Source: Planctomycetota bacterium (GTDB lineage: Bacteria > Planctomycetota > J058). Taken from it: a stretch of 64,000 nucleotides of DNA. Below, one piece after another: positions 1 to 64,000 of this stretch. The translations under genes were made by a program, and so were the position numbers. The notes below the pieces were generated by a model, which saw nothing but the letters and a program-made list of their open reading frames with translations, had not been told where the DNA came from and ran no database searches. Each line of letters starts with the position of its first letter. Position 1 is the stretch's first letter. The stretch is from NCBI GenBank assembly GCA_023954375.1, contig JAMLIC010000006.1, positions 82,972 through 146,971 on the forward strand, written 5' to 3'.

Positions 1-120
1 GAAGATGAACACGGCCTCACCGGCGTCGCGGTCGCGCGAGAGGGTGAGGTAGAGGCCGAGCACCAGGCCGCCCAGCAGCGCCGCGCCGATCAGGCCGCCC
101 CGGAAGAAGCCGCGCACCAC
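1..120 (-). CDS. Partial hypothetical membrane protein, 5' end only; the gene continues beyond the window start
   Basis: Minus-strand reading frame gives ...DVVRGFFRGGLIGAALLGGLVLGLYLTLSRDRDAGEAVFIF, a hydrophobic helix. Possible GTG start 4 nt after the stop of the upstream gene. Truncated by the window edge. Confidence 0.3.
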   Translation of the reverse strand, partial: MVRGFFRGGLIGAALLGGLVLGLYLTLSRDRDAGEAVFIF

Positions 121-121
121 G

Positions 122-421
122 TCACTCCTCCCCCGCGATGGCCGCCGGGCGGTCGATCGCGGCGAGGTCCATCGCGGCCAGCTCGTCGGGCGTGACGCCG
201 AGCTCCATGCAGCGGCGCCGGACCTCGTCGCGCGCGAGGCGCTCCTCGGCGCTCGCGCCGCAGCAGCCATGCGACAGGGTGGAGGAGGCGACGCCCGAGA
301 GCCCAACGAGCACCAGCACCCCGCCGACGAGGCCCGACGCGAAGAGACCCACGGCGCGCCCGAGCCCGGCGCGCTCCTCGACGGCGACGACCGCCTCCTC
401 GTCCACCTCGACCTCACCCAT
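122..421 (-). CDS. Small hypothetical membrane protein (99 aa, one TM helix)
   Basis: ORF with GC3-rich codon usage and a central hydrophobic segment GLFASGLVGGVLVLVGLSGVA. I recognise no domain. Confidence 0.4.
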   Translation of the reverse strand: MGEVEVDEEAVVAVEERAGLGRAVGLFASGLVGGVLVLVGLSGVASSTLSHGCCGASAEERLARDEVRRRCMELGVTPDELAAMDLAAIDRPAAIAGEE

Positions 422-429
422 CGCGCCCT

Positions 430-600
430 CCCTCGGAGCCCTTGAAGAGATCGCTCCGCGATCCTCGAGGGCTCCCGCCTACGCTCCATGATGCGCTCGC
501 GAGGGGCGGCGCCTCGCGTGCGGCCCGCTCGCGATGATCGGCCCGATGCGCCGTCCCCATCGCTCGCTCTGGCGAGCTGGGGCGGCGCAGCGGGTCGCCA
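430..600. repeat. Copy A of a dispersed MITE-like intergenic repeat (diverged copy)
   Basis: Shares the hairpin-like segment gaagagatcgctccgcgatcctcgag and the segments gatgcgctcgcgagggg and ccccatcgctcgctctggcg with the copies at 19439-19620 and 35330-35490. Confidence 0.55.
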
Positions 601-610
601 TCGAGGACTC

Positions 611-1234
611 TCACCACACCCAGCGCCAGCGCGCCGGCGGCCACACCACCGCCACGGCCCGACCGCGGAGCTGATCGGTCGGGGTGCCGCCGAAGTAGCG
701 GCCGTCCCAGGAGTCCTTGCTGTCGTCACCCAGCAGGAAGACCGCGCCCTCGGGGACGTCGTAGGCGCGCGGCCCCTCGGGGTCGGGCCGCAGGAGCCCG
801 GCGCGCACGTACTTCACGCCCGGCGCCGGCGGCGGCAGGAGCGCCCCGTCGATCTCGAGCCGACCGTCGACCAGGCGCAGGCGCTCGCCGGCCAGGCCGG
901 CGACGCGCTTGACGATCGACACCCCGTCCTCGCTCTGGAAGAGGACCAGCGCGCCGCGCGGCGGCGCGGCGACGCGGCGCGAGACCGTCTCGTAGAGCAC
1001 CCAGTCGTTGCCCGGGTCGCCCGCCTTCGCGCCGACGAGCGTGGGCGACATGGACGGCGAGATCACCTCGGCCGCCCCGAAGGCCAGGTGCCAGACGAGC
1101 AGCGCCAGGCCGACCACCGCGAGCGACCGCTCGGCGACGCGCAGCGTCTGCCGGAGGCGAGAGGGCCGCGCGGGCGTGACCTGCCGAGGCGCTGCGACCG
1201 CGTGCATCCCGACCTCCGCGTCGCCCTCGTGCAC
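611..1234 (-). CDS. lepB: Signal peptidase I (S26 family)
   Basis: N-terminal TM helix, catalytic Ser box (SPSMSPTL), LVLFQSEDG...VKRVAGLAGERL box with the Lys, and C-terminal GDNSKDSWDGRYFG box. Every S26 motif is present. Confidence 0.85.
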   Translation of the reverse strand: MHEGDAEVGMHAVAAPRQVTPARPSRLRQTLRVAERSLAVVGLALLVWHLAFGAAEVISPSMSPTLVGAKAGDPGNDWVLYETVSRRVAAPPRGALVLFQSEDGVSIVKRVAGLAGERLRLVDGRLEIDGALLPPPAPGVKYVRAGLLRPDPEGPRAYDVPEGAVFLLGDDSKDSWDGRYFGGTPTDQLRGRAVAVVWPPARWRWVW

Positions 1235-1359
1235 GGGTCGTGCCGACCGGCCCGGCCTTGAGTTGCGCGCGTCGTGGGTAAGGCCTTCCCCGCCGCGCGA
1301 CCTGTCTACCCGCGGGGGACGACGGGGTTCAGTAGGCTGTCCCGAGCGAGGAGGTCCCC

Positions 1360-1632
1360 GTGGAGATCCTGGTCGAGCGCCCCACCCCCGAGCGGCTCGA
1401 GGCGCTCGGGGTGAGGTCGTGGCCCGTGTGGACGAAGGAGCCCTCGACCTTCGACTGGTTCTATGACGAGCAGGAGACCTGCTACCTGCTCGCCGGCCGC
1501 GTGCGCGTCGAGCCCGAGGGCGGCGGCCCGGCCGTCGAGATCGGCGCGGGGGACCTCGTCACCTTCCCCCGGGGGCTGGCGTGCGTGTGGAAGGTGACGG
1601 AGGCGGTGCGCAAGCACTACCGCTTCGGTTAG
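1360..1632 (+). CDS. Cupin-fold small protein (DUF861/cupin_3-like)
   Basis: 90 aa with a GTG start. WPVWTKEPSTFDWFYDEQETCYLLAGRVRVEPEGGG...GDLVTFPRG is the typical cupin_3 pattern. Confidence 0.65.
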   Translation: MEILVERPTPERLEALGVRSWPVWTKEPSTFDWFYDEQETCYLLAGRVRVEPEGGGPAVEIGAGDLVTFPRGLACVWKVTEAVRKHYRFG

Positions 1633-1634
1633 CC

Positions 1635-2351
1635 ATGGACGAGCGACGGCGCGACCGGGAGCGAGCAGCAGCCCAGGGCGACCACGCGGCGGCGGTCGAG
1701 GCGCTCCGCCATCAGCTGCGCGCGGGCGAGTTGCCCGAGGAGCGGCTCGAGCTCCTGGCGTTCCTGGGCGACGAGGTGGCCGCGGCTGCGCTGGGACGAG
1801 CAGTCGAGCCGTGGCCCACGGACGAGCAGGACCGCCGGGCGCGCACCAGGGACCTCGCGCGCTGGGGGATCGAGTGCCTGGGGCGCGCCGGCGCGGCGCT
1901 GGCCCGAGCGGGGCTGACCCTCAACGGGGACGAGCGGGTCCGGGCCGCGGCCGACGCCATCGACGCGTGGGTCTCGTGCCCCTGCGACGAGCACGTGAAG
2001 CGGGCCGAGGACGCCGGGGCCGACGGTGCTGAGCGAGCCGCCGACCAAGCGACCGGCGACGGTCCCAGCTGGGGAGCCAGCTGCGTCGCTCTCGTCGCCT
2101 CGGGGGTGAGCCGCCAGGAGAGCATCTGGACACGAGTCCACGGCCACTCGCAGCGCCACCGGGACGCGTGGACGGCCGTCGACCTGAGCCGCGCGATGGA
2201 GTCCCTCTGGCACGCGGGGCTGGAGCCGGTCGAGGTGCTGCTCGCGGAGCTACGCCCATGGGTGCTCGGGACGGGGGACCCTGTGCGCGAGCGGGTGGCG
2301 GGGCGCAGCGGCTGGCGTAACACCCACGACCGAGGGGGACGAGGAGCATGA
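1635..2351 (+). CDS. Hypothetical protein
   Basis: ATG 3 nt after the cupin stop. GC3-rich. Its stop overlaps the next gene's start (ATGA). I recognise no domain. The track ORF 1581..2351 overlaps the cupin gene, so its start was trimmed. Confidence 0.45.
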   Translation: MDERRRDRERAAAQGDHAAAVEALRHQLRAGELPEERLELLAFLGDEVAAAALGRAVEPWPTDEQDRRARTRDLARWGIECLGRAGAALARAGLTLNGDERVRAAADAIDAWVSCPCDEHVKRAEDAGADGAERAADQATGDGPSWGASCVALVASGVSRQESIWTRVHGHSQRHRDAWTAVDLSRAMESLWHAGLEPVEVLLAELRPWVLGTGDPVRERVAGRSGWRNTHDRGGRGA

Positions 2352-2683
2352 ACGTCGGGGACTGGGTGGAGGCGGAGGTCTTCGGCGTCGCCGCTTACGG
2401 CATCCACCTGCGCTCGGCGGACGGCTTCGAGATCCTCGTCCACACCTACGATGTGTCGTGGACGGACCAGTTCTCTCCGCGGGAGTACTGCACGGTCGGG
2501 GACGTCCTCCGCGTGAAGATCATCAGGTTCAGCACGGACGGCACATGTGCCCTGGGGTGGGTGCCGCCCCCGGGCAGGGATCCGAGGAGCGTCGACCATG
2601 AGCGATCGGGCGCGCGGCGCCTCGACCCCGGGATCAAGGGCGACCCCGATCCTGCGGGGGACGGGCGATCGGGCCGAGCCTGA
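2348..2683 (+). CDS. S1-like RNA-binding domain protein
   Basis: GDWVEAEVFGVAAYGIHL...ILVHTYDVSW...GDVLRVKIIRFSTDG matches the S1/OB-fold pattern. Translationally coupled to the upstream ORF. Confidence 0.5.
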   Translation: MNVGDWVEAEVFGVAAYGIHLRSADGFEILVHTYDVSWTDQFSPREYCTVGDVLRVKIIRFSTDGTCALGWVPPPGRDPRSVDHERSGARRLDPGIKGDPDPAGDGRSGRA

Positions 2684-2726
2684 CGCGGTCGGGGTGGCGC
2701 GCGGCGAACGCGCCGCGGCCTGCTGG

Positions 2727-5700
2727 CTAGCGCCGCAAGTACTCGTCCGTACTTAGCACCTCCACCCACACCTCCCCCCACGCGGCCCCGCGCCCGAGCG
2801 CGTCGGCGTGCCGGCGCACCTCGGCCTGCGTCGCCGGCCGCCCGAGGAAGCGCTCATGGGCAAGCCGCACCCAGCGCTCGTGGTGCTCGCGCGAGCGCAG
2901 GAGCGTCAGCGCCACGGCCACCGGAGACGCGCCGCGGCGCAGGGCGGCGGCGTAGGTCGCGAGGCCGCTCGCGTCCGCCGGCCGGCCGAGCAGGTCGAGG
3001 TAGGCCTGCTCGACCCACGGCTCGACGAGCGGGAACGCACCACGGTACTCGTCGGAGGCGGCGAGGCCGGCGGTGAGGTCCTCCCAGCGCGCGCCCGCCT
3101 GCAGGCCGCGCACGGCCGCGTCGCGCCCGCCCGGGTCGGCGGAGCGGCGCAGCAGCCGGGCGTACTCGCCCTCGACCCAGCGCTCGAGGTGCTCGGTCGA
3201 GCACACGAACGTCCGCGCCACCTCCGCGCGCGAGGACCCGCGGCGGAGCGTCTGCACGTGGGCGTCGAGCCCGCCGGGGTCGGCGGGGCGGCCGAGCACG
3301 TCGTGGTAGAGGCGCTCGACGAACCTTCGCTCCGGGTCGACGGCTGGCCCGGGTCCCGGCCCCGGCCCCGGTCCAGGTGGGGGCGGCGTCGCCCCGCCGG
3401 GGATCCCCGTCCCCCCCGGCGCGGGCGGCGCCGCGTCGCCCGGGCCCCGCGGGAGCGACGCCGGGGGCGTGACGTCGAGCGTGGTCCCCGTGAGCGCGCG
3501 CAGGAACGCGACCAGGTCGGCCTTCTCGCCCGGCGTGAGCCCGAGCGGCCGCAGCTCCGGATCGCGCCCCTCCTCGCGCACGCCGCCGCGGTCGTAGAGG
3601 TCGACCACCTCCTCGAGCGTCCCCGCGCTGCCGTCGTGCAGGTAGGGCGCGGTGAGCGCCACGTCGCGGAGCGTCGGCGTCTTGAACCGGCCCAGGTCGC
3701 CGGCGCGACCGGTCGCGGCGCGCCGGCCCTCGTCGCGCCGCGCCGTGAAGCCCACGTCGTGGAAGGCCTCGTCGGTGAAGTTCGAGCCGACGTGGCAGGC
3801 CGTGCAGCGGGCCTTCGTCCGGAAGAGGACCTGCCCGCGCGCCTCCGACGGGTCGAGCGCGCCGAGGTCGGCCCGCGACGCGCCCGAGACGAGCGAGCGC
3901 TGGAACGCGGCCAGCGCCGCCTCCAGGCGCTCGGCCGTCGGGTCGCCGCCGAAGGCGCGGGCGAACAGCGCCCGGTAGTCGCCGCTGGCGCGCAGGAGGT
4001 CGAGCGCCTGCGCCACGGGGAGCGCCTGCTCGTGCGGGTGCTCGAGCGGCACGAGCGCCTGCGCCTCGAGCGAGGCGCTGCGGCCGTCCCAGAACTGCCG
4101 CGTCGAGAAGGCGCGGTTGATCAGCGCGGGCGTGTGCAGAGGCAGCGGCCCCGCCCGCCCGGGCGTGCGCGCGCGGCCGTCGGCGTAGCCCTTCGCCGGG
4201 TCGTGGCACGAGGCGCACGACACGGCGCCGTCGCTCGACAGGCGCGGGTCGAAGAACAGGAGCTTGCCCAGCGCGGCCTGCTCGCGCGTGAAGCCGCCCG
4301 CGGGGACCCGCAGGTCGCGCGCGTCGAGGCCCCGGGGCAGCGGGTCGGGGAGGCGCCCGGTCAGGTCGGGCCCGGGAGTCGCCACGAACGCCGACGCCGC
4401 CACCTCGTCGGGGCGGCGCGCGACGCGCGAGACCTTCACCTCGTCGAGCATCACCACCGCCTCGCCGGCCCCGACGGACGGCGCGCGGGGCCGCAGCCCC
4501 GCCGGGCCGAGCAGCAGGTCGGCCGTCGTCGCGTCGACCTGCCCCGGGCCGAAGACCTGCTCGCTCCGCAGCGCCCCGCCCACGTGGACGCGCAGCCTGC
4601 CGCTCGCCGCCTCGTAGGTGACGGCCACGTGGGCCCACGCGCCGACCGGCAGCGCCGGGTCGACCGGGCCCGAGCGGCGCCCCGCCCCGCCGCTGACCAC
4701 GGTCGCCTGCACGCGCCCGTCCTCCTCGAGGATCAGGTCGAACGCGCCGGCGCGATGGGCCAGGAAGACGAAGCGGTTCTCGCCGTCGCGGTCGAGGTCG
4801 ACCAGGCGCTTGACCCACAGGTCGAGCGTCAGCGCCTCGCGGACCTCGCCCAGGCTCGCCGACGCGCGCACGCGCACGGCCCCGCCCTGGGGGAAGTAGA
4901 GCGCCTGCCCGACGACGCCGCGGTTCTCGTCCACGCGCTCGTATTCCTGCGGGAAGCGCGCCCCTTCGAGGAGGCCCGTGTTCAGTCGTCCCGACGTGTC
5001 GGGGGTGCGCGTCGGGTCGAGCGTGGCCTCCTTCGTCACCAGCTCGTTCATGCGCAGGACGAGCACGTGGTCGCCGTCCTCGTGGTCCTCGAAGGACACC
5101 TCACCGTAGTCGGCCGTGTTGCTGCCGAAGAGCGGGTAGACCGGCCGACCGGCCGTGCAGGGCAGCGGCGCGCCGGGGACGTCGGGGAAGGGGCGCCAGA
5201 AGCCGGGCGCCGCGCCGGGCGAGGAGAAGAACAGCCGCACGCTGGCCTCACGGTCGGGGTTGAGCGGGCCGTCGATGTGCCGCAGCGTCCAGCCGGTCCA
5301 GCGGCCGATCACGGAGAGCCCGCCGCGCCGGGCCCGGTCGCGGCCGTCGACGCCGGCGACGGTCGCCGTGTGGAACAGCTCGGTGCCGTCGTGGCTGATC
5401 CACGGGTAGGCGCCGCGGTAGAGCTCGCCCGGCCCGAAGGCCCGGCCGTCCTGCGCGCGCAGGGGGCGCTTCGCCAGCGGGGCGCGCTCGTGGAGCGGCA
5501 GCCCGGCCACGAGCGCGGCCCGGTCGCGGTGGTAGAGGTCGCTGATCGACCGCGGCGGCGACCAGCCGGTCGCGGCCCCCGGCGTCTGCGTGAACGAGTA
5601 CATGAGCACGTCGATCTGCCCGTCGTTGCGCGGATGCCCCTGCCACACGAGCAGGTGGCCGTCGAAGGTCACCGTCGGCTCGATCCCGCGCAGCGGCTGG

Positions 5701-6275
5701 CCCTGGGTCGTGCGGAGCTCCTGGAAGGCGCCCAGGAGCTCCGCCCGCTCGACGGCGGCCCGCGGCGTCCGGGGGTCGCGCACGACGACCCGGGCCGGCA
5801 GGACCCCGAGGCGGTCGTCGCCCGCCCGGTAGCGCTGCGTGTGGACGAGCAGGTCGTAGGTCTCGAAGGCGCCGTCGCGCCGCGGCGTGCCGTCCGCCTC
5901 CGAGCGGTAGGGGTTGTCGAGCCGGCCCGGCGCCGGGGAGAGCGCCAGGGCGTTGAGGTCCGTCAGGCCGTGTCCGACCGCCGGCGACATCGCCAGCGCC
6001 GCCTCGGGCGAGAAGCAGGCGTCGTCGAACGCCGGCCGCCCCTCGGGGGTGCGGCCGAGCGCCTCCGGGCGCAGGACGACGACCGCCCAGCCGACCGGGC
6101 CCCCGCCCACGTTGCGGGTGATCACGAACACCCGGCCGTCCCACGTCTCGGCGTGCCCGTTGCCGCCGACCCACGGGACGCGGACGGTCGCCGGCGCCAC
6201 CGGGGCCGGCGGGGGCTCCTGCGCCAGCGCCACCTGGGCCGTCAAGACCGCGATCGCCGCCACGCTCGCCCGCAC
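2727..6275 (-). CDS. Large secreted multidomain protein: N-terminal unknown domain, laminin-G-like domain, di-haem cytochrome c peroxidase (CCP/MauG family), C-terminal DUF4214 repeats
   Basis: Probable GTG start at 6275 gives the signal peptide MRASVAAIAVLTAQVALA. A LamG-like segment (TLDLWVKRL...WAHVAVTYEAASGRLRVHVGG) is present. The first haem site is FDPRLSSDGAVSCASCHDP with QFWDGR; the second is CTACH with TPTLRDVALTAPYLHDGS. A PG-rich linker precedes three repeats of xLLGRPADxxGLxxW (DUF4214). The track ORF extends to 6602 without a signal peptide. Confidence 0.8.
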   Translation of the reverse strand: MRASVAAIAVLTAQVALAQEPPPAPVAPATVRVPWVGGNGHAETWDGRVFVITRNVGGGPVGWAVVVLRPEALGRTPEGRPAFDDACFSPEAALAMSPAVGHGLTDLNALALSPAPGRLDNPYRSEADGTPRRDGAFETYDLLVHTQRYRAGDDRLGVLPARVVVRDPRTPRAAVERAELLGAFQELRTTQGQPLRGIEPTVTFDGHLLVWQGHPRNDGQIDVLMYSFTQTPGAATGWSPPRSISDLYHRDRAALVAGLPLHERAPLAKRPLRAQDGRAFGPGELYRGAYPWISHDGTELFHTATVAGVDGRDRARRGGLSVIGRWTGWTLRHIDGPLNPDREASVRLFFSSPGAAPGFWRPFPDVPGAPLPCTAGRPVYPLFGSNTADYGEVSFEDHEDGDHVLVLRMNELVTKEATLDPTRTPDTSGRLNTGLLEGARFPQEYERVDENRGVVGQALYFPQGGAVRVRASASLGEVREALTLDLWVKRLVDLDRDGENRFVFLAHRAGAFDLILEEDGRVQATVVSGGAGRRSGPVDPALPVGAWAHVAVTYEAASGRLRVHVGGALRSEQVFGPGQVDATTADLLLGPAGLRPRAPSVGAGEAVVMLDEVKVSRVARRPDEVAASAFVATPGPDLTGRLPDPLPRGLDARDLRVPAGGFTREQAALGKLLFFDPRLSSDGAVSCASCHDPAKGYADGRARTPGRAGPLPLHTPALINRAFSTRQFWDGRSASLEAQALVPLEHPHEQALPVAQALDLLRASGDYRALFARAFGGDPTAERLEAALAAFQRSLVSGASRADLGALDPSEARGQVLFRTKARCTACHVGSNFTDEAFHDVGFTARRDEGRRAATGRAGDLGRFKTPTLRDVALTAPYLHDGSAGTLEEVVDLYDRGGVREEGRDPELRPLGLTPGEKADLVAFLRALTGTTLDVTPPASLPRGPGDAAPPAPGGTGIPGGATPPPPGPGPGPGPGPAVDPERRFVERLYHDVLGRPADPGGLDAHVQTLRRGSSRAEVARTFVCSTEHLERWVEGEYARLLRRSADPGGRDAAVRGLQAGARWEDLTAGLAASDEYRGAFPLVEPWVEQAYLDLLGRPADASGLATYAAALRRGASPVAVALTLLRSREHHERWVRLAHERFLGRPATQAEVRRHADALGRGAAWGEVWVEVLSTDEYLRR

Positions 6276-6493
6276 GCCGCACCTCCGGTCGGGGTCGTGC
6301 TTGCAAGCGGGGCGCCGGGCGCACACGCTCAGGAGGCGCGGGGGGTTGGGGCCGGGCGGCCCCGCCCCCGCGCCCGTCCAGGGTGTGCGTCCGTGCACGG
6401 GGGCACAGGTCGTGGGAAGGTCCGAGGAGCGCGAACCACCGGGCGCCGGCCTCCTCGGCCGCGTCGTCGCGGCCGGGCCCGATCCGGGCCACA

Positions 6494-7941
6494 TGCTCGA
6501 CCTGGCGCTGGGGCTGCTCGTCGAGGGCGTCGGCGCCGAGCGCGGCGTCCTCGTGCTGCTGGGCGACGGCGGCGCCGCGGCCGAGACGGTCGCCCGCAAC
6601 ATCCGCGACGCCGAGCTCGAGGGCCACGACTTCGCCTACAGCCGGCGGATCGTCGAGGAGGTGGCCCGGACCGGCGCGCCGGTGCTCGTGCGCGACGCCT
6701 CGCGCGACCCGCGCTTCCGCGACGCCGAGTCGGTGGCCGGCCTGGCGATCCGCTCCGTGCTGGCGGTGCCGGTCGTCGGGCTCGCCGTGCTCTACCTCGA
6801 CGACCGCGCCGCCGCCGGCCGCTTCGACGACGCGTCGCGGGCCCTGGCCGAGCGCCTCGTGGACGAGCTCACGCCCTGCCTGGCCCTGATCCGCGACCGC
6901 GTGCGCCTCGAGCGCACGGTCGCCGGGCTGCGGGCGGCGCCGGCGAGCGATGAGCGCTGGACGATCGTCGGCGACGCCGAGCCCATGCGGCGCCTGCGGC
7001 GCGAGGCGGAGCGCGCTGCGCGCTGGCACCTGCCGCTCCTGATCGAGGGCGAGAGCGGGACGGGCAAGGCGCTCGTCGCGCGCGCCGTCCACGCCGCGAG
7101 CGGGCGGCGCGACGGGCCGTTCGTGGCCGAGTCGTGCGCGGCGATCTCGGACGAGCTCCTGCCGAGCGAGCTCTTCGGCCACGTGCGTGGCGCCTTCAGC
7201 GGGGCCGTCCGCGACCGCCAGGGGCTGTTCGAGACGGCGTCCGGGGGGACGCTCCTCCTCGACCAGGCCGCCGCCATGTCGCCCGCGCTCCAGGCCGCCC
7301 TCCTGCGCGTGCTCGAGGAGGGCGAGGTGCGGCCCCTGGGCGCGGAGAAGAAGCGGCGCGTCGACGTGCGCCTCATCGTGTCGACGAACGAGCCCCTCTC
7401 GGCGCTCGTCGCCGCCGGCCGCTTCCGCGAGGACCTGCTCTACCGGCTGAACGTCCTCCACCTGCGCGTGCCGCCCCTGCGCGAGCGGCGCGAGGACGTG
7501 CCGGCGCTCCTCGACCACTTCCTGCGCCGCTGCGCCGAGGAGGTCGGGCGGCCGCCGCCGGTCGTCGGCGACGCGGCGCGCGAGCTCCTCGTGGCCTTCC
7601 CCTGGCCGGGGAACGTGCGGCAGCTCGAGAACGAGGTGCGCCGGCTGGCGGCGCTGGGCGTGCGGCGCGTCCTGCCGCGCCACCTCACGGACGACGTCCT
7701 CGCCGGGGCGCGCGGCGGCGCGGGCGCCGCCCTGCCGGTCGAGCTGCGGCGGCTGATCGACGCCGGCAAGACGCTCGACGAGGTCCTGGGCGAGCAGGAG
7801 CGGGCGCTGATCGCCCAGGCGCTCGCGGCCTCGGGCGGGACCGTCGCGGGGGCAGCGCGCCTCCTCGGCCTCGAGCGGACGACGCTCCTGCGCCGGGCCC
7901 GGCGCCACGGCCTGCGCGCGGCGGACGGGGGCGGCGAGTGA
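6494..7941 (+). CDS. Sigma-54-dependent transcriptional activator with N-terminal GAF domain
   Basis: GAF-like N-terminus, then AAA+ domain with Walker A GESGTGK, the GAFSGA (GAFTGA-type) sigma-54 contact loop, ELFGH and an Arg finger. C-terminal Fis-type HTH (TVAGAARLLGLERTTLLRRARRHGL). The start is ATG 6494; an alternative is GTG 6385. Confidence 0.85.
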
Positions 7942-10315
7942 CCCCCGAGCAGGCGGACGAGGCGGCGGTCGCCCTGGGCCTGGCGCGCGGGTGGCTCTCG
8001 CCCGAGCAGGTGGAGAGGCGCCGCGCCCAGCGGCGGGCGCGGCCCGACGCGTCGCTCCTCGACCTCCTGGCCCGCTACGACCTCACGCCGGCGCACGCGG
8101 CGGCGCTCCGCGCCGCCCACCAGGCGGCGCTCGCCGGCCGCCCGCCGGAGGCGGCGGCGATGGCGGCGCTGCCGACCGACGCCCTGCACCCGCCGACGGC
8201 CTCGCGCCCCGCGGCGCGCATCGGGCGCTACGAGGTGGTGGCCCCGCTGGGCAAGGGCGGCATGGGCACCGTCCTGCGGGTGCGCGACGCCGCCGGACGC
8301 CTGCTGGCGCTCAAGCTCCTCCAGGCCGCCGCCAACCCCACCGCCCGCGCCCGCTTCGAGCGCGAGGCGCGCCTCCTCGGCCGGATGACCGCGGCCGACG
8401 GCTTCGTGCCGCTCCTCGACCTCGGCCACGGCCCGCAGGGCCCGTTCATCGTCATGCCGCTGCTCGAGGGCGGCAACCTGCGCCAGCGCCTCGAGCGCGG
8501 GCGGCCGACCGTCGACGAGGCGCTCGCGTGGGGGCGCGCGCTGGCGAGCGCCCTGGCGGAGGCGCACCGGCGGGGGATCGTCCATCGCGACGTGAAGCCC
8601 GAGAACGTGCTCTTCGACGACGACGGGCGGCCGCTCCTCGCCGACCTGGGGCTCGCCAAGCACTTCCGCGACGACGTGCCCGGCGCCACGTGGACGGTCT
8701 CGATCTCGCGCCGGGGCGACTGCATGGGCACGATCGGCTACATGGCGCCCGAGCAGATGCTCGACGCCAAGGCCGCGGGCCCGCCGGCCGACGTGTTCGC
8801 CCTGGGCGCCGTGCTGTTCGAGTGCCTCGCAGGCGCCCCCGCCTTCGCTGGCGAGTCGCCCATGGAGGTGGTGGCGGCCGTCACCGAGGGCCGGCGCGCC
8901 GCCCTGCGCGACCTGGCCCCGGAGGCGCCCGCGTGGCTGGTCGACGCTGTCGAGGCCGCCCTGGCCCACGACCCCGCCGCCCGCCCGGCGGACGGGGCCG
9001 CGCTCCTGCGGGCCCTGCGCGGGACCGCGCCGGCGCGCCGGCGACCGCCCTTCGCCCTGGCCGCGCTGGGCGGCGCGGCGCTGCTCGCCCTCACGCTCGC
9101 CGCGGTCGTCCTCCGGCCCGCGCCGCCGCCCCCGTCGCCTGCGTCTGCGCCGGACGCCCCGGCGTCGCGGTCCTCGGCGACGCTCGAGGGCGCGAGCGCG
9201 CTCGACCTCGACGAGGCCCTCGCCCTGGCCCGCGCGGCCGCCCCCGACGCCCCGGGGCTCGCGCGTCGAGCGCGGGCCCGCTGGCGCCTCGACGACCGGC
9301 GCGGGGCGCTCGACGACCTCACGCGCGCCGCGGCGCTCGCGCCCGACGACGGGGCCGTGTGGGTGGACCTGGGCCTCGCGCGGCTGGCGCTGGGCGACCT
9401 CGCGGGCGCGCGCGAGGCGGCGGAGCGCGCCCTGGAGCGCGCGCCCCGCCGCTGGGAGGCGTGGGCCCTGCGCGGGCGGGTCCGGACGGCCCAGGGGCAG
9501 GCGGTCGAGGCGGCGGCCGACGTGCACACCGCCTGCGAGCTGGCGCCCGACGAGGGCGAGGCCTGGGCGCACGCCGCCGCGGTGCTCGCCCCCCGGGAGG
9601 TCGCCCGCGCCGCCGAGGCCGCCGAGCGCGCGCTGGCGCTGGGCTGGCGCACGCCCGAGGCGCTCCTCGCGCGCGCCGGGGGGCGCCGGCACGTCGACCG
9701 CGCCGGCGCGCTGGCGGACGTCGACGAGGCCCTGCGCCTCGCGCCCGACCACGCGGCGGCGCACGCCGCGCGCGCGCTGACGCTCGTCGATGCGCTCCGC
9801 TACCGCGAGGCGCTCGCGGCCCTCGAGCGCGCCTGCGCGCTCGACCCCTCCCTGGCGGACGACGGGGAGCTCGCACGTCAGGGCGGCTTCCTCTACCTGA
9901 CGAGCGGCGACCTCCCGCGGGCGGTCGAGTGGCTCGACCGCGTCCTGGCGCAGACGCCCGACAACGCGCTCCTGCGCGTGCACCGCGGGGCGGCCCGCGT
10001 GCGGCTGGGCGAGCTCGCCCTCGCGCGCGCGGACCTCGATCGGGCGCTCGAGCTCGGGCCCGACCTCCCCTGGGCCTGGAGCGGCCGGGCGGCGCTCCTC
10101 GCGGCCGAGGGCGACCGGCCCGGGGCGCTCGAGGCGCTCGAGCGGGCGCTCGCCCTGGCGCCCGACTTCCCGGAGGCGCTCGAGGCCCGCGCGGCGCTGC
10201 GCCTGACGGCGGGCGACCGGGCGGCCGCCGCGCGCGACCTCGCGCGCGCGCTGGCGCTCGAGCCGGAGCGCGCGGAGCGGCTCGCGCCGGGGCTGCGCGC
10301 CCTGCGCGGCGAGCC

Positions 10316-10319
<4 letters not shown>
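7938..10319 (+). CDS. Ser/Thr protein kinase with TM segment and C-terminal TPR repeats
   Basis: GTG start overlaps the activator stop (GTGA). Hanks motifs GKGGMGTV, ALK, HRDVKPEN, DLGLAK, GTIGYMAPE. TM helix FALAALGGAALLALTLAAVVL. About 11 TPR-like repeats follow. Confidence 0.85.
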
Positions 10320-12405
<2,086 letters not shown>

Positions 12406-12413
<8 letters not shown>

Positions 12414-12771
12414 CGAACGGGAACACGACGAAGGCGACGTGGAGCCCGGTCGTGAGCCCGCCGAGGATGATCCCGATCCAGGCGTGCGCGGTCCCGCCGA
12501 CGCGCGGGTCCTTCTTGACCCTCTGCCGGCCGACGATCCCGAGCACCAGGCCGACGGGCCCGAGGAGCAGCCCCAGGCAGGGGATCAGCGAGAACAGCGC
12601 CGTGTAGTAGGCCATCAGCGCCGGCGGGTTCGACACCGGGATCAGCCCGCCGAGCGGCGCCGTCGGCGCGCCCTGCCCGCCCTGCTCGCGGCCGTCGAGG
12701 AACGACCCGCAGTGGCGGCACTTGATCGCCGCCGGCTGGACCTCCTCGGCGCAGAACGGGCACGTCGTCAT
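12406..12771 (-). CDS. Zinc-ribbon membrane protein (DUF4190-like)
   Basis: N-terminal CPFC...CRHCG zinc ribbon, then two or three TM helices. 121 aa. Confidence 0.55.
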
Positions 12772-12930
12772 GGACCTCTCCCCGGGCGGGAGGGTAGCCG
12801 ACGCGCCGCGCGGTGGGCAAGGGCTGTGTGTGGCTGGGTGACTACCAGGGGAGCGCGTACGGCCGGCGGGGGGAAACGCCGGGCTGCCCGCAAGTTGAAA
12901 CCGCGCGATGCATGGTGCACACTCACCTCA

Positions 12931-13641
12931 ATGAACTCCCGGGCTTCCCGCTGGTTGCTCCTGTTCATTCTCCTCGGCGGTTGTCGGTCGTTCGACAGGC
13001 CGGCGGACGGTCCGGCGCCACGGGAGTCCTTGTTCGGGGAGGAGCTCGCGGCCGACGTCCTGGATGGCGACATCGTCCTGCGGGCGGGCGTCGGCGCGGA
13101 CTCGGATCTGATTCGACAGCTCACCGGGAGCCGGTGGAGTCACTCCGGGCTGATCGTTCGAGTAGGGGCCGACACGTACGTGATCGACAACTACCCCGGC
13201 CGTTCAGGTGGATCGATCGCCCGGATTTCGATCGCGAAGTTCTTTCAGGGGGCCACTGATGGAGGCGTGTGGCGCTACACACCGAGTCGCACCGTCCCGG
13301 CGGGGGCTTCGGCCTGGGCCCAGGCGCAGATCGGGGCAGGATACGAGTTCGACCTCATCGACCGGTTCACGAACGGGAACAGGGTTCAGTACTGCTCCGA
13401 GTTCGTGTGGCGCGCCTACAGGTCTGGGGGAGATGACCTCGTTCCGGCCCCGCTGAACGTGAAAGGGCCGAACCTCGACGCGACTCGCAGGGCGCTCATC
13501 GATTACGGAAAGGCCGAGGCGAGCTTCTTTCAAAGGCCCTTCGTGAAGGCAGAGGTCGACCGCCTGCTCGATGCGCACGACGGCCTCTTCATCGCGCCCG
13601 GCCAGCTGGATTCGGCGCCGCAGACGGACAGGATGCGCTGA
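12931..13641 (+). CDS. Lipoprotein, permuted papain-fold (YiiX/C92-like) putative peptidase
   Basis: ATG at 12931 gives the lipoprotein signal MNSRASRWLLLFILLGGC (lipobox LGGC). GLIVRVGADTYVID and YCSEFVWRAY carrying the Cys match the permuted papain / YiiX family. The track ORF start at 12439 is an artefactual 5' extension. Confidence 0.6.
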   Translation: MNSRASRWLLLFILLGGCRSFDRPADGPAPRESLFGEELAADVLDGDIVLRAGVGADSDLIRQLTGSRWSHSGLIVRVGADTYVIDNYPGRSGGSIARISIAKFFQGATDGGVWRYTPSRTVPAGASAWAQAQIGAGYEFDLIDRFTNGNRVQYCSEFVWRAYRSGGDDLVPAPLNVKGPNLDATRRALIDYGKAEASFFQRPFVKAEVDRLLDAHDGLFIAPGQLDSAPQTDRMR

Positions 13642-13646
13642 ACGAG

Positions 13647-14105
13647 GTGCGAATGACCATCAAGACACGCTCGACCGCGCTCGTCCTCTCCCTGAGCTTC
13701 GTGCTCTCGGGCTGCGTCGACTGCAGCGCGCTGAGGTCATGGCGCGGTGGTGAGCGCGAGACGCCCGTCAACTCCGTGATGGCCCTCCGTTACAACCTCT
13801 GCCAGGAGGACTGGGCCGCCGCGGCCCAGGCGATCGACCTCGGGTCGGAGTTCGTCCAGGCGCGTGGAGGCGACCCGACGAAGGAGGCCTTCTGGCGGGT
13901 GCCATCGCCGATCATGGGCGAGGGCGCCCTGTGGTTCCCGCTCGGTCCCGAAGACGCGGTGGGTGAGGCCCAGCAGGCCGGCACGGAGACGCTCGTGGAG
14001 CTCCGCCACGCGCGGCGCTACGAGAAGGACCCTCGGCCGCGCGCCCTGCTCCTCGAGCAGCGGCAGGGGGGCGAGTGGCTGATCGTGGGCTACCGGAACT
14101 GGTAG
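13647..14105 (+). CDS. Hypothetical lipoprotein
   Basis: Signal peptide with lipobox LSGC. 152 aa. I recognise no domain. Confidence 0.5.
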   Translation: MRMTIKTRSTALVLSLSFVLSGCVDCSALRSWRGGERETPVNSVMALRYNLCQEDWAAAAQAIDLGSEFVQARGGDPTKEAFWRVPSPIMGEGALWFPLGPEDAVGEAQQAGTETLVELRHARRYEKDPRPRALLLEQRQGGEWLIVGYRNW

Positions 14106-14213
14106 TGGAGGGACTCGGCCCGCGGGAGTCGACGCCCTCTCTGCACGAAAGACGCCAGAACCCGGACGCCCGCCGCCCTGGTAGGGGCGTGCCGACGAGC
14201 CGGGTTCCTCGTT

Positions 14214-14285
14214 AGGCGGCACCCGGATTTGAACCGGGGGATGACGGATTTGCAATCCGTTGCCTTACCACTTGGCTATGCCGCC
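14214..14285 (-). tRNA. tRNA-Cys (GCA)
   Basis: Minus-strand sequence GGCGGCATAGCCAAGTGGTAAGGCAACGGATTGCAAATCCGTCATCCCCCGGTTCAAATCCGGGTGCCGCCT folds as a cloverleaf. Acceptor stem GGCGGCA pairs with UGCCGCC. Anticodon loop UUGCAAA gives anticodon GCA. The T arm is GGTTCAAATCC. Confidence 0.85.
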
Positions 14286-14367
14286 GAGACGGCGCGATCG
14301 TATCAGAGGCCCGGGCGGACGCAACGGCGCGAGGCCCGGGGGTAGGATCGGCCGCGCGGAGGTCCCC

Positions 14368-14706
14368 GTGTCGAGCTGCCTCTTCTGCAAGATCGTCGCC
14401 GGGCAGGTCCCGGCCGCCACGGTCCTCGAGACCCCCGACGCGGTCGCGTTCCGCGACATCAACCCGCAGGCGCCGCACCACTACCTGGTGATCCCCAGGA
14501 AGCACGTCGAGGCGATCAAGGACCTCGACGACGGCGACCAGGCGCTCGCGGGGGCGCTCCTGCTCGCGGCCCGCGACGTGGCCCGCCAGCAGGGGCTCGA
14601 CAGCTACCGCCTGGTGGTGAACACGGGGCCCGACGCCGGCCAGACCGTGTTCCACATCCACGTGCACGTGCTCGGCGGGCGCGGCTTCGCCTGGCCGCCC
14701 GGCTGA
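14368..14706 (+). CDS. HIT-family (histidine triad) nucleotide hydrolase
   Basis: CLFCKIV...APHHYLVIPRKHV...TGPDAGQTVFHIHVHVLGG carries the HxHxHxx triad. GTG start at 14368. The track ORF 14260.. includes an upstream extension. Confidence 0.8.
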   Translation: MSSCLFCKIVAGQVPAATVLETPDAVAFRDINPQAPHHYLVIPRKHVEAIKDLDDGDQALAGALLLAARDVARQQGLDSYRLVVNTGPDAGQTVFHIHVHVLGGRGFAWPPG

Positions 14707-14709
14707 GCT

Positions 14710-16512
14710 CTACTCGAAGCGCACCGCGTCGATCGCCACGCTGCGTACGCGGCTGGCCGTGCGCACGACGAGGACGAGGTCGACCGCGCTGACGCGCGCG
14801 CGGTCGAAGCCGGCGTCGCCCGAGACGGCCATGCCGCCCAGGTCGACGTGCACGTCGAGGAAGCGCCCGTGCGGCGAGCGGCCGTCCCACACCGGCAGGC
14901 TCCCGCCGGGGACGCTCGGCTCGTGCACGCGCGCCCAGGCCTGGCCGCCGGCCGCGTCGACGAGCCGCACCCACAGGCCCAGGCCCGACCAGCCGTGGTT
15001 CGACGTCTGCAGCGCGCGCAGGACCAGGCGCCGGTGCCCGCGCGTGTCCACCGGGGCGTCGCTCGCCATGCGCCACACCGACTGGGCCGCGGTCGGCGTG
15101 AGGAGCGTGTGCCGGAGCGCCAGCGTGGGGAAGCCCGCCATGTCGGGGTAGACGCTCTGCTCGTGGCGGCGCAGGTCGAGGACGAGGTTGCGCCCGAGCA
15201 GGTTTCGCGACGCGTCGCGGTCCTGCGCGTCCTCGACCAGGAGCGTACGCGCGCTCGGGCTCCAGGCGGCCACGGCGTAGGCGCCCGAGCCCTGGTGCGC
15301 CGGGCCGTAGAGCCGCGCGTCGAGGTCGGCCTCGCCGTGCGCCCAGCGGCGCACGAAGCACACGATCCAGTCGGCCACGCGCGCCGTCTGCTGGGCCCGC
15401 GTGATCCGCGCCGCCCCCTCGGCCGGGTGCGCGTCGGAGATCAGGTTGTGCACCCCGCCCCAGAGCGTCACCTGCGTCGTCGGCCCGGCGGCGCGGTCGA
15501 TGAGCTGGTCGGCGATCGGGAAGGTGAGGTCGCCGTCGTTCTCGGCCGCGATGATCAGGCTCGGTGTCCGCGGCTGCTGGTCGAAGATCGGGTAGGCCGG
15601 GGCCAGCCCCGGGGGCGCGGTCTCGGGGAAGTAGCGCAGGTCGAACGCCATCAGGTAGATCACGCCGCGCAGGCGCAGCTCGAAGCTCCGCTGGTGGCTG
15701 GCGTGGACCGCGCCGCCGCCGCGGCTGTGGCCGGCGAAGAACAGCGCGCCCTCGTCGAACGCGCCGCCGAGCGGGTCGGCGGCGTCGCTCGAGCGCGCGA
15801 GCAGCAGGTCGGTCACGCCCTCGACCACGCCGGACGCCGACTGCATGCCGAGCTCGGCCCGGTCCTGGTCGTACTCGCGGTCACCCGCGTTGAAGCTGTG
15901 GCCGGCGAACGACAGCCGGTCCTCGATGCTCGCCACGGCGACGCCGTGCGAGGCGATCAGCCGGTGGAAGGCGTTGTAGCTGTCGTGGTCGAAGCCGCGC
16001 CCGCGGTGGAACAGGAGCAGCGGCGCCGGCCGGCCGAGCCCGACCGGGAGGGTCAGCCGCACGCGCGTGCGCACGAGGCGCTGGTCGAACGTGCTGCGCA
16101 CGTCGACGCGCAGGTCCTGCTGCGTCGTCGTGTGCGGGCCGCTCGTCTCGAACAGGCGCGGCGCGGCGGCGAGGTCGCGCTCGTCGGCGTCGCGGACGGT
16201 CGCCTGGACGCGCACCGGGTAGGTCACGCCGCTCGCCTCGCGGGCCTCGAGCACCGCCTCGAACACGCCCCGCTGCGCGGGCGTGCCCTCGACCTGCCCG
16301 GCGGCGGCGAGCCGCAGCCCCTGCGGGAGGCGGCCCGACACGAGGCGATAGGTCGCGCCGCGCGGGAGGGCGTCGCTGAACGCCTGGCCCACGTGGCCGA
16401 CCCGCAGCGGCCAGAACGGCCCCGGGTCGACCGGCGGGACGGTGCGCGCGCGCGGCGCGCCCGCGAGCGCGAGGAGGACGGCGGTCACCCAGATCAGCCG
16501 GCGAGATACCAC
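14710..16512 (-). CDS. Secreted alpha/beta-hydrolase (esterase/lipase-like) with extra C-terminal domain
   Basis: Signal peptide MVSRRLIWVTAVLLALAGA. Nucleophile elbow FFAGHSRGGGAV (GxSxG). 600 aa. Confidence 0.7.
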   Translation of the reverse strand: MVSRRLIWVTAVLLALAGAPRARTVPPVDPGPFWPLRVGHVGQAFSDALPRGATYRLVSGRLPQGLRLAAAGQVEGTPAQRGVFEAVLEAREASGVTYPVRVQATVRDADERDLAAAPRLFETSGPHTTTQQDLRVDVRSTFDQRLVRTRVRLTLPVGLGRPAPLLLFHRGRGFDHDSYNAFHRLIASHGVAVASIEDRLSFAGHSFNAGDREYDQDRAELGMQSASGVVEGVTDLLLARSSDAADPLGGAFDEGALFFAGHSRGGGAVHASHQRSFELRLRGVIYLMAFDLRYFPETAPPGLAPAYPIFDQQPRTPSLIIAAENDGDLTFPIADQLIDRAAGPTTQVTLWGGVHNLISDAHPAEGAARITRAQQTARVADWIVCFVRRWAHGEADLDARLYGPAHQGSGAYAVAAWSPSARTLLVEDAQDRDASRNLLGRNLVLDLRRHEQSVYPDMAGFPTLALRHTLLTPTAAQSVWRMASDAPVDTRGHRRLVLRALQTSNHGWSGLGLWVRLVDAAGGQAWARVHEPSVPGGSLPVWDGRSPHGRFLDVHVDLGGMAVSGDAGFDRARVSAVDLVLVVRTASRVRSVAIDAVRFE

Positions 16513-17117
16513 CCGTCACCTCGCTTCCGCAGTCGAATCAGGTAGGCGCCGGCGGCGCCGCCCACGTGGATGCGGAGGCGCGCCTCGTCGGGCGCGGGCC
16601 CGGGCTCGACCGTCACCTCGCCCAGGCGCGCGGCGCCCGCCACCCGCCGCCAGTAGGGCTGGACGGCCGGGGCCAGGAAGCGCCGCTCGGCGTCGAGCGC
16701 GTCGTCCTCGTCGAGCGTCGGGCGCTCGCCGCCGGGTCGCGACAGGCGCGCGAGCGCCGCCACGTCGGCGGCCGCCAGGGCCTCGAGGGCGCTGCCCAGG
16801 AGCGTCGTCGGCGTCGTGCGGTCGATCGGGCGCGTCGACTCGGCGATCGCCGGCGCGGGCCGCCCGAACGCGGCCACCGGCCCCGCCTCGTCGAGGCCGT
16901 CGAAGCCGCCGATGGGGCCGGGCAGCGCGAGGCGGTCGAGGCCCTCGGCCGCCACCTGCTCCAGCCACTCGCGCCGGTCGGCGTCCGTCGCGGCCGCGGC
17001 GATCGACCCGATCGGCGCCAGGTCGCCGGCCGGAGCGTCGCGCTCCGCGTCGCCGCCGCACCCGGCGACGAGCAGGCCCAGCCCGAGAACGAGTGCTGCG
17101 CCGCGGCGCCCCCGCAT
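16494..17117 (-). CDS. Hypothetical lipoprotein
   Basis: MRGRRGAALVLGLGLLVAGC with lipobox LVAGC. The 3' end overlaps the hydrolase start by 19 nt. Confidence 0.5.
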   Translation of the reverse strand: MRGRRGAALVLGLGLLVAGCGGDAERDAPAGDLAPIGSIAAAATDADRREWLEQVAAEGLDRLALPGPIGGFDGLDEAGPVAAFGRPAPAIAESTRPIDRTTPTTLLGSALEALAAADVAALARLSRPGGERPTLDEDDALDAERRFLAPAVQPYWRRVAGAARLGEVTVEPGPAPDEARLRIHVGGAAGAYLIRLRKRGDGWYLAG

Positions 17118-17267
17118 CCTGCCTCCGGCGGGGTCGGGCAGCAAACCGACGCCCCGAGCGTAACTCGCTCCCGGTCAGCCGGTTGGACACGGCCGTGACG
17201 GCGGATCGCGGGATCCGGGAAAGCGGAAGGCGGAAGGACGTGCGCAGCGCGTCAACGCAGTGAACAG

Positions 17268-17417
17268 CTACTCGCGCCAGATCAGGTCCAGCGTGCTCAG
17301 CGTCTCGGCCACCGCCTGCCGGCGCAGCTCCGCCAGCACGTGCTCCCACCCGTCGTCGCTCCGGGCCAGCGAGAGGTCGAAGCGCTTCGTCGGCTCGTCG
17401 TCGGTCGCCACGGCCAT
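17268..17417 (-). CDS. Possible small protein (49 aa)
   Basis: ATG preceded by a GGAGG-like RBS (ccggagggtgatcccgATG). MAVATDDEPTKRFDLSLARSDDGWEHVLAELRRQAVAETLSTLDLIWRE. GC3-rich. No homology recognised. Confidence 0.3.
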   Translation of the reverse strand: MAVATDDEPTKRFDLSLARSDDGWEHVLAELRRQAVAETLSTLDLIWRE

Positions 17418-17544
17418 CGGGATCACCCTCCGGCGGGCCCGTGGTGCACGGCGCGGGCCGGCGGAACCCCTTGCCCGGTGGACCGCTCTCGTCGCCTCGG
17501 CCCGGCGGGTCGGGCAGGACCTGCCCGCGACCGGCGGCCGGACC

Positions 17545-17868
17545 TTACACGACGCCGAAGCCGGCGCGCTTCAGGCGCTCGACGACCTTCGCGAGGTGCC
17601 GCCCCTGCACCTCGACCGCGTCGCCCTCGGCCGTGCCGCCCGCGCCGCAGTGGGCCTTGAGGTCCTTGGCGAGGGCCTTGAGGTCGGCCTCGGTCATCCG
17701 GAAGCCGCTGGCGACCGTGACGATCTTGCCCTGGGCGCGCTTCTCCTCGCGCACGCGGATCCGCTGCTCGGACGGCGGGGCCGTCCACCCGGGCCGCTTC
17801 TTGTCCGGCTGCGCGCCGCCCGCCGGGATGAGCTCCCAGCCGTCGCCGCGGGTGATCTTCTTGGCCAT
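17545..17868 (-). CDS. yciH: Translation initiation factor SUI1/YciH family
   Basis: KIVTVASGFRMTEADLKALAKDLKAHCGAGGTAEGDAVEVQGRHLAKVVERLKRAGFGV is the SUI1 fold signature. 107 aa. It sits at the 3' end of a spurious 673-aa antisense track ORF. Confidence 0.8.
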   Translation of the reverse strand: MAKKITRGDGWELIPAGGAQPDKKRPGWTAPPSEQRIRVREEKRAQGKIVTVASGFRMTEADLKALAKDLKAHCGAGGTAEGDAVEVQGRHLAKVVERLKRAGFGVV

Positions 17869-17967
17869 GACTTCAACATACCCGCGAGGGACGTCACCGG
17901 GACGCCACCCCCGAGGAGACCGGCCTGGGAGGCCGATTCTGCTAGACTGAAGGTCCTGGGGGTCCGT

Positions 17968-18915
17968 GTGAGCGAGCAAAACGGCAAGACCGTCCACGTC
18001 GTGGGCGTCCCGCTGGACCACGGGGCCGGGCGGCGCGGCGTCGGCATGGGCCCCTCGGCCCTGCGCATCGCGGGGCTGCACGACGCCCTGCAGCGCATCG
18101 GCCTGCAGGTCGAGGACCACGGCGACGTCACGATCCCTGCGCCCGAGACCTGCCCGCCGGGCGACCCGCGCGCGAAGTACCTCCCGCTCGTCTCCCGCGC
18201 CTGCAGCGAGGTGTGCGCCGAGGTGCAGACGATCCTCGAGCGGCGCGGGATCCCGCTCGTGATCGGCGGCGACCACGCGATCGCGATCGGCACCATCTCC
18301 GGGATCGCCGCCCACCTGCAGCAGGCCAAGGGGCGCGCGCAGGGCGGGCCGGCGGGGCGGCTGGGGGTGATCTGGTTCGACGCCCACGGCGACATCAACA
18401 CCCCCGAGACCTCGCCCTCCGGGAACATCCACGGCATGCCGGTGGCGTGCCTCCTCGGCCAGGGGCCGGGCGAGCTGACGGCGATCGGCTACCCGGGTCC
18501 GAAGGTGCTCCCCAGCCGCATGGCGCAGATCGGGCTGCGCGACCTCGACGAGGTCGAGCGGCGCGCCCTGCGCGACTCGGGGATCCACGCGTTCACCATG
18601 GAGGACATCGACCGCCGCGGCATGGCGTCGGTCATGGAGCAGGCGGTCGAGCTCATCATGGACGAGACCGACCACGTCCACGTGAGCTTCGACATCGACT
18701 CGGTCGACCCGCAGGTGGCGCCCGGCACCGGCACGCGCAAGATCGGCGGCCTGACCTACCGCGAGGCGCACCTCGCGATGGAGATCATCGCGGAGACGGG
18801 CCGGCTCTGCAGCATGGAGATGGTCGAGGTCAACCCGATCCTCGACGTGCAGAACCAGACGGCCGAGCTGGCCGTGGGCCTGATCGCCTCGGCCCTCGGC
18901 AAGCGCATCCTGTAG
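17968..18915 (+). CDS. rocF: Arginase / ureohydrolase family
   Basis: GGDHAIAIG, DAHGDINTP, SFDIDSVDP and EVNP Mn-binding motifs. GTG start at 17968. The track ORF 17260.. carries a long artefactual N-terminal extension. Confidence 0.85.
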   Translation: MSEQNGKTVHVVGVPLDHGAGRRGVGMGPSALRIAGLHDALQRIGLQVEDHGDVTIPAPETCPPGDPRAKYLPLVSRACSEVCAEVQTILERRGIPLVIGGDHAIAIGTISGIAAHLQQAKGRAQGGPAGRLGVIWFDAHGDINTPETSPSGNIHGMPVACLLGQGPGELTAIGYPGPKVLPSRMAQIGLRDLDEVERRALRDSGIHAFTMEDIDRRGMASVMEQAVELIMDETDHVHVSFDIDSVDPQVAPGTGTRKIGGLTYREAHLAMEIIAETGRLCSMEMVEVNPILDVQNQTAELAVGLIASALGKRIL

Positions 18916-18954
18916 CGGCTCGCGCGCGCGCCGCCGTCGCGTCATCGTGCGGGC

Positions 18955-19431
18955 ATGTCCGACCACCCGGGCTCCCTCGAGTGCCTGCGCTGCGGGGCCA
19001 CCAACGACATCGAGGCGGAGAGCCTCCACGACACCCACCGGCCCGCCTGCTGGTCGTGCGGCGGCGCCGAGCTGCGGCGGGTGACCGGCCCGCGCCGCGC
19101 GCCGGCGCCCGCGCCCGCCGTCGAGCACGACGACCTCCGGCTCGACGCCTTCCCGCCCGGCGCCGAGCCCGTCGACGCCGAGGGGTTCCTCTGGCGCGGC
19201 CACTACCGGGCCGCCTCGGGTGACCTCGGCGGCGCGCTCGCCGACGCCGTGCGCGCCGTCGGCCTCGACCCGTTCCTGGCGCCGGCGTGGCTCCTGCGCG
19301 GCGCCGTGCGCCTGCGCCAGGGCGACCGCGGCGGGGCGGCGAGCGACCTCGAGACGTTCCTGCGCCTTGCGCCCGAGCACCCGCAGGCGGCGCGGACGCG
19401 CGAGAAGCTCCTCGACCTGCGAGGGCGGTGA
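18955..19431 (+). CDS. Hypothetical protein with N-terminal zinc ribbon and TPR-like C-terminus
   Basis: CLRCG...CWSCGG zinc ribbon. Two TPR-like helices (WLLRGAVRLRQGDRGGAASDLETFLRLAPEHPQA). Confidence 0.45.
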   Translation: MSDHPGSLECLRCGATNDIEAESLHDTHRPACWSCGGAELRRVTGPRRAPAPAPAVEHDDLRLDAFPPGAEPVDAEGFLWRGHYRAASGDLGGALADAVRAVGLDPFLAPAWLLRGAVRLRQGDRGGAASDLETFLRLAPEHPQAARTREKLLDLRGR

Positions 19432-19438
19432 GCCCTCG

Positions 19439-19620
19439 GAGCTCGAGAAGACATCGCTGCGCGATGTCTCTCGAGCTCTGACCTGCGATGAGTGATGCGC
19501 TCGCGAGGGCGCGATCGGAGCAAGTCCCGGACTGGCACGATCTGGCCCGTTCCGCGCCTCCCACACGCTGCGCTTTGGCGGTCGAGCAGGTGCAGCGGAA
19601 CGAAGAGTTCTCGAGCTCTC
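19439..19620. repeat. Copy B of the dispersed MITE-like repeat, with terminal inverted repeats and an internal hairpin
   Basis: Left end ggagctcgagaag and right end gttctcgagctctc form inverted repeats (GAGCTCGAGAA). A 40-nt near-perfect palindrome gagctcgagaagacatcgc/tgcgcgatgtctctcgagctc is present. The core gcgctcgcgaggg-cgcgatcggagcaagtcccggactggcacgatctggcccgttccgcgc is about 95% identical to copy C. Confidence 0.65.
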
Positions 19621-20401
19621 AGGACGCCTTCGGGTCGGCCTTCGGGTCCGCCCGGGGCGGACGGACGGCGTGGCGCGCCAGCGCGGCCTCGACCCGCGCG
19701 GCGAGCTCGACGACCTGGTCGCGGCGCCGGCGGGCGAGCGCGCCGACCAGGGCGCGCAGGCCGATCAGGAAGAGGGCCGTGAAGCCGATGCCGAGCCCCA
19801 CGAGCCAGGGCAGGTCCTTGACGACCCCCCACACGAGCGGGTGGACCAGCAGGTTGACGCCGAGGCCGCCGCCCAGGCCGCCCCAGAGGCCGCCGACGAG
19901 GTTGCCAAGGCGCTCCTCGACCTCGAGCGTCGTCGCGCCGTCGCGCGACGCCACGACGAGGGTGAGATCACGGCCGCCGCGGGACCCCGGCGCGTGACGC
20001 CAGGTGAGGGTGCGGCCCACCCGGGAGGTGTGGCCCGGGTCGCCGAGGACGCGGCGCGCCGCCTCGACCGCCTCCTCGTCGACCTCGGGGCCGACCTCCC
20101 CGAGCACCGTCCGGACGACGCGCAGGCGGAGCGGCGCGCCCAGGAGGCGCTCGACGACGCCCGGCGCGGGCTCGTGCGGCTCCGCCGCCCGGACGGGCGC
20201 CGACCCGGCGCGCGCCAGCGCCTCGGCCGCGCCGCACCCGCCGCAGCGCCCCGACTCCGTCCAGCAGGCCGCGTGGTGCCGGGCGAGGCAGCGGGCGCAC
20301 GCCAGCCAGTCCTGCGCCTCCACCGCCACGTCGTCGTGGCAGTAGGGGCACCGCAGGGCGCTCTGCCCGACGCGCACGCGCTCCTTGGCGTCACCGTCCA
20401 T
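19619..20401 (-). CDS. Hypothetical zinc-ribbon membrane protein
   Basis: CPYCH...CARC...CGGCG zinc-binding N-terminus. C-terminal TM helices (VNLLVHPLVWGVV..LVGLGIGFTALFLIGLRALVGAL). Confidence 0.45.
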   Translation of the reverse strand: MDGDAKERVRVGQSALRCPYCHDDVAVEAQDWLACARCLARHHAACWTESGRCGGCGAAEALARAGSAPVRAAEPHEPAPGVVERLLGAPLRLRVVRTVLGEVGPEVDEEAVEAARRVLGDPGHTSRVGRTLTWRHAPGSRGGRDLTLVVASRDGATTLEVEERLGNLVGGLWGGLGGGLGVNLLVHPLVWGVVKDLPWLVGLGIGFTALFLIGLRALVGALARRRRDQVVELAARVEAALARHAVRPPRADPKADPKAS

Positions 20402-21378
20402 CGCGCGCCCCCGGGAGGTTCACGCAGGTCCGCGGCGGCCGCCCCTCGAGGAGGTCGAGCACGTTGTCGACCGCGAGGTCGCCCATGGCGGTGCGCACCT
20501 CGTGCGTCGCGCTGCCGACGTGCGGGAGGAGGACCACGTCGTCGCGCGCCGCGAGCCCCGGCTCGAACAGCGGCTCGCGCTCGGTGACGTCGAGCCCCGC
20601 GCCGGCGATCCAGCCGGCCTCGAGCGCGCGCACGAGCGCCGGCTCGTCGACGAGCGGGCCGCGGGCGGTGTTGATGAGGAAGGCGGTGGGCTTCATCGCC
20701 TGGAGCCGCGCCGCGTCGATCAGGTGGCGCGTGTCGGGCCGGAGCGGGCAGTGGAGGCTCACGACGTCGGCCTCGCCGAGGAGCCGCTCGAGCGCGACGT
20801 GCTCGGCCGCGACCTCGGCCGCGACCGGCTTCGGCGCCGGCGACGCGTAGACGACCTTCATGCCGAACGCCCGCGCCCGGCGGGCGACCGCGGCGCCGAT
20901 CCGCCCCAGGCCGACGACGCCGAGCGTCTTGCCGGTGACCCCGTGGCCGAGGAGGAAGGTGGGCGACCAGCTCCGGTAGCCGCCCCGGCGCATGAGCCGG
21001 TCGCCCTCGACCACGCGCCGGGTGACGGCCAGGAGCAGCGCCCAGGTGAGGTCGGCCGTGGCCTCGGTGAGCACGCCGGGGGTGTTCGAGACGAGGACCC
21101 CGCGCGCCGTGCACGCGGCCACGTCCACGTTGTCGAGCCCGACGGCGTAGTTGGCCACGAGCGCGAGCCCCGGCCCGGCCGCGGCGAGCAGCTCCTCGTC
21201 GACGCGGTCGACGAGCTGCGTGAGGAGCGCCCGGCAGCCCGCGGCGGCGGCGAGGAGCTCGGCCCGGGACATCGGCCGGTCGTCGCGATGAAGGCGCAGG
21301 TCGGTGACGAGCCCGGACGCGGCGAGGCGCTCGACCGGGCCGGGCGGGAGCGCGCGCGTGACGAGGACGGCGCTCACG
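20391..21378 (-). CDS. D-isomer-specific 2-hydroxyacid dehydrogenase (glyoxylate/hydroxypyruvate reductase-like)
   Basis: Rossmann motif GVVGLGRIGAAVARRA, and the catalytic Arg-Glu-His arrangement (NTARG...E...LLPHVGSAT). GTG start overlaps the glycerate kinase stop (GTGA). Confidence 0.8.
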
Positions 21379-22534
21379 GCGCGCCGCCCGTCGCGAGCCG
21401 TCCGCCCAGCGCGAGCAGCCGCCCGAGCGTCTCCGCCGCCCGGGCCAGGCGCGGCGCGGCGTCCCGCGCGGCCTCGTCGGGTGCCTGGAGCCGGGTGACC
21501 GCCGCCAGGGCCGCCACGAGCCCCTCGTCGTCGAGGGCCGCGGCGTCGTCCGTCACCTGCCCGGCGAGCGCGACGACCGGCCGCCCCAGGGCGCGCGCCC
21601 GGCGCAGCGCCAGGAGCGGCGCCTTGGCCCGGCGCGTCTGCGCGTCGAGCGAGCCCTCGCCCGTGACGACGAGGTCGGCGCCCGCGGCGCGCGCGTCGAA
21701 GCCCACGGCGTCGAGCACGAGGTCGGCGCCCGACACGAGCCGCGCGCCGAGGAGCGCCGCCAGGCCGGCGCCCAGGCCTCCGGCCGCCCCGGCCCCGGGG
21801 AGGCCGGCCACGTCGGCGCCGAGGTCGCGCCGCAGCGCCTCGCCCCAGCGGGCCAGGGCCGCGTCGAGCGCGCGCGCGACCTCGGGGCTGGCGCCCTTCT
21901 GCGGGCCGAAGACGAGCGACGCGCCCTCGGGCCCCGTGAGCGGGCTGAGGACGTCGCAGGCGCACGTGACGTGGAGCGCCGCGCGCAGCGCCGTGAGCCG
22001 CGAGCCCGGCTCGACGCGGTCGAGCCGCGCCAGCGCCGCGCCGCCGGGCGGGAGGTCGCGGCCGTCCGCGTCGAGCAGCCGCGCGCCCAGGGCCTGCGCC
22101 AGGCCGGCGCCCCCGTCGTTGGTGCCGGTGCCGCCGAGCCCGACGATCACCTCCGTCAGCCCCGCGTCGGCGACGGCCAGGAGCAAGTCCCCCAGCCCGC
22201 GGCTCGTGGCCGTCTGCGGGTCGCGGCGCCCGGGCGCGACGAGCCCCAGACCGCAGGCCGCGGCCGCCTCGACGACGGCGGTCCGACCGTCGCCCAGGAC
22301 GCCCCAGGCGGCGCGCACGCGCCCGCCGTCCGGCCCCGTGACCTCGACCTCGCGCCGCTCGCCGCCGCTGGCCTCGACCAGCGCGTCCACGGTCCCCTCG
22401 CCGCCATCGGCGATCGGCAGGAGGTCGAGCGCCACCCCCGGCAGCCCGCGAACGAGGCCGACGGCGATGGCGCGCGCCGCCTCCTCGGCGGTCAAGGTGC
22501 CCTTGAACTTGTCCGGCGCGACCAGGACCCGCAT
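21374..22534 (-). CDS. glxK: Glycerate kinase
   Basis: MRVLVAPDKFKGTLTAEEAA...ADGGEGT...GGLGAG is the glycerate kinase family signature. Paired with the downstream hydroxypyruvate reductase-type dehydrogenase. Confidence 0.8.
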   Translation of the reverse strand: MRVLVAPDKFKGTLTAEEAARAIAVGLVRGLPGVALDLLPIADGGEGTVDALVEASGGERREVEVTGPDGGRVRAAWGVLGDGRTAVVEAAAACGLGLVAPGRRDPQTATSRGLGDLLLAVADAGLTEVIVGLGGTGTNDGGAGLAQALGARLLDADGRDLPPGGAALARLDRVEPGSRLTALRAALHVTCACDVLSPLTGPEGASLVFGPQKGASPEVARALDAALARWGEALRRDLGADVAGLPGAGAAGGLGAGLAALLGARLVSGADLVLDAVGFDARAAGADLVVTGEGSLDAQTRRAKAPLLALRRARALGRPVVALAGQVTDDAAALDDEGLVAALAAVTRLQAPDEAARDAAPRLARAAETLGRLLALGGRLATGGAP

Positions 22535-22577
22535 GCCATTCGAGGTTAGCCTGTCCGGCCACCCCGCGGAGAGGACC

Positions 22578-22961
22578 ATGAGCGACGCGACGACGACGGA
22601 CTCGGGCGAGCAGGGCAAGGGCGGCCTGCCGAAGTGGGTGGCGCTCATCCCCGTGGTGCTGATCCTCGCCACCATGGGCGCGATCGGCTACCACCACGCC
22701 ACGCGCAACAAGGTGCGCCACGAGGCGGGCAGCCTCACGGGCGAGCAGCTCTACCGCGCCTACTGCGGCCGCTGCCACATGCCCGACCTCAAGGGCGCCG
22801 GCGCCTACCCCGGCCTCCTCGGCCGCGAGGTGCCGCCCGAGGAGTTCCGGCAGCTCGTCCTCCAGGGCAAGGGCCTCATGCCGGCCTTCCCCGAGCTCGT
22901 CGAGGGCGACGTCGAGCGCCTGCGCGCCTACGTCGACGAGCGGCGCGCGGGGGGCGGCTGA
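22578..22961 (+). CDS. Membrane-anchored class I cytochrome c
   Basis: N-terminal TM helix, CGRCH haem-binding motif, and a distal Met (GLMPAF). Confidence 0.7.
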   Translation: MSDATTTDSGEQGKGGLPKWVALIPVVLILATMGAIGYHHATRNKVRHEAGSLTGEQLYRAYCGRCHMPDLKGAGAYPGLLGREVPPEEFRQLVLQGKGLMPAFPELVEGDVERLRAYVDERRAGGG

Positions 22962-23010
22962 CGCGGCACACCGCGCTCACCTGAGCGTCGGTAGCATTCA
23001 GCCCCCCTCC

Positions 23011-24384
23011 ATGGACGCGCCCGCGACGACCGCCGCCGCCTCGCCCGACGCCCCGGCCGGCGACCTCCTCGCGGGGCCGCTCGACGGGCCGCTCGTGCGC
23101 CTGGCCGTGCCGCTCCTGTTCGGCTACCTGGCGAACCTCGCCTTCAACTGGCTGAACATGCTGTTCGTCGAGCGCCTGTCCGAGGCGGCGCTCGCCGCCG
23201 TGAGCTCCTCGGCCTACGTCTACTGGGGCATGATCTCGCTGGCCGAGGTCGCCTCGGTCGGCACCCTCGCGCTCGTGGCGCGCGCCGTGGGCGCGCGCGA
23301 CCCGCGCGCGGCGGGCGCCGCGGCGCTGACCGGCGCCGCGCTCGGCCTGGCGCTGGGCGTCGGCCTGGCCGTGGCCGGCCCCTGGATCGCGCCCGGGCTG
23401 ACCGCGGCGCTCGGCCTCACGGGCGAGACGGCGCGCCTGTCGGCCCGCTACCTCGAGCTCCTGTTCCTCTGCTACCCCGGGCTCGCCGGTTTCCTCGTCC
23501 TCGAGTCGATCTGCCGGGCCGCCGGCCGGACGGTCATGCCCATGGCGGTGCTGGCCGGCGCCTTCGGGCTCAACGCGCTCCTCGACTGGCTCCTGATCTT
23601 CGGCGCCGGGCCGATCCCCGCGCTCGGCGTCGAGGGCGCGGCGATCGCCACGATCATCGCGCGCGCGCTCGCCGCCCTCGTGCTCCTCGGCTACGTCGTC
23701 GCGCGGCGCGACGCGCTGGGCCTCGCCTGGCCGGGCTGGCGGCTCGAGCCGGCGAGGGTCCTGCGCGTGGTGCGGATCGGCCTGCCGGCGGCGACGGCGG
23801 GCGTCGGCTTCGCCGCGATCTACGTGGCGCTCAACCACCAGACGGCGGCCTTCGGCATGACGGCCGTGGCGGCGCTCGGGGTGGGGCTGCGGATCGAGGG
23901 CCTGGCGTTCCTCATCGCGCAGGCGGTCGGGCGGGCGGCGGCCACGATGGCCGGCCAGAACCTCGGCGCGGGGCAGATCGAGCGCGCGAAGGCCGCCGCC
24001 TGGCGGGGGGTCGTCCACGGCTGGGTGGCGATGCTGCCGCTGACGCTGGCGATGGTCCTCGCGCCGCACGAGATCGCCCAGGCCGTCGTCCCCAACCAGC
24101 CGCTCGTCGCCGTGGCGGCGGCCTCCTACCTGCGGATCGCCGGGTTCGCCCTGCTCGGCATGTCGCTCGAGGTGGTCCTCGAGAACGTGGCCGGCGGGGT
24201 CGGCGACACGCTGCCGGCCATGGCGATCGAGGTCGTCGGCACCGCCCTGCGTCTGCCGATCGCGTGGGCGCTGGCGCTGACCGGGATGGGCTACCACGCC
24301 GTGTGGTGGGCGGTCGCGTCGACCTGCGTGCTCAAGGGGCTCGCCTTCTGGGTGTGGTTCCGGCGCGGCGGCTGGGCGCGGTGA
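23011..24384 (+). CDS. MATE-family multidrug efflux transporter
   Basis: 457 aa, 12 predicted TM helices, with the typical MATE N-terminal pattern (FNWLNMLFVERLSEAALAAV). Confidence 0.7.
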   Translation: MDAPATTAAASPDAPAGDLLAGPLDGPLVRLAVPLLFGYLANLAFNWLNMLFVERLSEAALAAVSSSAYVYWGMISLAEVASVGTLALVARAVGARDPRAAGAAALTGAALGLALGVGLAVAGPWIAPGLTAALGLTGETARLSARYLELLFLCYPGLAGFLVLESICRAAGRTVMPMAVLAGAFGLNALLDWLLIFGAGPIPALGVEGAAIATIIARALAALVLLGYVVARRDALGLAWPGWRLEPARVLRVVRIGLPAATAGVGFAAIYVALNHQTAAFGMTAVAALGVGLRIEGLAFLIAQAVGRAAATMAGQNLGAGQIERAKAAAWRGVVHGWVAMLPLTLAMVLAPHEIAQAVVPNQPLVAVAAASYLRIAGFALLGMSLEVVLENVAGGVGDTLPAMAIEVVGTALRLPIAWALALTGMGYHAVWWAVASTCVLKGLAFWVWFRRGGWAR

Positions 24385-24440
24385 CCGCGAACCAGCGGTG
24401 ACGGTCTGGTGACCAGCGGCAGGCGGCGGGACGGCCGGCT

Positions 24441-27400
24441 ATGCTGCGGCCGATGCCCGAGCCGGCGCCCGACGAGCCACCCGCCCCGCTGCACTCGCCG
24501 CCGCCCGACGACGTCGAGCTCCCGCCGATCTTCGACGTGCCGTCCCCGCCGCTTGCAACCAGCGGCGAGCTCCCGCCGGAGCTGGTCCTCCCGGCGCCCG
24601 CGCCCGCACCGCCCGCACCGCCCGCCCTGTCAGCCGCGCCGGGCGCCGCGTCCGGCCGGCGCAAGGCCCGCCTGTCGGCGTCGTCGAGCCGGCTGCGCCT
24701 GCTCGAGCAGCCCAGCGCGCCGCCGCGCCGGCGCCGGGTCGCGGTCGCGCTGCTGGTCGTCGCGGTCCTCGGCGCGGCGGCCGGCCTGGTCGCGGTCGGA
24801 CTGCGGCCGCAGCCCTTCGTCCCCACGTCGCTGGGGGCGCTCGAGGTCCACGTCGACGGGTTGGCCGCTGAAGGCCGCTACGCCGAGGCGATCGCCGCGC
24901 TGGAGGCCTGCCCGCCGGCGATCCGGCGGGTGGCCACGGGCGAGTTCCTCGAGCGCCGGGCGGCGCCCCTGCGCCGCGCGCTCGCGTTCCAGGGCGAGCT
25001 CGAGGCCGCCCTCGCCGGGGGGCGGACCGCGCTCGAGGACATGGTCCTGCGGGTCGAGCGCTACGACGTCGACCCCGACCTCCTCGCCCTGCCCATCGTG
25101 GCCCCCTGGAGGGCCCGGGCGCGCGCGGCGCTCGGCCCGAAGGCCTACGACGACCTGGCCGTGTTCGGCCGCGACGACGCGCCCGTGGCGGCGCCTGCGC
25201 CGACGCGTCCCGCGCCGGCGCCCGCTGCAGGCCCTGCAGGACCGGTGATCGAGCGCCTCGACGACCCCGAGCGGCGCGAGGCGATGGCGGCCGCGGCGCG
25301 GCGCGCGGCGGCGCGCGTCGACGCGCCGGTCCGCCCTGGCCGAGCGCGAGGCGGCCGCGGCCGCGCGGCTGGCCGCCGAGGCCGCCCGCGCGGCCAGGGA
25401 CCCGCGCCCGCTCGCCGTCCCGGCGGGGCGCGGGCGGCCGGCCGGCGAGGGCCGCCTCGTGGGCCACGGGGCGCGGCGCTTCGTCGTGCAGGTCGCGCCC
25501 GGCGACGTGCGGACCTTCACCTGGGCCGACGCGCCGCCGGCGCTCGCCTGCGACGTGCTCGAGCGCGTGATCGACCTCGACGACGCCGACGACCGCCGGC
25601 GGGTGGCCCTGGCGGCCCTCCGCGGCGGCCTGTTCGAGCGGGCGCAGGGGCACCTCGACGCCGCGCGGGCGCTCGACGTGGACCTGGCCCTCCCGGACCC
25701 CGCCCCCCTCGTGCCGCTGGCGCGGCTGTTCCGCGGCGCGGGCGAGGTCGGCGCGGACGGGGTCGCGCTGACCTACGAGTTCGAGCGCGAGGACGAGCTG
25801 CGCGACCTGCGCGCGCTGGCCTACTCCGAGGCGCGCCTCGACGGCGGGGACCTGGTCCTCGCCTCCGGGCTCCTGGCGCTGGCCGCGCTCACGGGCGAGG
25901 ACCTCCCGCCCGAGGCGGCCGTGGGCTTCGCCAGCCTGCGCGGCCGGTGGCGCGGCCTCGAGCTGGAGCTCGCGCTGGCCACGCCCAAGGCCGACCTGCT
26001 GCTGGGCCTCAGCGGCGCCGTCGTCGCCGTGGGTCCGGGCGGCGCGGGCTGGGGGACGTGGTCCGAGCTGGCGACGCTGAGGACGAAGGGGCGGCTCGCG
26101 CCGGGCGTCCCCCTGCGCGTCGGGCTGTGGCCGGTCGACGAGGGGCGGGTGCGGGTCGTCGTCAAGCAGGGGGCGGAGGGGCTCCTCGAGGCGGTCGTGC
26201 CGTCGCCGTCGCCGCTGGAGCTGGTCCTCGGCGCGCGCGGCGGCCCGGTGCGCGTCCAGCGCCTCGCCCTTCGCGGGGCGCTCGACCCCGCCTGGCTCGA
26301 GGTCGAGCGCGAGCGGGTGCCGTTCCTGCTCGAGGTCGAGCTCGACCGCTGGCGGCGCCGCGTCGAGGCCGAGGCGCGCGAGCAGGGCGCGCTCCCGCCG
26401 CACCTCGACGTGACGAGCGCCGAGGACGAGGCGGCGCTCGCCGGCGTGCCGCGCTCCGCGCGCCAGCTCCTGGCGCAGGCCCGCGCCCGGCTGCGCGCCG
26501 GCGACCAGGCCGGGGCCGAGGAGCTGACACGGCGGGCCGTCGCCGAGGGCCGCGGCCGCTACTGGGCGGCGGAGTATCTGCTGGCGCAGCTCGAGCTCGA
26601 CCGCGGAGGGCGCCACGCGGCGAGCCTCGAGGGGCCGCGGATCCGCCTCGACCACGCGCTGGCCGCGATCGACGACTTCTTCGAGGCGCTCGCCGCCCGC
26701 AGCCGCGTGCACCTCGAGGCCGGGCGCCTCGACGAGGCGCGGCGCGACGCCGACGCGGCGATCGCGCTCCGGCCCGACCACGCCCCGGCGAGGCTCGCCC
26801 GCGCCTGGGTGGCCTTGCAGGAGGGGCAGCTCGACCTGGCGGTCGACGAGGCCCGCCTGGCGGCGACGCTGGCCGACGGGCTCGGCGACGCCCTCGAGCA
26901 GCTCGAGGCCCTGCGCGACGGCCCGCCCTGGAACGACCCGGTCACGAGAGAGACGGTCGGCTACCGGGTGACGACCGACATGCCCGCGCGGCTCGACGCC
27001 TTCCTCGCGGCGCTCGAGGCCACGCGCGCCGCCCTCCCGCGCGTGTTCCCCTGCCTGCGCGCGCGCCCCGGCGCCCCGGTGCGCGTGGGCCGCGTGCTCC
27101 TCTTCTCGCGCGCCGAGGACTACCACCGCTTCGCCTGGCGCACGACGGGCGACCGCAAGGAGTCCACGGCCGGCTACTTCAGCCCGCGCGCCGGCGTCCT
27201 GCACATCTACGACAGCCCCGAGGGGCCCGAGCAGACGCTGCGCGTCCTGCGCCACGAGGCCACGCACCAGTGGGTCCACGCGCTCGGCCTCGAGCTGCCC
27301 TACTGGGCCAACGAGGCGATCGCCGACTACCTGGGCGGCTACGACCCGTCCACCGGCAAGAGCCGCCCCGACCCGCAGCAGGTGCGCGCCCTGGTCGAGG

Positions 27401-27717
27401 GCAAGGACCGCCTGCGCTCGCTCTTCGACCTGATGACGCTCTCGCCGACCGAGTTCTACTCCGGCGACGTCTACCTGCAGTACGCGCAGGCCTGGTCGTT
27501 CGTGCATCACTGCATGGAGGGCGACGACCCCCTGCTCAAGGCGGCGCTCTTCGCCTACCTGGCGAAGCACGGCGAGGGGCAGGCCGGCGACCGCTCGCGC
27601 CAGGCCGGCGTCTCGCTCGAGCACATCTACGCGGCGACCTTCCACCAGCTCGACATGGCGAAGGTCGAGCGCGCGTGGTGGGCGCACGTGGAGCGGATGG
27701 CCAGGGAGTCCCCGTGA
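24441..27717 (+). CDS. Large Pro-rich/TM/helical-repeat protein with C-terminal DUF1570 (HExxH) domain; apparent -1 frameshift near 25315
   Basis: The N-terminal 290 aa (Pro-rich, TM helix VAVALLVVAVLGAAAGLVAVGL) are in the frame of track ORF 24441... From about 25320 the sensible translation (LAEREAAAAARLAAEAARAA...) continues in the frame of ORF 25459..27717. That ORF ends with DUF1570-like HEATHQWVH...WANEAIADY. The first frame then degenerates to Arg-rich nonsense up to 27755. Confidence 0.6.
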
Positions 27718-27751
27718 GCATGAAGCTGAGCCTGCTGGTCGTCGACGCCTC

Positions 27752-28639
27752 GTGACGGCGACCGAGGTGGATGGGGCTGAAGGCTGGCGGCTCGTGATCT
27801 ACGACAGCCCCCAGCACACGTGGGCCTATGTGCACGCCGCGCTCCAGGGCGCGCTCGGCCTCGACCCCGACGACGCCCAGGACGTGGTCGTCCGCGTCCA
27901 CTTCGACGGCCGCGGCATCGTCGCCGTGGCCGACCCGCAGGCGGGGGTCGAGGCGTTCGAGCGGTTGGTCGCTCTCGGCCCTGACCCGGATCACCCGGAC
28001 TCGGACGGGAGCCTGGTCATCGGCCTCGAGCGCGTCCAGGGCGGAGCGACGGACGTCGTCAAGCGAGGACGTCGCACCGCGAGCGGCTTTCAGTCCATGG
28101 ACCTCGAGGCCGTCGAGCAGTTCCTCGGCTGCGAGCTCGCCGACTACGACACCGACCCCAGCGCGGCGGGGCCGCCGCTGCTCGTGGTCGAAGGCAGGCC
28201 GGCCCCGTGGTGGCGGCACCCGTGGTGGCTGCTGTTCATCCTCCCTCCGACCTTCTTCGTGCTCCTCGTCATCGTCCCCCTGGGGCTGCTCCCGTGGGTC
28301 CCCCCCGCGCTCGGAGCGCCGACGACCGGGTCGCTGCTCGTGCTCATGGCGCTGGCGGCCGCGCCGCTGTTCGTGCTGTTCTCGCTCGGCATGCGGACCA
28401 CCGGCTCCGCGGAGGTCTTCCGTGACCGGATCGTGATCCGGGGCAAGGGCGTCGTGCCGTTGACGGTGCGCTGGGACGAGCTCGTCGGGTTCCGCGACGC
28501 GTCCGACTTCGTCCAGCTCCTGCGGGCGCACCGCCTCCCCGACCCTGCCCTCACGATCCCCACTCGCGACGACGCCGAGCGGGCGGCGCTGCTCGACACC
28601 TTGATGAAGTGCGGCCTGCGTAGAGATGACGGCGCCTGA
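27752..28639 (+). CDS. ClpS-like (N-end rule adaptor fold) domain fused to polytopic membrane domain
   Basis: WRLVIYDSPQHTWAYVHAALQGALGLDPDDAQDVVVRVHFDGRGIVAV matches the ClpS core (Y.V.L.NDD.T...V...L......A...M..VH..G). Three or four TM helices follow. Confidence 0.55.
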   Translation: MTATEVDGAEGWRLVIYDSPQHTWAYVHAALQGALGLDPDDAQDVVVRVHFDGRGIVAVADPQAGVEAFERLVALGPDPDHPDSDGSLVIGLERVQGGATDVVKRGRRTASGFQSMDLEAVEQFLGCELADYDTDPSAAGPPLLVVEGRPAPWWRHPWWLLFILPPTFFVLLVIVPLGLLPWVPPALGAPTTGSLLVLMALAAAPLFVLFSLGMRTTGSAEVFRDRIVIRGKGVVPLTVRWDELVGFRDASDFVQLLRAHRLPDPALTIPTRDDAERAALLDTLMKCGLRRDDGA

Positions 28640-28649
28640 CGCGGCGGCC

Positions 28650-29063
28650 TCAGGAGGCGGTGAGTCGGCCTTCGACCCAGTCGAGGATCGGCTGCAGCCG
28701 CGGCGGCAGGAGCCCTCGCGCCTCGGCCAGCGTCACCCAGCGCCCCTCGTGGTGCTCGGGCCGCCCCAGCGCCGGGTTGATCGGCAGGACGACGTCGCGG
28801 CGGCCCGTCCGCGCCATGAAGTAGGTGGCGACCTTCCCGCGGGCGTAGGGCGCCGTGTCGGCGCCGTCCGTGCCCCAGGGGAACTCGAGGTCGTCGAGCG
28901 CGGCCTCCTCGCGGGCCTCGCGGACGGCCGCCGCGAGCGGCGCCTCGCCGGGCTCGACGCGCCCCTTGGGGAAGTCCCAGTTCTTGTAGGCGCGGAGGAT
29001 GAGCACCCGCCAGCCGTCCGGCTCGGCGCGCAACGGCACGACCCCCGCCGAGCGCTCTCCCAT
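28650..29063 (-). CDS. NUDIX hydrolase
   Basis: Nudix box GRVEPGEAPLAAAVREAREEAAL (GX5EX7REUXEEXGU). ATG at 29063 (MGERSAGVVPL). The track ORF extends upstream to 29273 artefactually. Confidence 0.75.
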   Translation of the reverse strand: MGERSAGVVPLRAEPDGWRVLILRAYKNWDFPKGRVEPGEAPLAAAVREAREEAALDDLEFPWGTDGADTAPYARGKVATYFMARTGRRDVVLPINPALGRPEHHEGRWVTLAEARGLLPPRLQPILDWVEGRLTAS

Positions 29064-29133
29064 GTCCCCGACGGTAGGCAGGGGCGGGCCGGGGTCAAGG
29101 GGGGGCGTCGCCCGGCGCGTGTAAGATGCAGCC

Positions 29134-29343
29134 ATGGACGAGGCGCGCCGCGTGCAGCTCGAGGTGTTCCGCCGCTGGCCCCCGGCGGAGCGCGTGCGTC
29201 GAGGCATGGAGCTGACGAGGCTGGCCCTCGCCGCGCGCGACGCGCGGCTGCGCCGGCAGCATCCGGACGCCACCGAGGAGGAGCTGCGCTGGATCCGCGC
29301 CCGCGAGGCGCTGGGGCTCCCTCACGACGCCCCCTTGCCCTGA
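29134..29343 (+). CDS. Small hypothetical protein (69 aa)
   Basis: GC3-rich ORF in the gap between the NUDIX gene and the downstream operon. No homology recognised. Confidence 0.35.
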   Translation: MDEARRVQLEVFRRWPPAERVRRGMELTRLALAARDARLRRQHPDATEEELRWIRAREALGLPHDAPLP

Positions 29344-29392
29344 CGCAGGGTCCCGTGGCCGGTCTGCCGGCCCCCCTGTAGAGTGGCCCCGC

Positions 29393-30622
29393 GTGAGCAA
29401 GGACAAGAAGAAGAAGCGGCAGAAGGACCTGCACCGGCGGCTCAGCCAGCGGCCGCAGGCGCCCGACCTGATGGCCGCGGCGCAGGTGCTCTCGCAGCCG
29501 GACCGCTTCGCGGCCGCCCTGCGGCTGTTCTCCGAGCGCGCGCTGCTCACGCCGGGCCTGGCGGGCTTCCGCCTGCCGCACGGGCCGCTCCTCGACGCGC
29601 TCCTGGAGCGCCCGGCGCCCCCGCAGGGCGAGGGGGACGACGCGGCGCGGCGCCGGGCGGTGCGGGCGGAGCTCATCCCGCGCCTGGCCTCGCCCGCGCT
29701 CCTGCACGAGCTCCAGGCGGCGATCCAGCGCGGCAAGAAGGACGTGCAGGCCGAGCCGGAGCTCATGGCGCTCTTCGCGGCGCAGGCCCTGGCAACGGCC
29801 TGCCGCGAGGTCAACGGCGCGCCCGACCACGTCTTCTGGGAGCTGCCGTTCGACATCACCGTCACCGACCTGCTGCTGTCGGGCGAGCTCGTCTCGGAGG
29901 TCGCCGCCCGGGCGCTCGCGATCGACGAGGCCAAGGTGGCGGGCGCCTTCGCGCGCGCGCTGGTGCAGGGCGAGACCTCGCGCGAGCTCGACGAGCTGGG
30001 CGTCCACGAGCGCGACCCGGCGCGCCTCGCCGCGAGGTGGGCCGAGGCGGCGCGCGAGCGCGAGCCCTACCACCTGCAGCTCGACGCCGTCCTGCACCTC
30101 CTGTGGGTGCAGCAGCAGGAGGTCGTGCGCGGCGACGAGGTCCTGCGCGTCGGGCTCACCGCCGCGCGCCGCGAGCAGATGACCCGGGCGGTCGAGGCGG
30201 CCTACGTCGAGGACATGACCGAGCAGGTGCGCGAGGACCTGACCCGCTGGTCGCGCGGGCGCCTGCTCCAGCTCCGCGACGAGCCGCCGCAGATCGCGAA
30301 GGACGCCGTCGAGCACGAGCGGCTGCGCTGCGCCGCCCTGCACCTGGGGCTGCGCACGCTCCCCGCCGAGGAGGACGCGCTCCTGAGGGCGATCCACGCC
30401 CGGAGCCTGCTCCTGGCGCGGCGGCGCGCGCCGTCGATCGAGGTGCCGTTCGTGCACGAGGTCTCGGCGAAGCCCGACGACCTGTTCGCGATCGACGAGT
30501 TCGAGCGGTTCCTCACCGAGCGCGGCGACGTGACGCGCGCGCGGCGCGTGCGCCGCTACCGCGAGTTCGTGCGCAAGGCGCGCGAGGAGGCCCAGGCCGC
30601 GCAGGCTGGAGGCGGCGCGTGA
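29393..30622 (+). CDS. Conserved hypothetical protein (409 aa), Lys-rich N-terminus
   Basis: MSKDKKKKRQKD... Its stop overlaps the start of the next gene (GTGA). I recognise no domain. Confidence 0.5.
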   Translation: MSKDKKKKRQKDLHRRLSQRPQAPDLMAAAQVLSQPDRFAAALRLFSERALLTPGLAGFRLPHGPLLDALLERPAPPQGEGDDAARRRAVRAELIPRLASPALLHELQAAIQRGKKDVQAEPELMALFAAQALATACREVNGAPDHVFWELPFDITVTDLLLSGELVSEVAARALAIDEAKVAGAFARALVQGETSRELDELGVHERDPARLAARWAEAAREREPYHLQLDAVLHLLWVQQQEVVRGDEVLRVGLTAARREQMTRAVEAAYVEDMTEQVREDLTRWSRGRLLQLRDEPPQIAKDAVEHERLRCAALHLGLRTLPAEEDALLRAIHARSLLLARRRAPSIEVPFVHEVSAKPDDLFAIDEFERFLTERGDVTRARRVRRYREFVRKAREEAQAAQAGGGA

Positions 30623-32589
30623 GCCAGGACGCGGCCGAGCGCGCGCGGCGCTACCTCGTCGAGGGCGACCCGGCCATGGCGCTGGGCGCCGCCGAGGCGG
30701 CCCTGCGCGACGCCGGCCGCGAGGACGCGCTCTCGCTCCGCCTCGCCGCCGCGCGGGCGGCCGCGGCGCTCGGCGACCTCGCCGCGCAGGCCCGGCACCT
30801 CGAGGCGGCCGAGGCGCTCGTCCGCGCCGGGCGCCTCGACGCGCTCGGCCCGGTGCTGGCGCAGCTGGGCGAGCTCCACCTGCGGCGAAACGACCCGGCC
30901 CGCGCGGCGGTGACCCTCGAGGAGGCGCTCGGGCAGCTCCCGGCCGACGACCCGCAGGCCGGGCGCGTGCGCGGCCTCCTCGACGAGGCGCGGGGCCGCG
31001 AGCGCGAGGCGCCGCAGGAGGACGACCCTCCCGCGCCGCCCCCCGCGCCGCCGACGACCGAGGCCGCGGCGCGGCTGCTCGAGATGACCGAGCGCCTCGT
31101 CGAGCAGCAGGCCGACCTCGAGCTCCCGGCGCTCCTCGACCTCGTGCTGGCCGAGCTCGTCAAGGCCGCCGTCGCAGACCGCGGGTTCGTCCTCCTGCGC
31201 GAGCCCGGCGAGGGGCTCGTGATCCGCGCCGCGCGCGACGCCGCCGGCCGGCCGGTCCCGGACCCCGCGCGCGAGGTCTCGCGCAAGATCGCCGAGCGCG
31301 CCGCCGCCGAGCAGGTGGCGCTCCGCGCCGTGCGCCCGGCCGAGGACCCGCGGTTCGCCGGCAGCCGCAGCGCCAAGGCGCTCGACCTGCGCGCGCTCGT
31401 CGCCGCCCCCCTGCGCTACCGGCGGATCGACCTGGGCTGCGTCGTGCTCGACCGGCGCGGCTCGCGCGACGTGGCCTTCGACGACGCGGCCGAGGCCCTC
31501 GTCGACCGCTTCGCCCGCCTGGCCTCGGGCCTGATCGTCCGCGCCCGCCTGCGCGAGGCCGAGCGCCGGCGCGCCGAGGCGCTCCAGGCGCTCTTCGCCC
31601 GCGGCGCCGAGCAGGTTCGCGAGCGCTTCCGCTCGGGCGGGCTCAGGGGCGAGAGCCAGGCCATGTTCGGGCTCCTGCGCCTCCTCGAGCGCGTGGCGCC
31701 GACCGAGGCGCGCGTGCTGATCCGCGGCGAGAGCGGCACCGGCAAGGAGCTCGTCGCCCGCACGATCCACGAGAACTCGCCGCGCCGCGAGGCGCCCTTC
31801 CACGCCGTCAACTGCGCCGCCATGCCGGAGGCCCTCCTCGAGGGCGAGCTCTTCGGCCACGTGCGCGGGGCGTTCACCGGGGCCGAGGGCGACCGCGCGG
31901 GCCTGTTCGAGAGAGCCCACGAGGGGACGCTCTTCCTGGACGAGATCGGCGACGCCTCGCCGCGGCTCCAGGCCGAGCTCCTGCGCGTCCTCCAGGAGGG
32001 CGAGGTGCGGCGGCTGGGCGACGGGTCCGTGCGCAAGGTGGACGTGCGCGTGCTCGCGGCCACGCACCAGGACCTCGAGGCCATGGTCGCCGAGGGCCGC
32101 TTCCGCGAGGACCTCCTCTACCGGCTCAACGTGGTGGTCGTGCGGGTGCCGCCGCTCCGCGAGCGGCCCGAGGACGTGCCGCTCCTCGCCCGGCAGTTCG
32201 AGCGCGAGGCGCGCGAGCTCATGGGCGACCCGTCGCGGGCCACGCCGCTCGACGACGCGAAGCTCTCGGCGCTCGCCGCGCGCCCCTGGCCCGGCAACGT
32301 GCGCGAGCTGAAGAACGTCGTCACGCGCCTGGTCACGCTGGGCGAGCTGGCCGCCTCGTCAGCCGCGGGGCAGGACGCCGCGCCGGCGGCGCCTCTCCGC
32401 GCGCCGCTCGGCGTGCCCGAGGCCGCGCGCCCCGGCGACGACGAGGTGCTCACGCTCGCGGAGGCCGAGCGCCGGGCGATCGTGGCCGCCCTGCGGCGCA
32501 CCGGCGGCGCGCGCCAGGAGGCGGCCGACCTGCTCGAGTGCGCGCGGCGGACGCTCTACACGAAGATCCGGCAGTACGGGCTGGAGTGA
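30619..32589 (+). CDS. Sigma-54-dependent transcriptional activator (helical/TPR-like N-terminus, GAF-like domain, AAA+, HTH)
   Basis: GESGTGKE, GAFTGA, ELFGH, the Arg finger, and a C-terminal Fis-type HTH (ARQEAADLLECARRTLYTKIRQYGL). GTG start at 30619 overlaps the upstream stop. Confidence 0.85.
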   Translation: MSQDAAERARRYLVEGDPAMALGAAEAALRDAGREDALSLRLAAARAAAALGDLAAQARHLEAAEALVRAGRLDALGPVLAQLGELHLRRNDPARAAVTLEEALGQLPADDPQAGRVRGLLDEARGREREAPQEDDPPAPPPAPPTTEAAARLLEMTERLVEQQADLELPALLDLVLAELVKAAVADRGFVLLREPGEGLVIRAARDAAGRPVPDPAREVSRKIAERAAAEQVALRAVRPAEDPRFAGSRSAKALDLRALVAAPLRYRRIDLGCVVLDRRGSRDVAFDDAAEALVDRFARLASGLIVRARLREAERRRAEALQALFARGAEQVRERFRSGGLRGESQAMFGLLRLLERVAPTEARVLIRGESGTGKELVARTIHENSPRREAPFHAVNCAAMPEALLEGELFGHVRGAFTGAEGDRAGLFERAHEGTLFLDEIGDASPRLQAELLRVLQEGEVRRLGDGSVRKVDVRVLAATHQDLEAMVAEGRFREDLLYRLNVVVVRVPPLRERPEDVPLLARQFEREARELMGDPSRATPLDDAKLSALAARPWPGNVRELKNVVTRLVTLGELAASSAAGQDAAPAAPLRAPLGVPEAARPGDDEVLTLAEAERRAIVAALRRTGGARQEAADLLECARRTLYTKIRQYGLE

Positions 32590-32592
32590 CGC

Positions 32593-33219
32593 TCACGCCC
32601 GCCGGTGCCGGTCGCTCGGCGGCCTGAGCCGCTCGCTCGCCCGCCGGGGCGGCTCGATCGCCGGCAGCTCCTGCTTGGTGTCGGCGAGCGAGCGCTGCTC
32701 GAGCTGGCGCAGGGCCTCGGCGCGCTCCTCGAGGTGCTGCCGCTGCCGCTCGAGCAGGGCGGCCGTGCGGGCGAGCTGCTCGCGCTGGTCCTTGAGCGCC
32801 TCGCGCTCCCTGGCGAGCGCCTCATGGACGGCCTGGGCCACGCGGGCCTCGAGCCGGGTCGACACGCGGTCGGCGATCGCCTCGACGAGCCGATCGACCT
32901 GCGTCGGCCCGGCGCGCCGGCGCGGCCGGGGGAGGTCCTCGTCGTCGTCCCAGTCCTGGAGGCCGCCGGCGGGGGACTGGGCGATCCAGGACTCCTCGAG
33001 GGGGTCGGACGCGGTGAGCGGATCGACGCCGGGGCGGCGCGACCGCGGCGGGTCGCGGCCGGCCTCGAGCTGCTCGCGCAGCCGGACCAGCTCTGCCCGC
33101 TCCCGGTCGAGCTGCGCCCGCGCCTGCGCCAGGCTGGAGCGCTCTCGCCGCATGGCCTCCCGGGCGGCGGCGGGCTCGCTGTGCCCTCCGCCGTTGGCCG
33201 GCTCCCCGCGTATGGGCAT
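32593..33219 (-). CDS. Coiled-coil hypothetical protein
   Basis: Helical, Arg/Glu/Leu-rich sequence (ERAELVRLREQLEAG...EREALKDQREQLARTAALLERQRQHLEERAEALRQLEQ). ATG at 33219. Confidence 0.4.
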   Translation of the reverse strand: MPIRGEPANGGGHSEPAAAREAMRRERSSLAQARAQLDRERAELVRLREQLEAGRDPPRSRRPGVDPLTASDPLEESWIAQSPAGGLQDWDDDEDLPRPRRRAGPTQVDRLVEAIADRVSTRLEARVAQAVHEALAREREALKDQREQLARTAALLERQRQHLEERAEALRQLEQRSLADTKQELPAIEPPRRASERLRPPSDRHRRA

Positions 33220-33375
33220 GTCGCGCCTCGTGACGCTTCCTTCCCCGTCTCCCTCGCCAACACGACGCGGGTGCAAGAACGGTTCCGGGCGCCCCGAAGG
33301 CGGCAACCCCGCCCCTCGTGCGGGGCGGTCCTCCCGGGGTGTCGCCAGGGCATCACACCCCGGCGTGCACCGCGT

Positions 33376-35214
33376 TCACGCCTGGGACGGGTCTGAACCC
33401 GTCGCCGGAGCCTCGGGGGCCGGGGCATCGGGGTCGGGCGCCAGCCGCACGCGCCGCCCGGCGCAGACGAGGAGGCCGAGCCCGGCCGCCCCGCAGGCGA
33501 GGGCGAAGGCGTCGCCGAAGCGGACGTAGAAGGAGCGCAGGTCGGTCGTCTCGAGGTCGGCCACGAACGCGCCCTCGACGCCGACGTAGCGGGTCTTCCC
33601 CTTGATCGTCTGCGTGACCTCGTGGTGGACCGCCCCCGTGGGGTCCACGACCAGCGAGACGCCGCGGTTCACGCAGCGCACGACCGGGCGCCGCCCCTCG
33701 ATCGCCCGGAAGACGGCGTGGTCGCGGGCCAGCCCGAGCTCGGCCGTCCGCATCCAGCCCTCGTCCTCCTCGTGGCGCCCGCCGCGCACGAACCAGCCGT
33801 CGTTGGCCGGGCACACGAGCGCGTCGGCGCCCTGGCGCACCCCCTCGCGCAGGAGCTCGGGGAAGGAGATCTCGAAGCAGATGCTCGGCGCCAGCCGGTG
33901 GGCGCCGGCCTGCACCAGCACCTGCCCCTCGCCGGGGGCGAACACCGTGAAGCCCTCGGGGACGAAGCTCTTCACCAGGTCGTGGAGCCAGCCGAGGAGC
34001 AGGGTGTCCTTGCCGGGAATGTACTCGCTCGCCGGGACGAGGTTGATCTTGTCGTAGCGGGCCACGACGCCGGCCTGCGGCGCGACGGCGTAGATCGAGT
34101 TGTGCTCGGGCCCGCCGTCGAGGCCGCGGTCGACGGCGCCGACGAGGATCACGGCGCCGGTCCGGTCGGCGAGGGCCTGGAGCTGCCGCGTCCAGCTCGC
34201 GACCAGCTCCGCGTAGGCCGGCGGCAGCTCCGACAGCCAGCGGTACCAGCCCTTGCGCCCGGCGTCGGTGCGAAGGTCGGGGAGCGGCCACGGCCACATG
34301 GTCTCGCTCCACACGATCGCGTCGACCTTCTCGTCCGCGCGGTGGGCCAGCGTGCGCTCGCTCAGGCGCAGGTTCGTGCGCACGAGGTCGAGGGCGCTGG
34401 CGGGGGCGGCGTCGTCCTTGAGGTTCTGCGGGAAGTCGGGCTGGACGACGAGGACGCGCGGGCCGGGGCGCAGGGCGTCGCGCACCTGCGCCCGCCGCAC
34501 GAGGCCGTAGGTGCAGGCGCTCGCCAGGAGGACGAGCGGGACGGCCGCGTAGACCGCGAGCCGGCGCCGGTCGCGCGCGTCGAGGTCGCGCTCGGCGAGC
34601 ACGCGGGCGCGCACGAGGAGGGCCGCGTCGACGAGCGCGCCGTTGACCAGGAGCACGAGGAAGCTCAGCCCGTAGACCGACGTGACGTCGGCGATCTGGA
34701 TGAGCGTCGTCCGGTCGTGCTGCGAGGCCCCGAGGAGCAGCCACGGGAAGCGGATGATCGGCGTGTTGCCGCGCAGCCACTCGAGCCCGGTGCCCAGCAG
34801 CGGCAGGACGGCCAGGAGCGGCGCCCCCGTGCGGGCGCGGATCCACAGGGCGCCCACGGCGAGGGCCACGCCGTAGAAGCCCTCGAGGAACACCGTGATC
34901 AGCCACCCCTCGGGCGAGACCATGCCGATCCAGGACAGCCCGACGAGGTGATAGAGGAAGGTGACCGCGTAGCTGACGACGAACGCCACCCGCCAGCCCT
35001 GGGTCGCCGCGACGTAGAGCCACGGGACGAGCGCCACCCACGCCAGGAGCCCCAGGTCGAGGGGGTGGAAGCTGGCGAACAGGAGGAGCGCCGAGGCCAG
35101 CGTCGCCCCGTAGGCCCACTGCAGCCGGCCCTCGCGCCCCTCGTCCGCCTGCTCGGTCGCCGTCGTGGCGGTCACGGGGCCGGCCGTCTGCAGGTCGGGA
35201 GAGCTCTGGCTCAC
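33376..35214 (-). CDS. lnt: Apolipoprotein N-acyltransferase
   Basis: Six or seven N-terminal TM helices, a CN-hydrolase domain with the E...K...C triad (ICFEISFPEL), and a C-terminal TM helix. 612 aa. GTG start at 35214. Confidence 0.85.
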   Translation of the reverse strand: MSQSSPDLQTAGPVTATTATEQADEGREGRLQWAYGATLASALLLFASFHPLDLGLLAWVALVPWLYVAATQGWRVAFVVSYAVTFLYHLVGLSWIGMVSPEGWLITVFLEGFYGVALAVGALWIRARTGAPLLAVLPLLGTGLEWLRGNTPIIRFPWLLLGASQHDRTTLIQIADVTSVYGLSFLVLLVNGALVDAALLVRARVLAERDLDARDRRRLAVYAAVPLVLLASACTYGLVRRAQVRDALRPGPRVLVVQPDFPQNLKDDAAPASALDLVRTNLRLSERTLAHRADEKVDAIVWSETMWPWPLPDLRTDAGRKGWYRWLSELPPAYAELVASWTRQLQALADRTGAVILVGAVDRGLDGGPEHNSIYAVAPQAGVVARYDKINLVPASEYIPGKDTLLLGWLHDLVKSFVPEGFTVFAPGEGQVLVQAGAHRLAPSICFEISFPELLREGVRQGADALVCPANDGWFVRGGRHEEDEGWMRTAELGLARDHAVFRAIEGRRPVVRCVNRGVSLVVDPTGAVHHEVTQTIKGKTRYVGVEGAFVADLETTDLRSFYVRFGDAFALACGAAGLGLLVCAGRRVRLAPDPDAPAPEAPATGSDPSQA

Positions 35215-35329
35215 GGGTCGCTGACCTCCGGGTTCGGAGGGATGCTACCCGCCGAGCGCGCCGCGCGGGGCGGCGTTTCGCACAACCTCAGACGGCGAGC
35301 ACGCCTCCCGGGGGCGCCCGCAGCAGCCG

Positions 35330-35490
35330 GCGCAGCTCCTGCGCTCGCGAGGGGGGCGCGATCGGAGCACGTCCCGGACTGGCACGATCTGGCCCGTTCC
35401 GCGCATCCCCATCGCTCGCTCTGGCGGGTCGAGCCCGAGCGGCGGAGAGAAGAGTTCCCAAGCTCTGTGAGTCCTGCATCGGCGAGCGCG
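35330..35490. repeat. Copy C of the dispersed MITE-like repeat
   Basis: Contains gcgctcgcgaggggggcgcgatcggagcacgtcccggactggcacgatctggcccgttccgcgcatccccatcgctcgctctggcg. Its right end gaagagttcccaagctct is a degenerate TIR. Lies in the divergent Lnt / cytochrome c intergenic region. Confidence 0.65.
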
Positions 35491-35695
35491 GGGACCGGAC
35501 GAAGGAGGTCCTGGAAGCCCGAGACAGGATGTGCTGACACGAGTGACCGCCCGGAGGAACATGCGGAGGGCCGCGGCCGTCGTGGGCAACCAGCTGCGGG
35601 TGGGACCGGACGAGCGGGGAGCCCTGGCGCCGCGCCAGACGCAGCGCAGACGGCAGAGGAGGAGGGGGACGGTGTACGACGCGAAGGGCCCGACG

Positions 35696-36502
35696 ATGAG
35701 GCCGAGCTGGCGCTGGGGAGCTGGGCTGCTGGCGGCGGCGGTCGCCTCGACGCTCGCCACGGCGTGGGCGGACGGGGAGGACGCGCCCCCGGCGCCGGCG
35801 ACCGCGCAGGTCACGGTCGGCGGCGCGGAGCTGTACCGGAGCAACTGCCAGGGCTGCCACGGCGCCGCCGGGGCGGGCACCGCGCTGGCGCCCAGCATCG
35901 CGGACGTGTTCACCCGCCGGTCCGAGGCGGAGGTGCGCGGGGTGCTCCAGCAGGGCAGCAAGCTCATGCCCTCCTTCGCTCATCTCTCCGACGCGGAGGT
36001 CGACTCGATCCTGGCCCACGTCACGGGGCGGGACGACGCGAAGGCCGAGGTCCCCTCACCCCGGGCGGAGGGCGTGGCGCTGGGGCAGCGGCTGTTCCGC
36101 AGCAACTGCGCGAGCTGCCACGCGACCGGGCCGGTGAAGGACCCGCCGCCCGGTCCGGCGTCGCTGCTCAACGTGACCCGCCGCTGGTCGCGCGAGCAGA
36201 TCCTGAACGTGATCCGCAACGGCGCCTGCATCATGCCCTCGTTCGGCCACCTGCAGGAGCAGGAGCTCGCCGGGCTCTACGCCTACCTGGAGACGCTCGT
36301 GGACGAGGACGCGCCGCTGCAGCAGGGCGGCTGCGGCGCGGGGGGCCCCTGCGAGAAGGTGAAGCGCGCCATGGCCACGCCTCCGGGCGCCAGGACGCCG
36401 GGCGCCGGGGCCGGCTGCCGGGGCCACGCGGGCGGCGGCTGCGGCGGCAGGGCGCCCCGCATGCCCATGGCGGGCTGCGGCGGCTGCCAGGGCGCGCGCT
36501 AG
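35696..36502 (+). CDS. Di-haem cytochrome c with Cys/Gly-rich C-terminal tail
   Basis: Signal peptide. Two CxxCH sites (CQGCH, CASCH), each with a distal Met (KLMPSF, CIMPSF). The tail is GGCGAGGPCEK...GCRGHAGGGCGG...AGCGGCQGAR. RBS ggaggaggggg precedes the start. The track start at 35531 is an extension. Confidence 0.8.
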   Translation: MRPSWRWGAGLLAAAVASTLATAWADGEDAPPAPATAQVTVGGAELYRSNCQGCHGAAGAGTALAPSIADVFTRRSEAEVRGVLQQGSKLMPSFAHLSDAEVDSILAHVTGRDDAKAEVPSPRAEGVALGQRLFRSNCASCHATGPVKDPPPGPASLLNVTRRWSREQILNVIRNGACIMPSFGHLQEQELAGLYAYLETLVDEDAPLQQGGCGAGGPCEKVKRAMATPPGARTPGAGAGCRGHAGGGCGGRAPRMPMAGCGGCQGAR

Positions 36503-36539
36503 AGGGACTGGCTCCTGGCGGCCTTCGACATCGATCCTG

Positions 36540-36557
36540 GCGACTTCGACCCTGGCG
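36540..36557. terminator. Perfect stem-loop CCTGGC-GGTG-GCCAGG between convergent genes (candidate bidirectional terminator)
   Basis: 6-bp GC-rich stem with a 4-nt loop, about 40 nt after the cytochrome c stop and about 15 nt beyond the stop of the minus-strand small gene. No U-tract; high-GC genomes often lack one. Confidence 0.3.
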
Positions 36558-36572
36558 GTGGCCAGGATCGGG

Positions 36573-36828
36573 TCAAGGGCGCTCGACCTTCTCGTGCTTG
36601 TTGTAGTAGTAGCCCTTGGCCTCCTCCTCGAGGGGGGAGGCGTAGGTGAAGGCCTCGAACTCGAGCGTCTCCACGCTGCCCTTCACCTTCGGGTCCTCGC
36701 TGACGAGGCGGCGCAGGAGCCGGAGGAGCTGCCGCTCCTTCTGCCGGGCGAGCTCGTTCGTCTCCCCGGCGTCGTCGGGGAGCTCGAGGGCGAGCTCGAG
36801 GTTCGCCAGCACCAGCAGCTTGGCCATC
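36573..36828 (-). CDS. Small hypothetical protein (85 aa)
   Basis: MAKLLVLANLELALELPDDAGETNELARQKERQLLRLLRRLVSEDPKVKGSVETLEFEAFTYASPLEEEAKGYYYNKHEKVERP. Unusually low-GC codons for this genome in places. Forms the 3' end of a 1617-aa spurious antisense track ORF. Confidence 0.45.
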
Positions 36829-36959
36829 GGGGGGTCTGCTCCTGCGCCGCGCGGCGCGTGGTCGAGACTACGCTCGACCTGGCCAGGTGGGAATCGACAC
36901 ACCCACTGAGATACAACCTGCCACCGACCGTCACGTGACGGCCACGCCGGAGGACGACC

Positions 36960-37493
36960 ATGGGTTCCCACGAGCACGGCCACCGCCACCCCTCGCCGGC
37001 CGGCGAGCACCGGGCCCGCGGCCCGCGCGCCGTCCGCTGCTTCGCGCTCACGATCTCGGACACGAAGACCGCGGCCGACGACGCGTCGGGCGACCTGATC
37101 CGCCGCCTGGCGCAGGAGGCCGGCCACGAGGTGGTCGGGTCGCGGATCGTCAAGGACGAGCCGGCCCGGATCCACGCGGCGATCCTGGAGGCGATCGGCC
37201 AGGGCGCCCGGGCGGTGATCGCGAGCGGGGGGACGGGCCTCACGTCGCGCGACTCGACCTTCGAGGTGGTCAGCGCCCTGCTCGAGCGGCCGATCCCGGG
37301 CTTCGGCGAGCTGTTCCGCTGGCTCTCGTTCCAGGAGGTCGGCAGCGCCGCCATGATCAGCCGGGCCACGGCCGGCGTCGTCCAGGGGGCGGTCGTGTTC
37401 GCCCTCCCCGGGTCGCCCAACGGCGTGCAGCTCGCGCTCGAGCGGCTGGTGCTGCCGGAGCTGAGCCACCTCCTCGAGCAGCTCGGGCGCTGA
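36960..37493 (+). CDS. moaB: Molybdenum cofactor biosynthesis protein B (MoaB/MogA family)
   Basis: FALTISDTKT...ARAVIASGGTGLTSRDST...GFGELFRWLSF...GSPNG are MoaB signature segments. His-rich N-terminal extension. Confidence 0.8.
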   Translation: MGSHEHGHRHPSPAGEHRARGPRAVRCFALTISDTKTAADDASGDLIRRLAQEAGHEVVGSRIVKDEPARIHAAILEAIGQGARAVIASGGTGLTSRDSTFEVVSALLERPIPGFGELFRWLSFQEVGSAAMISRATAGVVQGAVVFALPGSPNGVQLALERLVLPELSHLLEQLGR

Positions 37494-37553
37494 CCATGTG
37501 ACCCGCGCCTCGTCCTCGCGCGCGCCCCGCCCGCCCTGGTAACGTCCACTCCG

Positions 37554-40500
37554 ATGGCCGCAGGAGTCGAGGCGGGCCCACAGGACTGCTTCGCGCAGCT
37601 CGACCGCGGCGCGCGGCTCGGCGGCTACCGCGTTCGCCGGGTCCTCTCCCGCGGCAACGGCGGGGCGCTCCACCAGGCGAAGGGGCCCGACGGCACGCGG
37701 GTGCTGCTGCGGATCCTCGGCCCGCGCGCGCGGGTCCCCGAGGCGCGCGCCCGCCTGGAGGCCGACCTCGAGCGCCTGGCGCGCGTCGACCACCGGTGCG
37801 TGGCGCGCCTGGTCGGGCGCGCCGAGGACCACTTCGCGCTCGAGCACCCGGGCGGGCTGACCCTCCTCGAGCTGATTCGCCGCGGCAGGCCCTTCGACGC
37901 CGCGGAGGTGGTGTGGATCGGGCACGGGCTGGCGTCCGGGCTGCGGGCCCTGCACGCCGTCGGGCTGTCGCACGGCAACGTGTCGCCGTCGGCGATCCAC
38001 GTCACCGAGGACGGGCCGGTGCTGGTGGACCTGGGCTGGCCCGCGCGGCTGGGCGTGGCGGGCGCCCAGCCCCCGAGCCCGGCCGGCGACGTGCGCGCCC
38101 TCGCGTCGTCGCTGACCTTCGCCGTGGTCGGCGCGCCGTCCGAGCCGAAGGAGCGGGTCCACGTGGCCGGCCTGCCGAAGGAGGTGGCGTCGCTCCTGCG
38201 GGCGGCGCTCGACCCGACGGCGCCGGCGCCGGCCCTGGAGAAGCTGCGCCGCGTCTTCGAGCGGGCCGCCGACGCCCTGGGGCTCCTCGACGGGGCGGGC
38301 GCGCCGGCGACGCTCGGGCGGCGGCTCCGGGAGGCGATCCGCCTGCACGCGTCGGGGGTCTCGTCCGTCTCGGAGGAGGAGGCGTCGTCCGCCGACACCC
38401 ACGTGCCGCTGGCGCCGGGGCCCTCGTCGACGGCGCCGGGGCCGATCGTGCCGCCGCCGCCCCTCCCGCCGGGGCCCGAGGCGGGCACGGCGACCGAGGT
38501 CGAGGCCCCGCCGGAGGTCGTGGCCGCGGCGCGGGAGCCGTCGGTGGCGCCGCTGCAGGTCGAGTCGCTGGCGCTCGACGTCTCGTCCGAGGAGCGCGCG
38601 GCCCTGCCGGAGGGGCCGCCCAGCGCGTTCGCCGAGACGGTCGAGGGGCTCCTCACCGGCGAGCCGCCGCGGATCCGCACGCCCTCGGGCCGGATCGTGC
38701 CGCAGAACCCGTTCGCCTCGGCCGACCTCGTCCTCGACCGGCCCTCGTCGACCGGCTCGCAGGACGGCGCCGCCCCCACCGACCTCGAGCTCCGCCACGG
38801 CCTCGAGCTGATCCACCGCCGCGTGCTCGGCCAGGGCGGCATGGGCGTCGTCCACCTCGTCCTCGACCCGCGCCTCGGCCGGCGCGCCGCCCTCAAGCTC
38901 CTGCGCACGCCGGTCACCCCCTCGCGCGTGCGCCGGTTCCGCCGCGAGACCGTCGTCACGGCGCGCCTCGACCACCCGTGCATCCCCCCGGTCTACGAGG
39001 CCGGCGCGACGCCCTCGGGCACCCACTACCTGCTCATGCGCTTCGTGGAGGGCGAGTCGCTGGCGGAGATCCTGACGCGCCGCCAGGCCGAGGCGCTGGG
39101 CGAGCGGGAGCGCGCCGCCCTGGCGCGCGAGCTCCTGCACGCGCTGGTCAAGGTCGGCGAGGCGGTCGCCTACGCCCACGACAAGGGGATCGTCCACCGC
39201 GACCTCAAGCCGGCGAACATCATGATCGGCGCCTTCGGCGAGGTCCTCGTCATGGACTGGGGCCTCGCCCGCGACCTCCACGAGAGCAGCGACGAGGACG
39301 CCTGGATCCGCACCGAGCTGGGCGTCGCGCCGCCGGCCGAGCCGGCGCCGCCGGCGGCCGGGATCACGCAGGACGGCGCGATCCTCGGCACACCGGGCTA
39401 CCTCGCGCCCGAGCAGGCGCGCGGCGAGGACGTCGACGCGCGCGCCGACGTCTTCTCGCTCGGGGCCGTCCTCTGCGAGATCCTCACCGGCCGCCCGCCG
39501 GTGATCGGCCCGACGACCCTGGCGATCCTCGGGCTCACGCGCGGCGGGGAGGTCGAGTTCCCCCGCCAGCGCTTCGTCGACGTCGACCCGGAGCTCGACG
39601 CGATCGCCCGCAAGGCCCTGGCCCCCGACGCCGAGGCGCGCTACCCGACCGCCGACGCCTTCGCCACCGACCTGCGCAACTACCTCGAGGGGCGCAACGT
39701 CTCCGCCTACCGCTACCGGCCCACCGAGCGGCTGGCGCGGGCGCTGCGGCGCCACCCGGCCATCGTGGCCCTCGCCGCGGCCGCGCTGGTGCTCTGGGGC
39801 CTGACCCACGGCCTCCTCGAGCGCGCGCGGGTCGAGCAGGACAAACTCCGGGCCGAGCAGCGCGAGGAGGTGCGGCGGCGCGTCACCGACCTCCTCGTCG
39901 AGGCCGAGCTCTCGCTCGACGACAAGCGCTACGCCCACGCGCAGACCGTGTTCCTCCAGGCGCTGACGCTCGACGACGGGTCCGAGCGGGCCCGGCAGGG
40001 CCAGGCGCTCGCCGAGCGGCTCGAGGCGGCGGAGCGCCGGCGCGCCGCCGAGGAGGCGGCGCGCCGCCAGGAGGTCGAGCGCAGCCGCCACGAGGCGCAG
40101 CAGGTGAGCGACCTCCTCGCCCGCGGCGCCGCGCTGCTCGCCGCGGGCGACCTCGCCGGCGCCCGGCGGGCCCACGAGCAGGCGCTCGGCTTCGATGACC
40201 AGGCGCTCGCGGCCGCGCGCGACGCCCTGGCGCTCCTCGGCGAGCGCCTCGAGCGCGCCGAGGAGGACGCCCGCGACGCGGCCCAGCGCGCGCGCGACGC
40301 GGAGCAGGCGGCCCGGTTCCTCGAGGCCGGCGGGGCGCACCTCGCCGCCGGCCGCTTCCGCGAGGCGCAGGCGTCGCTCTTCAAGGCCCTGGCCTTCGGC
40401 TCGCCCGACGCCCAGCCGCTCCTCCTCCGCGTCGAGGAGGGGCTGGTCGCGGAGCGCACGCGCGAGGTCCAGGCCGAGCTCGAGCGCCGCGAGGCCGAGC

Positions 40501-41405
40501 AGGCGGCCCGCCTGGTCGAGCGCGCCGCCGAGGCGCTGGCGCGGGGCCGCCTGGAGGAGGCGCGCACGGCGTTCATCCAGGCGCTCGGCTTCGACGGCAA
40601 GAGCGAGGCCGCCCGCAAGGGCCTGCTCGAGGCCGACCGCGCGCTGCACGCCCGGGCCGAGGCCGCCCGCGCCGAGGAGGCGCGGCGCGAGCGCGTCCGC
40701 CGCGTGCGCCGCAGCCAGGAGCAGGCGCGCGCCGCCCTGGCCCGGGCCCGCGAGCTCGACCGCGCCGGCGCCTCCGAGCGCGAGGTCCGCGAGCAGTACC
40801 TCGCCGCGCTCGACGCCCACAACGAGGCGCTGTTCCTCCTCCCCGACGACCCCGGCGCGCGCCAGGAGAAGGTCGCCGTCGCGCGCGAGCTGGCCCAGCG
40901 CCTGTTCGAGGACGGCCACCAGGAGCTGGCGCAGTTCGTCCTGCGCCTCGCCGGCGCCGAGGCGGAGGCGGCGGGCGCCGGGCTCGACCCGCTGCGCGAC
41001 CCCGACCTCGTGGTGATCGAGGCCGACCGCGTGCGCATCGCCCACGCCTTCGACGGCCCGGTGCGCTTCCTCCCCTCGCGGGCGTTCGACCGCGTGCGCG
41101 AGTACGTGCGCTCCTTCCGGGGCCGCTACCGCGTCGTCGTGCAGGTCCGCTCCGAGGCCACGCGCGGCAACCCGCCGCGCGTCCACGCCACGGGCCTGTG
41201 GCTGCGCGTCGAGGACCGCCAGAACAACACCGTCCACCCGACGATCAAGCTCGAGTTCGAGGGCGGCCCCTACGTCCGCCCGGTGACCGTCGACCCGTCG
41301 GGGCGCACGGTGACCCCGTTCGAGCGGACGCTGTCGCTCGACACGGAGCGCTACGTACGCGAGGTCGAGGCGGCCCTGCGGCGGCTGCTGGAGCCCCCGC
41401 AGTGA
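37554..41405 (+). CDS. Tandem pseudokinase-kinase Ser/Thr protein kinase with TM helix and long coiled-coil/C-terminal domain
   Basis: The N-terminal domain is kinase-like but degenerate: the VAIK Lys is replaced (VLLRIL), the HRD box reads LSHGNVSPSAI, and DFG reads DLG. A Pro-rich linker follows. The second domain is canonical: GQGGMGVV, ALK, HRDLKPAN, DWGLAR, GTPGYLAPE. TM helix AIVALAAAALVLWGL. About 450 aa of Ala/Glu/Arg coiled coil and a conserved C-terminal domain follow. Confidence 0.8.
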   Translation: MAAGVEAGPQDCFAQLDRGARLGGYRVRRVLSRGNGGALHQAKGPDGTRVLLRILGPRARVPEARARLEADLERLARVDHRCVARLVGRAEDHFALEHPGGLTLLELIRRGRPFDAAEVVWIGHGLASGLRALHAVGLSHGNVSPSAIHVTEDGPVLVDLGWPARLGVAGAQPPSPAGDVRALASSLTFAVVGAPSEPKERVHVAGLPKEVASLLRAALDPTAPAPALEKLRRVFERAADALGLLDGAGAPATLGRRLREAIRLHASGVSSVSEEEASSADTHVPLAPGPSSTAPGPIVPPPPLPPGPEAGTATEVEAPPEVVAAAREPSVAPLQVESLALDVSSEERAALPEGPPSAFAETVEGLLTGEPPRIRTPSGRIVPQNPFASADLVLDRPSSTGSQDGAAPTDLELRHGLELIHRRVLGQGGMGVVHLVLDPRLGRRAALKLLRTPVTPSRVRRFRRETVVTARLDHPCIPPVYEAGATPSGTHYLLMRFVEGESLAEILTRRQAEALGERERAALARELLHALVKVGEAVAYAHDKGIVHRDLKPANIMIGAFGEVLVMDWGLARDLHESSDEDAWIRTELGVAPPAEPAPPAAGITQDGAILGTPGYLAPEQARGEDVDARADVFSLGAVLCEILTGRPPVIGPTTLAILGLTRGGEVEFPRQRFVDVDPELDAIARKALAPDAEARYPTADAFATDLRNYLEGRNVSAYRYRPTERLARALRRHPAIVALAAAALVLWGLTHGLLERARVEQDKLRAEQREEVRRRVTDLLVEAELSLDDKRYAHAQTVFLQALTLDDGSERARQGQALAERLEAAERRRAAEEAARRQEVERSRHEAQQVSDLLARGAALLAAGDLAGARRAHEQALGFDDQALAAARDALALLGERLERAEEDARDAAQRARDAEQAARFLEAGGAHLAAGRFREAQASLFKALAFGSPDAQPLLLRVEEGLVAERTREVQAELERREAEQAARLVERAAEALARGRLEEARTAFIQALGFDGKSEAARKGLLEADRALHARAEAARAEEARRERVRRVRRSQEQARAALARARELDRAGASEREVREQYLAALDAHNEALFLLPDDPGARQEKVAVARELAQRLFEDGHQELAQFVLRLAGAEAEAAGAGLDPLRDPDLVVIEADRVRIAHAFDGPVRFLPSRAFDRVREYVRSFRGRYRVVVQVRSEATRGNPPRVHATGLWLRVEDRQNNTVHPTIKLEFEGGPYVRPVTVDPSGRTVTPFERTLSLDTERYVREVEAALRRLLEPPQ

Positions 41406-41412
41406 GGCGCGC

Positions 41413-42357
41413 GTGACCCTCCTCACCCGCGACTTCCACCGGTCCGTCCGCCAGGCGCGGATGGCCTTCCTCGACGCGGTCGAGCCGCATCGCGCCGACC
41501 TGTTCCGCTACTGCCGCGGCCTCGCGCCGACCGTGTGGGAGGCGGAGGACCTGGTGCAGGAGACCCTCCTGCGCGCCTTCGCCAAGCTGGCCGAGTGCCA
41601 CTGGGACGTGAAGGACGCGCGGGCCTACCTCCTGCGCGCCGCGACCAACCTGTGGATCGACGGCCAGCGGCGCGCCGGGCGCGTGCGGCTCGAGGACGAC
41701 CTCGAGCCGGCCGCCGCCGAGGACGCCCCGCCGGCCGCCGAGGTCCGCGAGGCCCTCGCGGCGCTCGTGCGCAACCTGCCGCCCCGGGAGCGGGCGGCCG
41801 TGCTCCTCAAGGACGCGTTCGGGCTCGACCTCGACGAGGTCGCCACCTACCTCGAGACCACGCGCGGCGCGGTCAAGGCGGCGCTCCACCGGGGGCGGGC
41901 CCGGCTCGCGGCGCGCGGGGCCGACGCGGTCGCCGTCGAGGGCCGCCCCGACGGCCCCTCGGCGGCGCTCCTCGACCGCTTCTGCGCGCTGTTCAACGCC
42001 CGTGACCTGCCGGCCCTGACCGCGCTCCTCCTCGAGGACGCGACCGCCGAGGTCGTGGGCATGGTGCAGGAGTACGGCCGCGAGCAGGTCGAGAAGGGCT
42101 CGCTCTACCACACCATGTTCGGCGAGGAGGGGCGGCCGCGCGCGGCGCTCCTCGAGTACCTGGGCGAGCCGGTGGTGGTGATCTGGTACACCGGCCCCGA
42201 CGGCGTCGACGCCGTCGAGGACGTCCTGCGGTTCGTCGAGCGCGAGGGGAGGGTGGCGTCCTTGCGCTACAGCTACTTCTGCCCGGAGCTCATCGAGGAG
42301 GTCGGGGCGGCGCTGGGGGTGCCGGTGCGCACGAACGGGCACCGCTACCGGGCCTGA
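41413..42357 (+). CDS. ECF sigma factor with fused C-terminal SnoaL/NTF2-like extension (ECF41/ECF56-type)
   Basis: Sigma-70 region 2 (DLVQETLLRAF...YLLRAATNLWIDGQR) and region 4 (ERAAVLLKDAFGLDLDEVATYLETTRGAVKAALHRGRARL), then a ~120-aa SnoaL-like domain (LLDRFCALFNARDLPALTALLLEDATAEVVG...). No separate anti-sigma gene follows. Confidence 0.75.
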   Translation: MTLLTRDFHRSVRQARMAFLDAVEPHRADLFRYCRGLAPTVWEAEDLVQETLLRAFAKLAECHWDVKDARAYLLRAATNLWIDGQRRAGRVRLEDDLEPAAAEDAPPAAEVREALAALVRNLPPRERAAVLLKDAFGLDLDEVATYLETTRGAVKAALHRGRARLAARGADAVAVEGRPDGPSAALLDRFCALFNARDLPALTALLLEDATAEVVGMVQEYGREQVEKGSLYHTMFGEEGRPRAALLEYLGEPVVVIWYTGPDGVDAVEDVLRFVEREGRVASLRYSYFCPELIEEVGAALGVPVRTNGHRYRA

Positions 42358-43776
42358 TCACGTCGCGGCCGCCGCCGCCGCCCGCCGGCGGGCCCGCGCG
42401 GCCGCGGGGGCGGGGCCGGCGGTCAGGCCGAGGAGGACGACCCCCAGGAGGGCCGCCACGAACGAGGCCGCGAGCACGCCGACCTTCGCCGCGTCCTGGA
42501 GGCCGGGCGCGCCGGGGAAGGCCAGGCCGGCGATGAACAGCGACATGGTGAAGCCGATCCCGGCGAGCACCCCAACGCCGGCGAGCTGCCGCCACGTGGC
42601 GCCGCCGGGGAGCTCGCCCAGGCGCAGTCGCACGGCCACCCACGAGAAGGCGCAGATCCCCAGCGGCTTGCCGACGAGGAGGCCCAGCGCGACGCCCAGG
42701 AACACCGGGTCGAGGAGCCCGTCGAGGAGCCCGCGCCCGAGCGGGACGCCGGCGTTGGCCAGGGCGAACACGGGCAGGACGAACAGGCTCACGAGCGGCC
42801 CCATGCGCCGCTCGAGGCGCAGGAGCGGCGGGCGGGCGCGGGCGATCTCCTCCTCGACCGCCTCGATCATCACGAGCTGCCGGTGGTCGAGGTGCTGGCG
42901 CCCGGCGCTGCTGGCCAGGAGGTCGCGCAGCTCGCCCATGCGCTCGTGGAGCGCCCGGTCGGCGCGCCGCACCGGCGCGGCGGGGATCGTGAGCGCCATG
43001 GCCACGGCGGCGAGCGTGGCGTGCACCCCGGACTCGAGGAACCCGAACCACGCGACCAGCCCGACCGCGAAGTAGGCCAGCGGCCGCCGCACCCCCAGCA
43101 GGAGGTTCGCCGCCGCGGCGGCGGCGATCGCGCCGACCCCCAGGAGGAGCGGCGGGAGGTGGAGCTGGTCGGTGTAGAAGACGGCGATCACCAGCACGGC
43201 GCCGATGTCGTCGACGACCGCGAGCGCCATGAGGAAGACCTTGAGCGCGACCGGCACGCGGTCGCCGAGGAGCGCCAGGACGCCGAGGGCGAAGGCGATG
43301 TCCGTCGCCATGGGCACGCCCCAGCCGGCCGCGCCCGGGGCGCCCGCGTTGAGCAGCAGGAACAGGCCCGCCGGCGCGACCATCCCGCCCAGGGCCGCGA
43401 CGAGCGGCAGGGCGGCGCGGCGGAGGCTCGACAGCTCGCCCTCGACGACCTCGCGCTTGATCTCCAGCCCGACGGCGAAGAAGAACACGGCCATGAGGCC
43501 GTCGTTGACCCAGTGGTGGAGGGTCTCGCTGAGCGTCCAGGGGCCGAGCGACACGGCCAGCGGCGTGGCCCACAGCCGCGCCCAGGCGTCCGACCAGGGC
43601 GAGTTGGCGGCGAGCATCGCCGCGGCGGTGGCCGCCAGGAGGATCATCGCCCCGCGGGGGCTGTCCTTGGTCACCTCGCGCAGGTGGACCAGGAGGCGCT
43701 CGAGCGGGGTGCGGGCCGCGGGGTCCACGGGGGCGGTCGACCTCCACCGAACAGGAGCCGAACCCCCCGGCCCCAT
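42358..43776 (-). CDS. nhaA: Na+/H+ antiporter NhaA
   Basis: NhaA family signature WVNDGLMAVFFFAVGLEIKRE, with the Asp pair (VVDDIGAVLVIAVFYT) and the antiparallel discontinuous helices. About 12 TM helices. Confidence 0.85.
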   Translation of the reverse strand: MGPGGSAPVRWRSTAPVDPAARTPLERLLVHLREVTKDSPRGAMILLAATAAAMLAANSPWSDAWARLWATPLAVSLGPWTLSETLHHWVNDGLMAVFFFAVGLEIKREVVEGELSSLRRAALPLVAALGGMVAPAGLFLLLNAGAPGAAGWGVPMATDIAFALGVLALLGDRVPVALKVFLMALAVVDDIGAVLVIAVFYTDQLHLPPLLLGVGAIAAAAAANLLLGVRRPLAYFAVGLVAWFGFLESGVHATLAAVAMALTIPAAPVRRADRALHERMGELRDLLASSAGRQHLDHRQLVMIEAVEEEIARARPPLLRLERRMGPLVSLFVLPVFALANAGVPLGRGLLDGLLDPVFLGVALGLLVGKPLGICAFSWVAVRLRLGELPGGATWRQLAGVGVLAGIGFTMSLFIAGLAFPGAPGLQDAAKVGVLAASFVAALLGVVLLGLTAGPAPAAARARRRAAAAAAT

Positions 43777-43940
43777 GCTAGCGGGTCGGGCGGGTGACGT
43801 GAACAGCGCGCCGCGTCATCGCGTGGGCTGCGCCAGCAACCGGGGCGCCCGGGGCGGGTTGTGCGCCCGGTCCCCCTCGTCGGCGCGTCGCCGACCTGCC
43901 AGAATGTCACGCACGCGTAAGACCAGGACCCGAGGGCAAG

Positions 43941-45305
43941 GTGACCGAGGGGGCCTGCGTCCCCGGGGGTGTGGGCACCCCACGCGAGGTCACGGCGTCG
44001 ACGGGTCGGTGGACGACCCACCCCGGGGGAAGACCAGCACGCCCCGTGAGCGAGTACGAGAACGCCAAGCGGGTGATCCGGCAGATGCGCCTGGGGCGCG
44101 TCGACGCCCAGGTTATGGCCGCCAGGGCCTTCGAGGCCGACCTCAAGGTCGGCCGCCCGGACATCGCGCTCAAGTGCGCCAAGGAGTTCAAGCTCTCGGA
44201 CGACCACGTCACCCGGGCGGCCACGGCGCTGTTCGGCGAGCTCATCAAGCGGCGCATGTACCCCAAGGCGCTGGAGATCGCCCGCAGCTACAACCTCGCC
44301 CACGGCGGCCCGGCCGCGCAGGAGCTCCTGGCGCAGGCGGGCGAGGCGAAGGTCGACGACCCGGCGATCGCCGAGATCCGGCGCATGGCCCGGGCCGCGA
44401 GCGGCGCCCGCGCCGAGGCGACCGAGGCCGACCGGGCGATCGAGCTGATCGAGGCGGCGAAGGCCGGCCGCGACCGCGACCCGCGCGTCCGTGGCCGGGC
44501 CGTGCTCCTGCCGGACGACGGCGAGGTGTGGCTCACGGGCGACCTGCACGGCAACGTCGACAACCTGAAGCGCTTCGCGAAGCTCGCGGACCTCGCCAAC
44601 CACCCCGAGCGGATCCTGGTCCTGCAGGAGATCGTCCACGCGCGGTTCATCACCGCCGACAACAAGGACCTGTCCTTCGTGGCCATCATGGAGGCGATCC
44701 GCCTGATGACCGAGTTCCCGGGGCGGGTCTACTACCTCCTCGGCAACCACGACCTCGCGGTCCACCTCGACCGCGAGCTGGTCAAGGGCGGCAAGTACCT
44801 CAACCGCTACCTCTACCGCGGCATGGCCTACATGTACCGCGAGCGCTGGGAGGACGTGCTGGGGAAGTACCGCGCGTTCGTCGCCGGCATGCCGGCGGCG
44901 ATCTTCGCGCCCAACGGCATCTTCATGGCGCACTCGACGCCGAAGAAGCCGTTCATCCCGACGCTCAGCCGCGACCTCCTCTACGACGCCGGGCCGAAGA
45001 CGCCGCTCCGCAAGCTGAAGCCGGTGGCCGCCCTGGTCAACGGGCGCGAGTACGCCAAGGACGCCGCCGACGAGTTCGCCGACCAGATGGAGGTCGACCT
45101 GCTCCTCTGCGGCCACACGCCCACGAACCGCGGCTGGAAGGTGCCGAACCACCGCCACCTGATCATCGACTCGCAGCACGAGCGCGCCCGCTTCGTCCGC
45201 TTCGACCTGTCGCGGCGCTACACGTCGTCGGTCGAGCTCTCGGGGCAGGTCGGGCTGCTCGATCCGGAAGGCGAGAGCGTCGAGGTCGTGGGCGAGCTGA
45301 TGTGA
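43941..45305 (+). CDS. PPP-family (calcineurin-like) Ser/Thr phosphoprotein phosphatase with N-terminal extension
   Basis: GDLHGNV, GNHD, and LLCGHTP metallophosphoesterase motifs. Starts at GTG 43941; an alternative is GTG 44046. Confidence 0.7.
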   Translation: MTEGACVPGGVGTPREVTASTGRWTTHPGGRPARPVSEYENAKRVIRQMRLGRVDAQVMAARAFEADLKVGRPDIALKCAKEFKLSDDHVTRAATALFGELIKRRMYPKALEIARSYNLAHGGPAAQELLAQAGEAKVDDPAIAEIRRMARAASGARAEATEADRAIELIEAAKAGRDRDPRVRGRAVLLPDDGEVWLTGDLHGNVDNLKRFAKLADLANHPERILVLQEIVHARFITADNKDLSFVAIMEAIRLMTEFPGRVYYLLGNHDLAVHLDRELVKGGKYLNRYLYRGMAYMYRERWEDVLGKYRAFVAGMPAAIFAPNGIFMAHSTPKKPFIPTLSRDLLYDAGPKTPLRKLKPVAALVNGREYAKDAADEFADQMEVDLLLCGHTPTNRGWKVPNHRHLIIDSQHERARFVRFDLSRRYTSSVELSGQVGLLDPEGESVEVVGELM

Positions 45306-45422
45306 GCCTTTCACTTTCCCCTCGCCACCTCGCCGCGGACCGCCCCCGTCGAGCGCCTGATACGCTCCGCCTCGTTCACGTCAGGGGTTGAGGCCGGCCC
45401 TCCCGTTGCTCACCGGGAGGCC

Positions 45423-46457
45423 GTGACCACCAACCACGTGACGAAGGCGTTCACGGAGGTCGACTTCGCCGAGCCCCACCGGGCCCGGCGCAAGGCGCTC
45501 CTCGCGCGGCATCCGGAGGTCCGGGCGCTCTTCGGCTACGACCGCCGCACGGCCGTGGTCGTGGCGGCCGTGGTCGCCCTCCAGCTCGCGCTGGCCTGGG
45601 GCGTCCAGCGCGCGTGGGAGGCCGCCGGCGGGGGCGCCGCGGCCGCGGCGGGGCTCGTCGCGCTGGCGCTCCTCGTGGGCGCGGTCCTGGCGCACTGGTG
45701 CGCCATGGGGATTCACGAGTGCTCGCACGACCTGGCCGCGCGCACGCCGCTGGGCAACCGCCTGGTGTCGCTCCTGGCCAACGTGCCGGTGGTGGTCCCC
45801 GCGGCCATGTCGTTCCACCGCTACCACCTCGACCACCACACGTACCTGGGCGTGCGCGAGCTCGACACCGACCTGGCCCCGGCGATCGAGCACCGCGTGA
45901 TCGACAACGTCGCCTGGCGCAAGCTGCTCGTCCTCCTCCTGTTCCCGGCGCTGTACCTGGTCCGCGGCCTCGGCTTCGCGCAGCGGCCCGACCGCTGGGA
46001 GGTGCTCAACCTCGCGCTGATGATCGGCGTCAACGCGCTGGTCGTCGTCCTCCTGGGCTGGCCCGCGCTGGCCTACCTGTTCCTCTCGTTCTGGTTCGGC
46101 CACGGGGTCCACCCCGTCGCCGCGCACTTCGTCCACGAGCACTACATCTGGACGGCGGGCCAGGAGACCTACTCCTACTACGGCCCGCTCAACCGGGTCA
46201 CGTTCAACGTCGGGCTGCACTACGAGCACCACGACCTGATGAACATCCCCGGCTGGCGCCTGCCCGAGCTGCGGCGCCTGGCGCCCGAGTTCTACGAGGG
46301 CCTCGTGGCCCACCGCTCGTGGACGGCGATCCTCTGGCGCTACGTGACGGACCCGCGCATCGGCCCCTACACCCGGCAGGTGCGCAGCGAGGAGACGTTC
46401 CGGCGCACGCGCGCGCCCGAGCGCCGCACCGGCCACGCGCTCGAGGCCGCCGCGTGA
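45423..46457 (+). CDS. Sphingolipid Δ4-desaturase (dihydroceramide desaturase DEGS/Des1) homologue
   Basis: Collinear with eukaryotic DEGS1. N-terminal Lipid_DES segment [21 protein letters not shown]. His boxes [15 protein letters not shown] and HYEHHD. The C-terminal block [47 protein letters not shown] matches the DEGS1 block [41 protein letters not shown] almost residue for residue. Confidence 0.85.
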   Translation: [344 protein letters not shown]

Positions 46458-47524
46458 CCGGGCTCGAGCTCCGCGACGCGGCGGCCGCGCCGTCCACGGG
46501 CGTGCGCGCGCTGGACGCGCTGGTGGCGCGCGTCCTGTGCGACCCGCGCGACGCCCCGCTCCTGGGCGTGGTCGTGGGGATGAGCCTCGTGCTCGTGCCG
46601 GGCGCGCTCGTCCTCTACGCGCCGGGCGGGTTCCGCTGGCCGCTCGCGGCCGCCTACCTGGCCGCGCTGTTCGGCCTGTTCTTCGACCGCTACATCCTCA
46701 TGCTCCACGCGACGCGGCACCGGCGCCTCTTCCGCCCGGGGCTCGAGCTCGACCCGTGGGTGGACTGGGTCCTGGGGCCGCTGGCGGGCCAGTCGCCCTG
46801 CACCTACCACGCCCACCACCTGGGGATGCACCACGTCGAGAACAACCTGTGGGCCGACGCCAGCTCGACCCTGCCCTACCGGCGCGACAGCGCGCTCGAC
46901 TTCCTGCGCTACTGGGGGCGCTTCCTCCTGGCCGGGGTCGTCGACCTCGTGGCGTACCTGCTCGGCCGCCGCCGCACGAAGCTGGCGCGCCGCGCCGCCC
47001 TGGGCGAGCTGGCCTACCTCGCGGCGCTGGGCGCGCTCCTGTGGGTCGACTGGCGGGCCACGCTGGTCGTGTTCGTCGTGCCGCTCGTCGCGGCCCGGTT
47101 CGCGATGATGGCCGGCAACTGGGCGCAGCACGCGTTCGTCGACCCGGCCGACCCGGGCAACCCGTACCGCAACAGCCTGACGACGATCAACACCCGCTAC
47201 AACCGCCGCTGCTTCAACGACGGCTACCACATCGGGCATCACCTCAAGCCGTCGCGTCACTGGAGCGAGCTGCCCGGCGAGCTCCTCGAGCACCTCGACA
47301 CGTACCGCGATCAGGGCGCGCTCGTGCTCGAGGGGCTCGACTTCTTCCAGGTCTGGGCCCTGCTGATGGTGAAGGACCATGACACCCTCGCCCGTCACGT
47401 CGTCCACCTCGGCGGCGCCCCCCGCAGCCACGACGAGACCGTCGCCCTCCTCCGGGCCCGCCTCGTCCCCGTCCCCGAGCCCGCCCCCGAACCCGTCGTC
47501 GTCCCCGTCGCCGTCGCCGCCTGA
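46454..47524 (+). CDS. Fatty-acid desaturase/hydroxylase superfamily membrane protein
   Basis: GTG start overlaps the DEGS-like stop (GTGA). His boxes HATRH, HAHHLGMHH and HIGHH. Four TM segments. Pro/Ala-rich C-terminal tail VPVPEPAPEPVVVPVAVAA. Confidence 0.7.
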   Translation: MTGLELRDAAAAPSTGVRALDALVARVLCDPRDAPLLGVVVGMSLVLVPGALVLYAPGGFRWPLAAAYLAALFGLFFDRYILMLHATRHRRLFRPGLELDPWVDWVLGPLAGQSPCTYHAHHLGMHHVENNLWADASSTLPYRRDSALDFLRYWGRFLLAGVVDLVAYLLGRRRTKLARRAALGELAYLAALGALLWVDWRATLVVFVVPLVAARFAMMAGNWAQHAFVDPADPGNPYRNSLTTINTRYNRRCFNDGYHIGHHLKPSRHWSELPGELLEHLDTYRDQGALVLEGLDFFQVWALLMVKDHDTLARHVVHLGGAPRSHDETVALLRARLVPVPEPAPEPVVVPVAVAA

Positions 47525-48869
47525 GCCGGCCCGGCCCGTCCCGCGGCTCTCGTTCCTCGGCTTCCTGCGCCACGTGCCGGGGCTCATCGGCGACCGCGCC
47601 GAGACGATCCGCCGCATCGCGGCGGCGCACGGGCCGGTCGTCCGCGTGCCGGTGCCCGGCAAGCCCTTCCACCTGGTGAGCTGCCCGCGCCTCGCGCGCC
47701 ACGTGCTGCTCACGAACAACAAGAACTACCGCAAGAGCTTCGACTGGAAGATCGTCCACTCGCTCCTGGGCGACGGGCTCGTGACCTCGCACGACGACGT
47801 GTGGCGCCACGCGCGCTCGGCGACGGCGCCCGTGTTCCGCCAGGAGCCGGTGATGCGCATGGCCGCCGCCCTGAAGGACGTGGTGGCCGAGGAGGTCGCC
47901 GGCTGGGGGGCGCCCGGCGGCGTCCTTCCGACCGGCGCCGCAACGACGCGGCTGGCCCTGCGCGCCTTCGCGCGCGCGGCGCTGGACGTCGACGCCGACC
48001 CGGTGGACCTCGACGAGATCACGCGCGCCGTCTCGGCGGGCCTGCGCCACCTCGACGCGCGCCTGGGGGCCCCGGTCGACCTGGCGGCGCGCCTGCCCAC
48101 GCCCGGCCGGCTGCGCTTCGCGCGCGCCCGGGCGCGCCTCGACGCCGTCCTCTACCGGTGGATCGACGCCGCCGCCGCGCGCGCGCCGGGGCCGGACCTG
48201 CTGTCGGTGCTCCTCCAGGCCTCGCGCGCCCTGCCCGACCCCGCCCTCGCGCCGCGCGTGTGGCTGCGCGACCAGCTCGTCACCTTCCTGCTCGCCGGGC
48301 ACGAGACGGTGGCCGTGTCGCTCACGTGGTGCCTGCACCTCCTCGCCACCCACCCCGACGCGCAGCGGCGCGCCCGCGAGGGGCTCCCGGGCGACGGCGA
48401 GGCCCTGGGCCCGTGGCTGGGCGCCTGGACCCCGCTCGACGCCGTGATCCACGAGGCCCTGCGCCTGTTCCCGCCCGTCTGGTCGCTCGGGCGCGAGGCG
48501 GTGGCCGACGACCGCCTGGGCGACCTGCACCTCCCCGCCGGCGCGACGGTGATGGTCAGCCCCTACGCCATCCACCGCCGCGCCGACCTGTGGCCCGAGC
48601 CCGACGCGTTCCGGCCGGAGCGCTTCGCCGCCGGCCCGCCGCCGCAGGGCGGCACGGACGGGCTGACCTACCTGCCGTTCAGCGCCGGGCCGCGCCTGTG
48701 CCCGGGCGACCGCCTGGCGCTGGTCGAGCTGAAGCTGGCCCTGCGCGAGGTCCTGCGCCGCTTCGAGGTCGCGCCCACCCGCCCGGGCCCGGTCGCCTGC
48801 GAGGCGCTCATCTCGCTCCGTCCGCGCCGCGAGCTCTTGCTGCGCCTGACCGCCCTGGGCCCGGCGTGA
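47379..48869 (+). CDS. Cytochrome P450
   Basis: I-helix AGHETVA, ExxR (EALRLFPP), haem loop FSAGPRLCPGDRLALVELKLAL. The only in-frame start upstream of the conserved N-terminal PRLSFLGFL motif is ATG 47379, which overlaps the preceding gene by 146 nt; the next is GTG 47572, which truncates it. The start is uncertain and this may be a fusion. Confidence 0.8.
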   Translation: MTPSPVTSSTSAAPPAATTRPSPSSGPASSPSPSPPPNPSSSPSPSPPEPARPVPRLSFLGFLRHVPGLIGDRAETIRRIAAAHGPVVRVPVPGKPFHLVSCPRLARHVLLTNNKNYRKSFDWKIVHSLLGDGLVTSHDDVWRHARSATAPVFRQEPVMRMAAALKDVVAEEVAGWGAPGGVLPTGAATTRLALRAFARAALDVDADPVDLDEITRAVSAGLRHLDARLGAPVDLAARLPTPGRLRFARARARLDAVLYRWIDAAAARAPGPDLLSVLLQASRALPDPALAPRVWLRDQLVTFLLAGHETVAVSLTWCLHLLATHPDAQRRAREGLPGDGEALGPWLGAWTPLDAVIHEALRLFPPVWSLGREAVADDRLGDLHLPAGATVMVSPYAIHRRADLWPEPDAFRPERFAAGPPPQGGTDGLTYLPFSAGPRLCPGDRLALVELKLALREVLRRFEVAPTRPGPVACEALISLRPRRELLLRLTALGPA

Positions 48870-51205
48870 CCTGGCTCGAGGGCGCGCTGCGGCTCCTCCT
48901 GCGCCGCCGGGCGGCGGCCGCGGCGCTGCTGGCGCTGGTCACGGCGGGCAGCCTCGTGGGGGCCTCGCGGCTGACCGTCCAGGGCTCGATCGAGGCGTGG
49001 TTCCTCGAGGACGACGCCAGCCTGGGGCGCTACCACGCCTTCCGCGAGCGCTTCGGCGCGGACGAGTTCGTGGTGGTGGCCGCGATCGGCCCGGGCGCGC
49101 GCACGCCGGCCGGCCTGGCGCTCATGGAGCGCGTGCGCCGCGCGGCCGAGCGCCTCCCCGAGGTCCACCGCACGCGCTGGGTGACGAACGCCGCCGTGGT
49201 CCAGCCGCGGGGCGACGACGCCCTGGACACGGGCCCCCTGGCCGCGACCCTGCCCGCCGACCCGGCCGGCGTCGACGCGCTGTGGGCCCGGGCGGCCTCG
49301 CTGCGCGCCGCCCGCGGCCTGGTCGTCGACGGGCCGGCGCCGGCCACGTCGATGCTCGTGGAGCTGCGGCGCGAGGCGCAGACGATCGACGGCAAGCTGG
49401 CGCTCGTGGACGGCCTGCGCCGCGCCCTCGCCGCGGCGGGCGCCGCCGAGGTGCCGGACGTCGAGGTCGTGCTCAGCGGGCCGCCGGTCTTCGACGAGGC
49501 GTTCGTCCGCCACACCGAGCGCGACCTCGCGGCCCTGGCGCCGCTGGGGCTGGCCCTCCTCCTCGGCGTGCTCTGGGTGTCCCTGCGCAGCCTGGCGCAC
49601 GCGCTCGTCCCGGTCGGCGTCGTCGCCGCCGCCACCTGCTGGCTCCTCGGCGCGATGGGCCTGATCGGCCACGAGCTGGGGATCACCTCGAGCAACCTCC
49701 TGTGCGTGGTCCTGGCCGTCGGCGTGGCGGACGGGGTCCACCTGGTGAGCGAGCTGCGCGCGGGCCTCGCGCGGGGGCTGGCGCGCGAGGACGCCATCTG
49801 CGCCGCGGCGGCCGGCGTGTTCGTCCCCTGCACGCTGACCACGGCGACCACGGCGCTGGGGATGCTGTCCCTCTGCGCGGGCGAGATCCTGCCGATCCGC
49901 GAGTTCGGCCTGCAGGCCGCCCTGGGGGTGGCGCTCTGCTGGGCGGCCACGTTCACCCTGGCGCCGCTGCTCGCCTCCGTCGTCGCGGCGCGCGCGGCGC
50001 CCGCGCCCGGCCCGCACTGGGCGGCGCGCGTCGGCCGACTCGGCCGCCGGGGGCGCCTGGCGGTGCTGTGGGGCGCGGCGCTCGTGGTGGCCGCCTCGCT
50101 GGCCGGGCTGGCCCGCCTCGAGGTGGGGGTGAACCCGGTGGAGTACTTCCGCCGCGACGACCCCGTGCGCCGCGCGACCGAGCGGATCGACGCCACCCTC
50201 GGGGGCACCGCGAACCTCGAGCTGTGGGTGCGCGCGCGCGGGGAGGCGGGCCTCGAGGACCCGGCCGCGCTGGCGCGGCTCGAGGCCCTGCGCCGCGACC
50301 TCGAGCGCGAGCGCGGCGTCTCCTACAGCCAGTCGCTCCTCGACCCCATGAGCGACCTGCACCGCGCCTTCGCCGGCGAGGACGGCCTCCCCGCGGCGCG
50401 GGAGCTGGCCGCGCAGTACCTCCTCGTGCTCGCGTCGGACGAGCAGCTCGGCCGCCTCGTCCAGCCCGACCACCGCGGCGGCCGGCTCAGCCTGCGCACG
50501 CAGATGTCCATGACCGACCGGCCGCTCGAGGTCATCGAGCGCGTGGCGGCGCGCGCGGCGGACCCGGCCCTGGCGGCCGCCGGGGTGGACGTCGAGGTCA
50601 CGGGCTACGTGCACCTGATGGCGACCATGTACGACCACCTGCTGCGCAGCCAGCTGAAGTCGCTCCTGCTCGCCTTCGTGACCGTCACCGTCTGCATGGT
50701 GGCGCTGGCGCGCTCGCTGCGCCTCGGCCTCGTCTCCATGGTCCCCAACGTCCTGCCCGTCGTGGTCGGCGGCGGCCTCATGGGGGCGCTCGGCATCCGC
50801 CTGGACGTGGGGACCGTCATGATCGCCGGGGTCGTGCTCGGGCTGGTCGTCGACGACACGACGCACCTCCTGGCGCGCCTGACCCGCTCCCTGCGGGCCG
50901 CGCCCGACCGGCCCGCGGAGGACGCGGTCGCGCAGGCGCTGGGGGAGCTCGGCCGCCCGCTCGTGACCACGAGCGTGGCCCTCGCGGCGGGCTTCGGAGC
51001 GCTCGCCTGCGGGCACTTCCTCGTGAACGTCTACTTCGGGCTCATGTCCGCGGTCGTGGTGCTCGTGGCGCTGGTCGCCGACCTCGTGGTCACGCCCACG
51101 CTCGTCGTCGTGCTCGCGCCCTGGCTCCTCGGGCGCGGCGAGCCGGCGGCGGCCGGCGCGCCGTGCGAACGCGCGGCCGCGCCCCCGGCGAGCGCGGCGG
51201 CCTGA
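48866..51205 (+). CDS. MMPL/RND-superfamily lipid transporter (HpnN-like)
   Basis: GTG start overlaps the P450 stop (GTGA). Two repeats of a periplasmic domain followed by a TM bundle, 12 TM helices in all. The MMPL/sterol-sensing-like TM region (GLALLLGVLWVSLRSL...GVADGVHLVSEL) is duplicated in the C-terminal half. Confidence 0.8.
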   Translation: MTWLEGALRLLLRRRAAAAALLALVTAGSLVGASRLTVQGSIEAWFLEDDASLGRYHAFRERFGADEFVVVAAIGPGARTPAGLALMERVRRAAERLPEVHRTRWVTNAAVVQPRGDDALDTGPLAATLPADPAGVDALWARAASLRAARGLVVDGPAPATSMLVELRREAQTIDGKLALVDGLRRALAAAGAAEVPDVEVVLSGPPVFDEAFVRHTERDLAALAPLGLALLLGVLWVSLRSLAHALVPVGVVAAATCWLLGAMGLIGHELGITSSNLLCVVLAVGVADGVHLVSELRAGLARGLAREDAICAAAAGVFVPCTLTTATTALGMLSLCAGEILPIREFGLQAALGVALCWAATFTLAPLLASVVAARAAPAPGPHWAARVGRLGRRGRLAVLWGAALVVAASLAGLARLEVGVNPVEYFRRDDPVRRATERIDATLGGTANLELWVRARGEAGLEDPAALARLEALRRDLERERGVSYSQSLLDPMSDLHRAFAGEDGLPAARELAAQYLLVLASDEQLGRLVQPDHRGGRLSLRTQMSMTDRPLEVIERVAARAADPALAAAGVDVEVTGYVHLMATMYDHLLRSQLKSLLLAFVTVTVCMVALARSLRLGLVSMVPNVLPVVVGGGLMGALGIRLDVGTVMIAGVVLGLVVDDTTHLLARLTRSLRAAPDRPAEDAVAQALGELGRPLVTTSVALAAGFGALACGHFLVNVYFGLMSAVVVLVALVADLVVTPTLVVVLAPWLLGRGEPAAAGAPCERAAAPPASAAA

Positions 51206-51230
51206 CGCCCCCCCGCGCGAGCACCCCCGA

Positions 51231-51944
51231 TCAGACCACGTGCGACCACGCGAACGCCGGGCAGCCGATCGCGACGACCTCGACCTCGCCCGTGTAGACC
51301 CGCGCCCCGGGCGCGGCGAAGCCGACCTTCTCGTGCACGAAGGTCACCGTGCGAACGGCCCGCGCGGCGGCGCCCAGCGGGACGCCCCGGTCGGAGTCGA
51401 GGCCCGAGGGGATGTCGACCGCGACCCTCGGCCGCGGGTCCTGATCGAGGGCGCGGACGAGGCCGAGGCCCGGCTCGCGCAGGGCGCCCTCGAGGCCCGT
51501 CCCGTAGAGCGCGTCGACGACCAGCGCCGCCCCGGGCCGCGCCGCGAGCCAGGCGGCCAGGGCGGCCCCGTCGGGCGCCTCGTCGACCTGCTCCCCCGCG
51601 CGCTCGAGCACGGCGAGGTTCACGCCGGCGTCGGTCCCGCGGTCGACCAGCGCGAGGCGGCCGGCGAGGGCCACGCGCGGCCGCCAGCCGAGGAGCAGGA
51701 GGTGGCGCGCGAGGACGAAGCCGTCGCCGCCGTTGTTGCCGCGTCCGCAGACGACCAGGACCTCGGCCCCCGGCGGCGCGCCCCGCGCGCGCAGGTCGCG
51801 GTCGACGGCCGCGGTCAGGCCGCGGCCGGCGTTCTCCATGAGGACGAGGCCCGGGAGGCCCAGGTCCTCGATCGCCCGGCGATCGACCTCGCGCACCTCG
51901 GCGCGGGAGAGAGGGCGCGGTGGCCGGGCGAAGGTCGACTCCAT
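51231..51944 (-). CDS. nnrE: NAD(P)H-hydrate epimerase (YjeF N-terminal domain)
   Basis: AEVREVDRRAIEDLGLPGLVLMENAGRG...VLVVCGRGNNGGDGFVLARHL is the YjeF_N signature. ATG at 51944. The track ORF is extended upstream. Confidence 0.75.
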   Translation of the reverse strand: MESTFARPPRPLSRAEVREVDRRAIEDLGLPGLVLMENAGRGLTAAVDRDLRARGAPPGAEVLVVCGRGNNGGDGFVLARHLLLLGWRPRVALAGRLALVDRGTDAGVNLAVLERAGEQVDEAPDGAALAAWLAARPGAALVVDALYGTGLEGALREPGLGLVRALDQDPRPRVAVDIPSGLDSDRGVPLGAAARAVRTVTFVHEKVGFAAPGARVYTGEVEVVAIGCPAFAWSHVV

Positions 51945-52182
51945 GGCGCCCGAAGATACGGCCCTCGTGGCCGGCGACCAGGACACCTGGCGGGGACGCG
52001 CGTGGCCCCTCGGTTCCGGCGCCTCGGCCGGGCCGAGGCCCCCTGGCCACGCGGCCGCCGCCGCCGCGGGACGCCCGGGGCGCCCGAGGAGCGCGCGGCC
52101 GGCCGCCGCCTGGGCGCCGCCGTCGACTCCCTTGCAGGGCACGTCTATCATGTGCCGCCAACGGCAGGAGCGCGCGACACGC

Positions 52183-54942
52183 ATGAAGATCTCCGTCATC
52201 GGCACCGGCTACGTCGGCCTCGTCACCGGGACCTGCTTCGCCGACAACGGCAACGACGTCTGGTGCGTCGACATCGACGAGAAGAAGATCGAGCGGCTGA
52301 ACCGCGGCGAGGTCCCGATCTACGAGCCGGGCCTCGACCAGATGATCGAGCGCAACGTCCAGGGCGAGCGCCTCCGGTTCACGACCGACCTGGCCGACGC
52401 CGTCCGCCGCACGCGGATCGTGTTCCTCTGCGTCGGGACCCCGTCCGCGCCCGACGGCTCGCCCGACATGCGCTACGTCTACAAGGCCGCCGAGGACGTG
52501 GCCCGCGCCATGGAGGAGCACACGATCCTCGTCCTCAAGTCGACCGTCCCCGTGGGCACGGCCGCCGAGGTGCGCAAGCGCGTGGCGGCCGCCACGAAGC
52601 TCCCCTTCGACGTCGTCAGCAACCCCGAGTTCCTCAAGGAGGGCCACGCGGTCGACGACTTCCTCAAGCCCGACCGCGTCGTGATCGGCACCGACGACCC
52701 ACGCGTGGCCCTGATCATGAAGGAGCTCTACGACCCCTTCGTGCGCACGGGCAACCCGATCCTCGTCATGGACAACGTCTCGGCCGAGCTGACGAAGTAC
52801 GGCGCCAACGCGCTGCTCGCCGCGCGCATCTCGTTCATGAACGAGCTGGCCAACCTCGCCGACCGCGTCGGCGCCGACATCAACCAGGTGCGGCAGGGGA
52901 TGGGCAGCGATGCGCGGATCGGACACTCGTTCCTGTTCCCGGGCATCGGCTACGGGGGCAGCTGCCTCCTCGGCCGCGAGACCGTCCTGGTGCGCCAGGG
53001 CGGGCGGGTCCGGCTGACCCGCTTCGACCGCCTGTTCGCGGCGCTCGCGCCCGGGGCGGGCGATGAGGCCGGCGCGGTCGCGCCGGAGGGGCTCGAGGTC
53101 CTCTCCTGGGAGCCGTCGACGGGCGCGCCGTCGTGGCGGCCGGTCTCCGCCGTCACCCGCCGCCCCTTCGAGGGCGAGGCGCTCGAGGTGCGCACGAAGA
53201 TGGGCCGCCGGGTCCGCTGCACGCCCGACCACCCGTTCGTCGCCTCCGACGCGGCGCACGGTCCGCGGCGCGTCGTGCTCGCCGCCGAGCTGACCGCCGA
53301 CCACTGGCTGCCCCTGGCGCAGGGGCGCGAGCAGGGCGAGGCGCCGCGCCGCGTCGACCTGCTCGGGAGCCTCGAGCGGCTCGGCGTGCGCCAGGACGAG
53401 GTGATCGTCCGCTTGGCCCCCGCGGTCGCCGCGGCGCTGGACGTCCGCGTCGTCCGGGCCGCGATCGAGCGCCTCGGCGAGCACGCCTCGCCCGCATCGC
53501 GCGCCCACGACATCGTCCGCAACGGCGCGCTCCGCCTCCACGAGGCGCGCGCGCTGGGGGTGGCGCTCGAGGGCGCCGCGCTCGGGACGGCGAAGAACGG
53601 CACCTACGTGCCGACCGGCCTCGACCTCGACGAGGCGTTCTGGCGCGTCGTCGGGCTCTACATCGCCGAGGGTCACTGCTCGGTCGACGGGCGTCGGCAC
53701 CGGCTCTCCTGGTCGTTCCACCCGACCGACGAGGACGCCCTCGTCGAGGAGGTGGCGGCCTTCTGGGAGCGGCTGGGCGTCAAGGCGACGGTCCTCCGGC
53801 GGTCCACCACGACCCAGGTGACCGTCTCGTCGCGCCTCCTGGCGACCTGGTGGCTGGGTGAGCTCGGCCTCGGCGCCGACTGCTACGCGCAGCGCGTCCC
53901 CGACCTCGTCTGGGAGCAGCCCGAGGCCCACCGCCGGGCGCTGCTCGCCGGGGTCTGGCAGGGCGACGGGTCGTGGTCGCGCGTCAACGGCGGCCCGAGC
54001 GTCGTGCTCGAGCACGGCACGGCCAGCCCGGAGCTGGCGGACGGCCTCCTCCGGCTCCTCGGGGACCTCGGCATCGTGGCGCGGACCAAGGTGGGCCGCA
54101 CCGCGAAGTCGACCGTCGACACGCACTGGCTCGTGGTCTCCGGCGCCGACCAGGTCGAGCGGCTGGTCGACCTGGTGAAGCCGGCCCAGCGCGCCGACCT
54201 CGTCGGGAGCGTCGCGCGCCAGCTGAAGCGCATCGCCCCAACGGGGTACCGGCGCTTCGAGGGGGACGCGTCGGCCTGGGTCCGCGTGACCGAGGTCCGT
54301 CGCCGCCCCTACCAGGGCTGGGTCTACTCGCTCGAGGTCCCCGGGCCCGAGACGTTCGTGACGACGGGCGGCCTCGTCGTCCACAACTGCTTCCCCAAGG
54401 ACGTGGACGCCCTCGGTTACACCGGCAAGAACGCCGGCATGGACCTCAAGCTGCTCGCCGCCACCAACGAGGTGAACCGCACGCAGAAGCGGGTCCTGTT
54501 CGACAAGATCAGCGCGCGCTTCGGCGGCGACCTGAAGGGCAAGCGGATCGCGATCTGGGGCCTGGCGTTCAAGCCGCGCACCGACGACATGCGCGAGGCG
54601 CCCTCGCTGACCGTGATCGGCCTCCTGCTCGAGGCCGGCGCCACCGTCCACGCCTACGACCCGGCGGCGACCGAGACGACCCGCGCCGTGCTGGGCGACA
54701 GGATCCAGTACGCGCAGAAGCAGTACCGGGCGCTCGAGGGCGCCGACGCGCTGGCGATCTGCACCGAGTGGAACGAGTTCCGCCGCCCCGACTGGGAGCG
54801 GATCAGGGCGTCGCTCCGGCAGCCGATCATCTTCGACGGCCGCAACATCTTCGAGCCGGCGCGCGTCGAGGAGGCGGGCTTCGAGTACTACGGCATCGGC
54901 CGCGGGCGCAAGCTCGAGCTGTCGCCGCGGGCGAGGGGCTGA
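52183..54942 (+). CDS. ugd: UDP-glucose 6-dehydrogenase interrupted by an in-frame intein (precursor 919 aa)
   Basis: N-extein MKISVIGTGYVGLVTG...GIGYGGS, then the intein, then C-extein CFPKDVDALGYTG...KPRTDDMREAPS... Splicing would restore the catalytic motif GGSCFPKD. All Ugd signature segments are present in the exteins. Confidence 0.9.
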   Translation: MKISVIGTGYVGLVTGTCFADNGNDVWCVDIDEKKIERLNRGEVPIYEPGLDQMIERNVQGERLRFTTDLADAVRRTRIVFLCVGTPSAPDGSPDMRYVYKAAEDVARAMEEHTILVLKSTVPVGTAAEVRKRVAAATKLPFDVVSNPEFLKEGHAVDDFLKPDRVVIGTDDPRVALIMKELYDPFVRTGNPILVMDNVSAELTKYGANALLAARISFMNELANLADRVGADINQVRQGMGSDARIGHSFLFPGIGYGGSCLLGRETVLVRQGGRVRLTRFDRLFAALAPGAGDEAGAVAPEGLEVLSWEPSTGAPSWRPVSAVTRRPFEGEALEVRTKMGRRVRCTPDHPFVASDAAHGPRRVVLAAELTADHWLPLAQGREQGEAPRRVDLLGSLERLGVRQDEVIVRLAPAVAAALDVRVVRAAIERLGEHASPASRAHDIVRNGALRLHEARALGVALEGAALGTAKNGTYVPTGLDLDEAFWRVVGLYIAEGHCSVDGRRHRLSWSFHPTDEDALVEEVAAFWERLGVKATVLRRSTTTQVTVSSRLLATWWLGELGLGADCYAQRVPDLVWEQPEAHRRALLAGVWQGDGSWSRVNGGPSVVLEHGTASPELADGLLRLLGDLGIVARTKVGRTAKSTVDTHWLVVSGADQVERLVDLVKPAQRADLVGSVARQLKRIAPTGYRRFEGDASAWVRVTEVRRRPYQGWVYSLEVPGPETFVTTGGLVVHNCFPKDVDALGYTGKNAGMDLKLLAATNEVNRTQKRVLFDKISARFGGDLKGKRIAIWGLAFKPRTDDMREAPSLTVIGLLLEAGATVHAYDPAATETTRAVLGDRIQYAQKQYRALEGADALAICTEWNEFRRPDWERIRASLRQPIIFDGRNIFEPARVEEAGFEYYGIGRGRKLELSPRARG
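52963..54387 (+). mobile_element. Intein (475 aa) with LAGLIDADG homing-endonuclease domain inside ugd
   Basis: Begins with Cys1 (CLLGRETVLV). Ends with the canonical His-Asn (GGLVVHN) followed by +1 Cys (CFPKD). Block B-like TPDHPF. Two LAGLIDADG motifs: VGLYIAEGHCS and LLAGVWQGDGSWS. Confidence 0.85.
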
Positions 54943-54945
54943 GCC

Positions 54946-55902
54946 GTGCCGCGCACGGTCGTCACCGGCGGGGCCGGGTTCATCGGCTCGCACCTGTGCG
55001 AGCACTTCGTCGCGCAGGGCCACGAGGTCATCTGCATCGACAACCTGCTCACGGGGAGCCGCGACAACGTCGCGCACCTCGAGGGCGACGAGCGCTTCCG
55101 CTTCCGCCTGCACGACGTCACCACCTACATCGACGTGCCGGGGCCCGTGGACAACGTGCTCCACTTCGCGTCGCCGGCGTCGCCGGCCGACTTCGAGCGG
55201 CTGCCCATCCAGATCATGAAGGTCGGGGCCCACGGCACGCACAACGCGCTCGGCCTGGCCAAGGCGAAGAAGGCGCGCTTCCTCCTCGCGTCGACCAGCG
55301 AGGTCTACGGCGACCCCGAGGTCAACCCGCAGCCCGAGAGCTACCTGGGCCGCGTCAACTGCATCGGCATCCGCGGCGTCTACGACGAGGCGAAGCGCTT
55401 CGCCGAGGCGCTGACCATGGCCTACCGGCGCGTGCACGGCGTCGAGACGCGGATCGTCCGCATCTTCAACACTTACGGCCCGCGCATGCAGCTCGACGAC
55501 GGGCGCGCCCTGCCGAACTTCATCACGCAGGCGCTCACGGGCGAGCCGCTGACGGTCTACGGCGACGGCTCGCAGACGCGCTCGTTCGGCTTCGTGTCGG
55601 ACCTCGTGGACGGGATCGACCGCCTCCTGCGCTCGGACGTGTGGGAGCCGGTGAACATCGGGAACCCCGAGGAGATCACCCTCCTGCAGGCCGCGCGCGA
55701 GGTGCTCGAGCTCACCGGGAGCCGGAGCGAGCTCGTGTTCAGGCCGCTGCCGCCGGGCGACCCGAAGGTCCGCCGCCCCGACATCACGCGCGCGCGCGAC
55801 CTGCTCGGCTGGACGCCGACGGTGGCCCGGCGCGTCGGCTATCAGCGCACGATCGACGACTTCCGCGCGCGGCTCGAGGCGAAGGGGCTCCTGCGGAGCT
55901 GA
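54946..55902 (+). CDS. uxs: UDP-glucuronate decarboxylase (UDP-xylose synthase, SDR family)
   Basis: [10 protein letters not shown] Rossmann motif and YDEAK catalytic motif. Closely collinear with UXS enzymes (NIGNPEE...[11 protein letters not shown]). GTG start 3 nt after the ugd stop. Confidence 0.85.
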
Positions 55903-55944
55903 CCGCGCTCGCGGGCTGAGACCCCGCGCAGGCGCCGGGACGGC

Positions 55945-56964
55945 TCAGCGGCGCCGGCGCAGGGCCCACCCCGTGACCAGGAGCAGCGCCCCGATGACGG
56001 TGATCACCACCGTGGCGGCGCGCCCGTCGCGCGCCTTCCGCTCGAGCTCGCGCAGCACGGCGTCGCGGGAGGGGCGGGTCGAGACGACGCTGCCGGGGCC
56101 GCCGCCGATCACGCCGTTGGCCGCATCGCCGGCGACGGTCACGGGCCGGTCGGCGCGGATCGCCTCGACCCCCCGGGTGTGGGTCCCCACCGGCGCCACG
56201 AGCGTGACCGGCGCGTCCCACGTCGTCGTCGCGTCGGGGCGCACCTCGAGCGCTCCCACGCGGAACGAGTCGACCCACCGCGACCTCGCCGCGCCTCCGG
56301 GGCCGGGCTCGGAGAGCCACAGGCACACGACGCCGTCGGAGGTGACAGGGGCGCCCGCCCCGACCACGGGGAGGACGTTCTCGACCGCCACGGGGCCGCT
56401 CGCCCGGCTGGCCTCCTCGGCGGTCATCACCTTCGTCGCGCCGAGGCGCGCGGCGATCTCGGCGTCGGACTGCGCGCCGACGATGCCGAACAGGCCCGAG
56501 GTGAGGCAGCACAGGCCCATCGCCAGGGCGAGGCAGGCCAGGGGGCCGCAGCCGCCCGCGGCCGCGGCCGACCCCTCGCCGACGGACGCCGCCGCGTCGA
56601 CCCCCCGGGCCATGGGGACGAAGGCGCTCACCTGCTCGACCGTGAGCGCCTCGAGCGAGTGGCCGGGGGGCAGGAGCGCGGGGAGGCGCTGGGCCATGAG
56701 CGGCTGGACCTGCTCGGCCGTCGCCTGCGGGCCGAGCGCGGTGATCGCCGCGCCGAAGGCCGCCTCGGCGGCGACGCGCGCCGGGTCCGCCCCGGCCGAC
56801 GCGGGGGCGCTCACGCGCAGGATGCCGCGGCCCACCGGGCCCTGGCCGGCGCGCACCTGCCAGTGGACCTCGAGCGTCCGGACCGCCTGGAGCGGCTGGT
56901 CACAGTACTGGCAGCGCGTCGCGCTCCCGGCGTTGTCGCCGCCGCAGCTCCTGCAGGTCGCCAC
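55945..56964 (-). CDS. Hypothetical zinc-ribbon membrane protein
   Basis: N-terminal CRSCGG...CQYC zinc ribbon. Central Cys-rich TM region (GGCGPLACLALAMGLCCLTSGLFGIVGA). C-terminal TM helix. Confidence 0.45.
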   Translation of the reverse strand: MATCRSCGGDNAGSATRCQYCDQPLQAVRTLEVHWQVRAGQGPVGRGILRVSAPASAGADPARVAAEAAFGAAITALGPQATAEQVQPLMAQRLPALLPPGHSLEALTVEQVSAFVPMARGVDAAASVGEGSAAAAGGCGPLACLALAMGLCCLTSGLFGIVGAQSDAEIAARLGATKVMTAEEASRASGPVAVENVLPVVGAGAPVTSDGVVCLWLSEPGPGGAARSRWVDSFRVGALEVRPDATTTWDAPVTLVAPVGTHTRGVEAIRADRPVTVAGDAANGVIGGGPGSVVSTRPSRDAVLRELERKARDGRAATVVITVIGALLLVTGWALRRRR

Positions 56965-57012
56965 GCGGGGATCGTCGCTCGTCCGGCGCCGCCGTGCAAG
57001 CGCGGGTCGCGC

Positions 57013-57639
57013 TCAGCGCTCGGCGACGAGCGCCGCGCGGACGGGCGAGGCATCGGCGCCCTCGAGGCGGAGCGGCAGGGCGACGAGCGTGTAGCGCCCC
57101 GGCGGCGCCTGCTCGAGGACGAGCCCCTCGAGGTTGGCGATGCCGTGGCGCAGCAGCGCCTGGTGCGTGAGGAGCGCCCGGTCGTCGTACGGGTCCACCG
57201 AGGGGGTGTCGATCCCGACGAGCACCGCGCCGCGCGCGGCCAGGTGCTCGATCAGCTCCGGCGAGAGGCTGGCGAAGTCCGCGTTCCAGGCCTCGGGGTC
57301 GGGGAAGGTGCCCGTCCGCAGGAGGAGCCGCGGGGTCGCGACCTCGTCGGGCAGGTGCTCGGGCAGGACGCGCGCGCCGCGGGCCACGTCGACCCACATG
57401 ACCTGGCAGGGCCCGTAGTAGAGCTCGAGGGGGCGCGCGGCGATGTCGGGCGCGCCGGCGGCGTAGTGCGAGGGCGCGTCGGCGTGCGCGCCCAGGTGCA
57501 CGGTCGTCTCGACCGCGCTCAGGTCGATGTTCGCCCCCTGCGCGATGCTCAGCGACGCGCGGCGCCGGTAGGGCACGTCGTCCGGCCACACCGCGATGCG
57601 CTCGCTCACGAGCGGGGAGATGTCGATCAGCCTCGGCAT
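57013..57639 (-). CDS. Putative cyclase / kynurenine formamidase family protein
   Basis: HLGAHADAPSH matches the cyclase-family metal motif HxGTHxDxPxH. 208 aa. ATG at 57639. Confidence 0.65.
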   Translation of the reverse strand: MPRLIDISPLVSERIAVWPDDVPYRRRASLSIAQGANIDLSAVETTVHLGAHADAPSHYAAGAPDIAARPLELYYGPCQVMWVDVARGARVLPEHLPDEVATPRLLLRTGTFPDPEAWNADFASLSPELIEHLAARGAVLVGIDTPSVDPYDDRALLTHQALLRHGIANLEGLVLEQAPPGRYTLVALPLRLEGADASPVRAALVAER

Positions 57640-57656
57640 GCCGCCACGATACGCGG

Positions 57657-58876
57657 TCAGGCCTCCCGCAGGAGCCGCGGCGCGGCGAGCGCCGCCCAGG
57701 CCGCGGTCGCCAGGAGGAACGCGGCCGCGGAGAGCCCGAGCCACAGCCACAGGCGGGCGGGGTCGAAGCTGACGGCGAGCCGCAGCGCCAGCGCGGCGAC
57801 GAGCAGGAGGCCGAGCGCGGCCACCTGCCAGGGGCGCCCGAGGAGGCGGCGCTCGTCGCCGGCGTGGGCCAGGGTCACGTGGACGGCGACCGAGAGCGCC
57901 AGCGCGGCGAAGCCGCCGAGGAAGAGCACGTGCAGGGCGCCCGTGCGCTGGGCCGGGAAGGCCGCGGCGAGGAGCAGCCCGACCGGGACGCACCAGGCGC
58001 CCAGCCACACGAGCCAGCGATGCAGGCCCGGCAGGGTCGGCCGGCGGGCGAGGCCCGCGGCGCCGACGAGGACGACGAGCGCGACGAGGCCGCGCACGCC
58101 GAGGCCGGCGCGCGCGTCCACGTACTCCTCCACGACGAAGCTCCCGGCGAGGAGCAGCGCCGCCAGGAGGTGCGAGGCGAGCGCCCGGCGGTCGCGCGGG
58201 CCGGCGTCGGGTGGCGCGGTCGCGCGCGTGATGAGCGGGATGACCATGCTCCCGACGCCCAGGATCAGGCCCACGAACATGCCCTGGACGAGGAGGCCCT
58301 TGCCGACGGTGTGCAGGGGGCGCCACTCGGGGCCGAGCGCGCGGAGCGCCATGAGGAGCGAGCCGGCCAGGCCCATGAGGAACGAGAGCGGCACCCACAC
58401 GAACGCGACGGGCGGCCGCCGCCGGGCCGCCGCCCCGCCGCGCAGGCGGCGGACGACGAACCCGACCAGCGTGGCGACGAGGACGAGCCAGGCGACCTGC
58501 GACCAGGCGAACCGCTCGAACACGGCGGCGATCGTGGTGAGGGTCGGCGCGAGGGCCGCCACGACGACGACGCCCGCCGAGGCCGGCGCGCTGCCCGTCC
58601 GGCGCGGGATGGCCGTGAGCAGGAAGCCGGCCGCGAAGCACATCATGAAGCCCTGGACCTGGGCGATCGCGTGGTCGGCCGACGAGAACGTCCCCACACC
58701 GGCCGTGGCCAGCAGCAGCCACTTGGCCACGCCGACCCAGCCCAGGACCACGCCGAGGGGGAACAGGAGCCGGTACGGCTCGCGGCGCCACAGCGGGGCG
58801 TCGTCGGTGAGCGGCGGAGGGACGAGGTCGTGGCCGGCGCCGACCGGCCCCTCGCAGCTCGCCTCCTCGGGGATCA
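57657..58876 (-). CDS. nnrS: NnrS-family haem-copper membrane protein
   Basis: About 12 TM helices. N-terminal PLWRREPYRLLFPLG. HAIAQVQGFMMCFAAGFLLTAIPRRTG corresponds to the NnrS HAHEMVFGF...GFLLTAVPNWTG signature. Confidence 0.6.
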
Positions 58877-59131
58877 CCTGGGTCGGGCTGGGCACGGGTC
58901 CTCCGGGGGACCCTCCTCGCAAGCCGGGGGCCGGGCGAGCGGCGCGCAGGTGCAAGCGGCGCGTCGCACGGGCGTGACCGGGTCACGCGCGCGTGACTCT
59001 CGAGGGGCCTCACCACGGCGGACACGGAGGAGCGCCCAGGGGTGTTCGTCCGTGCCCTCCGTGCCCCCCGTGGTGATCCTGGTCGGGCTTCAACGTCGAT
59101 TCTGGCGGGAGCCAGGGTCGGCGTTGCAGCC

Positions 59132-59350
59132 TGTCCTCGAAGCCCTTCCTCGCAGACGGCCGAGCCGCCTCCGAGCACACCTCACCGCGCCTTCGCAGCA
59201 GGAGCGTCAGGCGAGCCACCCCACGCGGCGCTGCCGCGGCCAAAGCCGCGATCACACCAGGGCCTGTCCTCGAACCCGTCTTCGCAGACGGCCGAGCCGC
59301 CTCCGAGCACACCTCACCGCGCTTCCGCAGCAGGAGCCTCAGGCGAGGCC
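59132..59350. repeat. Two direct copies of an ~86-nt unit (59132-59217, 59265-59350; period 133 nt)
   Basis: Unit is tgtcctcgaa(g/c)cc..tcgcagacggccgagccgcctccgagcacacctcaccgcgc(c)ttc(c)gcagcaggagc(g/c)tcaggcgag, about 93% identical between copies. The spacer carries gccgcgatcacac, which also occurs at 59474 at the 3' end of the RidA-domain gene. Confidence 0.7.
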
Positions 59351-59387
59351 GAGGAGGGCGAGGCGATGCGGCGCGAAGGCGAGGGAC

Positions 59388-59445
59388 GGGGCCCCCGGCC
59401 CCCCCCCCCCCCCCGGGGGGGGGGGGCCCCCCCCCGCCGCCCCCG
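59388..59445. repeat. Extreme homopolymer palindrome C16-G12-C9
   Basis: ggggcccccggCCCCCCCCCCCCCCCCGGGGGGGGGGGGCCCCCCCCCgccgccccc lies about 40 nt downstream of the stop of the minus-strand AmnA-RidA gene. Confidence 0.8.
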
Positions 59446-59485
59446 ACGCACCGCAGCGCCCCGCCATCCTCGGCCGCAGCCGCGA

Positions 59486-60901
59486 TCACACTAGCGCGAT
59501 CACCTTCAGCTCCACCGCGATCGGCGTGGGCAGGGCCGAGATCGCCAGCGTCGTGCGCGTCGCGCCGACCGGGGCGAAGTACTCCTTGTAGACCGCGTTG
59601 TAGGCGGCGAAGTCGCGGTCCATGTCGATCAGGAAGGCGGTCACGTCGATGACCTTGTCGAGCGACGAGCCTGCCGCCTCGAGGATCGCCTTCACGTTCT
59701 CGATCGTGGCCCGGGTCTGCGCCGCGGCGTCGTAGGCCTGCGGCCGCCCCTGCGCGTCGCGCACCGGCCCGCCGGGGATCGCGTTCGTCCCCGGCTGACG
59801 GGGGCCCACGCCCGAGAGGTAGAGGAGGTCGCCCACGCGGCGCGCGTGCGGGTAGGCGCCGACCGGCGCGGGCGCGCCGCTGGCCATGACGACCTCGCCC
59901 CCCGGCGCGGACGAGGGCGCGGACGCCGGCGCGGCCGCAGGCGCGCCACCGGCGCGCGGCGCGGGGTCCGCCGGGGCGGGCGCGCCGGGGGCCACGCCCG
60001 CCGAGAGGACGTTGCGGTCGCCCCGGAAGACCTCGACGTCCTCCTCGTCGAACTCCTTGCTCGCCGCCGGCCGCGTGCTCGGGGCCAGGCCGACGAGCGC
60101 GGCGCCGGTGCCCCACACAGGCTGGTACTCGAACACCGTCCCCTCGTAGTCGTTGTGCTGGCCGAGGAACGACGCCAGCCACCAGACCGCCTTGAGCTTG
60201 CTGTCGGCGTTGGCCTGGGCGCTGAACTCGCGCGCGAGCTGAGCCACGTCCTCGAGGCGCCCCTCGGCCAGGAGCTCCAGGAGCTTCCGGTTCCACTCGT
60301 CGTCCTTGAGCGAGGAGATCCGGTCCTCGCGCGGGTCGATCTCGTGGGTGAACAGGCGGTTCGAGAGCGCCGTCACGGCGACGGCCACCGCGCGCCGCCC
60401 GCCCCGCTCGACCGCGTCGCGGGCGGCCTTGCCGAGGACGAGCGTCTCGGCGCGGTCCGCGTACATGTTGCACGAGACGATCGTCGCCGGCAGCCGGTTG
60501 TCCGGGTTCAGGAGCTTCAGCGCCACGATCGAGCCGGTGTCGATCGGGAAGCCCTTGTAGGCGACCGTGCGCGCGTGGAGCCCGCGGGCGCGGGCGCAGG
60601 CCTCGTACTCCTTCGCGAAGCCGGCGTCGATCCGGAACCGGTAGGGCAGGTCGCCGAGGTCGTGCCACTCCGGGTCGACGTGCACCCACTCGGGCTCGGG
60701 GTCGGCCTGGAGCTGATGACCGATCACGCTCGGCCACTGCGTGCTGTAGAGCACGAGCAGGTCGGCGTCCGTCGCCTCGAGCTCGGCGCGCACCCGGTCG
60801 TAGCCGGCGCGCAGCTTCTGCCAGGCGGGCGAGCGCTCGGGCGCCAGGAGCGGGTGCGGCATGCCCGCGACGATGTAGCCGCGCACGACCTTGCCGCTCA
60901 C
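59486..60901 (-). CDS. amnA: 2-aminophenol 1,6-dioxygenase alpha-subunit-like protein (LigB family) fused in frame to a C-terminal RidA/YjgF-family domain (putative 2-aminomuconate deaminase)
   Basis: GTG start overlaps the AmnB stop (GTGA). The AmnA-like region carries LVLYSTQW, GFPIDTGS, EIDPREDRI and DDEWNRKLLEL. An Ala/Pro linker (GAPAPADPAPRAGGAPAAAPASAPSSAPGG) follows. A complete RidA domain comes next (MASGAPAPVGAYPHARRVGDLLYLSGVGP...TRTTLAISALPTPIAVELKVIA). There is no stop between the domains. The RidA part has its own internal ATG at 59887. Confidence 0.75.
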   Translation of the reverse strand: MSGKVVRGYIVAGMPHPLLAPERSPAWQKLRAGYDRVRAELEATDADLLVLYSTQWPSVIGHQLQADPEPEWVHVDPEWHDLGDLPYRFRIDAGFAKEYEACARARGLHARTVAYKGFPIDTGSIVALKLLNPDNRLPATIVSCNMYADRAETLVLGKAARDAVERGGRRAVAVAVTALSNRLFTHEIDPREDRISSLKDDEWNRKLLELLAEGRLEDVAQLAREFSAQANADSKLKAVWWLASFLGQHNDYEGTVFEYQPVWGTGAALVGLAPSTRPAASKEFDEEDVEVFRGDRNVLSAGVAPGAPAPADPAPRAGGAPAAAPASAPSSAPGGEVVMASGAPAPVGAYPHARRVGDLLYLSGVGPRQPGTNAIPGGPVRDAQGRPQAYDAAAQTRATIENVKAILEAAGSSLDKVIDVTAFLIDMDRDFAAYNAVYKEYFAPVGATRTTLAISALPTPIAVELKVIALV

Positions 60902-61818
60902 GCCCGCCTCCCCGCGGCGCCGGCCCCGACCTTGGCGGAGCCCGGGTCCCACTCGACGACCGCGTTGCCCGTGCCGATGACGCTGCCGTAGGCGTGGACC
61001 TCGGCCGGGTACTCCGGGAAGTCGAGCGCCGCCATGAGCCACGTCAGGCTGCCCGCCTTGGCCTCGCTGACGGCCTGCTCGATGAAGTCGGGCAGCTCGT
61101 CCACGAGCTGCCGCGTCTTGCCCTTGCGCATGAGGTCCAGCACGCGCATGTCCCAGAGGTACTGGCCGTGGTGGTAGACGTGCTCGTGCGTCATGTCCTC
61201 GGGGACCGCGGGCTCCTCCGTGAAGTGGCGGTGGCTGAGCGAGTTGCTCGCCAGGAGCACGGCGCGCTTGCCGCTCCGCTCGACGGCGCGGCGCGTGGCC
61301 TGGCCCAGCGCGATCATCTCCGCCTGGCCGACCTCGTCGCTGTAGTAGAAGAACGCGCCGTTCGAGCTGATCCCGACGATCGGCTTGTCCCAGGCCGGGT
61401 TGGTCAGGTGGCAGGAGATGATCGTCCCGTAGTCGACGCGGAAGTTCGGGTTCCGCATCATCTTCGTCACGAGGCCGGCCGCCTTCGCCTCGTCGTGGAT
61501 CGCCTCGGCCAGACCCACGTCGACGTCGAGCGTGTAGTGGAACCGGAACAGGTTCGGGAAGATCGGGTCGACCGACAGGCTCTCGAAGTGCGGCACGCCG
61601 AGGAAGTGGTGGCCGACGTGCGTGCGCCAGTGCGGCGAGTGGACGATCAGGACGTCGTGGTCCTTCTTCGCCAGGTTGCGCCGCAGCCGCTCGTAGCCCC
61701 AGCGCAGCTCCTCCCAGCCGCACTCGGCGCGCGGCTCGTTCTGCGGCGGGTTCTCCGCGTAGACGAGGTGCGGGGGGTGCGGCGCCAGGGCGCCCAGGAC
61801 GATCTCACCGCGGGCCAT
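60898..61818 (-). CDS. amnB: 2-aminophenol 1,6-dioxygenase beta subunit (LigB-type extradiol dioxygenase, catalytic)
   Basis: MARGEIVLGALAPHPPHLVYAENPPQNEP...LIVHSPHW...HHFLGVP...VDPIFPNLFR...GLVTKMMRNPNFRVDYGTI is nearly collinear with AmnB. Confidence 0.85.
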   Translation of the reverse strand: MARGEIVLGALAPHPPHLVYAENPPQNEPRAECGWEELRWGYERLRRNLAKKDHDVLIVHSPHWRTHVGHHFLGVPHFESLSVDPIFPNLFRFHYTLDVDVGLAEAIHDEAKAAGLVTKMMRNPNFRVDYGTIISCHLTNPAWDKPIVGISSNGAFFYYSDEVGQAEMIALGQATRRAVERSGKRAVLLASNSLSHRHFTEEPAVPEDMTHEHVYHHGQYLWDMRVLDLMRKGKTRQLVDELPDFIEQAVSEAKAGSLTWLMAALDFPEYPAEVHAYGSVIGTGNAVVEWDPGSAKVGAGAAGRRA

Positions 61819-61833
61819 CGGACCCTCCTCCGC

Positions 61834-63288
61834 TCACAGCTTCACGCACACGTTGCGCGCCTCGCTGAAGAACTCGAGCGAGTAGGCCCCGCCCTCGCGG
61901 CCGACGCCGCTGTCCTTCACGCCGCCGAACGGCGTGCGCAGGTCGCGCAGGAGCCAGGTGTTCACCCACACCATCCCCGTGTCCAGCGCGGCCGAGACGC
62001 GATGCGCGCGGGACAGGTCGCGCGTCCAAACCGAGGCCGAGAGGCCGTAGCGGACGCCGTTGGCCAGGGCCAGCGCCTCGGCCTCCGTGTCGAACGGGTG
62101 CACGGTGACGACCGGCCCGAAGATCTCCTCGGTCGCCGTGCGGCAGGTCGCCGGCAGGCCGGCGACGACCGCCGGCCCGAGGAACGCGCCCCGGTCGAGC
62201 GGCGCCGGCAACGCCGGCCGCTCGCCGCCGCAGAGCACGCGGCCGCCCTCCTCGCGCGCCAGCCGCAGGTAGCCCTCGACCTTGTCGCGATGCGCGAGCG
62301 AGATCAGGGCGCCCAGGTCGGTCGCGGGGTCCCTCGGGTCGCCGAGGCGCAGGGCCTTCACGCGGGCGACGAAGGCCTCGAGGAAGCGGTCGTGCACGCT
62401 CCGCTCGACGAGCAGGCGCGAGCCGCAGAGGCACACCTGGCCCTGGTTGGTGAAGCCGGCGCGGACGGCGCCCTCGACGGCCTGGTCGAGGTCGGCGTCG
62501 GCGAAGACGAGCGTCGGGTTCTTGCCGCCGAGCTCGAGCGAGAGCTTCTTGAACACGGGCGCGGCCGTCGCGGCGACCCGCGCGCCCGTGGCCGTGCCGC
62601 CCGTGAACGAGATCGCCGACACGCCCGGGTGCTCGACGAGCGCCTGGCCCGCCTCGGGGCCGAGCCCGTGGACGAGGTTGAACGCGCCCGGCGGGAGGCC
62701 CACCTCGGCCGTGATCTCCGCCAGCGCCGAGGCGGTCAGCGGGGTCAGCTCGCTCGGCTTGGCCACGACGGCGTTGCCCATGCCGAGGGCCGGGGCGACC
62801 TTCCAGCTCAGCAGGTAGAGCGGCAGGTTCCAGGGGGAGATCAGCCCGACGACGCCCAGCGGGCGCCGCAGCGTGTAGTTCAGCGCCGGCCCGGGCGGGC
62901 CGTCGGTCAGGTGGCAGTCGGTCCGGTCGTGGCGGATCGCGCCGGCGAAGAACCTGAAGTTGGCGACCGCGCGCGGGATGTCGATCGTCGCCGCCAGCCG
63001 CAGCGGCTTGCCCGTGTCGAGGCTCTCCAGGGCGGCGAGGTCATCCAGCCTCGCCTCGATCCGGTCGGCGATCGCGTCGAGCAGGCGCGCGCGCTCCTCG
63101 GTCGACGTCCTGCCCCAGGCGCCGTCGAGCGCGGCCCGCGCCGCCTCGACCGCGTCGGCCACGTCGGCCGCGCCGCCGCGCGGGACCCGGGCCACGACCT
63201 CGCCCGTGGCCGGGGCCACGTCGTCCATGTGCTCTCCCGAGCGCGGCGGCTGCTCGCGGCCGGCGATGAACTGGCTGAGCGTCCTCAC
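61834..63288 (-). CDS. amnC: NAD+-dependent aldehyde dehydrogenase, 2-aminomuconic/2-hydroxymuconic semialdehyde dehydrogenase-like
   Basis: ALDH signatures are present: the catalytic Glu motif LELGGKNP, the catalytic Cys in FTNQGQVCLCGSRLLV, and the GxxxxG NAD site. It lies upstream in the same operon as amnB and amnA. Confidence 0.8.
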   Translation of the reverse strand: MRTLSQFIAGREQPPRSGEHMDDVAPATGEVVARVPRGGAADVADAVEAARAALDGAWGRTSTEERARLLDAIADRIEARLDDLAALESLDTGKPLRLAATIDIPRAVANFRFFAGAIRHDRTDCHLTDGPPGPALNYTLRRPLGVVGLISPWNLPLYLLSWKVAPALGMGNAVVAKPSELTPLTASALAEITAEVGLPPGAFNLVHGLGPEAGQALVEHPGVSAISFTGGTATGARVAATAAPVFKKLSLELGGKNPTLVFADADLDQAVEGAVRAGFTNQGQVCLCGSRLLVERSVHDRFLEAFVARVKALRLGDPRDPATDLGALISLAHRDKVEGYLRLAREEGGRVLCGGERPALPAPLDRGAFLGPAVVAGLPATCRTATEEIFGPVVTVHPFDTEAEALALANGVRYGLSASVWTRDLSRAHRVSAALDTGMVWVNTWLLRDLRTPFGGVKDSGVGREGGAYSLEFFSEARNVCVKL

Positions 63289-63872
63289 GTCGCGCGCCCC
63301 TCCTCCTCCGCCCGGCGGACCAGGCGGTCGTAGCCCTCGGCCGGCTCGCCCATGCTCCGCAGCAGGCGCACGACCTCGTCGCGGTCGGGGACGGCGCCGT
63401 GCTTGAGCAGCTCGACGACGTCGGCCTCGTCCTTGAGCCGGCCCACCTTGACCTTCAGGGCCACGAGGGCCGGCAGCGCCAGGACCGGCAGCTCGAGCGC
63501 CGGCCCCGCCGTCACCCGCGCGGGCCGCTTCACGTAGGGGATCGTGCAGCGCGGGAGCTTGACGAGGTCCACCTCGACCTTCGTGGTCGGATGGATGAAG
63601 CGAGCGCCCTGGACCGGCCGGAACCCCGCCCGGGCCAGCCGCGCGGCCGCCTCACGCACGGGCACGACCACCCCGATGTCCACGTCCTCCGTGAACCGCG
63701 GGTAGCCGGAGAAGAACACGGCCTGACCGCCGATCAGCGCGTGGTCGAGGCCCTGCAAGGCCTCCTCGACGCGCCGCAGCGTCTCCAGGAACTCCGCCCC
63801 GAGCGTGTCCGACATGACGAACCTCGCCAGCCGGCCGACGAGGTCCGCCTGTCTCCGCTTGCTCGCACGCAC
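63285..63872 (-). CDS. Nucleotidyltransferase-fold protein (AbiEii/DUF1814-like?)
   Basis: LIGGQAVFFSGYPRFTEDVDIGVV fits the pol-beta-type NTase motif GGxA...R.T.DxD. The stop overlaps the ALDH start (ATGA). The region upstream of it (toward the window end) is only partly visible at the window edge. Confidence 0.35.
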   Translation of the reverse strand: MRASKRRQADLVGRLARFVMSDTLGAEFLETLRRVEEALQGLDHALIGGQAVFFSGYPRFTEDVDIGVVVPVREAAARLARAGFRPVQGARFIHPTTKVEVDLVKLPRCTIPYVKRPARVTAGPALELPVLALPALVALKVKVGRLKDEADVVELLKHGAVPDRDEVVRLLRSMGEPAEGYDRLVRRAEEEGRAT

Positions 63873-64000
63873 GCCTGGAGGCTACCTCCGGGCCGTGGCC
63901 GGGCAACGGGCGGCCCCGCGACCGAACACGACCCTAACGCATACCGCCGACATCCCCGGGCTCACGGCCCGCGGGGCTCCTCGAAGTACGGGTACTCGTA

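Follow-up and report, generated by a model that had tools for sequence, protein, structure and literature searches.

ERIC/IRU sequences are enterobacterial imperfect palindromes of about 127 bp, and RIME sequences are Rhizobium-specific intergenic mosaic elements. MIRUs, the mycobacterial interspersed repetitive units, are reportedly 46–101 bp long. A small in-frame ORF runs through the MIRU, which overlaps the downstream start codon too. REPs are single stem-loops of 20–40 bp with a GTAG or CGTC tag and a high copy number, and the stems of the CGTC-tagged palindromes have 8–9 bp with A/T as their first pairs (PMC3733652).

Here, a 64-kb stretch of Planctomycetota DNA (the window, at its whole length) was analysed at the gap between nnrS and a gene encoding a RidA fusion protein (LigB-RidA). 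This region probably consists of a modular, dispersed intergenic repeat that is rich in hairpins and present here as two tandem units; it would represent a small undescribed family in uncultured Planctomycetota of approximately 76% GC. Two copies from another genome, L006 and L007, were compared with the window.

Comparison with known families of intergenic repeats

The element resembles ERIC/IRU and RIME in its size of 100–250 nt and its large imperfect palindromes, in being non-coding and lying in putatively transcribed intergenic space behind genes, in its presence at unrelated loci and variably between relatives, and in having size variants through internal deletions or insertions and no associated transposase. 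Unlike ERIC/IRU and RIME, with which it has no sequence similarity, it has very few known copies, a conserved head that provides the upstream stop codon, a tip hairpin that is hypervariable yet perfectly paired, and units arranged in tandem, head to tail. With MIRUs it shares the high-GC host, short tandem intergenic units between co-oriented genes, and unit ends that overlap the upstream stop codon. However, the units of the window element are 133–235 nt long and dominated by hairpins, and the start of the downstream nnrS gene lies approximately 230 nt past the distal unit. A coupling of genes as in MIRUs was rejected: the overlap with the upstream stop codon was found at three of three loci, but no frame is conserved between copies and nnrS starts at this distance.

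As in REP/BIME and the GTAG and CGTC palindromes, which have been reported in Planctomycetes too and for which roles in mRNA stabilisation or termination have been proposed (PMC3733652), extragenic palindromes are located right after stop codons. The window element differs in its few copies, its lack of a consistent tag and its composite build of 235 nt, with G/C stems of 15 bp. Membership of the REP, GTAG or CGTC families was rejected on this composite size, and of the three full copies only L006 has a tip hairpin, P2, that begins with CGTC.

The element is similar to MITEs (Correia/NEMIS, RUP) in being apparently non-autonomous, 100–300 nt long, structured, co-transcribable, able to alter gene ends, and polymorphic in presence or absence. 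Unlike in MITEs, the inverted repeats are internal (the arms of hairpin P1) and not terminal; no complementarity exists between the ends of head and tail. The direct repeat GATCGCGGCYGCGGC that flanks the element is identical in the window and L006, and since it is the same at every locus it is not a target-site duplication. The neighbours of the copies are ordinary genes, and no transposase, integrase, parent insertion sequence or mobilising enzyme was found among them. A diversity-generating retroelement with a template/variable repeat pair was also rejected, as the units are non-coding and do not differ specifically at adenines.

Organization of the gap between the LigB-RidA gene and nnrS

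The LigB-RidA fusion gene and nnrS, on either side of the gap, are both encoded on the minus strand. By homology, nnrS starts at a GTG at 58895–58893 and encodes 412 aa, like its orthologues; the window NnrS protein is an exact match to MCO5166477.1. With this start, the gap spans 58896–59485, approximately 590 nt and not the 510 bp of the initial annotation. It contains two tandem, head-to-tail units of one modular element. A full unit has approximately 235 nt and carries, on the gene (minus) strand, a head, then a hairpin domain, then an 86-nt tail. The following features were identified:

59486–59488, minus strand: TGA stop codon of the LigB-RidA fusion gene, inside the element head GTGTGATCG (translation)
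59468–59494, minus strand: head module of the proximal unit, CTAGTGTGATCGCGGCTGCGGCCGAGG, repeated at 59234–59260 (85%)
59347–59475, minus strand: P1, the long imperfect palindrome (hairpin domain) of the proximal unit (inverted repeat; self-inverted blastn match)
59387–59445, minus strand: G/C-only hairpin tip with C16, G12 and C9 (homopolymer count, copy alignment, folds)
59262–59347, minus strand: tail module of the proximal unit, 86 nt (93% identity to 59129–59215; nhmmer E 6e-24)
59234–59260, minus strand: head module of the distal unit, CCTGGTGTGATCGCGGCTTTGGCCGCGG (2 mismatches to the 21-nt head consensus)
59216–59241, minus strand: short hairpin CGCGGC-AGC-GCCGCG of the distal unit (alignment of copies; fold of the distal unit)
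59129–59215, minus strand: tail module of the distal unit, 87 nt (direct repeat; nhmmer E 2e-24)

The proximal unit (59262–59494) is full length. The distal unit (59129–59261) contains the short hairpin only, which is an internally deleted or variant body replacing the P1 domain of approximately 135 nt found in full copies. The two units of about 86 nt and 93% identity that had been described before were confirmed, although their positions were about 3 nt off: the tails, of 87 and 86 nt, are 93.1% identical and lie 132–133 nt apart from start to start. The 36-mer core of this direct repeat occurs exactly twice in the window versus 0 expected occurrences. As had been stated, this is not a CRISPR array, since there are two long units and no unique spacers of regular size. 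The P1 palindrome has 129 nt, is 73% complementary and gave a self-inverted blastn match of 132 nt (E 1e-15); in the proximal unit its 5' arm is located at approximately 59446–59475 and its 3' arm at approximately 59347–59388. The tail of a full unit contains two further hairpins.

Copies of the element at other loci

A 24-mer of the tail was found at exactly two further places among 185,579 species genomes, both on separate contigs of the uncultured Planctomycetota MAG ACE_PLA31 (GCA_019636275.1). These full copies are located downstream of an M18 aminopeptidase gene (L006) and of a sigma-54 NtrC-type response-regulator gene (L007), and the loci are unrelated. The entire element of approximately 235 nt aligns across copies (nhmmer E 1e-21 to 1e-42), and the P1 arms of the window are collinear with those of L006 and L007. 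In the 71-nt core, the proximal tail is 94.4% identical to L007 and 90.1% to L006, and the distal tail is 97.2% identical to L007 (2 differences in 71) versus 93.0% to its proximal neighbour (5 in 71). Tail identity between the two genomes is 94–97%, and that of their nnrS genes is 88%. The same non-coding sequence is therefore present at three unrelated loci in two genomes, as a dispersed repeat would be.

The corresponding sites of relatives were found both filled and empty. The nnrS locus of ACE_PLA31 (L008) has a 121-nt gap and that of GCA_026184275 (L001) a 347-nt gap, and both are empty of the element. Downstream of the M18 gene, a copy is present in L006 and absent from the complete intergenic regions of two other loci (L013 and L014), and a further one (L017) carries only a head-like module in the opposite orientation. 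The element is thus polymorphic in presence or absence at orthologous sites, namely the nnrS and M18 sites. The copies at unrelated ACE_PLA31 loci, together with the empty nnrS locus in that genome, indicate a dispersed, presence/absence-polymorphic repeat and not a local duplication of a gene end. Among the options that the initial annotation had offered, the footprint of a mobile element therefore fits best.

With a known set of four units, spread over three loci, the family may be very small. No further copies were detected in the 64-kb window by pattern search, blastn and nhmmer --max, in approximately 158 kb of additional DNA by nhmmer, in a scan of viral contigs, or by blastn against plasmids and phages. 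Two JGI metagenome scans with tail patterns (a 24-mer and a 28-nt gapped pattern) gave no matches. A profile of the open antisense frame, translated from the four copies, had no match among 5.8 billion proteins. No ORF is conserved between copies and the frames shift, which does not support a protein-coding small gene.

Predicted folding and the G/C-only tip

The three full copies have the same predicted architecture, with z-scores of −4.3 to −4.6. In the ACE_PLA31 copies, two hairpins, the perfectly paired P2 of 15 bp and the small P3, meet the P1 stem at its tip in a three-way junction. In the window, a G/C-only tip takes the place of the P2 hairpin and linker of L006 and L007 and keeps a P3-like hairpin, GGGGCC-GGG-GGCCCC. 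The homopolymers reported before at 59399–59435 are all three present, as C16 (59399–59414), G12 (59415–59426) and C9 (59427–59435); they sit within 57 nt of pure G/C at the tip of the P1 palindrome, and are the sole runs of at least 8 in the 64 kb, the next longest being 7. The P1 domain of the proximal unit, in which the tract lies, has a predicted RNA fold of −168.5 kcal/mol (z −4.4), in agreement with the extremely stable hairpin that had been proposed for the tract.

We consider two origins of the C16-G12-C9 tract about equally probable: the hypervariable P2 may have reached an extreme form here, or base calling or polishing may have produced an artefact at a hairpin that resists sequencing. 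The earlier suspicion of an assembly artefact is therefore still a live one, with a related contig ending in poly-G at a similar hairpin, and a real variant has about the same chance. If it is an artefact of sequencing, assembly or polishing, the tract, and perhaps the whole 57-nt tip, would stand in for a P2/P3 three-way junction like that of ACE_PLA31. Reads would fail in the perfect GC-rich hairpin and decay to poly-G from both directions. In two-colour Illumina chemistry, signal loss is called as G, and the plus-strand order G12-C9 is the one expected from the poly-G tails of two read directions. Runs of this length are otherwise missing from the 64 kb, and the 57-nt segment replaces one of 63 nt, of near-equal length, exactly at the perfect 15-bp hairpin. 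The Logan contig L015, from a related organism, stops in a run of 13 or more G exactly at the point from which two other assemblies continue into a GC-only palindrome, and nine Logan contigs of relatives break within hairpins of the nnrS–RidA intergenic region. However, runs of 9–16 nt are shorter than the usual assembly k-mers, and an internal C-G-C triple is not the usual product of poly-G tails, which normally leave contigs with dead ends. The sequence on either side of the tract aligns collinearly with the other copies, correctly ordered and oriented. Like the tip that it replaced, the tract is also self-complementary, with the P3-like hairpin retained, and G/C-only stems are common in these genomes. 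The C16-G12-C9 tract should be flagged as unverified in this assembly, as this intergenic region repeatedly breaks the short-read assemblies of relatives.

Conservation of pairing and possible function as RNA

Comparison of L006 and L007 over 87 pairs showed 71 unchanged, 6 with one-sided changes, 5 with compensatory changes and 5 broken. The one-sided changes all lead to G·U on the sense strand (6 of 6), four compensatory pairs are in P2 and one in P1, and no broken pair is located in P1–P3. The P1 of the window contains one more compensatory change, from UGCCG:CGGCA to UGCGG:CCGCA. All changes in the P1 stem and the 15-bp tip hairpin are thus compensatory or to G·U, which speaks for a sense-strand structure. 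In four of four copies, folding is better for the sense than for the antisense strand, with 5–13 versus 0–1 G·U pairs, and the consensus fold of the tail has −32.6 kcal/mol in sense and −21.6 kcal/mol in antisense. The sense strand is rich in G+T, and this composition explains part of its better folding.

The element would be transcribed as the 3' end of the upstream mRNA and fold on the sense strand. It would probably be at most a 3' stem-loop barrier, acting as an mRNA stabiliser or a terminator without a U-tract.

A different reading is that the element is primarily a functional cis-acting 3' UTR RNA kept by selection and not selfish DNA: between the amn-like operon and nnrS it might terminate transcription without a U-tract or insulate one from the other, block exonucleases, or bind a protein or sRNA. 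We regard this as possible but rather unlikely. The element is in sense orientation behind the upstream ORF at three of three loci, the one downstream gene identified in ACE_PLA31 (L006) is on the same strand, and the conserved pairing, with its compensatory and G·U changes on the sense strand, is consistent with such a role, as is the tail identity of 94–97% between genomes whose nnrS genes are 88% identical. However, recent spread predicts high similarity of copies equally well, copies are few, and close relatives manage without the element at the nnrS locus. The scan for promoters and terminators found neither, with 0 terminator-like sites in 58700–59700, and no T-run follows the hairpins, so the terminator suggested in the initial annotation is at least not a canonical one with hairpin and U-tract. 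The suggested covariance check with Rfam 15 (58000–60500 of the window, L006 and L007; E ≤ 1) matched no known RNA family and returned only sub-threshold chance matches, namely the S4 leader (23 bits versus 34.7) and, on an unrelated hairpin, miRNA models. A search for tRNAs and tmRNA was negative.

The head module and the upstream stop codon

The head of the unit is CTGGTGTGATCGCGGCTGCGG, and its TGA is the stop codon of the LigB-RidA gene. The TGA of the upstream ORF is located inside the element head at three of three loci, and at the loci with the element the final two to three codons of the upstream ORFs are unlike those of their orthologues. The RidA fusion protein, in which the Pfam RidA domain extends to residue 469 of 470, ends in ..VIALV* in the window versus ..VIARA* in orthologues. 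The head, CTGGTGTGATCGCGGCTGCGGCCGAGG, brings its own Leu-Val-stop or Val-stop, so the upstream ORF ends there. Compared with the 21-nt consensus, the head has 2 mismatches in L006 (6635–6655) and 0 in L007 (4903–4923).

These results change the view of the sequence shared by the gene end and the gap. A copy of the last 14 nt or so of the RidA gene had been placed at 59232–59244. A 13-mer, GCCGCGATCACAC, does recur in the window, but at 59245–59257 and 59479–59491, and only 6 of its 13 nt are inside the RidA-fusion ORF. The 13-mer alone is within chance (at least 2 matches in 8 of 100 shuffles); the similarity around it runs on to 27–30 nt at 83–85%. The shared 13–30 nt are the head module, from which the gene receives its last two codons and stop, and a past partial duplication of the gene 3' end is not supported. 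For annotation, this means that a repeat element contributes the final codons and stop of the LigB-RidA gene, and that what looks like a duplicated gene end is not a gene fragment.

The head and the variable tip could also belong to a structured mobile unit that acts as single-stranded DNA or RNA and specifically targets ORF 3' ends, where its own Leu-Val-stop head takes the place of the original final codons and the hypervariable P2 serves as a determinant of specificity or recognition. In P2, four of four changes are compensated between L006 and L007, and the hairpin is replaced wholesale in the window copy. This is a speculative reading that we consider unlikely; if true, Planctomycetota would have a mobilisation system, or an RNA module of 3' ends, that was not known before.

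It is very unlikely that the head and palindrome are a site for site-specific recombination recognised as a folded single strand, either attC-like in the style of integron cassettes or an att core. The palindrome is imperfect, has a variable tip and starts at the stop codon, as attC sites do. A head-like sequence of about 15 nt appears again at the 3' side of the unit (6639–6653 and 6877–6891 in L006; 59468–59494 and 59234–59260 in the window), and empty sites are weakly head-like at the stop (TAG-TCGCGGCT in L013 and ATCGCGCGGGC in L008). However, R''/R' boxes (RYYYAAC...GTTRRRY) are absent from the sequence, the host genes belong to the conserved core, stand in conserved synteny and are not cassettes, and no neighbour encodes an integrase.

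A purely local tandem duplication or recombination of the RidA 3' end with its downstream sequence, outside any dispersed family, is extremely improbable: the units are adjacent, head to tail, with tails 132–133 nt apart, and the head motif is similar to the gene's own ..GTGATCGCGC just upstream, but the full copies at two unrelated ACE_PLA31 loci contradict it, orthologous RidA genes are without the motif and have other C-terminal ends, and the distal tail is nearer to L007 than to its neighbour (2 versus 5 differences in 71, which are small numbers).

Origin and significance of the repeat

The repeat is dispersed, present or absent among relatives, modular and overlapping with stop codons, and its pairing is kept between copies. 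It may have spread as a non-autonomous mobile or recombining element. Insertion or copying would have taken place in the lineage of the window and not in its relatives, at a site with the final gene of the amn-like operon on one side and the operator-like palindromes before nnrS on the other. As no insertion event between near-identical genomes was caught, we infer the exact boundaries of the element and its mechanism.

The dispersed intergenic repeat is undescribed but ordinary and junk-like, a new family in the known class of intergenic mosaic repeats, and nothing found points beyond this class. Two traits of the family are unusual: its head supplies a stop codon, and its tip hairpin is hypervariable yet compensated. 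The repeats of uncultured high-GC Planctomycetota are poorly charted, and this small undescribed family is an addition to them.

The Gap between the LigB-RidA Gene and nnrS

The LigB-RidA fusion gene ends on the minus strand with a TGA stop codon at 59488–59486, and nnrS, also on the minus strand, starts with GTG at 58895–58893 and encodes a 412-aa protein (MCO5166477.1, Planctomycetes MAG). These ends leave a gap of about 590 nt and not 510 nt, as the initial annotation had it. Homologs of NnrS placed the organism among uncultured planctomycetes, with a best match at 92% identity. The LigB-RidA gene (59486–60901, minus strand) encodes a LigB-family (AmnB-like) dioxygenase subunit joined to a RidA/L-PSP domain by an Ala/Pro-rich linker, which is about 11 residues longer in the window than in two related MAGs. 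In L004, from a relative with 74% identity, RidA and NnrS were called as one 603-aa ORF.

In the direction of the genes (minus strand), the gap opens with two head-to-tail units:

Features of the two units in the window
59494–59262, minus strand: proximal unit, composed of head, 129-nt imperfect palindrome and 86-nt tail
In 59494–59262, minus strand: proximal head CTAGTGTGATCGCGGCTGCGGCCGAGG, whose TGA is the LigB-RidA stop codon
59475–59347, minus strand: proximal imperfect palindrome, 129 nt, 73% complementary (E 1e-15), with a G9-C12-G16 run at the tip
59261–59129, minus strand: distal unit, composed of head, short hairpin and 87-nt tail
In 59261–59129, minus strand: distal head CCTGGTGTGATCGCGGCTTTGGCCGCGG, the same head as in the proximal unit
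In 59261–59129, minus strand: distal short hairpin CGCGGC-AGC-GCCGCG, the sole hairpin between distal head and tail

The long direct repeat described earlier was recovered at 59129–59215 and 59262–59347 (87 and 86 nt, 93.1% identical), slightly shifted from the first coordinates, and its 36-nt core occurred exactly twice in the window, with 0 occurrences expected. The 13-mer GCCGCGATCACAC at 59479–59491 does have a second copy, but at 59245–59257 instead of 59232–59244. The 13-mer alone was within chance, and similarity around both copies reached 27–30 nt. Since the distal unit opens with the same head as the proximal one, what looked like a repeated gene 3′ end is this second head.

Distribution of the Element

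The gene order LigB, LigB-RidA, NnrS, cyclase was common to the window and the orthologous loci of the MAGs GCA_026184275 (L001) and ACE_PLA31 (L008), where the RidA–nnrS gap was 347 and 121 nt, respectively. Repeat units and homopolymers were absent from both of these gaps. Similarity to the window stopped exactly at the last two RidA codons and returned about 385 nt further on; the RidA C-terminus was ..VIARA* in L001 and L008 versus ..VIALV* in the window. In the gap of L001, GGAAGGCGCGGTGAG (2530–2550) matched the tail module CGAAGGCGCGGTGAG at 14 of 15 nt, either by chance or, perhaps, because an old copy left a remnant there.

A 24-mer of the tail, scanned against 185,579 species, each represented by a single genome, was found in just two places, both in ACE_PLA31, on two other contigs. 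This MAG carries both extra copies while its own nnrS locus is empty; its accession series and isolate name indicate a probable origin in acesulfame-degrading enrichment cultures inoculated with activated sludge from Hong Kong (PRJNA725625). The whole element of about 235 nt was present at both places (alignment A1 across copies; nhmmer E 1e-21 to 1e-42), 3′ of an M18 aminopeptidase gene (L006) and of an NtrC-type sigma-54 regulator gene (L007). At both loci the stop TGA of the upstream ORF is the TGA of the element head, as in the window, and the M18 protein at L006 ends in ..HFCLV*, while those of relatives end in ..HFS* or ..HFGA*. Neither a transposase nor an integrase was among the neighbors of the copies, all ordinary genes. 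Searches of JGI metagenomes, viral contigs, plasmids, phages and called proteins gave no additional copy. These results point to a dispersed repeat that only some relatives carry and that lies, always in sense orientation, in the 3′ untranslated space behind unrelated genes, whose stop codon it provides.

Tail identity between genomes was 94–97%, while nnrS of the same genomes was 88% identical. The distal tail of the window showed 2/71 differences to the L007 copy versus 5/71 to its tandem neighbor. Although the numbers are small, these tail differences argue against recent local duplication and for recent spread or constraint.

Predicted Structure

The three full copies were predicted to adopt similar folds (−154 to −169 kcal/mol, z about −4.4), each with a long stem, P1, around some 135 nt. 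The predicted interior of P1 in L006 and L007 is a three-way junction that includes a perfect 15-bp hairpin (P2) and another, small one (P3). When L006 was projected onto the L007 fold, 71 of 87 pairs were unchanged, 6 were altered on one side, every time to G·U on the sense strand, and 5 were altered on both sides and still paired (4 in P2, 1 in P1); the 5 broken pairs all lay outside P1–P3. P1 of the window showed one additional compensatory change. The sense strand folded better than the antisense strand in all four units (G·U pairs 5–13 versus 0–1; tail consensus −32.6 versus −21.6 kcal/mol), an advantage partly due to base composition. The copies shared no conserved reading frame. No tRNA or tmRNA was found, and a scan over 58700–59700 gave no promoter-like or U-tract terminator-like site. 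As for a known RNA family, no Rfam family matched.

The Homopolymer Tract

The runs C16 (59399–59414), G12 (59415–59426) and C9 (59427–59435) were exactly as annotated. Where the other copies have 63 nt (P2, linker and P3), the window has 57 nt of pure G/C, in which a P3-like hairpin GGGGCC-GGG-GGCCCC is still recognizable. The chances that the tract is a real variant are about even: its flanks are collinear with the other copies on both sides, it is self-complementary like the tip it replaced, stems of G/C only are common in these genomes, and the runs are shorter than usual assembly k-mers. An artefact is about equally probable. The runs are the only homopolymers of at least 8 nt in the 64 kb (76.4% GC; next longest, 7) and are located exactly at the perfect GC-rich hairpin; moreover, hairpins of the same intergenic region are break points for nine Logan contigs from relatives, and Logan contig L015 (SRR33594878), from a relative, runs out in at least 13 G at the very point where L014 and L016, two other assemblies, enter a GC-only palindrome. 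This run, within the last ~15 nt of L015, directly illustrates a poly-G artefact at a hairpin in this lineage; the palindrome, GGGGCGCGCGTGCGCGCCC ... GGGCGCGCACGCGCGCCCC, lies 3′ of the M18 aminopeptidase gene.

Related Modules and Other Features of the Gap

In L017, from a more distant relative, a head-like module 3 nt past the ..ELV* stop of another ORF was followed by a different, tandem-repeat body. The same head variant opens a second, different unit in L007, and the family is thus modular. These modules (GTGTGAMCGACGGCTRCGGCCGCGG) lie at L017 2800–2965 (minus strand), with 47-nt tandem repeats as the body, and at L007 5205–5440, with a quite different body of a 21-bp GC hairpin followed by 18–20-nt GCCTCGGCCTCCGCGCCCTC tandem repeats. 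The sequences suggest a wider modular family with only the head in common. At 42355–42425 of the window, a gene end carries TGA and then a 59-nt G/C-only stretch forming a hairpin, which ties with the homopolymer-bearing tract as the longest G/C-only stretch of the window; its start, TGATCACGTCGCGGCCGCCGCC, bears a faint resemblance to the head.

A second, unrelated hairpin element with arms of tandem 9-mers (CACGGAGGR/TCCGTGYCC) was observed at 59010–59076 and at L001 2390–2480; the GCA_026184275 version is larger, and the ACE_PLA31 locus lacks the element. Two Logan contigs, L002 and L003, begin inside this type of hairpin. At 182 nt upstream of nnrS lie the starts of L009, L010, L020 and L021, and at 138 nt that of L011; among these starts, only that of L009 was read, and it shows a CCTCTGCG-type repeat, seemingly related to the hairpin. 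The gap seems to collect hairpin indels. Just upstream of nnrS (58963–58997), operator-like palindromes GTCACGCGCGCGTGAC-CC-GGTCACGCCCGTGCGAC were conserved in the window, L001, L008 and L009, while the rest of the gap was not. They are a candidate site for binding by an nnrS regulator and look unlike FNR/NnrR or NsrR boxes.

Comparison with Known Intergenic Repeats

An attC site was rejected for the element, as was a DGR repeat pair for the two units, and the earlier view that this is not a CRISPR array was borne out when tested. Terminal inverted repeats were absent from the element, as was any target duplication specific to a locus. The same head-like sequence of about 15 nt is repeated at the 3′ side of the unit, and empty sites show weakly similar sequence at the stop codon; this hints, and nothing more, that the element might have spread by recombination at a short core. 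The element may plausibly act as a 3′ stem-loop barrier. Relatives do without it at the nnrS locus.

The element works like the ERIC/IRU, RIME, MIRU, REP and MITE classes of bacterial intergenic repeats, but the set of features that defines each of these families was not found in it. For MIRU, ERIC and RIME, the features compared are general background. Those of REP were taken from PMC3733652. The element represents a small family, so far undescribed, within a known kind of intergenic repeat, with two unusual traits: a head that provides the stop codon, and a compensated, hypervariable tip hairpin.

Follow-up and report, generated by a model that had tools for sequence, protein, structure and literature searches.

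The question raised by this locus is what pathway is encoded by a gene set in which the non-catalytic subunit of a ring-cleavage dioxygenase continues into a RidA-type deaminase, and what such a fusion might be for. Our reading, which we hold to be probable, is that three adjacent genes account for steps one to three of 2-aminophenol meta-cleavage within a natural operon, with the deaminase tethered to the dioxygenase and the 2-aminophenol most likely derived from tryptophan. The features concerned, within the window (the whole 64,000-nucleotide stretch that was analysed), are as follows.

57013..57639, minus strand: 208-aa kynurenine formamidase of KynB type, cyclase fold (TIGR03035 192.8 bits against a cut-off of 223)
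57657..58955, minus strand: NnrS-family membrane protein (Pfam NnrS E=4.7e-34)
58956..59485, no strand: intergenic region with two copies of a ~132-nt repeat and a G/C-homopolymer palindrome
59486..59896, minus strand: residues 336-471 and the stop, RidA/YjgF domain of AmnE (2-aminomuconate deaminase) type (PF01042 E=4.4e-23)
59897..60004, minus strand: low-complexity Ala/Pro/Gly linker, residues 300-335 (pLDDT, composition)
60005..60067, minus strand: conserved acidic tail, residues 279-299, ASKEFDEEDVEVFRGDRNVLS (near-invariant positions)
60068..60901, minus strand: AmnA-type non-catalytic alpha domain, residues 1-278 (matches to 7txy_A, 3vsg_A and 8ihg_B)
60898..61818, minus strand: catalytic beta subunit, 2-aminophenol 1,6-dioxygenase (AmnB/CnbCb type), 306 aa (matches to 3vsg_B and 8ihg_A)
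61834..63288, minus strand: NAD-dependent aldehyde dehydrogenase (ALDH), 2-aminomuconate-6-semialdehyde dehydrogenase type, 484 aa (Pfam Aldedh E=2.8e-170)
63285..63872, minus strand: AbiEii-like nucleotidyltransferase ORF, 195 aa (weak Pfam AbiEii match, E=7.9e-4, below cut-off)
63962..64000 (39 bases), minus strand: Asparaginase_II-like gene, last 12 codons and stop, truncated by the window end

As originally predicted, the genes for the ALDH (61834-63288), the LigB-type, AmnB-like beta subunit (60898-61818) and the 471-aa fusion protein (59486-60901) follow one another in this order on the minus strand, and all three expected domains (LigB, RidA and Aldedh) were matched by Pfam. The predicted junctions were likewise present: the GTG start of the fusion gene, preceded by a GGGAGG Shine-Dalgarno sequence, shares GTGA with the TGA stop of the beta gene, and a 15-nt spacer, GCGGAGGAGGGTCCG, lies between the ALDH stop (61834-61836) and the beta ATG at 61818. 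This corresponds to the claimed 16 nt if positions are counted from the stop codon's final base up to the first base of the ATG. The beta and alpha genes are likewise coupled in the relatives L081-L085, where the called genes share 4 nt. On the upstream side, the stop of the AbiEii-like ORF overlaps the ALDH start, again as GTGA, and its slot is occupied by a MazE-PIN pair in relatives; this ORF is probably a toxin-type insertion into the operon. At the window end, the translation YEYPYFEEPRGP and its stop match the C-terminus, ending in DRDRYEYPYFDDGFDPRGP and a stop, of the Asparaginase_II (PF06089) proteins of L081 and L082. On the downstream side, the palindrome lies directly 3' of the fusion stop, and the NnrS gene is a lineage-specific insertion between the fusion and formamidase genes, the same slot holding a 432-aa ORF in L001 and DUF2490, an unannotated 143-aa ORF or nothing in other relatives.

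The dioxygenase assignments are carried by comparison with solved structures. The beta subunit aligns gap-free, at 58-59% identity, with the solved CnbCb and AmnB subunits of 2-aminophenol 1,6-dioxygenase (3vsg_B, E=8.9e-122; 8ihg_A, E=1.2e-121) and keeps the PHPPH, HSPHW and SEAK motifs, in agreement with its predicted AmnB type. The alpha gene runs, as had been claimed, without a stop codon through an Ala/Pro linker into a complete RidA domain, a single ORF (59486-60901) with Pfam matches to LigB at residues 21-268 (E=6e-12) and to Ribonuc_L-PSP (RidA) at residues 343-470 (E=4e-23). Its alpha domain is of the AmnA type that had been proposed, with AmnA/CnbCa subunits as best matches (7txy_A, E=6.3e-57; 3vsg_A, E=1.8e-49; 8ihg_B, E=1.3e-44), and Gly13, Gln55 and Asp233 align with His14, His63 and Glu252 of the beta subunit, i.e. 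the metal-site residues have been lost. The AlphaFold model of the alpha domain is mostly confident (pLDDT above 80 in most 10-residue blocks), with lower values around residues 11-20, 71-80, 111-120 and 181-200. The acidic tail that follows is nearly invariant at E283, F284, D285, E286, G294, R296, V298 and L299 among 27 sequences, its motif occurring at bacterial and archaeal loci and also at four split-gene loci. The linker, very GC-rich at the DNA level and variable in length and sequence among relatives, is predicted to be disordered (pLDDT below 50 for residues 295-334), and the A-, P- and G-enriched stretch between the two domain matches, acidic tail included, measures 39-100 aa depending on the locus. 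The fusion protein is predicted to consist of two folded domains with a disordered linker between them.

The ALDH most resembles the dehydrogenases of the 2-aminomuconic-semialdehyde step, as had been expected, with AmnC (7bzv, 526 bits) and AMSDH (4npi/4i1w, 519 bits) as top solved relatives and other ALDHs at 441 bits or less. The enzyme retains the catalytic Cys/Glu motifs ELGGKN and GQVCLC together with the arginines of DIPR and LRDLR, two candidate carboxylate-binding residues. For the RidA domain, the best solved match was AmnE (6izh_A, 99.7 bits, 40% identity), with generic RidA proteins at 80.6 bits or less. The domain and AmnE have in common an Lp2 loop insertion, including the Gly-Arg-Pro that holds AmnE Arg56, and equivalents of AmnE Ser35-Gly36, Arg56, Met96, Arg117, Pro126 and Lys135 are present (roles of the AmnE residues in PMC6742747). 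The domain is thus closer to a 2-aminomuconate deaminase than to any generic RidA, the opposite of the relationship that would have counted against the original prediction. In published work, a dedicated deaminase acted on 2-aminomuconate but generic human RIDA did not (bioRxiv 10.64898/2026.06.05.730449).

An alternative that we regard as unlikely is that the domain is a general enamine/imine deaminase, which would protect the cell or the dioxygenase, or convert 2-aminomuconic semialdehyde to 2-hydroxymuconic semialdehyde before cyclisation to picolinate. Were the semialdehyde deaminated directly, the fused activities would be consecutive steps, which would make better mechanistic sense; consistent with the alternative as a whole are the conserved RidA Arg105 / AmnE Arg117 equivalent and cleft residues common to all RidA proteins, the match to the Rid model TIGR00004 at 90 bits, and the high score of the ALDH (634 bits) on the 2-hydroxymuconic semialdehyde dehydrogenase model TIGR03216. 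However, AmnE lies ahead of any generic RidA by ~19 bits, the AmnE-specific Lp2 insertion is present, and the TIGR00004 score falls under the cut-off. The characterised deaminases of the 2-aminophenol pathway use 2-aminomuconate and are not known to act on the semialdehyde. The ALDH, formamidase and RidA domain all miss their NCBIfam equivalog cut-offs (634 against 693, 193 against 223 and 90 against 106 bits, respectively); they are diverged members whose specificity could differ.

The loci examined number 82, comprising 80 genome loci (all metagenome-assembled), the contig locus L081 and the window itself. The conserved, widespread operon reads (tryptophan 2,3-dioxygenase)-SDR-luciferase-like monooxygenase-asparaginase-II-like hydrolase-ALDH-AmnB-AmnA::RidA-kynurenine formamidase. 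At the 52 loci where 7 kb or more of upstream sequence was available, the ALDH was present in 48, the Asparaginase_II-like gene in 42, the luciferase-like monooxygenase (LLM) in 38, the SDR in 29 and tryptophan 2,3-dioxygenase (TDO) in 12, TDO lying within 10 kb in only a minority of loci. A formamidase-like cyclase and NnrS had been noted just downstream of the fusion; both are there, but the formamidase (start mapped, true coordinates 57013-57639) is no mere neighbour, a KynB-type gene following the fusion in 46 of the 58 loci that extend 3.5 kb or more beyond it. Its best solved relatives are the kynurenine formamidases 4cob/4cog (148-149 bits; other cyclase-family hydrolases 68 bits). The conservation of formamidase, TDO and three further enzymes points to a natural tryptophan-linked pathway rather than an amn/nbz-style xenobiotic one, and suggests that 2-aminophenol could be formed from kynurenine by a route not yet described.

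The same neighbours would fit cleavage of another tryptophan-derived ortho-aminophenol, 3-hydroxyanthranilate or 3-hydroxykynurenine, with the LigB-type enzyme standing in for the cupin 3-hydroxyanthranilate dioxygenase of the kynurenine pathway, given TDO and the formamidase within the operon and the identical ortho-aminophenol cleavage geometry of 3-hydroxyanthranilate. We consider this quite improbable, as kynureninase, kynurenine 3-monooxygenase and ACMS decarboxylase were absent from the conserved neighbours in 80 loci, the beta subunit is closely related to enzymes characterised on 2-aminophenol, and the conserved LLM and asparaginase-like genes would be left without a role. Less probable still is an ordinary xenobiotic operon of amn/nbz/cnb type (aminophenol, nitrobenzene, chloronitrobenzene) in which the fused deaminase is incidental. 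The closest characterised relatives of all three enzymes do come from such pathways, but the order here is ALDH-B-A::D as against B-A-C-D for LB400 (PMC3790839). Lower meta-cleavage genes (4-oxalocrotonate decarboxylase, hydratase, aldolase) are absent from the operon across 80 loci, neither hydroxylaminobenzene mutase nor nitroreductase is among the annotated conserved neighbour families, and the operon is conserved, with TDO and formamidase, in Poseidoniales archaea of the sea and in many uncultured phyla of soil and water.

Among uncultured bacteria and archaea the gene takes the fused form as standard, in several hundred species or more. A collection with one genome per species yielded at least 463 matched stretches that encode a relative, and the loci examined span Planctomycetota, Acidobacteriota, Myxococcota, Krumholzibacteriota, Bdellovibrionales and Poseidoniales archaea. 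The architecture had been called unusual; it is undescribed, in that no paper on an AmnA::RidA fusion or its operon was found in the literature searched, but it is not rare. The possibility that two genes were merged by a sequencing or assembly error in the linker, through loss of a stop or a frameshift, is negligible: the very GC-rich, low-complexity linker and four Planctomycetota loci with the AmnA and RidA parts as separate adjacent genes speak for it, but it is refuted by the single open frame that covers the AmnA and RidA parts at 78 of 82 independent loci, drawn from many phyla and from bacteria as well as archaea, by both Pfam domains at full length in all of the best 120 protein clusters (62-89% identity, ~97-100% query coverage), and by preservation of the frame despite varying linker length.

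In the proposed pathway, the AmnB-like beta subunit with the inactive AmnA-like alpha domain would open 2-aminophenol, most likely supplied from tryptophan via kynurenine and not from pollutants, to 2-aminomuconic 6-semialdehyde; the ALDH would oxidise this to 2-aminomuconate, and the RidA domain would hydrolyse the latter to 2-oxohex-3-enedioate (4-oxalocrotonate) and ammonia. The claim that first- and third-step enzymes share one polypeptide is supported in that each component assignment held in sequence comparison. Channelling had been suggested as a possible purpose of the fusion, yet simple channelling does not account for it, since steps 1 and 3 are not consecutive. The alpha subunit would act as a carrier, its acidic tail and flexible, variable linker (together ~40-100 residues) tethering the deaminase to the dioxygenase, although the split genes of the four Planctomycetota loci indicate that the two parts need not be covalently joined. 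In RidA trimers the active sites are formed at the subunit interfaces. Aminophenol dioxygenase dimerises through its beta subunits, which hold the iron site (PMC10470539), so the fusion should form assemblies larger than alpha2beta2.

Relative to the known AmnAB, CnbCaCb and ARO dioxygenases (PDB 8ihg, 3vsg-3vsj, 7txy), the locus has the same two paralogous LigB-fold subunits from adjacent coupled genes, residues aligned with the iron site being kept in beta and lost in alpha, but the alpha subunit carries ~200 additional C-terminal residues (acidic tail, disordered linker and RidA), the ALDH gene precedes rather than follows the dioxygenase genes, and the hosts are uncultured non-degrader lineages with tryptophan-catabolic neighbours. 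Among 2-aminomuconate deaminases (AmnE of Pseudomonas sp. AP-3, 6izh; AmnD/NbaF; B. cenocepacia and fungal AMD), the best solved relative, AmnE, is a free-standing 142-residue protein forming a hexamer, whereas the RidA domain is the C-terminal part of a dioxygenase alpha subunit, so its oligomerisation must fit, or drive, a larger complex. The ALDH matches the AMSDHs (AmnC 7bzv; P. fluorescens AMSDH 4i1w/4npi) over its full length with catalytic motifs and arginines conserved, differing in operon position. Bacterial kynurenine pathways (Kurnasov-type clusters; the B. cenocepacia cluster with AMD) likewise bring together TDO, a KynB-type formamidase, an AMSDH-type ALDH and an AMD-type deaminase, but here a luciferase-like monooxygenase, a class-3-asparaginase-like hydrolase, an SDR and the LigB-type aminophenol dioxygenase are found instead of kynureninase, kynurenine monooxygenase, cupin 3-hydroxyanthranilate dioxygenase and ACMS decarboxylase. 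Microcompartment shell genes were not seen here; in the ARO bacterial microcompartment of Actinobacteria (PMC10470539), the same early enzymes (dioxygenase, ALDH and deaminase) are physically co-localised, there by encapsulation in a protein shell via targeting peptides and here by covalent fusion.

The minus-strand gene at 59486-60901 encodes a 471-residue protein in which an AmnA-type dioxygenase alpha domain is continuous with a complete RidA/YjgF domain (residues 336-471; PF01042, E=4.4e-23), and this fusion is almost certainly genuine. Because many long open reading frames in the region, which has a G+C content of approximately 75%, are spurious, its genes were identified by homology:

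57013-57639, minus strand: cyclase-fold arylformamidase (KynB-type), by homology
57657-58955, minus strand: NnrS-family membrane protein, by homology
Between the NnrS gene and the fusion gene: intergenic region of approximately 530 nt
59486-60901, minus strand: fusion protein, 471 aa, by homology
60898-61818, minus strand: LigB-family protein, the AmnB-type beta subunit, 306 aa (PF02900, E=1.8e-23)
61834-63288, minus strand: aldehyde dehydrogenase (ALDH), 484 aa, by homology
63285-63872, minus strand: AbiEii-like ORF, 195 aa, weak Pfam match below threshold
63962-64000, minus strand: Asparaginase_II-like gene, last 12 codons and stop, translated as YEYPYFEEPRGP and stop

The GTG start of the fusion gene overlaps the TGA stop of the beta gene as GTGA, the AbiEii-like ORF and the ALDH gene that follows it overlap in the same way, and a 15-nt spacer with GGAGG lies between the ALDH stop and the beta ATG. 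The gene order, GTGA coupling and uninterrupted alpha-RidA frame of the original prediction were therefore borne out by the window sequence and by homology, as was the presence of NnrS and formamidase-like cyclase genes just downstream. The intergenic region between the fusion and NnrS genes also contains two copies of a repeat in tandem spacing (59129-59347; 132-133 nt apart and, across 73 nt, 93-100% identical); a check for a dispersed element showed these two copies and no more in the window. A palindrome built of C and G homopolymers, in runs of 12-15, occupies 59383-59435, approximately 50 nt past the fusion stop on its 3' side, and may represent a strong hairpin, a terminator or an oddity of the assembly. 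Elsewhere in the window, the UDP-glucose 6-dehydrogenase gene (51733-54942, plus strand) is split at its GGS/C...VVHN/CFPKD catalytic-cysteine motif by an intein bearing a LAGLIDADG homing endonuclease, with Pfam matches in the ORF to Intein_splicing at residues 471-885 and LAGLIDADG_3 at residues 734-813.

An origin of the fusion in read-through or sequencing error near the alpha-RidA junction, a concern raised with the original prediction, was ruled out by comparison, a single open frame running through both domains in 78 of 82 loci (80 fetched genome loci, one annotated contig of a relative and the window itself). In a scan covering one genome per species, at least 599 stretches gave a match, and among these listed matches at least 463 stretches encode relatives of the fusion. 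The 80 loci fetched were the best among the listed matches and all come from metagenome-assembled genomes (MAGs), with bacterial labels of Planctomycetota, Holophagaceae and other Acidobacteriota, Myxococcota, Krumholzibacteriota/Latescibacterota and Bdellovibrionales, and archaeal loci from Poseidoniales/Thermoplasmatota at 55-62% identity; the nearest relative among them is a Planctomycetota locus (L001, 89% identity). Both Pfam domains were likewise present in all of the best 120 clusters from 5.8 billion proteins (62-89% identity), all but one of which cover approximately 97-100% of the query. Public annotations of homologues are divided between "Rid family hydrolase", "reactive intermediate/imine deaminase" and "2-aminophenol 1,6-dioxygenase alpha subunit". 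The four split loci (L026, L029, L031 and L047) belong to related Planctomycetota MAGs, in which a stop follows the alpha part and acidic tail, and the RidA part restarts at a new Met a few codons on as an adjacent gene. The two parts have therefore undergone fission or fusion in the course of evolution and need not be covalently linked.

The beta subunit matched the solved structures of CnbCb (3vsg_B, E=8.9e-122) and AmnB (8ihg_A, E=1.2e-121) at 58-59% identity over 296-297 residues without gaps, and its His14, His63 and Glu252 align with identical residues in both. We take these to be equivalent to the iron ligands of CnbCb, His13, His62 and Glu251. The best solved matches of the alpha domain (residues 1-270) were alpha subunits (7txy_A, E=6e-57; 3vsg_A, E=2e-49; 8ihg_B, E=1e-44), and the window alpha and beta proteins are 32% identical to each other. 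Judged from the alignment, the alpha domain is the usual inactive paralogue of beta, because Gly13, Gln55 and Asp233 stand at the positions of beta His14, His63 and Glu252. We infer that the beta subunit and alpha domain together would cleave 2-aminophenol to 2-aminomuconic semialdehyde.

Searched alone against all solved structures, the RidA domain matched best to AmnE (6izh_A), the 2-aminomuconate deaminase of Pseudomonas sp. AP-3, at 99.7 bits and 40% identity, with every other (generic) solved RidA at 80.6 bits or less and AmnE as the sole validated deaminase in the comparison. The top score of AmnE is explained by a common Lp2 insertion and equivalent residues: relative to PH0854 and other RidA proteins, the domain carries a loop insertion of approximately 12 residues, in common with AmnE, that includes the Gly-Arg-Pro containing AmnE Arg56 (by alignment; PMC6742747), and it has equivalents of AmnE Met96, Pro126, Lys135 and cleft Arg117, the last of which aligns with fusion Arg449, invariant in 27 sequences. 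Arg56 and Met96 hold the AmnE hexamer together (PMC6742747). The generic model TIGR00004 (Rid family detoxifying hydrolase) scored 90.4 bits, below its cut-off of 106.25. On the sequence side, the domain thus does not lie nearer to generic RidA than to deaminases of the pathway, the outcome that the original prediction had named as counting against it. The distinction matters because, according to a 2026 preprint, dedicated deaminases accelerate 2-aminomuconate deamination and human RIDA does not (bioRxiv 10.64898/2026.06.05.730449). Whereas the validated deaminases (AmnE, AmnD, NbaF and AMD, i.e. 2-aminomuconate deaminase) are free-standing proteins of approximately 140 residues, the RidA domain here forms the C-terminal part of a longer chain.

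Among solved structures, the ALDH scored best against AmnC (526 bits) and the P. fluorescens 2-aminomuconate-6-semialdehyde dehydrogenase (AMSDH; 519 bits), compared with at most 441 bits for any other ALDH, and it scored 634.4 bits against TIGR03216 (2-aminomuconate/2-hydroxymuconate semialdehyde dehydrogenase), below the equivalog cut-off of 693.25. The catalytic motifs ELGGKN and GQVCLC are kept, as are DIPR and LRDLR, whose arginines are candidates for binding the substrate carboxylate and, as chain offsets suggest, correspond to the published AMSDH Arg120 and Arg464. The KynB-type formamidase contains an HLGAHADAPSH motif and scored 148-149 bits against solved kynurenine formamidases versus 68 bits against other cyclase-family hydrolases, and 192.8 bits against TIGR03035, below the cut-off of 223.05.

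The operon was mapped by tblastn of reference proteins onto all loci, together with Pfam-annotated contigs of close relatives; tblastn was used rather than ORF clustering because spurious long ORFs at 75% GC bridge ALDH, AmnB and the fusion. The conserved order was (TDO)-SDR-LLM-Asparaginase_II-like-ALDH-AmnB-AmnA::RidA-KynB-type formamidase, where TDO is tryptophan 2,3-dioxygenase, LLM is a luciferase-like monooxygenase of approximately 410 aa (for example L082 2532-3782) and the Asparaginase_II-like protein has approximately 375 aa. Across the 52 loci with at least 7 kb of upstream sequence, ALDH was found upstream in 48, the Asparaginase_II-like gene in 42, LLM in 38, SDR in 29 and TDO in 12, and the formamidase gene lay downstream in 46 of the 58 loci with at least 3.5 kb on that side. 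The adjacency of the formamidase noted in the window therefore stood, but not its status as a mere bystander, since it is an operon member. The full set was present on the annotated contigs of two relatives (L081 and L082, 83-84% identity), in both of which a MazE-PIN toxin-antitoxin pair separates the asparaginase-like gene from ALDH (L081 6637-7283; L082 4962-5602). The AbiEii-like ORF of the window (63285-63872, minus strand) occupies exactly this slot, which looks like a recurrent insertion site for toxin-type genes within the operon. The final 39 bases of the window encode a C-terminus matching the asparaginase-like proteins of the same two relatives, and this genome therefore has the upstream module, which the window edge cuts off. 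The slot occupied by NnrS, between the fusion and formamidase genes, holds a 432-aa ORF in L001, and DUF2490, an unannotated 143-aa ORF or nothing in other relatives.

The Poseidoniales loci (L075, with features at 1608-2417 and 11509-12933, and also L073-L080) are without the cyclase-type formamidase. Their operon is headed by an alpha/beta hydrolase gene (BD-FAE, with an HGGFW motif) overlapping the SDR gene, has panB and a small membrane-protein gene between ALDH and AmnB, and ends with an amino-acid permease gene after the fusion gene. In these archaea the BD-FAE hydrolase has seemingly taken the place of the formamidase without being its orthologue. Kynureninase, kynurenine monooxygenase, cupin 3-hydroxyanthranilate dioxygenase and ACMS decarboxylase were all absent from the annotated conserved neighbour families of the 80 loci. 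The canonical amn/nbz/cnb operon includes 4-oxalocrotonate decarboxylase, hydratase, aldolase and acetaldehyde dehydrogenase in the cluster, whereas no such lower meta-cleavage genes were identified in the annotated part of the window (approximately 51.7-64 kb), on the relatives' annotated contigs or among the annotated conserved neighbour families of the 80 loci.

In the proposed pathway, cleavage of 2-aminophenol by AmnB and the alpha domain would be followed by oxidation of the unstable semialdehyde by ALDH and hydrolysis of 2-aminomuconate to 2-oxohex-3-enedioate and ammonia by the tethered RidA domain; this enzymology of the ALDH, AmnB and AmnA::RidA proteins is probably right. A more tentative proposal concerns the source of 2-aminophenol and the further conversion of 2-oxohex-3-enedioate, which the SDR may reduce towards 2-oxoadipate. 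TDO and the formamidase would make kynurenine, for which the operon has no kynureninase; the LLM would insert oxygen at the aryl ketone of kynurenine in a Baeyer-Villiger reaction, giving a 2-aminophenyl ester of aspartate that would readily rearrange to N4-(2-hydroxyphenyl)asparagine, and the class-3-asparaginase-like hydrolase would release L-aspartate and 2-aminophenol. Compared with the class-3 asparaginases of Rhizobium etli (ReAV), the asparaginase-like protein (L082 3779-4915 and homologues) has retained Ser-x-x-Lys, Ser80, Cys135, Cys189 and Lys263, which cover the Ser-Lys tandems and the two cysteines of the zinc site, and has Glu at the position of the zinc-binding Lys138 (CSGEH versus CSGKH). 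A sequence search of the LLM against solved structures matched none, and NCBIfam gave only a 24-bit partial match. A fold search with its AlphaFold model (pLDDT 86) gave similar E-values for many luciferase-like enzymes, including RslO1, luciferases, a PKS OX domain and the type II Baeyer-Villiger enzyme 3,6-diketocamphane monooxygenase; the predicted fold is compatible with a Baeyer-Villiger role and does not discriminate. This branch from kynurenine to aspartate and 2-aminophenol is a speculative one, and the whole reading, i.e. a kynureninase-independent tryptophan route via 2-aminophenol combined with a self-assembling alpha::RidA body, is similarly more doubtful than probable.

Pathway-enzyme fusions are common, and by sequence the domains here are all divergent representatives of known families. 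Three points are new: alpha subunit and deaminase are covalently joined, with a conserved acidic tail; the fusion spans a broad range of uncultured bacteria and archaea; and it belongs to an operon that is linked to tryptophan and whose enzymes are otherwise uncharacterised. In the literature searched, which under-represents subscription journals, neither the fusion nor the operon nor the kynurenine-to-2-aminophenol route was found described, and a Rid-family survey that mentions domain fusions does not have AmnA::RidA among them. If the reading is true, enzymes of 2-aminophenol meta-cleavage that were supposed to be specific to pollutants would serve amino-acid catabolism in uncultured prokaryotes of soil, freshwater and the sea, which would form their large natural reservoir; the abundant Poseidoniales (Marine Group II) archaea are among these hosts. 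The co-occurrence of the LLM and asparaginase-like genes without kynureninase offers a testable hypothesis of a new tryptophan-degradation branch, and a tractable one, as all the enzymes are soluble, bacterial-type and obtainable from synthetic genes.

The AlphaFold model of the fusion consists of two mostly confident domains, with residues 295-334 lacking confident structure. The interdomain stretch begins with a nearly invariant acidic tail, KEFDEEDVEVFRGDRNVL (residues 281-299), within a consensus of EFDEEDVEVFxGDRxVL (fusion residues 279-299, window 60005-60067), and continues as a variable linker rich in Ala, Pro, Gly and Ser, tail and linker together spanning 39-100 residues across loci. 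The tail also occurs in the archaeal and split-gene loci and is possibly a docking peptide, perhaps one on which the ALDH docks; the solved AmnA and CnbCa chains, by contrast, end near residue 270-280 without it. The AmnA-like domain occurs in other multi-domain entries of a 50%-identity representative library (P0141, P0142 and P0145), one arrangement joining a branched-chain amino-acid ABC permease (BPD_transp_2) to AmnA and another comprising permease, AmnA and a BD-FAE alpha/beta hydrolase in 1034 aa. As predicted proteins, possibly joined by gene calling, these permease-AmnA entries are a hint that the inactive alpha subunit acts as a scaffold.

The original prediction had suggested that the fusion perhaps serves channelling, which in its simple form was not borne out because the fusion unites the first and third steps of the pathway; co-assembly is the more plausible account. 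In the dioxygenase, two alpha-beta pairs meet via beta, with alpha outside (PMC10470539), and RidA active sites lie between trimer subunits, AmnE being a dimer of trimers (PMC6742747). With a beta-joined dimer on one side and a trimeric RidA on the other, the fusion should form complexes of at least three alpha-beta units, and on this reasoning would plausibly hold six or more. In the more speculative reading, the alpha::RidA protein would join a two-fold-symmetric enzyme to a three-fold-symmetric one and nucleate a self-assembling multi-enzyme body. If the reading is true, the puzzling inactive alpha subunit would have a role as scaffold, which would be echoed where an amino-acid permease or an esterase-type hydrolase is joined to it. 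In the actinobacterial ARO microcompartment the three enzymes are enclosed within a compartment (PMC10470539), which is a hint in favour of co-assembly here, and the proposed body would be the shell-free counterpart of that system, with the acidic tail as its docking element.
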